35,248 bases of DNA, from the IMG/VR virus record IMGVR_UViG_3300025671_000227, positions 1 to 35,248 of that record; one strand, written 5' to 3'. The stretch comes from a virus. Taxonomy: Duplodnaviria > Caudoviricetes. The notes under the pieces were generated by a model. That model was not told the origin of the DNA. It worked only from the letters and a program-made list of their open reading frames with translations, and ran no database searches. Of the stretch, positions 1-35,248 are shown piece by piece. How positions within the stretch are numbered: the stretch's first letter is position 1; each line of letters opens with the position of its first letter. The position numbers were made by a program, and so were the translations under genes.

Positions 1-3000
1 CTCCAAACGGCACAGGGTTTAGTCTTATTTTTACTCCGTGCTTATCCGCTATATCTTTTACCTTTTTTAGTGCGCGCTGCCCCGCACCCTTACCCTTATT
101 TAAGGCAAAAATACTAGATAAGAAAATATCACCTTCAAAAATACCCACCTCAACAGTGGACTCGTCATTAATAATCCTTTCTCTTGGATTAAATGGGTTT
201 TCGTATCCAATATTGTTAATATCTTGCTCTAGCGTAGTTTCTTCCTCCAAATTATCGCCAGTAACCTCAGATTTTGGCGTTTCTTTGGCATCTTCTGTTA
301 CTTCTTCTTTTTCGGTACGCAATTGGGGACTCTCTTGCTCCCCTTCTTTTTGAACCCCACCATCTTGTGGCTTTTCCAGCACGGGTTCTTTGATACTCGC
401 TTTTTCATCTGCTACAATAGTTTGCTCTTCTTGATTTATGGCGTTTCTTATCTCTTCGCCTGTTGCGTTGTACCTGTAACCATCACCAACAATAATTGAC
501 TCAGCCTTGCCGTAAGGTATTCCAAGAAATGTTTTCTTTGTTTCTACCTCTACGCCTTCTACCTTCTCAGCCCTATCTCTAAACTGTTCAGGTATTTTTT
601 CTAATGTTTTAGACGTAATGGTTACAGTTTCATTATCTTCAACGGCATCAAACTCTTCTAAAACCCTAGTTTGCTCTTCTTGCCGTATCCGCTCTTCTTC
701 TTTTTTGACTTCACCTTCTTGCTCCCGCAACTCTTGGTCTTTTTGCTGTACTTTTTCATTGTCTTTTTTGTTTAAGTTATCTAAAAATGAAATAGGATTA
801 TTTGGGACTGAATAATACTCTTGCCCTCCTATTTTTTGCTTTGGTATTGTTACTTCCTCACCGCCTAAAATACGCTCAAGTATATCGTCATAAGCTTTAA
901 CGTATTTCTTCATCTTTTTCTTCTTAGCCTCGTCAGGCTCATTACTAATAGCCTCGTTGACTATATCCCTCCTGTATCTTATTGCGTTGTATTGCTCGGA
1001 ATTGTTTATGTCTATATCTTCTAATATAGAAACCAACATACCCATTTCGTATTCGGTTATCTTACCGCCTAAGTATAGTTCAGTTATCAATCTGTTTGCG
1101 GCATCCCCTCCCTCGTTTCTTAAAACTTTTTCTAAGTTTTGAATAAATTGGTCAGGAGTTGGGGTTACTGTTGATTCGCTACTTATAGCAGCAGTAGCTC
1201 CGCCGAAAGGAATAGTTGCTAAAGTGTTTGCTGCTGTTTCTTGAAGAGACTCAAGTGAAGCAAACGAAGGAGCGCTCTCGTACTCACCCGTCTCAGCAAT
1301 AGCTCTCTCCATTATGTTTTGTGGGTATTCTTGAAGGAAAGTTTCTGTTGTGTACTCCAACAGCCCGTTAGCACCAAATCGTAACATGGGGTTTTTTATA
1401 CGCTTTATTCCACCAACAAAGGGAAGAGCACTAGGAACATAAGCGGGGGTTAAGACCAACTGAGAATTAAAGGTCTCTATCGCAGCGTTTTTAGCCTCCT
1501 CTACAGAACCACTTCTCTTTAAAGCGTCTCTGTAAGAACGAGCCATTAAGTCTGCTGTTTCAGATGTAAAGCCAGCTAAGGCGGTGGATAAAAGCCTAGC
1601 TGATGTTGATAAGTTTCTTGTTGTGGCAGCAGCAGCAGCACTAGCCACAACGCTAGGAATCATAGAACCCGCTAAATTACCCGAACTTTCTACAAGGTTG
1701 TAAAGAGTAAGGTCTCTAAATCCTTTAATCGGGTCAACTGCGGGCTGAAAGTACTGTTGCATTTGCTTTCCTGTCTCCCCATCTCCTCCAAATGTAGCTC
1801 CAACCATTTCAATGAACGACCCAAAAGATGAAAGGGTTGAAGTACCAAACCTAAGAGGTAATCCCCCTTGCGAAACCACAAACTCTTTCACCTCCCTTAC
1901 TTTAGCCATTTGCTCCGATAAAGCCTCTTGATAAGCTTTGTCAATAAGCTCTGGTGGGATTGGGTTATCTTTACCAAACTGTTCCGCCATTTGGTTTACC
2001 TTTTCTTGGTAAATAGCTTGAACCTCTTGTGCGCGTTTGTTTATTTTTGCGTTGTAAGCGTTGAGTAGTTGTGCGTTTTTAGTTACCGCATCTGAATAGC
2101 TTTTCTGATAATCGCCGTAAGCTTTTTGTAAAAGTTGGTTCGCTTGGTCTACCTCCTCTTGGGTGGTGTACTCCTTGTTTTTTAGTTCGGTTGAGTACGC
2201 TTCGTAGTCTGTGGTTATTTGCTTTAGTTCACTATCAATTTCTATAGCCTTTTCCTTGTACTCGTCACCGTAAATATCTGAAACAGATTTTATTTCTCGC
2301 AGTGCGCTTGCGTAAGCGTTTGAAACATCCTTACCATATTGGCTTTCAAATAGCTCCTCCCTCTCACCTTGAATATCTTTTATCTTTGACTTTATTTTTT
2401 CTTTTGCCAAAGAAGCTAACTTTTCTTGGTCTATGTTTAGGTTAAAGTCAATATCGCCCTGTATCTTTTCGGCTAACTTTACTCGAAGCCCTTTATCTTC
2501 AATTCGCTCGTCAACAAGTTCGTTTATTTTCTCTACGTTTGGAACTTTCATCCCGTAGAAGTTCTCTTTGTAGTACTGCTCTTTTACAGAGCCGTCCTCA
2601 TTTAAGTAAAACTGACTCGCCTCCTTAACAACAGGATTTAGTAATCTGTTTGACAGATTTTTCTGTTGTTCCATTATTTTTTGCCTATCCTTCTTTAGTT
2701 GAGATATTTCTGACGATAAATCAGCTTGAGTATTTCTACCGAAAGAAATATCGTCGGTTCGTACTTGGGATTGTGCTTGCTCGTATTTTGATAGGGTTTG
2801 GTTTATTTGCCCTAAAGACCTTTCGTTTGCTTGAAAGTCCCCATAAAGAGCCGCAGGGTTTACGTTTCCAAAGTCAGCCTCTTTGTATTCAACAGGGGCT
2901 ATAACAGATGGTATTTCTATCTTACCTTGCTCTGCGGTAGTGTCTCCTTGAGTGGTTGGTGGTTCAACCCCAACTGATACAGAAACTTCTTCTTGAGATT

Positions 3001-3127
3001 GTAAAGGTAATTCCGAAGATGGTTCTTCTTTTTTTTTTCGAGCTTCCTCTAATAAGGACTTAGCAGATACGCTCTGATTTCCCTCTCTTGCTTTTTTTAG
3101 CAGTTCTTGTGCACTTTGCTTACCCAT
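1..3127 (-). CDS. Very large virion ejection / polyvalent protein, 5' part only (>1040 aa, runs off window); GNAT acetyltransferase-like domain begins at the window edge
   Basis: ATG at 3127 (MGKQSAQELLKKAREG...) sits 4 nt after the upstream stop. It is missing from the ORF track because no stop occurs before position 1. Hand translation gives coiled-coil and Ala/Gly-rich segments (SGNLAGSMIPSVVASAAAAATT; GLLEYTTETFLQEYPQNI) typical of ejection proteins. The last residues read IFLSSIFALNKGKGAGQRALKKVKDIADKHGVKIRLNPVPFG (GNAT motif A). Confidence 0.85.
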   Translation of the reverse strand, partial: MGKQSAQELLKKAREGNQSVSAKSLLEEARKKKEEPSSELPLQSQEEVSVSVGVEPPTTQGDTTAEQGKIEIPSVIAPVEYKEADFGNVNPAALYGDFQANERSLGQINQTLSKYEQAQSQVRTDDISFGRNTQADLSSEISQLKKDRQKIMEQQKNLSNRLLNPVVKEASQFYLNEDGSVKEQYYKENFYGMKVPNVEKINELVDERIEDKGLRVKLAEKIQGDIDFNLNIDQEKLASLAKEKIKSKIKDIQGEREELFESQYGKDVSNAYASALREIKSVSDIYGDEYKEKAIEIDSELKQITTDYEAYSTELKNKEYTTQEEVDQANQLLQKAYGDYQKSYSDAVTKNAQLLNAYNAKINKRAQEVQAIYQEKVNQMAEQFGKDNPIPPELIDKAYQEALSEQMAKVREVKEFVVSQGGLPLRFGTSTLSSFGSFIEMVGATFGGDGETGKQMQQYFQPAVDPIKGFRDLTLYNLVESSGNLAGSMIPSVVASAAAAATTRNLSTSARLLSTALAGFTSETADLMARSYRDALKRSGSVEEAKNAAIETFNSQLVLTPAYVPSALPFVGGIKRIKNPMLRFGANGLLEYTTETFLQEYPQNIMERAIAETGEYESAPSFASLESLQETAANTLATIPFGGATAAISSESTVTPTPDQFIQNLEKVLRNEGGDAANRLITELYLGGKITEYEMGMLVSILEDIDINNSEQYNAIRYRRDIVNEAISNEPDEAKKKKMKKYVKAYDDILERILGGEEVTIPKQKIGGQEYYSVPNNPISFLDNLNKKDNEKVQQKDQELREQEGEVKKEEERIRQEEQTRVLEEFDAVEDNETVTITSKTLEKIPEQFRDRAEKVEGVEVETKKTFLGIPYGKAESIIVGDGYRYNATGEEIRNAINQEEQTIVADEKASIKEPVLEKPQDGGVQKEGEQESPQLRTEKEEVTEDAKETPKSEVTGDNLEEETTLEQDINNIGYENPFNPRERIINDESTVEVGIFEGDIFLSSIFALNKGKGAGQRALKKVKDIADKHGVKIRLNPVPFG

Positions 3128-3130
3128 ATT

Positions 3131-4798
3131 TTATTTCTTTTCAACAACAAGACCAGAATCAATCAATTCTTTCTTTTCTGAGTCTGACAAATCATCCCAA
3201 CCCTCTATCGCTTCTCCGTCAGGTGTTGTGTACTCGCCTTTATACTCACCACTAAGACGAGAGTTAACTGCGTCCATGTCTACACCCGCGCCGTAAATAG
3301 CTTTAACAGCGTCAGACATATCTTCACCGCTAACGGGTTTTGCATCTCTAAACATACCGCCAGTAAATAAAGGATAACTCTCTCCGTTTATTTTTATGTC
3401 ATTCATTATTCCAGACACATAACTCACATCTGCGTTAGGGAGTATTTTCTTGAACTCCTCGCTCTTTTGGGCATCTGTTAAATCGCTCATGGCTATATCA
3501 GCAAGAGCAGAGAAAGCTTTCTCATATTTAGGCTTGTCTAACTTATTCTTAGCCATTTCCTTTTTAACCCTAGACTCCCAACTATCAAGCGAATCAATGA
3601 TGTTGTTCTTATCTTTTTCAGTTACACCTTTCTCACCGCGAACACCTTGCTTGAAGCTAGATTTAATGTCATTATAAGGTACTTCCACTTTTTGTATTTG
3701 TTTAACCCCTTCAACGCTTACTGGAATTTCCACAATAGCCACAGGCTTTCCGATGTTATCCCCCTCTTTTCCAACGGTGAATCTTGTAATCTTACCGCTC
3801 TTTGGAACTATTGGGTTATCCTCACTTGCGGGTTCGTTAGGAATTCCAACAGCGTCAACTGTAACACTAACATCCGCAACTGCGTCTGCGTTTGGAAGGT
3901 TAATTGTTTTGACGCTCTCAAAACCGCTTCTTTTAGCGTCTTCCCAATTTAACCTAACATCTTCTTCCCCCTCTTCTATTTGGAATCCTGAGTCTAAACC
4001 ACTACCACTGTCGTCTTTCTTTGGGCTTGGACCAGTTAAGGTTTCATATTTTTTAAGCGGAAGAAGTTTTTGTAAGTCGTTATACGTTAGCTCTTTAAAC
4101 TCTTCTGCGGTTATTGGTCTACCTAATTGGTTTTCGTAACCCTTTTGTAGTCCAACTCTTGTTGATAAAAGGTTAGATAAATCTCTTACGTTTTCTTCGT
4201 CTAGTCTTTGAACTATTTGAACAAAGTTTTTTCCGTCTACATTTACGGTGTTGCCCTTTTCTTTTTCTTGCGCTTGCAAAAGGTCAGAAGCAATAAGCCT
4301 CATGTTAGATGACTTGTAAGCGTCCTCTATGTTCTCAGCCTGTGTTCGTCCGTACTGTATGTATTCGTAAATTTTTTCTATTGCTTGTAAGTCTTTAGGT
4401 AAGTCAGAAGTTCCACTCATTATTGCGTTTACATCGTCTGTATAAATACCAAAGTCAACTTCTGAGTCTGCTACGGCTGCGGATAAATTATTATCTATTT
4501 CCCTTAAACCATTCATCATGTTAAGGAGAACCATTTTTTCGGCTTGAGATTTTTGCTCGGTGTCCCCTACCTCGTATCTGTTTGCAACATATTCATCTAC
4601 GTGGCTTGAAACTTGGTCTCTAAAGAACGGAGTTTTTAAGTCGTTGTTTACCGCCTCAATGTCCTTTAACCTTTGCTTTCCCCTCGCCTCTGCCTCTTTT
4701 TGTTTTTGCTCTCGCAATTCTTTTAGCCTATCCGTTACATCACTAAAGGTTAAACCCTGTGGGTCTCGTGTTTCTAATACTCTTAAACCTGCTGACAT
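3131..4798 (-). CDS. Probable internal virion / ejection protein (555 aa)
   Basis: Long charged helical ORF tightly packed between two other ejection-type genes downstream of the tail stabilisation gene; function inferred from position only. Confidence 0.6.
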   Translation of the reverse strand: MSAGLRVLETRDPQGLTFSDVTDRLKELREQKQKEAEARGKQRLKDIEAVNNDLKTPFFRDQVSSHVDEYVANRYEVGDTEQKSQAEKMVLLNMMNGLREIDNNLSAAVADSEVDFGIYTDDVNAIMSGTSDLPKDLQAIEKIYEYIQYGRTQAENIEDAYKSSNMRLIASDLLQAQEKEKGNTVNVDGKNFVQIVQRLDEENVRDLSNLLSTRVGLQKGYENQLGRPITAEEFKELTYNDLQKLLPLKKYETLTGPSPKKDDSGSGLDSGFQIEEGEEDVRLNWEDAKRSGFESVKTINLPNADAVADVSVTVDAVGIPNEPASEDNPIVPKSGKITRFTVGKEGDNIGKPVAIVEIPVSVEGVKQIQKVEVPYNDIKSSFKQGVRGEKGVTEKDKNNIIDSLDSWESRVKKEMAKNKLDKPKYEKAFSALADIAMSDLTDAQKSEEFKKILPNADVSYVSGIMNDIKINGESYPLFTGGMFRDAKPVSGEDMSDAVKAIYGAGVDMDAVNSRLSGEYKGEYTTPDGEAIEGWDDLSDSEKKELIDSGLVVEKK

Positions 4799-4802
4799 GA
4801 TA

Positions 4803-5654
4803 CTATCTAATTGTTAAGACTGGTTGCATTTGACCTGTACTTCCAAGGTTTGTCGGCAATGGTTTTGTTGGCATATTACCGCTTACGTTATAATATGGAT
4901 TCATTTGTGGCGTAGACCCATTTCCAATCAGACCAGCTTGATTAGCGGTAAGAGCCGCATTACCGCCAACCATTAATGCCTGAGCCGCACCTTCTCCTTG
5001 ATTCTCAATACCGCTAATAATGTTTTGCATACCTATTCCGTAAAGGTTATACATTAATCCTTCACGGCGAAGAGCTTCTTGTTGTTGCGCAGTTCCGAAT
5101 TGAGTCCTTGCTTGGTTCTCTAGTTGCTGTTGTTGTGCTTGTGCGCTGAGATAAGTTTGTCTGTTTTGCAACCTTGCTTGTGCGTCCATTGCGTTTAGCT
5201 GTCGGTAAGCGTCTATTGTTCCTTGAGCAAGGCTTCCAATACCACGTATACCAGCCCTTGAGCCTTGAAGGTACTGAACCCCCATTGAAGCACTTCTGTC
5301 AATGGCTTCTTGTTGAGCTAGATACGCCTCTTCGGGTAATCCTTCCCTTGCCATTTCTTCGTAGCCCGAAAGAACTCGCGAACCTGTCTTTTGCAACTCT
5401 TCTAAGTTTTGACTAGAAGCGCTAATCAAACCCATGGTAGTAGGTGCTGCTTTTCCTTGCGCTGCTTCTGCTTCGTTGATTGCGTTGGCTACCTGCAAGT
5501 CCATAGCTTCCCGCCTTTGTCGTTTACCTTCTTTTCTTTGCTTTGAGCCTGCAGCGATTTTAGTGCCCGCCAAAGTAAGCCCCGCTGCACCAGTTAAACC
5601 TAGTCCTACTGCTAATGCAGTTCCTGAACTTAGTCCTAATGCTATTCCTGCCAT
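4803..5654 (-). CDS. Probable ejection / DNA pilot-like protein (283 aa)
   Basis: Gly/Ala-rich hydrophobic N-terminus (MAGIALGLSSGTALAVGLGLTGAAG), then a Gln/Ala coiled coil; this is the usual pattern of the first podovirus ejection protein. Confidence 0.7.
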   Translation of the reverse strand: MAGIALGLSSGTALAVGLGLTGAAGLTLAGTKIAAGSKQRKEGKRQRREAMDLQVANAINEAEAAQGKAAPTTMGLISASSQNLEELQKTGSRVLSGYEEMAREGLPEEAYLAQQEAIDRSASMGVQYLQGSRAGIRGIGSLAQGTIDAYRQLNAMDAQARLQNRQTYLSAQAQQQQLENQARTQFGTAQQQEALRREGLMYNLYGIGMQNIISGIENQGEGAAQALMVGGNAALTANQAGLIGNGSTPQMNPYYNVSGNMPTKPLPTNLGSTGQMQPVLTIR

Positions 5655-6163
5655 AATAATAGAATCTTTTCGTTAATTACACTTTGTGGCAATTCAAGGT
5701 AGTTCTCTGTATAAACTTCCCTTTCTGCCTCTTCTATATTTTTAGCGTCTGTTTTGTAGACACACGCCCAAACACAGTCTTCACGCATATAAGCCACTCT
5801 TTGTGTGCCTATTTCTGTTTGTACTGTCATTGGGGCTTTTATTCTTTTTATTTCTGCTTTGTCGTTTAACACGTCCATTTCGCCCGAAAGAAAAAACGAC
5901 GGATGGCTTTGCTTGTGAATGAAGCTAACAACAAAACTTCCCTTTGGCATCAACACTTGCCTTGTGTAAAGCCCGTTTTCTAGGTGGTGTGTTGTTGGAA
6001 ACATTTCTTCCATTTCCTTTGTGTGGTGCTTTACAGCGCCTTCAACGTTTTGTAGTTGCTCCTTTAGCTCGTTTATTCTGTCCCACAAAAGACCCCTTCC
6101 TTCCGAAAGTTTCTTTAACAAAACTTCTTCGCCTTTTGGCTTTCTTTTAAATAAGCGAAACAT
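5642..6163 (-). CDS. Cupin-fold phage protein
   Basis: HHLENGLYTRQVLMPKGSFVVSFIHKQSHPSFFLSGE is cupin-like. Start moved to ATG 6163 because a TATCTTTG promoter element overlaps the TTG used by the track. Confidence 0.7.
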   Translation of the reverse strand: MFRLFKRKPKGEEVLLKKLSEGRGLLWDRINELKEQLQNVEGAVKHHTKEMEEMFPTTHHLENGLYTRQVLMPKGSFVVSFIHKQSHPSFFLSGEMDVLNDKAEIKRIKAPMTVQTEIGTQRVAYMREDCVWACVYKTDAKNIEEAEREVYTENYLELPQSVINEKILLLWQE

Positions 6164-6169
6164 CTGTTG

Positions 6170-6177
6170 CAAAGATA
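6170..6177 (-). promoter_or_regulatory. Bacteroidota sigma70-type -7 element TATCTTTG
   Basis: Matches TAnnTTTG, 6 nt upstream of ATG 6163, at a gene junction. Confidence 0.65.
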
Positions 6178-6184
6178 ACCCTTT

Positions 6185-9100
6185 TTAAGTTAGGTTACTA
6201 TTATTGTACTTTAGCTTTACCGAAGATATAGAAGCTTGTTGGTTTCCATCCGTTGTTGCCTTTAACCTTGCCTTTAAGTACTTGCCTTTTACTAAGTCTC
6301 CTTCTAGTAACGGATAAGTAACCACAGGTGTTGTTTTGTCTTTGAAAATAGGAGACCAATAGTAACCCTCAAATTCTTCGTAGTCTGTTGTTTCGTTGTC
6401 CGTTATTTGCTCTGACTCGTTTACAGCGTAATCAATGTTGAATACTTGATTAGAGTCTGTGGCTATTGTGATTGGTTCTTTTACAATGTTAGGCTCTTGG
6501 TTAAACGGAAACTCTACAAACAAGTTTTTTACCGTGTCGTCCAAAGCGCCAGCGGGGTCAGAACCGTAGTATCTTGCGTAATTAAATTTAGTGCCAAAAA
6601 ATGCCGTTTGGTAGCTTGTTAGGTTGTGAACGTAACACTTTCCATCAACAAAGCTAACTAAGCTGTTACCACTGCTGCTCATCCACTCAGGCGTAAAACT
6701 GTGTCTGCTTATCCACCTTCCCCTGTCCTTTGAAAAGGAAATGGTTTGAACAAAAGGAACATATATAAGACCCGCAAATATAGTTCCAATGGAAACACCG
6801 CTGTCTACCGTTATTGTTTTTGCAGATGAATCACTAGATGTTATTGTTAATCCCTCCCAAACAATGTCGTAAGTGTTGACTTCGCTCTTTATAGGCACAA
6901 CACCTATATCCACAAGCCTATCAAAAGTACCATCTTCTATATCTAAGGCGGTCATTGTTATTGTGTACTCTGTTCCGCTTGTGGAAACATTTCTTTTTAT
7001 TAACTTGTGAGCGTCAAGGGTTATGTAGTAAGAGTTGTCTCTAATGCTGTAACCACTGTATATTTTGTTTCCGTTGGCGAAAGTGTCAGAGTTTTCGTTG
7101 TACGGATAGGGATAAGCTAAGTTGTTTTCAAAGTAACTTAACATCTTTATTTGGGCAATGTTTTTTACTTCGCCCGCAGCGCTCATTAAAACAGCACCCC
7201 TTAATCTGTCCACCCAAAACTTAACACCACCGTATTCTGAAAAGCTCTCTGGGTTTTGACAGCCGAAGTCTTGTGGGAAATATTGAGGCTCTGAAAGAAG
7301 TGTATCCGCTTGCACGTTAAGGCTTTGACTTCCCGAAGCTGTGTAAAGGAGGTTCTTATTAGTTAATATCCTTGCGACCTTTGTTTCTTGAATACAAAAT
7401 AACTCGTTTCCGTCAGAGTGCATAACGGTTAAGTCTCCGTAAGCGTTGTTTAACGAATCGCTGAAACTTCCGTCGAAAAATCTGTTTGCCCCAAAAAAGT
7501 CAGTGTTGTCAACTATGGGTTCTGAGTAAACTATCTCTTGTTCCCTAATATTTTGTTTGTAGTTACTGTTGACTAAATTTGGTCTGCCTTGAACGGATAT
7601 TTTAGAGTTCTTAAATGGAAATATATCCATACTTTCTATCATGGGGGTTTTAGCAAGACTTTGCTCATAGAAGTCTATGTCTATTGAGTATGAATCCGAT
7701 TGGTCTAAAACAACAACACAATCCTGAGCGTTTGCACCGCCTATAATCTGAGATTGGCAAGAAACAATGTCTGTCTCCCCCACAATATAAGACCCAGCCC
7801 CATAATAATTTAATCCAGTTATAGAAATACCAGAATCCGCATTTGACTCACTATCTGCAAGCTTTATTGTAGTAGATGTGTTTTCAATAACATAATAAAC
7901 AGTAGCGTCTATTAATCCTGATATTGCCCCCGAGCCGTCTTTATATAAAATAGCATCGCCTGTTGATAGTGTGTTGCTACCTATGGTGAGTATGTCGTTG
8001 CTGCCCCCCGAAACACCAGTTATAGAAAACTCCGTGTCTGTATAATTTTTTACGTTGGTATAAAAGCTATTAGTTCCACCGTGAACCCTATTCCCGTTTT
8101 CATCTGTTTCAATTTTAAAAGCCCACCCCATTTCGTACCAAACCTGCTGATTTGGGTCTTTATTTGACAAAGAAAAAACCTCAACCATATCCGATGTGTT
8201 TGGATTGATTGTAAAGTCTGAAAACCCATTAGTCCTAATCTCAAATGGCTCTGTCCCGTCTGGGTTACTCTTTAATATTTGAGATATACCATTTGATGAA
8301 GGCATATAGTTAGATGCGCTAAAATCCTCTATTACTCTAATATATTGACCATTAGAGAAAGTATAGGTGTAAGACGGAAAATCTATTTTATCGGCGTACT
8401 CATTAGGGTCTTCTAATCTTAAATCTGGGTCTGTAACAGCGGCAGCAGCAGATTGTATATATTTATCTGTGGTTTGGTTTCCGCAAAAAACTGGATACCA
8501 AAATTCAGCCCAAGAGGGAGGCGCATGAGCGATTGTCATTTTACACATTACCTCCCCTCTATTAGCTAAATTCCAATAAGGGGTGTCTAAGTACATCGTA
8601 TCATTCCTTAAAACATTCGTAAGCCTACCACTTCTATCACCGTACACTATCCCAAATGGGTATCTACTATTTTTCTTAAAATGCCCCTTTGCGCCAGAAT
8701 TAGAGGCTAAGTTTGATGGGTTTAAAGTGGTTATTGCGCTAAAGTTTACATCTAAATTAGATAAGTCAAAATCATATCCGTCTGTATTATTGCCTAATAA
8801 AACTCTACCATTCCCTACAACTGCTAATGTAGCAGACTTTACGGGTATAAAATCTTGAACTTGATTTTGCACCGTCGTAGGCACAGCAGATGTAATTGAG
8901 TTGTTGTAAAATGATTTTGAAATATACCACAAATACCTATCTGAGTACGGGGAGTCGTATTCTGAAACAGTTTCATCTTCTACGTCTAAAACCTCCGTCA
9001 AGTAATAATCACCAGTATTGTTTGTTCCGTTTTCTTTCGCATAAACCAATACTTGCTCTACTATATTATTTTCGTGATTGTGAGGTAGCGGTATTTCAAT

Positions 9101-10267
9101 ATCTATTTTATTGTCTGTGTGTATGTCTTCATAGAAGTATTTAGATGGTAGTGGCAACCTAGAGGATGGAGACATAGCTGTGGTTCTTCCATCTTTAAAT
9201 TTCCAAGCGTATCTAAACTGAAATATTTTTTGAGCGATGCTGTTTTGCTCTATTGATGAGTCAGTACCAATAGTACAAACCATTGGATGCTGAGGTTGAA
9301 AGGCGTATAAGTCAATAAATTTTCTATCTAAATATGGATATGGGGATAGGTTGTTTATAGATGTTACCTCAAGAAATGATGGCTGTTCGTTATTATCTGT
9401 CCAAATAAGATATACTCGCTCGTTTTGCTCTACAACAACAGCATGAGTTATTTGGAAACTTGAACTAAAATTAAGCGTGTCGCTTATATTAGCCCAACAA
9501 CTACCATCATTTACCTCGTTTACGTGTACCAAATTTGGTGAACCACTTAAACTTCCAGTTAAATCAATAGCGACACCATCAATAGCATTTGCAAAAGAGT
9601 TTGCTAGCTTTATAGTAGCACTTGTTACAGATATTACATAGTACGTATCTCCGTCAGTTAACCCACCAACACTACCACCGTTATCGCTATATACAACCTT
9701 GTCTCCTGTTTTGTAATAATTTGGAGAGAAACCTAATGTTATTAAATCTGTGTAATTATTGTAGGCTGTTATTGTTTTTTGAGATATATATTTTTTCCTC
9801 AATAAAGTATAATACGAACCACTATCTAAAACTATATCTCCCTTTGAATAGGCGGTTGTGCTTAAGAAGCTTCCTATAAAATTTAGGTTAAATTGATTGT
9901 AAGATTGGGCGTAAGAGTTATCTTCCCAGACAAGTCTTGCAATATTTGTGTCGTACTCGTATCTTAGTATTACATGTTTGTTGTTTGAGTTGTGTACAAA
10001 CCAATAAGTATGTCCTCTTACTGGGTCGTCAACGCTTCCTATTGTAGTGTTTGTTCCAGAGGGTAAAGAGTAAGTTGTAGCGCCTGAGCTTCGGTAAAGC
10101 GATATTTCTTCGTTTCCAATCTCAGTAACAATATCTCCGCCCGTACCTTCTCTATTTAAAACAGAAGCGTTTAAAGCGTCTATCCAATCTCCGTTGGGTA
10201 GAAAGCGAGGCGAATCATCCTTGTTCATTCCTCCATTAAATATACGAGTTTCTTCTTTCTGAGCCAT
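6185..10267 (-). CDS. Tail stabilisation / nozzle (muzzle) protein, crAss-like / P22 gp10-like, 1360 aa, with inserted domains
   Basis: N-terminal FNGGMNKDDSPRFLPNGDWIDALN; RVLLGN; FKKNSRYPFGIVYGDRSGR; FGCQNPESF..YGGVKFWVDRLRGAVL; WISRHSFTPEW; EFEGYYWSPI. These motifs are characteristic of this family in Bacteroidota podophages. Confidence 0.85.
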   Translation of the reverse strand: MAQKEETRIFNGGMNKDDSPRFLPNGDWIDALNASVLNREGTGGDIVTEIGNEEISLYRSSGATTYSLPSGTNTTIGSVDDPVRGHTYWFVHNSNNKHVILRYEYDTNIARLVWEDNSYAQSYNQFNLNFIGSFLSTTAYSKGDIVLDSGSYYTLLRKKYISQKTITAYNNYTDLITLGFSPNYYKTGDKVVYSDNGGSVGGLTDGDTYYVISVTSATIKLANSFANAIDGVAIDLTGSLSGSPNLVHVNEVNDGSCWANISDTLNFSSSFQITHAVVVEQNERVYLIWTDNNEQPSFLEVTSINNLSPYPYLDRKFIDLYAFQPQHPMVCTIGTDSSIEQNSIAQKIFQFRYAWKFKDGRTTAMSPSSRLPLPSKYFYEDIHTDNKIDIEIPLPHNHENNIVEQVLVYAKENGTNNTGDYYLTEVLDVEDETVSEYDSPYSDRYLWYISKSFYNNSITSAVPTTVQNQVQDFIPVKSATLAVVGNGRVLLGNNTDGYDFDLSNLDVNFSAITTLNPSNLASNSGAKGHFKKNSRYPFGIVYGDRSGRLTNVLRNDTMYLDTPYWNLANRGEVMCKMTIAHAPPSWAEFWYPVFCGNQTTDKYIQSAAAAVTDPDLRLEDPNEYADKIDFPSYTYTFSNGQYIRVIEDFSASNYMPSSNGISQILKSNPDGTEPFEIRTNGFSDFTINPNTSDMVEVFSLSNKDPNQQVWYEMGWAFKIETDENGNRVHGGTNSFYTNVKNYTDTEFSITGVSGGSNDILTIGSNTLSTGDAILYKDGSGAISGLIDATVYYVIENTSTTIKLADSESNADSGISITGLNYYGAGSYIVGETDIVSCQSQIIGGANAQDCVVVLDQSDSYSIDIDFYEQSLAKTPMIESMDIFPFKNSKISVQGRPNLVNSNYKQNIREQEIVYSEPIVDNTDFFGANRFFDGSFSDSLNNAYGDLTVMHSDGNELFCIQETKVARILTNKNLLYTASGSQSLNVQADTLLSEPQYFPQDFGCQNPESFSEYGGVKFWVDRLRGAVLMSAAGEVKNIAQIKMLSYFENNLAYPYPYNENSDTFANGNKIYSGYSIRDNSYYITLDAHKLIKRNVSTSGTEYTITMTALDIEDGTFDRLVDIGVVPIKSEVNTYDIVWEGLTITSSDSSAKTITVDSGVSIGTIFAGLIYVPFVQTISFSKDRGRWISRHSFTPEWMSSSGNSLVSFVDGKCYVHNLTSYQTAFFGTKFNYARYYGSDPAGALDDTVKNLFVEFPFNQEPNIVKEPITIATDSNQVFNIDYAVNESEQITDNETTDYEEFEGYYWSPIFKDKTTPVVTYPLLEGDLVKGKYLKARLKATTDGNQQASISSVKLKYNNSNLT

Positions 10268-10842
10268 TATTTATATTTCCAAGTATACCCAGATGATGTT
10301 TTTATATTGCCTTCACAACATTGACATATATTTGATGCATTCCCATTAATAGTACCCCTAGCTGCGGCTGAAATAGATTTAAATTCAACGCCGTCTCCCC
10401 TAACAACGGGCTTATAGCAAGACACCCTTAATTTATTTTCGTCTGCGTGGCGTATGTTTTCTGAATTAGTAACCCACTCTAGGTTCTCAACCCTATTGTC
10501 AGACTTTATTCCGTTTATGTGGTTTACTTGCGGTTTGTTATCTGGATTGGGTATGAAAGCCTCAGCTACGATTCTATGCGCTCTCCTAGTGACACTCTTT
10601 TTTTTAAAATTTAATTTCACTTTAGGATAACCTCTTTTATCAAAAGATTGCGATAATATTCTATCGTCAACTGGAAACTTACCCATTTTATTCCTAACTA
10701 TAGTCCTTTTTAGACTTTTTACTCTTCCTAAATTTGATACCATATAATATTCAGGAGATATAGTCGTAGGCATCCACACCTCTCCCTGCAAATCATCTAT
10801 ATCTGTAATCCCGCCAGTGAAAACTCTTGTTTCTTCTTTCAA
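10267..10842 (-). CDS. Free-standing homing endonuclease, NUMOD4-HNH-NUMOD1 architecture
   Basis: [16 protein letters not shown] (NUMOD4), [37 protein letters not shown] (HNH), [16 protein letters not shown]...GYTWKY (NUMOD1). TTG start overlaps the upstream TGA. Confidence 0.95.
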
Positions 10843-11480
10843 CCTTTGAATCGTTTTCTGTTGCGTCTAATCGAGGCTTGTAGTTCTTCTCTTCTTCGAG
10901 TCTTTAATCTTTTTCTTGCGTGAGACTTAGCGTTGGCGTAAGCAATGTGGCGCATTTGTTTTTCACCTCTACTCACGCTGTCTTTGAACCTTACCAAGTC
11001 GTAGTCCATCCACAACAAAAGAGGCTCTTCTAAAAATTCGTGGACAAGGTATTTTCCGTCTACCTTTTGCGGGTTGGCAACGTACTTCATCCAAATCTTT
11101 GTAAAGGTGTACTCCGTTCCAAACTCTAATCTTCCTGCCGCTCTGTTCTCTACAAAAGTACCTTTGAACTCACAGTTGTTGTTGGTAAATCTGTCGTCTC
11201 CACAATCGTCCTTTTTTGGGCGAGATGTACTAAGAATCAAATCAACGTGTCCACCGTTTGTAATACCTCGTACTAATACGTGGCGAATGTAATCGTTTGG
11301 AATTGGAATGGTGTTGTCGCTGTCAAGTGTGTAAGTGTCTTCAACATTTATTCCGTCAACGTCGTAGCTTAACTCACGTAACCCTTTTATAGCCGAACGA
11401 ATAAGTCTGTCAAATCCGTGTGCTGAATCGTAACCTTTTCCTACTGCGTAATCTTTTACTATGTCAATTAAAGGTCTCAA
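10839..11480 (-). CDS. Tail ring / adaptor-type structural protein (213 aa)
   Basis: [31 protein letters not shown]; position among tail ring genes. Confidence 0.65.
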
Positions 11481-12094
11481 GCTTGGTCTATTTCGTCGTT
11501 AATTATGTCTTCTCCTAACCCCTTTTCAATGGTGATTAATTCAACAGTTCCTCTAATAATATCGTTCACCGAAGACGGAGCAACAGGGAAGTTATCAAAA
11601 GAGTCAAGGTCGTCACTTGTGGCTACAATGTTTAGTTGAAGCGTTTGCCCTTCTTCTTGGGCTGGTTGAAAATAAATGTTTTCTCCTTCGTAGATGTACC
11701 CACTCAACCCTTCCATCTGTGAAGAGAAGTCGTTGTTGTAGAAAAAGTTAAAGGAATTACTTAGCGGAATAAAAAGCTCTCCCATATCTTTGGCTGAAAA
11801 CACTTGGTATATTCCGTAGTTCTTTGCGATGTCAAGAGGGCGGACAGGAAGGGTGGCGTAAGTAAGCCCTCGTTCACTATCACTCTTTACTTCTATTGTG
11901 TAGTTTGAAATAAAGTCGCCAAAAATTCCTAGCTCGTTTGCCCACACAGCTTGGTTAAGGTAAATGGTTGAAACTTGGTCACGCACAATCGACAGCGCAC
12001 TTTCCACTTCCCGAATGTTTATTTTGGTTTCGGGCTTAAGACGTGGCTGTAACAACCTTAAGACTTGTTCTGCGTATGACCTTTTAGTTCGCAC
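11477..12094 (-). CDS. Tail ring / adaptor-type structural protein (205 aa)
   Basis: GTG start overlapping the upstream gene; helical ends with beta core (YIYEGENIYF, FPVAPS..DII) like other ring proteins; position. Confidence 0.6.
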   Translation of the reverse strand: MRTKRSYAEQVLRLLQPRLKPETKINIREVESALSIVRDQVSTIYLNQAVWANELGIFGDFISNYTIEVKSDSERGLTYATLPVRPLDIAKNYGIYQVFSAKDMGELFIPLSNSFNFFYNNDFSSQMEGLSGYIYEGENIYFQPAQEEGQTLQLNIVATSDDLDSFDNFPVAPSSVNDIIRGTVELITIEKGLGEDIINDEIDQA

Positions 12095-13031
12095 CTGCTC
12101 CCGCTATTTGTGTTATGTCAAATTCCCTTACGCTTATTCCCATAAGGGCTAAAATTCTTGCTACTATCTTTGGTAAATCGTACTCACTAACCTCAAAATC
12201 TGTGGAGTGGTCAGCGGCATTTATTGTTAAACTGTGTGACGTACCAACCGCTCCCGCCGACAAAGAAAGAGCCGTACCTGCTTCTGCGTTGGCTAAACTA
12301 GACGCTAGTTTTATAGTGCTTGGGTCAACTACAATAACAAAGTAATCCGTTGCGTCTGTTAGACCACCTATTGCTGTTCCTCCTTCGTCTGAGTAAAGAA
12401 CGGCTTGTGTGTTGTGGAGTCCGTGATTGTTTATAGAAATAATGTTTAATGTGGTGTTTACGTTGCCCGTGTTTAAGAAAACTTTTTTAGACGGGTTGGT
12501 GTTTGTTCCCGTTCCTCCTGCCCCTGCGAAAACCTTTCTGTTAGACGATACCGTATAGTTCCAAAAAGGACGGGTTGGTTCGCGCAAATAAGACAACTCT
12601 ACTTGAGTAATAGTGGTTGGGTAAAGTTGAATGTAGCTATCTCTTAAAACGCAAATAGGGTTTTGTTCGTTTGGGGCGATGAACTCACTAGATAATCTCA
12701 TTGAAGCTTCTGCGGGCTGTACCGTTTCCACGTTGATTGTACGACCTTTTACTTTGTAAGGTAGTTGAAAGAACTGAGCGTGCCAATAGTCGCTTGGGTA
12801 TTTAGCCTCTCCGTTTGACACTTGAATTACTCTTGGTTTTGCGTCTAATGTTTGTAAGCTGTCGTCGTTTTCTTGGCTTGACTCGTTTTCTTTGTACTTG
12901 TCGTTAAAGTAGCCACGTTGAGCCATATCAGCGTACCTGTTAAAAACAGTCTCGTCAAAGTATCCGCCACTTTGTGACTTTCTAATCAAGTCTTGGCAGA
13001 TTTGGTAAACTTTATTTACAGATACAGCCAT
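12084..13031 (-). CDS. Tail tubular / ring protein (P22 gp4-like) carrying an inserted beta-domain
   Basis: MAVSVNKVYQ...KSQSGGYF..FNRYADMAQ..F, YLREPTRPFWNY and STDFEV...IVARILALMGISVRE are typical of this family. An ~85-aa insert (HGL..TIKLASS) sits before the C-terminal helix. Confidence 0.8.
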   Translation of the reverse strand: MAVSVNKVYQICQDLIRKSQSGGYFDETVFNRYADMAQRGYFNDKYKENESSQENDDSLQTLDAKPRVIQVSNGEAKYPSDYWHAQFFQLPYKVKGRTINVETVQPAEASMRLSSEFIAPNEQNPICVLRDSYIQLYPTTITQVELSYLREPTRPFWNYTVSSNRKVFAGAGGTGTNTNPSKKVFLNTGNVNTTLNIISINNHGLHNTQAVLYSDEGGTAIGGLTDATDYFVIVVDPSTIKLASSLANAEAGTALSLSAGAVGTSHSLTINAADHSTDFEVSEYDLPKIVARILALMGISVREFDITQIAGAGAN

Positions 13032-13034
13032 ATA

Positions 13035-13856
13035 TTAGTTGTCGCTTCTTGATACCTCTAAAAACTTAGTTTCATTATAGATGTACAATTGTAGTATATC
13101 TCCCGAACCAAGCGTGTCGTTTCCATTAAGGTAAAAAGGCGGGGAATCAAGAAATACCGCTGCTGAATCGTCAACAACACCACTTGTTCCAACAATAGTT
13201 AAAAACGTTCCAACTCGCGTGTTTACAAGAGCGCCAACCTCTGCTCTGAAAGGGCCACCGTAAGCAATAGTGTCAACGTTGTGAGCGCCAGAAAGAACTA
13301 GAAGTTTAGGCCCTCCCATTGTGTTGTCCAAAAAAGCCTCTCCTTTACTTTGAGTGAACTGCCCTTTTAGGTTTAACTCAGTAGCGTTTAAGTTAGAGCC
13401 GAGATACAAAGAGTCGGTTTCTGTTTTTGGTTGGATAGTTCCGTTAGCGGTTCTTTTAAAAAAACTTGTGTCGGTAGCAATACCAGTACCCCTAGTGACT
13501 CGGTTATCGTTGCCTATCTTTAAGAACGAACCACTCCCAGAAAGACCGTTAAGGTCTAATCCAGCAGCCTCAATAGTGTCTCCCGCATTTTTAGGCGTTA
13601 TTTTGTTTGAAACTCTGTTAAAGAAACTTGTGTCTGTTGCGTCAATTTCAGAGCGAATTACCGTCCAAGGACTTGTGGTAGTGTCTTGGATTTTTAAGAA
13701 ATGCCCTGAACCGTAAATTCCCGCAGAGTCAACTTTAAGCGTGTCTCCAATCTTAATCCCGTTTACAAAGTACAACTTTTGATTTACGTTCTTGTATTGG
13801 GAAAATCCCACAAAAGATACAAGAGTTAAAAGTGCTGTTAAAAGTAATTGTTTCAT
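13035..13856 (-). CDS. Fibre-like protein with a Sec signal peptide and internal repeat (273 aa)
   Basis: MKQLLLTALLTLVSFVGFS|QY is a Bacteroidota-style signal peptide; repeat ATDTSFFNRVSNKITPK / ATDTSFFKRTANGTIQPK. Confidence 0.65.
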   Translation of the reverse strand: MKQLLLTALLTLVSFVGFSQYKNVNQKLYFVNGIKIGDTLKVDSAGIYGSGHFLKIQDTTTSPWTVIRSEIDATDTSFFNRVSNKITPKNAGDTIEAAGLDLNGLSGSGSFLKIGNDNRVTRGTGIATDTSFFKRTANGTIQPKTETDSLYLGSNLNATELNLKGQFTQSKGEAFLDNTMGGPKLLVLSGAHNVDTIAYGGPFRAEVGALVNTRVGTFLTIVGTSGVVDDSAAVFLDSPPFYLNGNDTLGSGDILQLYIYNETKFLEVSRSDN

Positions 13857-13861
13857 CGTTA

Positions 13862-15088
13862 TTAAGGTCTAATTATGATTGCTTGAATTACAGCACCACT
13901 TGTTACTGTAAAACTAAATGTGTATTCACCCGTTGATACGTCGAAAGTTCCGCCCGTATCACTTATTCCGTCAACCGTTACAATGAAGTCTTTGTTGTAA
14001 GTTAATCCAATAAGAGCAGCGTTTGAACTTGTTGAACTTCCTGTAGCTGCGTCCGACTCCAAGAAAGTGTAAGCGGTTGTGTTTGAACTTGTGGTTTTAG
14101 AGTAAACCCTTTCTAAGTTATTGATAACGCCAACTCCCGTTACAAGCGTAGGAGTATTAGTAGAAGAACACTCGCATCCGTCACCTAGTATTTCTGTTAG
14201 TCTGTTCACGTAAGTTTGTATGTCTGTGCTTTTGCCACAATCAATAGAAAGTTGAAGCATCGTAAGAGCGTGTAACCCCTCTTCGTACTTAGCAAGGTAA
14301 GAGTTAGCTTTTCCTACGTTGGTTGTTTTGTTGTTGTAGTACCCGTTGTAAACTTCTTTTAGCGGGCAGTAGAAATCACAAATCGAAGTTGTGTCGCTAA
14401 CCACGTAATCTAAAGCAGCTGTAGTTATGATGTCGGTAAGCGTGTAGTTTACCGCAGTTCCACTTGCGTCACTCCAATACCCGTCGGTAAAGGTGTAGCT
14501 CAACGTAGACTTTAAGTAAATAGTGTTTGTGCCTGTGTAAAAGGAGTTTGTGTTTATTGTGCTAGTTGTACTTTGAATGTAACCGCCAATAGTTGTAGGG
14601 TTGTACCTTCTAAAATCCCTAGTTGTTGTTGGGGTAATAGAGTTTACGTCGTAATCAGTTTCGTCAACTGCTAAGAAGAACTTAGGGTTAAAGATACTGT
14701 GGCTTACATCAATGTCGTGTACAGGGCGAGAGTAAGTAAGGGTGTAAACATAGTCTCTGTAGTAGGCGTTAGATAACCCTGTGTCGCTTACGTCAAAATA
14801 AGTAATGCGAATAATGTACTGACCTTGCAAAACGTTTCCATCTGCGTCTTGTGGAAGAGAAGTTGTGAAACTTGCGTCTACTCCTGTTGCGTCAGGACTT
14901 GAACCGTTTGTGTTGTTGTAACTTACCGTTCCTGTTGGGTCTGTAATCTTTACAAGAATTGCGTTGCTTGCTTCTGCCCAACTTAAATCTCCTGAGCCGT
15001 AAGTAGGGGAGGTGTCTTGAAAAGTAATAGTTTCAGAATTGAAAGCTATTGCGGTGGTGTAAGTAATTGCCGTACTCTGTGTAGCCAT
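13862..15088 (-). CDS. Virion structural protein, probable tail hub / fibre-attachment protein (408 aa)
   Basis: Thr/Ser-rich Ig-like N-terminal half plus a Cys cluster (CDFYC, DCG, GCECS); first gene of the tail operon. Confidence 0.55.
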   Translation of the reverse strand: MATQSTAITYTTAIAFNSETITFQDTSPTYGSGDLSWAEASNAILVKITDPTGTVSYNNTNGSSPDATGVDASFTTSLPQDADGNVLQGQYIIRITYFDVSDTGLSNAYYRDYVYTLTYSRPVHDIDVSHSIFNPKFFLAVDETDYDVNSITPTTTRDFRRYNPTTIGGYIQSTTSTINTNSFYTGTNTIYLKSTLSYTFTDGYWSDASGTAVNYTLTDIITTAALDYVVSDTTSICDFYCPLKEVYNGYYNNKTTNVGKANSYLAKYEEGLHALTMLQLSIDCGKSTDIQTYVNRLTEILGDGCECSSTNTPTLVTGVGVINNLERVYSKTTSSNTTAYTFLESDAATGSSTSSNAALIGLTYNKDFIVTVDGISDTGGTFDVSTGEYTFSFTVTSGAVIQAIIIRP

Positions 15089-15106
15089 TTTTGTTTGTTT
15101 GTACTA

Positions 15107-15114
15107 CAAAGATA
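15107..15114 (-). promoter_or_regulatory. -7 element TATCTTTG for the tail operon
   Basis: TAnnTTTG in the 46-nt gap between TerL and the ATG at 15088. Confidence 0.7.
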
Positions 15115-15134
15115 CAAAGGAAACTAAGGTGGCT

Positions 15135-17099
15135 TTATTTTGTAAATCTTCGCCTTGGAAGTGACTTACTTCTCACCCTTGGAGCAACCTTTGGTACTTC
15201 CCAAGCTACAATAGCCATCATAGAGGCAACCGTATCATCGTACTTTGTCCAACTGTTAGCCTCAAACCTTAGCCAATTCTCCAACAAATCGTCAAAAGGA
15301 CAGAACCCGTATCCGTCGGCTTGCTTTCCTATTTTCTCCCAAGTGTGAATAACTAACTTATCCATGCACTCGTTACGTCTAGCTTCGCTTGTGGTTGGCG
15401 TACCTTCCGTCTGCAATCTTTTTATTGGGTCTTTTTCTAGCGGGTTGTGAATAATGTACTTCTCGTAACCCCTTTCTCTGAAGTAGTTTATCAGTCCTTG
15501 CTTTTGGTTCTCTACGTTTATTTCAGCAGAAAAGAACACGCAAGCTTTTATCATATCTTCGTAAAACTCGTTAGGGTTGTCGGGTCTGGTGCAATACCGA
15601 ATCACCCAATCACTACCGTACCTTAGTCCGTACATCGACACCTTTGAACCCTCTCCAAAAGATACCGCTTTGTGGTCGACGGGGTCAACGCCTAACTTAA
15701 TCGCCCGACCAATAGGCACTTTAAAGTTTCCGTTCCAAGCGTAGTTGTTTCGCTCTTCTTCCGACGGCATACTAGCTATTTGAAAAAAACCGTTGGTATC
15801 TCCGTCTACTAACTGCTCTCCCACAGGAACAGCTTTTACCGATACATCAACCTCGTCCCAAACTAGATTGTACATAGGCGGTGGAGCGCCGTTGTGTTCT
15901 AGTTGCTCTTGTACTTTTTCAACAGCTACAATAGAAGCGTCAGAGTTTTCCAAAAATATCTCGTCTTCGCTTAACGGATACTTTCTAATGTAACTCAAAA
16001 GAGCAGAGCCACTTCTAGCTGCCCTTTCCGCCATGTGGTGTTTCCTAGCCGCTTCTTCGTCTGAATATCCCCACTCGTCAATAATAAACCCTCTGTCTGC
16101 GGGGTTAAAGTAACGCCCAAGACCACTTACGGTTCTTCCTGTGTCTTCACTTCTTCCCTCGTAGTTGCTTTCCTCCCAAAGTTTCTTTGTTTGTTGAGAG
16201 GAACTTTTCTCCATTTCGTCAACGGTAGTGGTTAGAATTAACTTTCCAACAACCTTGTCTCGCATAGAGCAAGTTTCCCTTGCTACGTAGTATCTGTTTC
16301 GGGGGTTTACGTCTTTTTCTGTTTTTGCTATCTCATCTTGGTACATGGTGTAGTTACGAGTACCGTCCACTGCTTCGTCTCGGTTTGGATAAGTAACTAT
16401 ATAACTGTCAAGTACTTGTGACTTTTTCTTTTCTGCCGTTTTCTTTCTCGGAACGGTGAACTCTATTTTGTCTGTTGGGTTTTGGTTTCCTGTGTCTGTT
16501 GGTCGCCAAAAAGGGTGCATATTACGCCAAGCCTTTACAATCTTGTCACGAAAGACCGTTTCTTTTGCGTCTTTGAAAGTTTTACTTTGAACCCCGAAGT
16601 TTCGGTTGTGACCCCAAGTTGTTCTCCAATACCCCGTACTTACAGCAAAGGTGGTCTTAAAGAATCGACGACCACTAAAGAGTAGCATTCCGTAACACCT
16701 TGGGTCGTTTTCTAACAAATCCCAAACGTAGTAACAATCCCTTTGTGCGTCTACAAAGTCTGCGTTACCCGTTGAGCCGTCCTCTCTTACTATTGGAAAG
16801 TGTTGAAGCAACATATAGTGTTGCCCTGTTACGTACTCTAATTGGATGTTTTGGTCTGAACCGTTAAAGAACCAAAAGCCGTTTTGTCGCCGTTCAACCT
16901 CTTGGTCTTTTTGCTTTGGCGTTGGCTCATCTGGAAGCGGAGCGTAGGGGAATTTGCGCTTTTTTTCGTCCTTTTCACCGTAGTTGGCAATAGAAGAAAT
17001 TGGTGGGGGTTTGGGTAGTTCAACCTCGTACCCCCTTATGTACCTATTTCTTTCAAAAGATTCGTAAGCTGCTTTATAAGCTTGCTTAACCGTTCTCAC
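15135..17099 (-). CDS. terL: Terminase large subunit
   Basis: RRQNGFWFFN..YVTGQHYMLLQ N-terminus, deviant Walker A SGRRFFKT, Walker B YQDEIAK, RuvC-like LGVDPVD / ENQK / YDDTVA. Confidence 0.92.
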   Translation of the reverse strand: MRTVKQAYKAAYESFERNRYIRGYEVELPKPPPISSIANYGEKDEKKRKFPYAPLPDEPTPKQKDQEVERRQNGFWFFNGSDQNIQLEYVTGQHYMLLQHFPIVREDGSTGNADFVDAQRDCYYVWDLLENDPRCYGMLLFSGRRFFKTTFAVSTGYWRTTWGHNRNFGVQSKTFKDAKETVFRDKIVKAWRNMHPFWRPTDTGNQNPTDKIEFTVPRKKTAEKKKSQVLDSYIVTYPNRDEAVDGTRNYTMYQDEIAKTEKDVNPRNRYYVARETCSMRDKVVGKLILTTTVDEMEKSSSQQTKKLWEESNYEGRSEDTGRTVSGLGRYFNPADRGFIIDEWGYSDEEAARKHHMAERAARSGSALLSYIRKYPLSEDEIFLENSDASIVAVEKVQEQLEHNGAPPPMYNLVWDEVDVSVKAVPVGEQLVDGDTNGFFQIASMPSEEERNNYAWNGNFKVPIGRAIKLGVDPVDHKAVSFGEGSKVSMYGLRYGSDWVIRYCTRPDNPNEFYEDMIKACVFFSAEINVENQKQGLINYFRERGYEKYIIHNPLEKDPIKRLQTEGTPTTSEARRNECMDKLVIHTWEKIGKQADGYGFCPFDDLLENWLRFEANSWTKYDDTVASMMAIVAWEVPKVAPRVRSKSLPRRRFTK

Positions 17100-18162
17100 T
17101 TTCTAGTTCTACTAGCTTAGTTACTTTAGTTCGCAACTTCTCGTCCGTATCTAAACGGTTGATGATTGCCGTTCTTGAACTTCCAAGGTTCTCCCCTTCA
17201 AAAAGGTAAAGGTCTCCTTGCTTTTCAATAACGCCACAACTAATTGCTGAGTCTAGCACGTTTTTGTCCGATTGGCGCTCAACAACTTTCTTTTCCTTTT
17301 TACCCGTCACAAACCCCTTAATGGTGTCTAAAGAGTAAGCGTCGTTGGCGTTGTTTGTTGCAGCACCTTTAGCTAAAGCGTCAATAGCTCTTTGAGATAC
17401 AGGAGCAGACTTCACTACGTTACCTGTTGAGTCAACAAGTACACGCCCCCCGTCCTTTTCTGACAAGTACCCTCTTTCGATAGCTTTTCTAATGTAGAAA
17501 GCGTTCCAAATCTCTGGGGTATTGTACTCCTTTTGGAAAGTTTCAGGGTCTTTCTCGGCTCTGTAAGCTAACATATCCTCTAGTTCTGCGTCACTAAGAG
17601 GTGCGCCATCTGGTGCTTTTGTGTTGATTCCTTTTGCAACACAGTAAGCCTTTTTAGCTTCGTAGTCACTTTCGTAAACAAGGGCTTTCGCTTTTGTTTG
17701 CTCCTTGTCGGAAGTCCTACGGGTTTTGGCTTGTTTCTCAAAGTTCAACTCGTAGTAAGAAGCAGTAACCTTTGGTTGCTCTTCTCTGAACTCGCTATCT
17801 TTAGCGTGGTTGTCTTTGTTGAACGGAGAGATTCTAAGGTAGTGCATAAGATTTTTTTCTGTTGGTCTTACGTACTTACCTTTCATTTGAGCAATCTGAA
17901 TCTTCTCTCCTGTTGGGTCAATGATTAAAGATACCTCTCTAATGTTTAGGTTTTTAAACCTTTCGCCCCACTCTTCCACGTAAATGCTTGGCTTCATTGG
18001 GTCGTAACCAATCATTACTGTCCTTTGTTTTTCGGGACAGAAAGCCATACATACTCTTGGAATTGAAGTTGCGGAAGAAGATACGTTGATTCCGCTTGTG
18101 TGCTTAATAGTTAAGTCTTTTTTTTCTACCGCTACAAATATAGCGCCTCTTTCTTTTTTCAT
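17086..18162 (-). CDS. Conserved post-capsid protein with a RecA-C-terminal-domain-like tail (358 aa)
   Basis: Position directly after MCP. C-terminus DSAISCGVIEKQGDLYLFEGENLGSSRTAIINRLDTDEKLRTKV resembles the RecA CTD pattern. Confidence 0.6.
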   Translation of the reverse strand: MKKERGAIFVAVEKKDLTIKHTSGINVSSSATSIPRVCMAFCPEKQRTVMIGYDPMKPSIYVEEWGERFKNLNIREVSLIIDPTGEKIQIAQMKGKYVRPTEKNLMHYLRISPFNKDNHAKDSEFREEQPKVTASYYELNFEKQAKTRRTSDKEQTKAKALVYESDYEAKKAYCVAKGINTKAPDGAPLSDAELEDMLAYRAEKDPETFQKEYNTPEIWNAFYIRKAIERGYLSEKDGGRVLVDSTGNVVKSAPVSQRAIDALAKGAATNNANDAYSLDTIKGFVTGKKEKKVVERQSDKNVLDSAISCGVIEKQGDLYLFEGENLGSSRTAIINRLDTDEKLRTKVTKLVELESENG

Positions 18163-18179
18163 TTTCTTTACTTTAATTT

Positions 18180-18211
18180 AAAAAAAAGGGGGAGAATTTC
18201 GGCTCTCCCCC
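18180..18211 (-). terminator. Intrinsic terminator after the major capsid gene
   Basis: GGGGGAGA-GCCGAAAT-TCTCCCCC followed by T8 on the minus strand, 16 nt after the MCP stop. Confidence 0.9.
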
Positions 18212-18227
18212 AAATAACCGTTTTTGT

Positions 18228-19649
18228 TTAGACGTAGAATTGTCCGAAACGCTGTCCAGCGAATCCTTCAAATCCACACTCTGAAAGCAAGTTGATAACA
18301 AACTCGTCGTTACCATCTGTCTCCATAGCGTTTCTTGCTACTTCAACGTACTCCCTTGAGCCTCCTTTACCATCTGACAAGCAGTTGATACGAAGGTTAG
18401 GAACGTTTTGACGGTCGTTTCCGAACTCGTCCATTGAAGCTACAACGTTTCCTAGTGGAATAACAAGACCCATGTTCTTGTAAGTAAGACCTGTTGCTCC
18501 CAAAAGCTCAGGAGAAGTCATTACTTCAAGTGGCTTGTAGTGGTAAGTGATTCCACCGTAGTTGATAGAATCAAAACCTAAATCAACGGCTCTCTTTTCT
18601 CCGCCCATTCCAGCGTATTGAACACCACCAGCTTTCAAGCCTTCGCTTGTTCTGATAAGGTTGTCAAATTCGAAAATCAAGTCGTGACCACCAACCATCA
18701 TGTTCTCTGTAGAACCTCTTTGCTTGAAGAGTTTCTTAGACATTGATTCGATGTCAGTCAAAGCAAGTGAACCTGCTGTGTACTGCTCACGTTGTCCGTT
18801 AGCTTCGATAAACGGAACTAGACCGCTTGTAGATTTAGTTGTTCCAAAACCAGAAATACCTGTAAGGGTAGTGTTGGTAGTGGCTTCACCTACTAGCAAA
18901 GAAGTCTCTCTGTCGTTAAACAGATTAGCTTTTTGTGTGCGAACTCCTTCGTAGAACCAATAAGACTCGTTCTCGTTTTCTCCAAGGTTATCAAACCAAG
19001 TCAAGTTGCCCATAGCACTTCCACTAACCTTAGCTTTTCTACGGAAAATCTGAGTGTTGTTAGTGTAAGAAGTAAGCGTTGGGTTTACAGCGCTTGGCTC
19101 AGAAGAAGACTCTCCGAACTGAGTACCGATGATAGCGATTTCAACCGCAGTGGTAACAGCAGGAATGTTTTCTCCTGTGATTTTTGGAGTAGCTTTAAAC
19201 TGATTAGAACCGTCTGTAGTAGAGGTAACAACACACTGAACGTGTCCTCCTGAACCGTTTGGAACAAGGATTACGTCGTTTTGTTGTGGCATTGTTACGA
19301 CAGTACTACCCGAAGTTCCATATTCAGGAGCAGCCGAGTTAGAGTTAGTCGCTTGCTTTGAAGAGTCAACAGTAAAGATAACTTCAGCACCCGCAGGGCC
19401 AGCTGAAGCCGTTGCAACGATTACGTCACGAATCCTGTTTTCTTCAGAGTGAGAGTAGTGTGGGTTTTGAACAATGTTCTTATTCCCAATCATAGATACA
19501 AGGCTAGAAAGGTATCCTAGTCCATAAGGACGAACCAAAGAATCTCCGACCTCTGGTTTGTCAAGTGTGATAGAACTGTAGCTAGAGTCAACAATTTGAG
19601 AGTTCAAATAGTTTCTGACAGTAGCCGTTCTTTGAAAAGTAGTTGCCAT
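18228..19649 (-). CDS. Major capsid protein (473 aa)
   Basis: Follows portal and scaffold. GTQFGESSSEP..YTNNTQIFRRKAKVSGS, GLVPFIE..G, DLGFDS..GG.TYH and LSECGFEGFA are typical motifs; strong terminator downstream. Confidence 0.9.
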   Translation of the reverse strand: MATTFQRTATVRNYLNSQIVDSSYSSITLDKPEVGDSLVRPYGLGYLSSLVSMIGNKNIVQNPHYSHSEENRIRDVIVATASAGPAGAEVIFTVDSSKQATNSNSAAPEYGTSGSTVVTMPQQNDVILVPNGSGGHVQCVVTSTTDGSNQFKATPKITGENIPAVTTAVEIAIIGTQFGESSSEPSAVNPTLTSYTNNTQIFRRKAKVSGSAMGNLTWFDNLGENENESYWFYEGVRTQKANLFNDRETSLLVGEATTNTTLTGISGFGTTKSTSGLVPFIEANGQREQYTAGSLALTDIESMSKKLFKQRGSTENMMVGGHDLIFEFDNLIRTSEGLKAGGVQYAGMGGEKRAVDLGFDSINYGGITYHYKPLEVMTSPELLGATGLTYKNMGLVIPLGNVVASMDEFGNDRQNVPNLRINCLSDGKGGSREYVEVARNAMETDGNDEFVINLLSECGFEGFAGQRFGQFYV

Positions 19650-19671
19650 TTTTTATGTGCAGTTTTAAAAG

Positions 19672-20820
19672 TTAGCTGTTAGCTCTACGTCTTTGTGCTA
19701 TCTGGTAAGCTAGTAAGTCAGCCCCTTCTAATTGTGGCTTTCCGCTTTGCGGCGCAGATGGCTTTGTAGGCAATTCCGTGTTCTTTAAGGCTTTCACCGT
19801 TTTTTCTTCTCCTACTGACAAGGCTTGATTTACTGCCGCTTGTATAAGCGTGTCCCTTGTCTCTTTATTTGCCCACATTAAGTCTTCTGCGAGTTGTTGG
19901 TAAGATATGTTTCCGTCTTTAACGTAGTTGGAAAAGAAGGTGTTTTCAAAGACTACTTCGTTTAGCATTGTCTTCTTAATCTCCTTTACCTTGTCGGATA
20001 CGTCAAGTGAAACGTCTTGGTCTGCTACGTTCACTTTGATTTGAGAGAACTCCTTTAGAGCAGCGTCAGCTTGTTTTGTTATCTCCTTTTTTCTAGCTTC
20101 AATCTCTTGTGGCGTTAATTGTGGTTGTTGTTCAACCTTCGGCATTGCCATTTGTGACTGTCGCTCTTGGAGCATTTTTCTTGCTTCACGCGCTCGGAAC
20201 TTAGATGTAACTTCAGCGTCACGCTTACGTTGTCTGTAATCTTTTAGCCTGTCGTCGTACTCTTCGTCTAACTCGTCTTCCCTTTGAATTGGCTCTTTTT
20301 CGTATAGAGCGCCAAACTCTTTTTCCACTAAATAATGAATGTCTTCTTGGTCTGCGTCAGGGTTGTTTACCGTTAGCTCCTTAGTAATCAATTCAATAGC
20401 GTGGCGAGGATTTTCAACGTCAAACGATGAGTAATCTACGTTCTGCTCAAGAAGAAAGTTTGCGTCTTGAATGTCGATTCCTTTTTGCTTGAACTCAATG
20501 AGTTTGGCAATATAGGGGTCTTCTTCCAAGTTGTAGTACTTGTCTTTAGCGTCAGGAGAAATCCAACCTTCTTTAGAGGCTAGTTCTGTCCAATCCGATA
20601 CTTGCTCACTTTCCGTTGTTTCCGTTGGTTCGGTTTGTTCTGCCGATTCTTCGGTTTGTTCGGTTTGTGGTTCGGTTGCTTTTGGCTCGTCTACCGTTTT
20701 TGTACTACCCGCTTCTTCTTGGGGTTCGTCTGTTTTCAAAGAACTATCTTCAATGCTTTCGTCCTTGTTTTTATCGCCACGTATTTGGCGAATTAACAAT
20801 TCTTCCTTTTCTTTTTCCAA
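19672..20820 (-). CDS. Probable capsid scaffolding protein (382 aa, TTG start)
   Basis: Very acidic, low-complexity N-terminus and coiled coil, immediately upstream of MCP. Confidence 0.75.
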   Translation of the reverse strand: MEKEKEELLIRQIRGDKNKDESIEDSSLKTDEPQEEAGSTKTVDEPKATEPQTEQTEESAEQTEPTETTESEQVSDWTELASKEGWISPDAKDKYYNLEEDPYIAKLIEFKQKGIDIQDANFLLEQNVDYSSFDVENPRHAIELITKELTVNNPDADQEDIHYLVEKEFGALYEKEPIQREDELDEEYDDRLKDYRQRKRDAEVTSKFRAREARKMLQERQSQMAMPKVEQQPQLTPQEIEARKKEITKQADAALKEFSQIKVNVADQDVSLDVSDKVKEIKKTMLNEVVFENTFFSNYVKDGNISYQQLAEDLMWANKETRDTLIQAAVNQALSVGEEKTVKALKNTELPTKPSAPQSGKPQLEGADLLAYQIAQRRRANS

Positions 20821-20845
20821 AATCTTTAATTTAACTCGTTGTTAT

Positions 20846-20870
20846 TGCAAAAATAATTACTATATTTGCA
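20846..20870. promoter_or_regulatory. Back-to-back divergent -7 promoter elements forming an inverted repeat
   Basis: TGCAAAAATA-ATTAC-TATATTTGCA: TATTTTTG on minus (towards scaffold/MCP) and TATATTTG on plus (towards the HTH gene); arms match 9/10. Confidence 0.75.
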
Positions 20871-20900
20871 GGTTATTATTCCTATACAACATAAAGATTT

Positions 20901-21167
20901 ATGAAAGACGTAGACGCTGACAGCCAAGACCTAGACCAAAAACTACAAGTAGCAAATAACTTTTTTGGGCGGGGAATAAAGTTTCTTAGGAAAAAGCACA
21001 ACATCACCCAACAAGAGTTGGAGTGGTATTCAGGTGTTCAACAAAACGTAATATCAATGATGGAAAGTGGAAAGGCTAACTTTAAAATGGAACACGTTGT
21101 TAGAATAGCCGCAGCGTTCAACATGAACATTGTTACTTTCTTTGACGTTTGCTTAGTGGCTAGTTGA
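20901..21167 (+). CDS. XRE/Cro-family helix-turn-helix regulator (88 aa)
   Basis: GIKFLRKKHNITQQELEWYSGVQQNVISMMESGKANFKMEHVVRIAAAF. Confidence 0.9.
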   Translation: MKDVDADSQDLDQKLQVANNFFGRGIKFLRKKHNITQQELEWYSGVQQNVISMMESGKANFKMEHVVRIAAAFNMNIVTFFDVCLVAS

Positions 21168-21191
21168 TTATTCCGCACATTTAAAAACGTG

Positions 21192-21251
21192 CGCTAACAG
21201 TCGCTATCCATCATTAAAACGATGGGATAGCTTGGTGTTATGTACCATGCT
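21192..21251 (-). other. attC-like recombination site B (downstream of cassette ORF)
   Basis: Minus strand AGCATGGT-ACATAAC-ACCAA-GCTATCC[C]ATC-GTTTTAAT-GATGGATAGC-GACT-GTTAGCG: AAC/GTT boxes, unpaired spacer, inner stem with one extrahelical base (G on the opposite strand). Confidence 0.7.
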
Positions 21252-21504
21252 ACCGAATCATAATCATAAACTTCACTAAGTCCTCAAAATCGTCATATTG
21301 CATTTTTATTTTCACATCATCAATACTATAATCATCATTAGGTACATAATGTAATTCTACTGTTTTGGCTTTGCTATCATGCAATATTTCCCATTTTGAA
21401 TTATCACTTTCGCTTACCCACAACTTTTTCCAAAAAGCACGGTACATAACAAAGTATATAACCCATTGCTTTAGTTGTCTATATTTCCACTTTATGCAAT
21501 CCAT
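21250..21504 (-). CDS. Small hypothetical cassette-like protein (84 aa from ATG 21504; 65 aa from internal ATG 21447)
   Basis: AT-rich ORF with an A-rich leader (TTAAAAGAAACAGATTT-ATG), bracketed by attC-like sites; no recognisable domain. Confidence 0.65.
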   Translation of the reverse strand: MDCIKWKYRQLKQWVIYFVMYRAFWKKLWVSESDNSKWEILHDSKAKTVELHYVPNDDYSIDDVKIKMQYDDFEDLVKFMIMIR

Positions 21505-21563
21505 AAATCTGTTTCTTTTAATTAAATCCTGTGTAGCAACGGCTCATATACAAACCGTTAGGC
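21444..21563 (-). other. attC-like recombination site A (contains start codon and first 18 codons of the ORF)
   Basis: Minus strand GCCTAAC (exact RYYYAAC)-GGTTT-GTATATGAGCCGTTGCT-[~64 nt loop with ATG]-AGCAATGGGTTATATAC-TTT-GTTATGT. The 17-nt arms give 14 Watson-Crick pairs, 2 G:T and 1 mismatch. Confidence 0.7.
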
Positions 21564-21570
21564 AAATGTA
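21563..21570 (-). promoter_or_regulatory. -7 element TACATTTG abutting site A (Pc-like cassette promoter)
   Basis: TAnnTTTG whose final G is the first base of GCCTAAC. Confidence 0.65.
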
Positions 21571-21603
21571 AGTAAAATAATTGGAAAATCGAACTTTTAA
21601 TAT

Positions 21604-23997
21604 TTAAGACCTGATGTTTCTTTCGACATCATCCTCTGGTCTTGGGGTGGTTCTTACCGTGGGGGCTTTTGGCATACCTAACCCACCTCCTCCGTTAGCA
21701 GCCTTTGTGGTGTTTGTTGCAAGGGTGCTTTCTTCCCCATCTTTGGCAGTTTCTAAAAGGTCTTGCTTGATTTCGCCTTCCAACACAGCTAACTCTTTCT
21801 TCTTCTCGTACTCTAGTTCTAAGTAGCGTTCTTTTCTGTCGTACTCTGCGTTTAGAACAGCCGCCTCTTTTTGTGCTTGAGCCTCTAAGGTCTTTCTCTT
21901 TTCTTCTTCCGCCACTCTTGCTGCTAGAGATTGGACTTCTGCGTTTTGTTGTTGCAGAGCCATAGACTGTTCTTGTTGCACCTTTCTGAATTTCTTCATT
22001 AGGTGTTGCATTACTCTTTCAGCGGTCTTTATTGATTGCTTAGATACCCTTCTTACAATCATAGCCATGTCAATAGAGATTTGGTTTCTGTCAAGGGCTA
22101 TTCCTAAATCCCTTTCCATTTGCTCCATTTCCAAATCTGTAGGGCGGTAGTTAATCTTAACCCCAATCTCAGCTAACGAGAGGTCTTTGGTAAGATTAAT
22201 CATATCAACCCGTTCCTTTCCTATTGCTTTGGAGTAGGCTTTATCCATTCCCGAACCCATAGCAATAGAGTCTCTTACAAGTAGTACAACGTTTTCTGCC
22301 GTTGCTTCTATTAACTTAGTGTAAGCTTCTGTAAGGTGCTTAATGGAGTTTTGGTGTGCTTTCTCCTTTATCTTTTCTATTCCAACCGCTGCGTCTTTAT
22401 CAATAGAAGTGGTTTGGTTGAACCCTGTTATTTCGTACAGCTTTTGTAAACCGTAGTCGTACATTTGCTGTAGAACAATAATGTCTTGCGGAAGACCGTT
22501 TACCAACTGCCTTACAGGTTGTGGGTCGTTTATTGGTTGCCCTGCTTCGTCTTTTAAGGAGTAGTAAATAGTTCCCGTCTCGTCGAACATCTTTTGAGCT
22601 TCTACCTCGTCGTAAGAGTCGTAAGCCATTCCAGCCCCTTGAAGAGCATCGGAGTTGATTGCAAGTCCAGAAGGTCTCGACTCGTTTATTAATTGCTGTC
22701 TCTTTAAATCAAGCAACATCATAAACTCAGCGATTGGTCGCATTTGCTCTACTTTAGACCGAAGGTTCATGTCTAAAATATTAGGAGCAACAACTTTGTA
22801 CGGACATTGCACCTTTGACTCATAAAGACCGTCGATTTTTTTACGCAACAGATTCTTTTTCATTCCGTAGTCGTAAATGAAATTCGTCTCAACAACCCAC
22901 TTTCCTCCGTAAATTGTTTCAACTGTTTTGTCTACTACCTCTGTTACTTTGTGCTTTCCTTTTTCGTCGTACTCGTCACTCACCATTTCAAAGCGGTAAG
23001 TAGAGCCTTTTCCTGTTTGCTTTTTTCTCCACTTGAACTTATCGGCGCTTCTAAAGATGAAGTCTAACACAAGAACTTTTACAGATTGTATGTCGTCCCA
23101 ACCTACTTCTCTTCTGAACTCGTCGTACTTTCCGTATTCCCAAGAGCGGTTGCCCCACTTTCCTTGAGACATATAAGCTGCTCTAAAAATATCTTCTTTG
23201 TTGAACTCTCCGTTTGTTTCTTTTATAAGTTCGGAGATTTCCATTTCTTGTACCTCTCCAAAGTATCTCCAATCAGAAGCGTCTTCTTCCGTAAAATAAG
23301 AGTAAATGAAGTTAGGAATCTGTACCGCTCTTATTCTTGGGTTTCCAAACTCGTCATAGTCTGTTCTTGTTGCGGCAATTTGATTGGACATAAGGTTAAA
23401 AGCTATTCTTCTTCTTAACCAATAGTCTCTGTTGTTTTGAAATACGTACTGAAGTGCGCCTTCGTAAGCCTCTTCAAAAGGAGCTTTGTAGTTTAGCTCA
23501 AGGTCTATTTCTATTTCCTCTAACGTGTCGGGTACGGTTTCCATTTCCTCTTCCGACATTATTTGGATTCCGTTTTGCGCGAACTCGGCAGCCTCTTTCT
23601 TTAGTCTTAGCTTTCCTCTACGCCTAGCTAGTTCTTTATCGTACTCTCCTTTTGAGGTGATGTCGTAAGCCTCGCAAACTAAGTCGTAGTCTCTTGAGGT
23701 AGTTCGGTTTACAAAGTCGTTTACAAGCGTTACAATAGGGTTTGCAACGTTCCAGTTCATTTGAGAGTAAGAGTTGTCTCCTGTGGCTATGCAGTCGTGA
23801 AGGTAAGTAATGTCCTCTTGACCCGTTGACCAATTAATGTTCTCTATCATTCTGTTTCTACGCTCGGTAGAATAGAAGTCAACGCCTTGGTATTCGTTCC
23901 ACCAAATTGCTTTTACGTAGTCGAGAATGTACTTTTTACTTTTTTTCTTTGACTTAGGTGCTACTAAATCTGGAAAATTTAAAGGGGAAGACGACAT
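21604..23997 (-). CDS. Portal protein (797 aa)
   Basis: FPDLVAP..K..KYIL.Y.KAIW N-terminus, YFGEVQEM.ISEL, IYGGKWV, MFDETGTIYY, long C-terminal coiled coil; typical size and position. Confidence 0.9.
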   Translation of the reverse strand: MSSSPLNFPDLVAPKSKKKSKKYILDYVKAIWWNEYQGVDFYSTERRNRMIENINWSTGQEDITYLHDCIATGDNSYSQMNWNVANPIVTLVNDFVNRTTSRDYDLVCEAYDITSKGEYDKELARRRGKLRLKKEAAEFAQNGIQIMSEEEMETVPDTLEEIEIDLELNYKAPFEEAYEGALQYVFQNNRDYWLRRRIAFNLMSNQIAATRTDYDEFGNPRIRAVQIPNFIYSYFTEEDASDWRYFGEVQEMEISELIKETNGEFNKEDIFRAAYMSQGKWGNRSWEYGKYDEFRREVGWDDIQSVKVLVLDFIFRSADKFKWRKKQTGKGSTYRFEMVSDEYDEKGKHKVTEVVDKTVETIYGGKWVVETNFIYDYGMKKNLLRKKIDGLYESKVQCPYKVVAPNILDMNLRSKVEQMRPIAEFMMLLDLKRQQLINESRPSGLAINSDALQGAGMAYDSYDEVEAQKMFDETGTIYYSLKDEAGQPINDPQPVRQLVNGLPQDIIVLQQMYDYGLQKLYEITGFNQTTSIDKDAAVGIEKIKEKAHQNSIKHLTEAYTKLIEATAENVVLLVRDSIAMGSGMDKAYSKAIGKERVDMINLTKDLSLAEIGVKINYRPTDLEMEQMERDLGIALDRNQISIDMAMIVRRVSKQSIKTAERVMQHLMKKFRKVQQEQSMALQQQNAEVQSLAARVAEEEKRKTLEAQAQKEAAVLNAEYDRKERYLELEYEKKKELAVLEGEIKQDLLETAKDGEESTLATNTTKAANGGGGLGMPKAPTVRTTPRPEDDVERNIRS

Positions 23998-24016
23998 ACT
24001 TTGCTTTACTTAATTG

Positions 24017-24024
24017 CAAAGATA
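24017..24024 (-). promoter_or_regulatory. -7 element TATCTTTG upstream of portal
   Basis: TAnnTTTG followed by CA, 19 nt before ATG 23997. Confidence 0.7.
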
Positions 24025-24091
24025 ATAAACTAAGTAGTTGGCTATTATTTAGTATTGCGATACTTGATAAAGAGTTTTTAATTCGCACTAT

Positions 24092-24457
24092 TTACTTAAT
24101 CAGCCCAACGTTGTAGAAATAACTGAACGAAAAGCCAAAACAAACCCTCCAAATAAGCGCAAAGAAAATTGTGTCGTAGATGTTTTGAGAACCTATTACG
24201 ATAATAGATATGGTTACTGTGGTCAACAAAAAGCTTTTAGCTAAGTGCCACCCATCTGTGAAAGTTACAGGAATGTTCCTTCGGGTTGTAAACGTTTCGT
24301 CAACGTACTTGTTTTTCCATCCGTCTTGGTGAAAGAACAGAAACAACTTCTTGTTGTCTATTTCTGAAAATACAGACCTTTCCCAACGGTGTTTAATAAC
24401 GTCCATTACGGCGTTAAAGAAACCGCAAATAAATCCTAAGAGAAACGCTTCGCCCAT
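24092..24457 (-). CDS. Multi-pass membrane protein (121 aa)
   Basis: Start re-assigned to ATG 24457 (MGEAFLLGFICGFFNAVMD); WKNKY and TFTDGWHLAK motifs with three hydrophobic segments. Confidence 0.7.
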   Translation of the reverse strand: MGEAFLLGFICGFFNAVMDVIKHRWERSVFSEIDNKKLFLFFHQDGWKNKYVDETFTTRRNIPVTFTDGWHLAKSFLLTTVTISIIVIGSQNIYDTIFFALIWRVCFGFSFSYFYNVGLIK

Positions 24458-24663
24458 TTTCTGTGACTTATGATTATAGCAACGGTGTAAATAGTAAACA
24501 GCACCGCAAGGCAAACCTTTGGTACAGTTGACTCCATTACGTCGTTTACTGATTCTTCGTTGAAGTGTAGCCAAATAAATATACTCGGCAAAACGATAAA
24601 GTTCAAAGCGCAAAATATGCCGAAACCTCTATCTGCTTTTATGTGTTTTATGAATGTTTTCAT
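24436..24663 (-). CDS. Small two-TM membrane protein (75 aa), holin-like topology possible
   Basis: Two hydrophobic helices and a basic C-terminus; starts 1 nt after the exonuclease stop. Confidence 0.55.
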   Translation of the reverse strand: MKTFIKHIKADRGFGIFCALNFIVLPSIFIWLHFNEESVNDVMESTVPKVCLAVLFTIYTVAIIISHRKWAKRFS

Positions 24664-24664
24664 G

Positions 24665-25627
24665 TCATTTCGGTAAGCTTGAAGTTATGTGTTGATTTGC
24701 TCCTGCGGGAGTGTTTGCCCTTCTTGCTCTTGTTTGGCTTCCACAGTCGTCACACCTATAAGCGTCGTAAGTGTTTACTGTTGTTGCGTAATCGCCAATG
24801 TAAGTTAAGTGCGTTCCTCCGCAAGACGGACATACCCTATCAAAGTTGCTTTCAATGAACAACCCGATATTTGGGTGCGGTTGAATGTAAGGTCTCATTT
24901 CGAGGTAAACATTTTCAAGGAGCGTGCAGTCAATGTCGCAATATTTTTGCATACGCTCCATAGCTTCCTTGTCTCCGTCCTCTACTTTATCCCAAAGACC
25001 TTTTTCTGTTTCTAGCTTTCTTCCAACACCTAAAAACTCACCTAGATAGTCTAGTCGGTTGCTTGTTATTTTAAACTGTTTTCTTGCGTGAAGAAGTGTG
25101 TCTATTGTTTGGTAAGGGGAGGGAAGAGCTATCCCGTTTTTTAAGAACCTAGTTTGGGCTACCTTACGGTCAAATCTGTTTAAATTATGTGCGATTACAA
25201 TGTCAGCCTCGTCCAACATATTCCAAAGGGCTTGCGTAACCCTTTTATCGTCTCCCTTTTCTATTTCGCTTGGGGTGCAAGAGGCGTTGTAAATCTTATC
25301 TTCAAATAACCACTTAGCAGACCAACACAGTATGTGCCAATCTTTTGTTATGTGGTCGGGGTTTAAGTTCTGTTGCCAAATGCTAAATACCCTTGTCTTA
25401 AACTCAATGTGAGAGGTTTCAATATCGAACAGAAGTATCTTTGCGGTGTTCTTTAAATCAGCCAACCCCTTTCTGTTGATTAGTCGTCTTGCATAAGTCC
25501 TTAACAAGTCTACTTCGCTAGTGTTTTTATCTACTCCTAAAATCTTTTTGGCGATGCTGTAGTAGTTCTTGTCTCCGTGTTTGTAGTTCTCGATAATCAA
25601 GTTATCGTACTTTTTCCACTTGCTCAT
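24665..25627 (-). CDS. DEDD/DnaQ-like (RNase H fold) 3'-5' exonuclease with C-terminal zinc ribbon
   Basis: ExoI LLFDIET, ExoII IAHNLNRFD, ExoIII YCDID; CPSCG...CDDCG. Confidence 0.88.
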   Translation of the reverse strand: MSKWKKYDNLIIENYKHGDKNYYSIAKKILGVDKNTSEVDLLRTYARRLINRKGLADLKNTAKILLFDIETSHIEFKTRVFSIWQQNLNPDHITKDWHILCWSAKWLFEDKIYNASCTPSEIEKGDDKRVTQALWNMLDEADIVIAHNLNRFDRKVAQTRFLKNGIALPSPYQTIDTLLHARKQFKITSNRLDYLGEFLGVGRKLETEKGLWDKVEDGDKEAMERMQKYCDIDCTLLENVYLEMRPYIQPHPNIGLFIESNFDRVCPSCGGTHLTYIGDYATTVNTYDAYRCDDCGSQTRARRANTPAGANQHITSSLPK

Positions 25628-25962
25628 TTCTTATTTTTAATTAAGTTGTAATAGGACTCGTCAAGACCTTTTATTGTTTCAAGATTTTCTTTGTAGTCAA
25701 ACATCTTTTCTACTCCCGCTAGTTGGTTCTCCCAAATCCCGTGGCAAGTTCGACAGTGTAAGGTGAGATTTTCTACGGTGCTTTCCAAGGACTTGTTGTA
25801 TCCGATTGGCACGAGGTGGGAAATATCTATGCGTCCATTTGATACCCCACATCCACAACAAAAAGCGTATCCATAGGTGTCTAAAAAAGACTCCAAAAAC
25901 TGTTTCTTTGCTTTTGATACCTGTTGGTTTGATTTTGATTGCTTTTTACTTACCTTTCGCAA
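25624..25962 (-). CDS. Small HNH-type nuclease (112 aa)
   Basis: CCGCG....DISHLVP......ENLTLHCRTCH after a basic N-terminus. Confidence 0.8.
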   Translation of the reverse strand: MRKVSKKQSKSNQQVSKAKKQFLESFLDTYGYAFCCGCGVSNGRIDISHLVPIGYNKSLESTVENLTLHCRTCHGIWENQLAGVEKMFDYKENLETIKGLDESYYNLIKNKK

Positions 25963-26278
25963 GATAGTCTTCTAAACTTCCCTCGGCTGCTTTTTCTACG
26001 TATTTGCTGTCAAGGTTTAAAATGCTGTTCTCTAAATCGGCTAAGTCTTTTGTGTACTGTGATAGTTTTTCTAAAAGTACCTTTCCCCTGTCCCAAGATT
26101 TCTCGTCTTTGTCCGATAGGTTATTTTTCGTGGCAAGAACGTTTTGGTTTAAGTAATCTGTGATTCCGTCTACTTGTTTCTTTAAAGCGTGGTAAGCTTT
26201 TACTTTTGTAGACTCGCTTGTAAGAGTAAACACAATCTCTAAAAGCTCTTCTTTTGTCTTGTTTTCAAACTTCTTCAA
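25946..26278 (-). CDS. Helical protein, candidate terminase small subunit (110 aa)
   Basis: TTG at 26278, 2 nt after the upstream TAG, preferred over the track start. All-helical; TerS call is inference from size and position. Confidence 0.4.
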   Translation of the reverse strand: MKKFENKTKEELLEIVFTLTSESTKVKAYHALKKQVDGITDYLNQNVLATKNNLSDKDEKSWDRGKVLLEKLSQYTKDLADLENSILNLDSKYVEKAAEGSLEDYLAKGK

Positions 26279-26280
26279 AA

Positions 26281-27096
26281 CTACTCCTTTTCGCAAATAT
26301 AGTAAATATCTTGCTTGATACAACCCGAATACTTCTTTTTTTTGTACTCAAAGTTATTTGACTGTACTTTGTGGTAGTAAACACGACTGTCTTTCCACCT
26401 TCCCCAACCTCTTAGAGCTTTGTCTTTTGGTATAAAAACTCCGTTCTTTTCTACAAAGTCTTCTTTTTCTTCGTCGTCTAGCGGTTCTATAATGGCGTAA
26501 TCTCCGTAAGGAACAAGTTCACCTTTGTCTATTGTAGCCATGATATGTTGGTCTTGGACTGCTATTAGCTCTTTTTTATTTTCGTCCAAGAAATCGTAGT
26601 CTGCGTCCTCGCTAATGATTATTTCTGTCCCCGCTTTTATCTTGTTGGACTTTACAACTTTGAATTGGTTCTTTAAGTTGTCGGGTTTTGTTTTAAGAAA
26701 TATTGCGCCAGATTTGTAGTTTTCCTCTGGCTCTTCTATTCTTTCTACTATTGTAACGTCACCAACGGCTCTTTTGTTGGTGCAAAGAATTAGTTGGTAA
26801 AGGTTTCCGATTCCTTCACAGAACTTTTGGTCTACCGAGTAGTAAACCTTGTCTTTTATTTGGATACGGGCTTGGTAGTTTCTAGCTAAATGGGAGAAGT
26901 AAACCAACTCACCTTCATCGATGTCAAATTTAGCTGATTTAGGTTTTGCGACCAAAGTTCCGTATTGAACCATGTTGTCGTGTTCTGACCCAAGAGAAGC
27001 GTCAAAGTATATTTCTTTGTCTCCAATTTTTTGTTTAAATGCGTCTTTTTCGGGTACGTCAAAGACATATCTATTTACTACTTTCAAAATATTCAA
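26281..27096 (-). CDS. Tandem GroES-like co-chaperonin domain protein (271 aa)
   Basis: RAVGDVTIVERIEEPEENYKSGAIFL..IKAGTEI..QHIMA and VPYGDYAIIEPLDDEEK..NGVFIP echo GroES (PLGDRVLV..E.KT.GGI.LP); a more diverged N-terminal copy contains GTLVAKP..IDEGELVYF. Confidence 0.7.
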   Translation of the reverse strand: MNILKVVNRYVFDVPEKDAFKQKIGDKEIYFDASLGSEHDNMVQYGTLVAKPKSAKFDIDEGELVYFSHLARNYQARIQIKDKVYYSVDQKFCEGIGNLYQLILCTNKRAVGDVTIVERIEEPEENYKSGAIFLKTKPDNLKNQFKVVKSNKIKAGTEIIISEDADYDFLDENKKELIAVQDQHIMATIDKGELVPYGDYAIIEPLDDEEKEDFVEKNGVFIPKDKALRGWGRWKDSRVYYHKVQSNNFEYKKKKYSGCIKQDIYYICEKE

Positions 27097-27340
27097 TTTT
27101 ACTTACCTCGCGCAAAGATAAGTCAAACCACTTATACTCTACGTCTGTTTGCGTATCTTTTACGAAAATACTTAACATTAGTACTTCGTCCGTTGTGTGA
27201 TACGCTAACTCGTCAAACGGAACAATCCTTGTTATCTTTACCTTTCCGCCTCTTTGGAAGCCGTTGACAAGATAACTCATTCCGTCTTTTAAGTCGCCAA
27301 CGGTGATTTTTCGTATGTTGTCGAAAGTTGGAAACTCCAC
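27071..27340 (-). CDS. Conserved hypothetical phage protein (89 aa)
   Basis: IRKITVG.LKDGMSYLV; GTG start 6 nt after the upstream stop. Confidence 0.7.
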   Translation of the reverse strand: MEFPTFDNIRKITVGDLKDGMSYLVNGFQRGGKVKITRIVPFDELAYHTTDEVLMLSIFVKDTQTDVEYKWFDLSLREVSKIEYFESSK

Positions 27341-27346
27341 AAAAAC

Positions 27347-27625
27347 TTACTCTCCAGCTTTTGCGTACTCAGCTTGAAAAGCTTTTTTAGACATTACAGA
27401 GTAGTTTCCGTCTTTATCTTTGATAAGATAGTCACCAGCGTAAGCAACAGATTTTTCTCCGCCATTTCCGAAAACTGTAACTCTTAGTCCTTTTCCTTCC
27501 GAGTCAACGGTTACGTTTTGGGCGATGGTTGCTTTTGTTTTGAGTATTTTTCGCAAGTCTGATTTCTTTAGTTCAGATGCTTGAATGTCTTCTTGTGAGA
27601 TTTTTACGTAGCTATCAAATTCCAT
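27347..27625 (-). CDS. Hypothetical protein, PGDYG-like motif (92 aa)
   Basis: AYAGDYLIKDKDGNYSVMSKKAFQAEY; A-rich leader and promoter upstream. Confidence 0.65.
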   Translation of the reverse strand: MEFDSYVKISQEDIQASELKKSDLRKILKTKATIAQNVTVDSEGKGLRVTVFGNGGEKSVAYAGDYLIKDKDGNYSVMSKKAFQAEYAKAGE

Positions 27626-27642
27626 TTTTTCTTTACTTTGTA

Positions 27643-27650
27643 CAAAGATA
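27643..27650 (-). promoter_or_regulatory. -7 element TATCTTTG
   Basis: TAnnTTTG 17 nt upstream of ATG 27625, intergenic. Confidence 0.7.
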
Positions 27651-27682
27651 AGACTTTATTAGTTAGGGTATTATTCCGAACA

Positions 27683-27919
27683 TTAAGATATTTTAGCTAC
27701 ATTATTTTCTATGTCAAGTGATTTTGCCCAACCTTGCATAACCAAATTTGGTTGAGTTTTATTCCACTTACTTTCAGTTGGCACTTCACAAACAACATCA
27801 TCTACTCTGTAGCACTTTCCTCTAAAATGCACAGATAGACATTTGTATTGTTTGTAGTAGTGATAAAAGAATCTATATTTTTTTGCCATCGCTATTTCGC
27901 TTTTTAATGAAATACCCAA
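27683..27919 (-). CDS. Hypothetical phage protein (alternative start ATG 27889, MAKKYRFFYHY)
   Basis: Protein-like ORF in an AT-rich patch, co-oriented with neighbours. Confidence 0.7.
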   Translation of the reverse strand: MGISLKSEIAMAKKYRFFYHYYKQYKCLSVHFRGKCYRVDDVVCEVPTESKWNKTQPNLVMQGWAKSLDIENNVAKIS

Positions 27920-28092
27920 AATAATATTTGCATTGCTATTATAAATTCAAATAACAACACTACCAATCCAGACAGATAAACATCTACTTCTATTCCAAAT
28001 ACCTTGTAATCATTTCGTTCTAAAAACCTAACTGTTAACGCTAGGGGTATTACAAAGTACGCAATAATTCCGATTATGATTAACGCCATCAT
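27904..28092 (-). CDS. Small two-TM membrane protein (62 aa)
   Basis: Two hydrophobic stretches; AT-rich patch. Confidence 0.55.
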   Translation of the reverse strand: MMALIIIGIIAYFVIPLALTVRFLERNDYKVFGIEVDVYLSGLVVLLFEFIIAMQILFWVFH

Positions 28093-28189
28093 ATTTTGTG
28101 ATTGTAGTTTTTATTTATATCAATCATAAGTTTTAATTTTTCAAATTAATTTTGACATCGCTCAAATATTTAATTATTAGTTCTATATT

Positions 28190-28816
28190 TTACTTATTAT
28201 ATTCAAAATTTCTAACTCTTATTGTTCCGTTCTTTGCACTTACAATCGGGATTATTCTGTCGGTGGAGTCAATGTCTTTGAACCTTCTTACCCTTACTCC
28301 GTTGTAGAAAATATCAACGTGTCTATCCCAAATCATTTCGTAAGTGAACCAATCTGTAAACTTCCACCCCCTGAAAACCTTGTTAAACCAATTAAGATGA
28401 TTTTTGCCACCCTTTTGAAAGTGAGTGCTTGTTCCGTAGTTTAGCCCGAAGTGGAGATTGCTTTGCATCTTTTTTCCGTAGTAGACCTCTACTACGTCAA
28501 TCTCTGGCATGATGTAGTTCTCACTCACAAACCAAAGTGGTGCTGAGTGAAAGCCTTGATTTACCTCTTCCACCTTTGCCTCTATTTTGTAGTGACCCCT
28601 TTGAAAACTATTTGTTGGGATTAACGCTGTTCCGCTTTGAGTAACAGGTAACATTGCATCAACAGAACCTAACTTAGCCCAATCTGTCTCTATTTCTTTT
28701 CCGTTGTGGTGAAGTAGTAGTTCGTTGTCTCCTAACTCTGTCACTGACCCTAACTCCAAAGCTACATCTTCGGGACAGTACCAAAGCCTCTTTTGAAAAT
28801 CTTTTAGCTGTATCAT
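28190..28816 (-). CDS. Glycoside hydrolase family 16-like (ConA/laminarinase fold) protein
   Basis: GHYKIEAK..APLW..PEIDVVEVY carries the GH16 catalytic E-I-D-x-x-E motif; also QSNLHFG and YEMIW..VDIFYNG. Confidence 0.8.
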   Translation of the reverse strand: MIQLKDFQKRLWYCPEDVALELGSVTELGDNELLLHHNGKEIETDWAKLGSVDAMLPVTQSGTALIPTNSFQRGHYKIEAKVEEVNQGFHSAPLWFVSENYIMPEIDVVEVYYGKKMQSNLHFGLNYGTSTHFQKGGKNHLNWFNKVFRGWKFTDWFTYEMIWDRHVDIFYNGVRVRRFKDIDSTDRIIPIVSAKNGTIRVRNFEYNK

Positions 28817-28820
28817 GTCA

Positions 28821-28828
28821 CAAATATA
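28821..28828 (-). promoter_or_regulatory. -7 element TATATTTG, near-leaderless promoter of GH16 gene
   Basis: TAnnTTTG only 4 nt before ATG 28816. Confidence 0.65.
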
Positions 28829-28839
28829 GTTTTTTTTTA

Positions 28840-29095
28840 GATAAACAGCTATTGCTCCGTAAAAAGTTCGACTGTTTGTAACTATAACTGCTAGTAAACT
28901 AACTGCTTAGAGCTAAGGAACTCTGAGCAGTAACTAGAGAAAAAGCCACTATAGTCTAATGAACGCGTGTGCGTGTACGCGAGGCAAAAAACCATAGTGT
29001 GACTCCACCCCTGCTTGTCGCTTAAGTGACCCGTCGCAGTTTGCTTTTTGTTTAGGCACGCCACTAACTCGCCTACCGAGAACTTTTAACTCGAT
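28840..29095. other. Structured non-coding block at the strand switch (candidate origin or ncRNA)
   Basis: No ORF >=60 aa; chain of inverted repeats, e.g. ACTGCTTAGAG/CTCTGAGCAGT (28902-28931) and CACTAT..CGCGT/ACGCG..ATAGTG (28947-28999). Confidence 0.5.
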
Positions 29096-29101
29096 GTTTT
29101 G

Positions 29102-29109
29102 CAAAGGTA
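29102..29109 (-). promoter_or_regulatory. -7 element TACCTTTG pointing into the non-coding block
   Basis: TTACCTTTGCA on minus strand; nearest downstream gene is ~285 nt away and has its own promoter. Confidence 0.6.
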
Positions 29110-29152
29110 AGTAAAAAAATTATGAAATCCAAATGATAAGTGAAAATTTATT

Positions 29153-29160
29153 TATATTTG
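29153..29160 (+). promoter_or_regulatory. -7 element TATATTTG, near-leaderless promoter of HNH gene
   Basis: TAnnTTTG 5 nt before ATG 29166. Confidence 0.7.
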
Positions 29161-29165
29161 CTTTA

Positions 29166-29708
29166 ATGAAGTACACATCAGAAGACGAAGATTACGACTA
29201 CGACAGTCTAAACAGAAAAGCTTTAGAGACTGATTTCAAAGCTATAATTAGGCACAGGAGAAGGCTTTCTTATACTGAGTTTGATATATTGGGAATAAAA
29301 CCAATTCGTGATTTTAAGGAAGAAATAGAAATAGACAACCTAACAAACAAGCAGTTAATGCTTTTTATAGAGTGCGATGATGAGAAAAAGCGCATGGCAA
29401 AAAAGCATAGAAGGGTGTCTATTCGTGGAGATAGGTCTAAGAGAAATAAAAGGCAGCCGAAACACCGAAATAAGAAAAAGGTTAAGAGTTCACATAAGAA
29501 AGCTTACGATAAGTACATAGATAGCGACCAATGGACAATGATGCGTTGGGGTCTGTTTTACAAGCGTGGGGAGAAGTGCGAGCGATGTGGAAAAACTGAG
29601 AATATACAAGTTCATCACAAAACATACGAAAATCTTTTTAGGGAGAAATTTGCTGATTTAGAGATACTTTGCAAAGAATGCCACAGAAAAGAGCATGGAC
29701 TTAGTTAA
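29166..29708 (+). CDS. HNH endonuclease with long basic linker (180 aa)
   Basis: YDKYIDSDQW..CERCG..IQVHHKTY..DLEILCKECHRKEH. Start moved to ATG 29166 because the promoter lies inside the track's first 11 codons. Confidence 0.88.
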   Translation: MKYTSEDEDYDYDSLNRKALETDFKAIIRHRRRLSYTEFDILGIKPIRDFKEEIEIDNLTNKQLMLFIECDDEKKRMAKKHRRVSIRGDRSKRNKRQPKHRNKKKVKSSHKKAYDKYIDSDQWTMMRWGLFYKRGEKCERCGKTENIQVHHKTYENLFREKFADLEILCKECHRKEHGLS

Positions 29709-29726
29709 TTGTAAGATATTTTTCTT

Positions 29727-29734
29727 TATGTTTG
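29727..29734 (+). promoter_or_regulatory. -7 element TATGTTTG
   Basis: TAnnTTTG followed by C, intergenic, after the HNH stop. Confidence 0.6.
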
Positions 29735-29780
29735 CTCCGAACAAATTTTTAACCAAGTGTTAAAGTTCAAGTTTTGAGGT

Positions 29781-29808
29781 AGCGGGGGTTTAGTCGCCCC
29801 CGCTTTTT
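29781..29808 (+). terminator. Intrinsic terminator-like hairpin
   Basis: AGCGGGGG-TTTAGTCG-CCCCCGCT-TTTT. Confidence 0.7.
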
Positions 29809-29818
29809 AAACAAGTTT

Positions 29819-30004
29819 ATGGTAAATCAAGAAGAAATACAAAAAGAAATAGATAGGTTAGCTGTTATTCGTAACACAGAAGCTAAGATGTTTATATTGG
29901 GTAAATACGATAACTTAATAGAACCTGACAGAAGAAAAAGACTTGAAAACCACGCTATGTTGGTTGGAAAGATGGAAGCTTTACAATGGGTAATTGAAGA
30001 ATAG
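29819..30004 (+). CDS. Hypothetical protein (61 aa)
   Basis: ATG with A/T-rich leader; stop directly abuts next ATG. Confidence 0.7.
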   Translation: MVNQEEIQKEIDRLAVIRNTEAKMFILGKYDNLIEPDRRKRLENHAMLVGKMEALQWVIEE

Positions 30005-30274
30005 ATGAGACCACTACCAAAAGAGTTTGACGGAAAAGGAGAGGTAAAGGGATACACTTTTACCCAAGTTGTAAAAGAGCCGTTTGGGTACATATACCGA
30101 GTGGACGGAGGAAGTAAAACAAGGTACGAGGTGTTTAAACACAAAGAGAACGAGCGGTACGGTATTGTCCGTTACCCTCGCTCTCAGCACTTTGGAAAGT
30201 GGGCTTACTGGACTTTTGACTTTGAACGAGCAAAAGAAATATTGTTGAAAAGATGGAAGAAAAAAGAGTCGTAA
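30005..30274 (+). CDS. Hypothetical phage protein (89 aa)
   Basis: LPKEFDGKGEVKGYTFTQ..YEVFK..YP.S.HFGKWA; coupled to neighbours. Confidence 0.8.
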   Translation: MRPLPKEFDGKGEVKGYTFTQVVKEPFGYIYRVDGGSKTRYEVFKHKENERYGIVRYPRSQHFGKWAYWTFDFERAKEILLKRWKKKES

Positions 30275-30420
30275 CGTACTTTGGAAATATTATCTTTGAC
30301 GGAGTTGCACTTTACGGAAAAGAGGCAAACGTGAATTGGGAGAAAGGTTCTGTCGTTAGTCTTGATTTCGGAAGTGGAAAAACAGTAGAAGTTTTTAAAT
30401 CAGAAGTAAAATATGTCTGA
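30253..30420 (+). CDS. Small hypothetical protein (55 aa), not in ORF track
   Basis: Hand translation MEEKRVVTYFGNIIFDGVALYGKEANVNWEKGSVVSLDFGSGKTVEVFKSEVKYV fills the gap and overlaps both neighbours. Confidence 0.7.
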   Translation: MEEKRVVTYFGNIIFDGVALYGKEANVNWEKGSVVSLDFGSGKTVEVFKSEVKYV

Positions 30421-30772
30421 GTACGATTGGGACAATTACGTAGATTACCTTGAGAAAAAATACCGAGGGACTACACAGGTGAAAAATTTAGTGGATTTGC
30501 TTTACGACATAAAGCCAAGCAAACTACACAAGGTACACTCTCTTTACTCAAAGAAGCTACCACCGCAACCGTCAAGGTTCAAAGAAATGCTAGCGCTTGT
30601 CTTTAACAACCCCGATTTGCTTGGGGTGGTAAGGGTAGAGCAACACTGCTACAAAATCTTTGAACACAGATTGATGCACCCTGAGACTTTGGCTGATTTT
30701 ATTAACGATTGCGACAGATACGGTTATAGACTGTTTTGGCAAAAAGAAGTGTACAATGAATACCTTATTTGA
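30413..30772 (+). CDS. Hypothetical protein (119 aa)
   Basis: Operonic ORF overlapping both neighbours. Confidence 0.75.
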   Translation: MSEYDWDNYVDYLEKKYRGTTQVKNLVDLLYDIKPSKLHKVHSLYSKKLPPQPSRFKEMLALVFNNPDLLGVVRVEQHCYKIFEHRLMHPETLADFINDCDRYGYRLFWQKEVYNEYLI

Positions 30773-31178
30773 CGAACTACAAGATGGCGTACAAGCGGTA
30801 GCTAAGTGGTACAGAACAGAGGCTTCTAATCCTGAGATTAACCCAAACCTTATTGTTTCGGCTCAGATTAAGTTAACCTCTTACATTTCCACTATTGCCG
30901 CCCAAGAAGTAGCAGCTAAAAGAGAGGCAACCCAAAGTAAACTTAACTACGAGTTTGAACACTTTAGCTCTGTCTCAAAGGTTAAAAAAGACCTACAGTG
31001 TAGCAACGCAGAAGCCGAGCGAGTTTCAGAACTAGAAACGTTTGAGTTAAAGCGGGTTTACAAAGAGTTAGAGGACGACCACCACGCTTGGAGGACTTTG
31101 TACGCAAGTTCAAAAGTGTTTTGGGAGCAGCTTCGCTCGCACCTTTCGTACATAAAAGAACAACTTGGAAATGAGTAA
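30756..31178 (+). CDS. Hypothetical coiled-coil protein (140 aa)
   Basis: All-helical operonic ORF upstream of the recombination nuclease. Confidence 0.75.
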   Translation: MNTLFDELQDGVQAVAKWYRTEASNPEINPNLIVSAQIKLTSYISTIAAQEVAAKREATQSKLNYEFEHFSSVSKVKKDLQCSNAEAERVSELETFELKRVYKELEDDHHAWRTLYASSKVFWEQLRSHLSYIKEQLGNE

Positions 31179-31425
31179 AAAGAAGCTAAACGTAGAAAGG
31201 GACTTTGAGTTAATAGACAAGGTTATAAGAGGCGCTTTTGAGCAGATGCTTGGGAGAGATATTCAAGACGCTGTTATAAAAGAAAGCGAGTTAAACGTTT
31301 ACGTTTCTTTTTGCGGAAGAATAGCTAACTTCCTTTTCAACTACACAAAGATGAGCCAAGAAGAGGTGGAGAAATCAATCCAACGCACCGAGCAGTTTTA
31401 CAACATTACTTTAGAGAAATCTTGA
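31171..31425 (+). CDS. Hypothetical protein (84 aa)
   Basis: ATG 31171 overlapping upstream stop region. Confidence 0.7.
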   Translation: MSKKKLNVERDFELIDKVIRGAFEQMLGRDIQDAVIKESELNVYVSFCGRIANFLFNYTKMSQEEVEKSIQRTEQFYNITLEKS

Positions 31426-32123
31426 ATAAACCCACATATTCTTTCTCTAGGCTGTCGTCTTTTGACGAGTGCTACTTAATGTTTAAGTACAACTACGTTG
31501 ACGAATTAAAGGGCGAGGCTAACTTCTTCAACGAAATGGGTAGTTTAGCACACCTTATCTTTGAGTTAAAGGACAAAGGAAAGATAACCGACTGTGGTAA
31601 AGCTTGGGAAACGGGTTACATAAAAAGAGTTCGGGGACACGAACAGGAGTGGTACGAGAGTTGGTACATGGACTGTTATAGTTTCTTTAAAAGCTGGAAC
31701 GGACACGAACAAGAGGCTACTTGGATAGAAGAACACAGCGTTTCAGATTTCGGAGACTTTCTGTTTCAAGGATACGTTGACAGACTTCACCTCGGAGAAA
31801 AAGGTTTTGTTATTACTGACTACAAAGTATCAAAGCCGTTTTTAAAAAAAGACATTGTAAAGAAAAGAAGGCAACTCTATTTGTATTCTCTTTTTGTTAA
31901 GGAAAAGCTTGGTGAATATCCCGCCGAGCTTTCCTTTTTTTTCTTTCGCCAAAATAAAAAGCTTAACTTTGATTTCAATAAAAGCGATTACAGCGAAGCG
32001 ATAGATTGGGCAAAAAGAACTTTTGAGAGAATCCAAAAAGAAGAAGAGTTACTAATAAAAGACGGTAACGACTATTTCTGTTCAAGCGTTTGTAGCTTTA
32101 GGAATATTTGTGAAAAAAGATAG
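31422..32123 (+). CDS. PD-(D/E)XK nuclease, Cas4/AddB-like
   Basis: YSFSRL..FDEC; GSLAH; E..GYVDRL..ITDYK; RQLYLYS; C-terminal CSSVCSFRNIC (Fe-S cysteines). Confidence 0.9.
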   Translation: MNKPTYSFSRLSSFDECYLMFKYNYVDELKGEANFFNEMGSLAHLIFELKDKGKITDCGKAWETGYIKRVRGHEQEWYESWYMDCYSFFKSWNGHEQEATWIEEHSVSDFGDFLFQGYVDRLHLGEKGFVITDYKVSKPFLKKDIVKKRRQLYLYSLFVKEKLGEYPAELSFFFFRQNKKLNFDFNKSDYSEAIDWAKRTFERIQKEEELLIKDGNDYFCSSVCSFRNICEKR

Positions 32124-32143
32124 CCAAACTAAAGAAATTTAAC

Positions 32144-32151
32144 TATATTTG
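32144..32151 (+). promoter_or_regulatory. -7 element TATATTTG
   Basis: TATATTTGCA intergenic, 23 nt before ATG 32175. Confidence 0.75.
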
Positions 32152-32174
32152 CAACACACAAAAATTAAATAAAA

Positions 32175-32540
32175 ATGAGTGATATAATTAGACAAGTGGG
32201 AACAATCTCACACATCAGCGCCCCTGAAAACGGGCAATCAAACGGAAAGCCTTGGACAAAGCAAACCGTTGTTATCGACGTTAACGTAACAACAAAAGAC
32301 GGAAATTCTTTTGAGAGAAAAGTAGCGGCAGAAGCTTTTAACAAAGACCTTTCTAACTTTCGGGTTGGGCAAAAAGGTACTCTGTCCCTAATTATATCGG
32401 CACGTGAGTACAACGGAACTTGGTACACTAACCCTAAGTTTATTGGCTTTGACCCCGAACAAGGGCAAACAGCTTCTCAAACGCAAGCCGTTCCGCAAAA
32501 AGAATCAGCTAACGACGCTAACGATAATTTGCCGTTCTGA
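32175..32540 (+). CDS. DUF3127-family OB-fold / SSB-like protein
   Basis: GQSNGKPWTKQTVVI, SAREYNGTWYTN, acidic SSB tail DNLPF. Confidence 0.85.
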   Translation: MSDIIRQVGTISHISAPENGQSNGKPWTKQTVVIDVNVTTKDGNSFERKVAAEAFNKDLSNFRVGQKGTLSLIISAREYNGTWYTNPKFIGFDPEQGQTASQTQAVPQKESANDANDNLPF

Positions 32541-32545
32541 TAGAT

Positions 32546-33109
32546 ATGCCTAAGTCAAAAATAACGAGAGTAGAAGAGTCGTCCCGTCCTTGGAATAACC
32601 CCCAAGGCGGAACGATTTACTACCGCACTATCGAGTTTGAAAACGGAGACGTTGGTTCTATTGGTACAACAAAAGAGATAGTTCCCGATTGGATGCAAGA
32701 GGGAAAAATCTTAGAGTACACAAAAGACAAAACAAAGATAAAGCGGGTAAACGAGAAACCAAGTTTCGGTGGTGGTGGGTTCAAAAAGAAGGACAACACT
32801 AAATCTTGGGAGTCTATTTCGGGTATGTTTAAACTCAACGCTTTAGAGTGTGCGGTTGAAACAGAAAGCTACAACAGCGGGGTATCCCGTAACGATGCGC
32901 TTGTAAAGTACCTTGAGTTCCTTTGCGATATTCCAGACAGCTACAAAAGCGGAATTGACAAGTGGGGCAAAGAGTCGGAACACCTTATCGTTAGAATGGG
33001 TGTAACAAAGAGAGTGGCACAACTATTTAAGGTTGACAAATCCATGACCCTAGATACTATCGTTTCTAAGTGTAACGAGTATCTTTCTTGGGTGTCTAAG
33101 CCTCTGTAA
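32546..33109 (+). CDS. Hypothetical protein with N-terminal OB-like domain (possible second ssDNA-binding protein)
   Basis: Beta-rich N-terminus (WNNPQGGTIYYRTIEFENGDVG), Gly linker (SFGGGGFKK), helical C-terminus; replication context. Confidence 0.6.
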   Translation: MPKSKITRVEESSRPWNNPQGGTIYYRTIEFENGDVGSIGTTKEIVPDWMQEGKILEYTKDKTKIKRVNEKPSFGGGGFKKKDNTKSWESISGMFKLNALECAVETESYNSGVSRNDALVKYLEFLCDIPDSYKSGIDKWGKESEHLIVRMGVTKRVAQLFKVDKSMTLDTIVSKCNEYLSWVSKPL

Positions 33110-33129
33110 AAAGAGGGCAATTTTTTTTT
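33100..33129 (+). terminator. Weak terminator-like hairpin before primase-helicase
   Basis: GCCTCT-GTAAAA-AGAGGGC then AA and T9. Confidence 0.4.
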
Positions 33130-33145
33130 CAAAAAGCAAATAGAG

Positions 33146-34972
33146 TTGAACGAAAAGATAAGCGTGTACGAGAATATCAAGGAAGTTAAAAACGGCTACA
33201 CCATAACCGTTAAGACTGCCCTTGACAGGATAAAAACAGGAAAAAGCAAGGAGCTTCTGCTTGATATTCGCAAAGCAAAAACAAAAAAGGAAAAGAACGC
33301 ACTAAAAGCAAACTTACCTTCTGTTACTTTTTCAGGAACTTTTACCGAGCGTAACGACGAGTCTTTAAAAGAGGCGAGTGGTTATATGGTATTGGATTTT
33401 GACGACGTTAAAAGCGTTGAAGCCAAGAAGAAAGAACTATCTAACAACTCTTACGTGTTTGCTTGTTGGGAGTCTCCTTCGGGTAACGGGGTAAAAGCTT
33501 TGATAAAGATAGCTAACCCAAAGAAGTTTAAAGAACACTTCAAAGAGGTAGAAAAGGAGTTCAAAGGTATAGACCCGTCTGGAAAGAACATATCAAGGGT
33601 TTGTTACGAGTCCTTTGACCCCGACATCTACATAAACCAAAACGCAAAAGTTTTTTCTAAAGTTCCGCAACAAGACGGGTACACCGTTAAGAATTGGGAC
33701 AGCGTAAACAAAGCTTTACGCAAAATTGAAGACTCAATAGAAGGAGAAAAGCACGACGTAAGAATACGAATATCTTATCTGTTCGGAGGTTGGGTCGCTT
33801 CGGGAGAAATGACTTATGACGACGCACACAGGTTGCTTATAAACGCTGTTCTAAAAAACACAGAAGACCCTGAGTTAGCAATAAAAGATGTTGAAGACTC
33901 TTTGAGAGAGGGTATGAAAAGCCCTTGCTCTATGACCAAACAAAACGAAATACTTAGTATGCGTGTTGGGGTCGGAAAGCTTTGGGTGACAATGACAGAT
34001 GTTGCTAAAGAGGTAGAAGAGTTTCAAAGAAAAGGGTACGAGCGTGGAGAGAGTTGTGGCTTTTCAAGTGCTGACGATTATATTTCCTTTCTTCCTTCCG
34101 CTGTTACTTACATATACGGAGCGCCTTATAGTGGAAAATCAAACTTCACTCACGAAGTTTGCATGAACTTGAGCGAAAGCAAAGGTTGGAAGTGGGTGCT
34201 TTTAACTCCCGAAACAGGAACGCCAGCCCAAGTCTACGGAGAGTTAATGTCGATTAAAGCAAAAAAGAGTTTTGTAGCGGGGGGTGTTGTTGACCAAGAA
34301 GCGGCTCGGTTTGTCCGAGACCACTTTATCGTGCTTGATACAAAAGGCGCTGAGTTTTACCTTAAAGACTTCTGTAACCAAGTCGAAGGAATAGAGCGAG
34401 AACTTAATATAAAAATAAACGGAACGGTAATAGACCCACACAACTACCTTGACTTTGACCTTAATTTGCGTGAAGACAGAGCTATTGGAAAAGACCTTGA
34501 CTTAATGTTGGCAGACGCAAGAAAGAACGCTCGTCACAACATCTTAGTCACCCACGTAAGAGACCAACAGTTGCGGTTTATAAAAGACAACCAAGGGCAA
34601 GTCTCTAGGTCTTACTACCCTGCTGCTTCTCCGCGTGAGATACAGTACGGACAGATTTTTTTTAGAAAGGGAATGCAAATGATTTCCGCTTGGAGACCGC
34701 TTGACATCGAGGGTGAACCACTACCCGATAGCACGGGGGTTGATTACGACTCAAACGAAACACACTTTATCGTACATAAGTCCAAACCAAAAGGAATTGG
34801 AAGGACGGGAACTTTTAAGCTTTGGTACGACGTTGATAAAAACAGATACTACGAAAAGGCAATAAACGGAGAGCCTAAGTACGCTTTTGGAAACGTTATC
34901 TACAACCCTAACAAATTTATTGAGCCGTCGGTAGAGTTTGAAGACGTGCCTGAGTACAAAGAATCAACATAA
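33146..34972 (+). CDS. Primase-helicase: BT4734/VirE-N type AEP primase fused to DnaB-like SF4 helicase
   Basis: KANLPSVTFSGTF, SGYMVLDFDD, SPSGNGVKALI, DPSGKNISRVCYESFDP; Walker A GAPYSGKS, Walker B VIDPHN, LVTH, HKSKPKGIGRTG. Confidence 0.92.
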   Translation: MNEKISVYENIKEVKNGYTITVKTALDRIKTGKSKELLLDIRKAKTKKEKNALKANLPSVTFSGTFTERNDESLKEASGYMVLDFDDVKSVEAKKKELSNNSYVFACWESPSGNGVKALIKIANPKKFKEHFKEVEKEFKGIDPSGKNISRVCYESFDPDIYINQNAKVFSKVPQQDGYTVKNWDSVNKALRKIEDSIEGEKHDVRIRISYLFGGWVASGEMTYDDAHRLLINAVLKNTEDPELAIKDVEDSLREGMKSPCSMTKQNEILSMRVGVGKLWVTMTDVAKEVEEFQRKGYERGESCGFSSADDYISFLPSAVTYIYGAPYSGKSNFTHEVCMNLSESKGWKWVLLTPETGTPAQVYGELMSIKAKKSFVAGGVVDQEAARFVRDHFIVLDTKGAEFYLKDFCNQVEGIERELNIKINGTVIDPHNYLDFDLNLREDRAIGKDLDLMLADARKNARHNILVTHVRDQQLRFIKDNQGQVSRSYYPAASPREIQYGQIFFRKGMQMISAWRPLDIEGEPLPDSTGVDYDSNETHFIVHKSKPKGIGRTGTFKLWYDVDKNRYYEKAINGEPKYAFGNVIYNPNKFIEPSVEFEDVPEYKEST

Positions 34973-34999
34973 CAAACGACCTTAAAAATAGATACTTTT

Positions 35000-35206
35000 G
35001 TGGGAGTGTTAATCGAAATCTACAACTCAAAAACTGGGGAACTTGAACCTCACGAAGTTAACGATTCTGTTGGTACTTTAATCCTTCAGTTGCAGATGGA
35101 GTGCGACCTACTAGACGCTGAAAACGAATATTTAAACAACACTTTAAAAACACCAATATATGAGTACAACGAAAACGGAGCAATCGAATTTAGACACCCT
35201 AGCTGA
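35000..35206 (+). CDS. Hypothetical protein (68 aa)
   Basis: GTG start overlapped by TACTTTTG (34993-35000); co-oriented. Confidence 0.6.
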   Translation: MGVLIEIYNSKTGELEPHEVNDSVGTLILQLQMECDLLDAENEYLNNTLKTPIYEYNENGAIEFRHPS

Positions 35207-35210
35207 AAAA

Positions 35211-35248
35211 ATGCTTAAGCGCCAAACCGAAAACAACGTACAAGCTTG
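35211..35248 (+). CDS. Possible start of next gene (truncated by window)
   Basis: ATG 4 nt after previous stop, open to the edge (MLKRQTENNVQA). Confidence 0.35.
   Translation, partial: MLKRQTENNVQA

What the first reader, a model, noticed from the sequence alone, without database searches (positions are those of the whole stretch)
21190..21570. Integron-like gene cassette (two attC-like sites) in a Bacteroidota phage, between portal and scaffold
Seen in sequence (minus strand): promoter TACATTTG, then site A (GCCTAAC, 17-nt inverted arms, GTTATGT), the ORF body and TAG, then site B (ACATAAC, stem GCTATCC[C]ATC/GATGGATAGC with one extrahelical base, GTTAGCG). The right end of site A, TGTTATGTACCGTGCT (21451-21436), is the reverse complement at 15/16 positions of the left end of site B, AGCATGGTACATAACA (21251-21236). 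Each site's own two ends match much less well. Established: an integrated integron cassette shows this signature, because the R' box after the G|TT crossover comes from the cassette's own attC and complements the next R''. Excision at the two G|TT points would give a 252-bp circle with a fully paired site, and restore GCCTAAC...GTTAGCG (5/7 complementary). The ORF is more AT-rich than the flanking core genes. Inference: a hairpin-based cassette capture system used by the phage. No tyrosine recombinase is in this window, so it would act in trans (host, or elsewhere in the phage).
Basis: partly seen in the sequence, partly recalled or inferred. Interest (0 to 1): 0.85.

Follow-up and report, generated by a model that had tools for sequence, protein, structure and literature searches.

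The report
Orphan mirror-image integron cassette in phage
A virus of Bacteroidota-type bacteria carries one small swappable gene, which sits behind a DNA hairpin and occurs next to different neighbours in other genomes; it was likely placed there by a little-described, integron-like gene-swapping system whose recombinase this virus does not encode.

Summary
The 84-codon gene starts inside hairpin A. In other genomes the conserved block runs from hairpin A's opening AAC to the AAC before site B. The unit is therefore 320 bp (21238-21557), cut at AA|C on the coding strand, not 252 bp. Site B heads a second, gene-less, damaged unit. A relative lacks the whole insert, and the ~60-kb phage has no tyrosine recombinase.

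Related arrays end at a ~266-aa recombinase that lacks the IntI insertion. Cultured Polaribacter phage Freya isolates that carry a relative of it differ by deletions and one extra unit breaking exactly at AAC. Flavobacteriaceae chromosomes hold similar arrays with genes the other way round.

It works like an integron but fails two defining tests. No excision was seen in this phage. This scan found the system before on other DNA. Qi et al. 2023 glimpsed one such hairpin, which IntI1 did not recombine.

The parts
21604..23997 (-). Portal gene (left flank of the insert)
   Evidence: phrog_6547, E 1e-73; in relative L005 its stop overlaps the HTH stop
21560..21603 (-). Spacer absent from the relative, with a TAnnTTTG promoter-like motif (21563-21570); may be a native promoter or the tail of a lost cassette
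   Evidence: the Bacteroidota -7 consensus is recalled, not tested
21557..21559 (-). Opening AAC of hairpin A; inferred crossover AA|C at 21558|21557
   Evidence: 10 loci: mean pairwise identity 0.28 before the AAC, 0.90 in the arm after it
21238..21557 (-). Cassette 1, 320 bp: hairpin A, gene and self-complementary end
21448..21559 (-). Hairpin A (attC-like). Folds better on the coding strand; 5' arm 2 nt longer; its loop holds the start codon. This allele has lost one G-C pair that L017 keeps.
21250..21504 (-). 84-aa ORF of unknown function; its first 21 codons lie in the loop and right arm of hairpin A
   Evidence: 25 homologues; no PHROG, Pfam, Atlas or fold match
21436..21451 (-). Inner end of cassette 1 (R''-like box plus extension)
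   Evidence: 15/16 complementary to 21236-21251
21236..21251 (-). Outer end of cassette 1 (R'-like box); inferred crossover AA|C at 21238|21237
   Evidence: 12 loci: identity 1.0 at the AAC, 0.20-0.38 in the 20 positions after it
21196..21239 (-). Hairpin B, short type with a CGTTTTAATG loop, heading unit 2
   Evidence: 81 distinct hairpins of this type in the fetched loci; same type as P12002L_attC1 of Qi et al. 2023
21164..21237 (-). Unit 2, about 74 bp: hairpin B plus a gene-less 36-nt body with a degraded 3' end; possible third crossover at 21164|21163 inside the last HTH codon
   Evidence: the third crossover is inference only
20901..21167 (+). HTH_3 regulator gene (right flank of the insert)
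   Evidence: PF01381, E 1e-10; 66% identical copy in L005

Best explanation
The insert is an orphan two-unit array of a Bacteroidota integron-like system, likely delivered by a recombinase acting in trans, since none is found in this phage. Each unit is a hairpin followed by a body whose two ends are complementary. Units are joined at AAC triplets (shown by comparison). The coding strand likely folds into the hairpin and is cut at AA|C on its 5' arm, as in integron bottom-strand recombination (inferred). The enzyme is likely a ~266-aa tyrosine recombinase without the IntI insertion, from a co-infecting phage, or the longer chromosomal version from the host (inferred). In phages the gene lies on the folded strand and often starts in the hairpin loop, so the unit brings its own translation start. 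It would be transcribed from upstream, here from the portal operon or the TAnnTTTG motif (inferred). Unit 1 would excise as a 320-bp circle. Unit 2 and the insert as a whole look partly decayed and may now be fixed.
For: - Empty site in L005/L006, 71% portal identity.
- Sharp breakpoints at AAC on both sides of the same gene in different contexts (12 loci; 10 loci).
- 38 of 49 cross-locus alignments end at the downstream AAC. The 6 that run on to GTT all have the 43-44-nt short hairpin downstream.
- Array of more than 20 units in L027, read by eye.
- In 141 hairpin stems, G.T 173 against A.C 23 on the strand that carries the unit; 5' arm 3 nt longer in 105 of 141; longest ORF on that strand in 121 of 136 units; ATG in the hairpin in 37 units, with GTT in frame in 29.
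- 13 virus records have a short recombinase with a TAAC half-site about 35-55 nt before its start, read by eye.
- Six Freya records differ from Freya_10 only at AAC junctions in this region: five pure deletions of 307-4942 bp with 3-4 nt overlap, and one deletion plus a 472-bp extra unit at the recombinase-proximal site.
- No recombinase and no other site in the window plus G003/G004, which overlap into a closed ~60-kb circle.
Against: - No excision joint in contigs of 8 runs; contigs drop rare variants.
- The only empty-site relative is too distant to map the insertion ends.
- The right end of unit 2 is a poor match to its partner box.
- Hairpins are also exchanged at the inner GTT: P0021 switches N-terminus exactly there, and P0019 a few codons later. 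Five of 49 alignments start at GTT.
- 41 of the 49 rows that are not those six include 33 rows from this one gene family, so other families are thinly sampled and mixed.
- Distant homologues (L020, L036, L038-L043) carry no sites, and 4 of 16 closer loci lack hairpin A's left arm.
- 33 of 49 records, mostly fragments, had no PF00589 match.
- Recombinase activity and single-strand folding are not shown.
- My hairpin finder rewards G.T pairs and prefers AACG starts, so the wobble and offset counts lean towards the model.
Confidence: 0.8

Rival explanations
1. The units are genuine cassettes, but this piece arrived passively, as a fragment of another phage's array copied in by homologous or illegitimate recombination, and has never been moved by a recombinase at this locus.
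For: 44 nt of extra DNA left of the first AAC is absent from the relative. The right end is degraded. There is no recombinase in the phage. All 4 related contigs and the 6 DNA runs laid keep the insert.
Against: Both ends of the two-unit block carry an AAC. The right one lies in the last HTH codon, and removal at the two outer AACs would leave the HTH reading frame with a stop at the same place (read). Several other copies of the gene have left flanks that do not look like cassette ends, as expected for insertion at secondary sites.
Confidence: 0.3
2. [quoted passage not shown]
For: The recombinase scores best against an archaeal XerA model and lacks the IntI insertion. In phages the better-folding strand is the mRNA strand.
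Against: Only 3-4 nt are shared at Freya junctions. Loop lengths vary from about 45 to 200 nt. In chromosomes the better-folding strand is the non-coding one (52 of 54 hairpins), which RNA function does not explain.
Confidence: 0.15
3. One reading: a classical-orientation cassette of 252 bp, made of the gene body plus site B, cut at G|TT 21450 and 21198.
For: The 15/16 match; P0021 switches N-terminus at this GTT; 1 of 49 alignments runs GTT to GTT.
Against: The sequence after the AAC of site B differs in each of 12 loci. Hairpin A is kept. Such a circle would lose the start codon kept in most homologues. All Freya junctions are at AAC.
Confidence: 0.04
4. Chance inverted repeats around an ordinary moron gene.
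For: 3 of 60 shuffled windows contain a 15/16 inverted pair; whole site A folds no better than shuffles.
Against: The same ends bound the gene in unrelated contigs. Site B's type matched 132 stretches in a partial scan of viral contigs.
Confidence: 0.01

Closest known systems
Integron gene cassettes and attC sites (IntI/attI/attC; Nivina et al. 2016, PMC5027507, passages read)
   Same: Hairpin closed by AAC/GTT; junction at AAC on the 5' arm of the better-folding strand; self-complementary cassette ends; arrays with a recombinase-proximal half-site; gene-less cassettes.
   Different: [quoted passage not shown] In phages the gene is on the folded strand and often starts inside the hairpin. The linked recombinase lacks about 48 residues present in IntI4 and scores below the TIGR02249 cut-off.
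CALINs in virulent phages, especially Polaribacter phage P12002L (Qi et al. 2023, PMC9892861; one part of the text, passages and part 1 of the supplement read)
   Same: P12002L_attC1 is the same short hairpin type as site B, in an integrase-free Bacteroidota phage with many more sites of this family.
   Different: They treated it as an ordinary attC; it was the one site of six that IntI1 did not recombine. Their attC2, which did recombine, is the array end read on the other strand, not a family hairpin. In the parts read they describe no family, cassette inversion or cognate recombinase.
SALINs and attG insertion (Loot et al., bioRxiv 10.1101/2022.09.11.507474; abstract and passages read)
   Same: Isolated cassettes far from any integrase, inserted at short GWT sites and expressed from nearby promoters.
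   Different: Shown for IntI1-3 in bacterial chromosomes; here a phage locus and a different recombinase, and the insertion route is inferred.
Xer-family tyrosine recombinases (PDB 4a8e XerC-like, 5hxy XerA)
   Same: Best sequence matches of the array-linked enzyme; SAM_4 plus Phage_integrase domains.
   Different: Below the XerA, XerC and XerD cut-offs; linked to hairpin arrays. That Xer enzymes act on double-stranded dif sites is recalled.

Membership tests
Integron (IntI/attI/attC) | Integrase with the IntI-specific insertion, scoring as integron integrase | tested here: not met
   None in the phage. Five array-linked enzymes score 148-158 bits against the TIGR02249 cut-off of 265. In L176, 34 residues span what is 82 in IntI4.
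Integron (IntI/attI/attC) | Hairpin closed by RYYYAAC ... GTTRRRY boxes | tested here: met
   Site A GCCTAAC/GTTATGT and site B ACATAAC/GTTAGCG fit loosely. AAC and GTT were imposed by my finder, so the family logo does not test them.
Integron (IntI/attI/attC) | Crossover at AA|C on the 5' arm of the folded strand | tested here: met
   Breakpoints at the AAC triplet. The exact bond within the triplet cannot be resolved by comparison.
Integron (IntI/attI/attC) | Extrahelical bases on the arm opposite the AAC | tested here: not met
   5' arm longer by 3 nt in 105 of 141 phage hairpins and by 2 nt in 37 of 54 chromosomal ones; site A +2, site B +1. Definition from PMC5027507. The test measures offset next to the core and may miss single bulges further in.
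Integron (IntI/attI/attC) | Cassette gene reads towards its own attC | tested here: not met
   The gene starts in hairpin A and reads away from it; 121 of 136 phage units alike. Chromosomal arrays have the classical orientation.
Integron (IntI/attI/attC) | attI site next to the integrase | tested here: inconclusive
   None at this locus. A half-site precedes the recombinase in 13 of 13 virus records and is the junction in five Freya variants.
Integron (IntI/attI/attC) | Recombination of a single-stranded folded site | not testable with these tools
   Needs a strand-specific assay; IntI1 failed on P12002L_attC1.
CALIN/SALIN | One or more attC sites with no integrase nearby | tested here: met
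   Two attC-like sites, no recombinase in about 60 kb.
CALIN/SALIN | Sites detected by the attC covariance model (IntegronFinder or HattCI) | not testable with these tools
   These models are not available here; Rfam gave no match at E <= 5.
XerC/XerD/XerA-dif | Recombinase above the Xer family cut-offs | tested here: not met
   XerA_Arch 165-195 against 220; XerC and XerD 131-156 against about 330.

The most novel reading that the evidence does not exclude
Bacteroidota and their phages share a second, IntI-independent single-strand cassette system. Phages run it in mirror image, with hairpins that supply start codons and in-frame leaders. Recombinase-free lytic phages such as this one receive cassettes in trans at short AAC sites, so one cassette pool circulates across unrelated phage families. 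The system is active in cultured Freya phages and may show how hairpin recombination works without the IntI insertion.
Probability: 0.5. Interest if true: 0.88.

Novelty: new variant of a known kind. Interest (0 to 1): 0.72.

Why it matters
Integron surveys report few complete integrons in Bacteroidetes (PMC9024848, passages). Yet 60 of 81 genomes in the family of Aquimarina macrocephali match this recombinase at E <= 1e-42 (some may be other recombinases), and 10 of 12 chosen regions have hairpins downstream of it. If the mechanism holds, a common route of gene gain and loss in these bacteria and their phages has been overlooked. It would also test whether the IntI insertion is needed for hairpin recombination. 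The cultured Freya series gives a ready test system with exact predicted junctions. This locus itself is a small, partly decayed example; its value is that it fixes the unit boundaries.

Tried and rejected
- Exact site patterns found only the same phage (4 contigs).
- blastn of the insert against GenBank phages and plasmids gave chance hits only.
- Rfam: no match.
- A loose TAAC...GTTA pattern was no more frequent than its control.
- Contigs of 8 runs showed no excision joint. Two RNA runs did not cover the insert, which says nothing about expression.
- HTH and portal alignments found no relative between 71% and 100%; three loci at 24% were not examined.
- ORF function: no PHROG or Pfam hit, no Atlas hit, model pLDDT 67 and pTM 0.37, no Foldseek match at E <= 0.001.
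- The ORF was not found in 401 genomes of the phylum of G052, with no positive control.
- In the genome scan, 14 of 36 hits were Helicobacter pylori contigs, taken as chance and not examined; most of the 17 other loci scanned showed no array within 10 kb.
- My regular expression for the host half-site matched only 2 of 34 loci, so that consensus is unproven. A catalytic-motif expression was miswritten and uninformative.
- A promoter directly before the first hairpin is rare in the family (2 of 312 sites), so it is not a defining part.
- No tree of the recombinase against IntI and Xer was built.
- Ten literature searches found no description of this family beyond Qi et al. The library lacks most subscription papers, and supplements other than part 1 of Qi's were not seen.

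Full report
Setting. The window is a 35,248-base virus contig with portal, terminase and major capsid genes; a Bacteroidota host is inferred from the system's distribution, not shown. Runs holding the stretch are mostly freshwater metagenomes, ten of them possible sources of this DNA. The finding lies between the portal gene (21604-23997, minus strand) and an HTH gene on the other strand (20901-21167).

Observation. The 15/16 inverted pair, both hairpins and the low GC of the gene are as described. The pair is unique in the window and appears in 3 of 60 shuffles.

It is an insertion. Four contigs of the same phage carry it (932-940 of 940 bases identical). In L005/L006 (71% portal identity) the portal and HTH stop codons overlap and the 436 bp between them are absent. 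No relative of intermediate distance was found.

Where the unit ends. The gene has 25 homologues, most with the same N-terminus, and 29 loci were fetched. For the right end I used 12 loci. I left out same-phage copies, a duplicate context, two loci whose end motif is lost, one truncated contig and the distant homologues without sites. Identity is 1.0 at the AAC of ACATAAC and 0.20-0.38 over the next 20 positions. For the left end, 10 loci that keep hairpin A show 0.28 before its AAC and 0.90 in the arm; the AAC was sought in a narrow window, so its invariance is partly by construction. Hairpin A therefore travels with the gene and site B does not. The unit is 21238-21557 (320 bp). Across loci, 38 of 49 alignments end at the downstream AAC and 6 at GTT, all six with the short hairpin type downstream. 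Against this, P0021 switches N-terminus at the inner GTT and 5 of 49 alignments start there, so hairpins are sometimes exchanged too; other gene families are thinly sampled.

Site B. It belongs to a short hairpin type with a CGTTTTAATG loop: 132 stretches in a scan of 24 of 64 parts of the viral collection, 81 distinct copies in my loci. It is followed by a 36-nt gene-less body that resembles a 26-30-nt self-complementary body seen in other loci, but has a degraded end. Site A is also slightly decayed: L017 keeps a G-C pair lost here, and L002 and run X13 carry clustered changes in the left arm.

The family. L027 is an array of more than 20 such units. Among 147 units from my finder, the 5' arm is 3 nt longer in 105 of 141 measurable hairpins, G.T outnumbers A.C 173 to 23, and the longest ORF is on the same strand in 121 of 136. 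In 37 units the ATG is in the hairpin, and GTT is in frame in 29 of these. The finder rewards G.T and favours AACG starts, so these counts lean towards the model.

Recombinase. I gave 50 loci to a PF00589 search: 46 from the pattern scan (80 of its 132 loci were listed) and 4 others; 49 records were held. Sixteen matched, 13 of them with a full-length enzyme of about 264-271 aa. In all 13 a TAAC lies about 35-55 nt before the start, usually closing a unit, read by eye. Five tested enzymes fall below the IntI and Xer cut-offs, and L176 lacks about 48 residues present in IntI4. The window, G003 and G004 overlap into a closed circle of about 60 kb with no match to these enzymes and no other site.

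Evidence of activity. Cultured phages Ingeline, Freya and Leef carry the enzyme (38-42% identity) with the same half-site. I examined 7 of 10 Freya records. Against Freya_10, Freya_1, 2, 5 and 9 lack 4942, 4100, 3198 and 307 bp ending at the half-site, and Freya_8 lacks 902 bp between two hairpin starts. All have 3-4 nt overlap at AAC. Freya_6 has the Freya_5 junction plus a 472-bp unit with its ATG in the hairpin, found only in Freya_6 and 7 among 50,697 phage records; gain is likely, but loss in the others is possible. The left hairpin in Freya_9 was not scored by my finder. Bartlau et al. (PMC8776804, passages only) list the 44.0-48.9 kb range and read the integrase as a sign of temperate life; 'integron', 'cassette' and 'deletion' do not occur in the main text; supplements were not seen. 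In the window's own phage no excision joint appeared in contigs of 8 runs.

Hosts. 60 of 81 genomes in the family of G052 match the enzyme. In 12 regions I chose for strong hits on long contigs, 10 have hairpins downstream. 52 of 54 hairpins fold better on the strand opposite the genes, and 111 of 118 ORFs are on the recombinase strand. Chromosomes thus have the classical gene orientation and phages the mirror image.

Mechanism. Shown: unit boundaries at AAC, an empty site, linkage to a recombinase elsewhere, and precise AAC rearrangements in cultured relatives. Inferred: single-strand folding of the coding strand, cleavage at AA|C, catalysis by this enzyme, delivery in trans, and transcription from upstream. 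Passive transfer of an array fragment remains a real alternative for how this copy arrived.

Comparison. It works like an integron cassette (definition from PMC5027507, passages). It is not filed as one, because the IntI insertion and the side of the extra bases were tested and not met. The need for that insertion is known to me from a reference title and from recall. Qi et al. 2023 cloned a site-B-type hairpin from Polaribacter phage P12002L; it was the one of six that IntI1 did not recombine, which fits a separate enzyme but is a single negative. Ten searches found no description of the family (listed under Tried and rejected). Earlier notes of this scan report the same system in at least 9 genomes. 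I had the inverted reading before that look-up (note) and tested their recombinase, strand and host leads myself.

Verdict. Real, mobile, new variant of a known kind; interest 0.72.

Noticed in passing
L302-L311 (Polaribacter phages Freya_1, 2, 5, 6, 8, 9, 10), region upstream of the integrase: The isolates' size range is explained by precise loss or gain of units at AAC next to a recombinase annotated as a lysogeny integrase; a ready experimental system.
   Followed up: yes
L229 (Polaribacter phage P12002L) 14503-14624, 29230-32300, 32492-32924, 38036-40948: Many family hairpins beyond the two sites reported by Qi et al.; several cassettes carry DNA methyltransferases; no integrase is annotated.
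   Followed up: partly
window 21543-21556; L002/L016 and run X13: A variant left arm of hairpin A with clustered changes that creates a 10-nt copy of the sequence at 21440-21449, possibly by template switching or conversion; it weakens the hairpin.
   Followed up: partly
window 20901-21167 (+); L005 8385-8654 (-): A conserved HTH_3 gene runs against the head operon between portal and scaffold-like genes, with a TAnnTTTG motif upstream (20861-20868).
   Followed up: partly
L027 1194-1556, 2220-2549, 3021-3254, 6908-7204: Near-identical hairpin-encoded leaders of about 22 aa, ending in an in-frame Val at GTT, are fused to unrelated gene bodies; this hints at how cassettes are built.
   Followed up: partly
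L237 (G056:C18) and L235 (G056:C7): Short phage-type recombinases with an upstream half-site inside a Flavobacteriaceae genome, likely prophage-borne, alongside the longer chromosomal type (L232).
   Followed up: no
L230, L232, L233: A small divergent gene with a CxxC...CxxxC pattern precedes the chromosomal recombinase in these three loci.
   Followed up: no
window 10267-10842, 25624-25962, 29133-29708: Three HNH-type endonuclease genes.
   Followed up: no
window 6309-6404: An AAC...GTT hairpin inside a 1360-aa structural gene scores 22 in my finder; probably chance.
   Followed up: no
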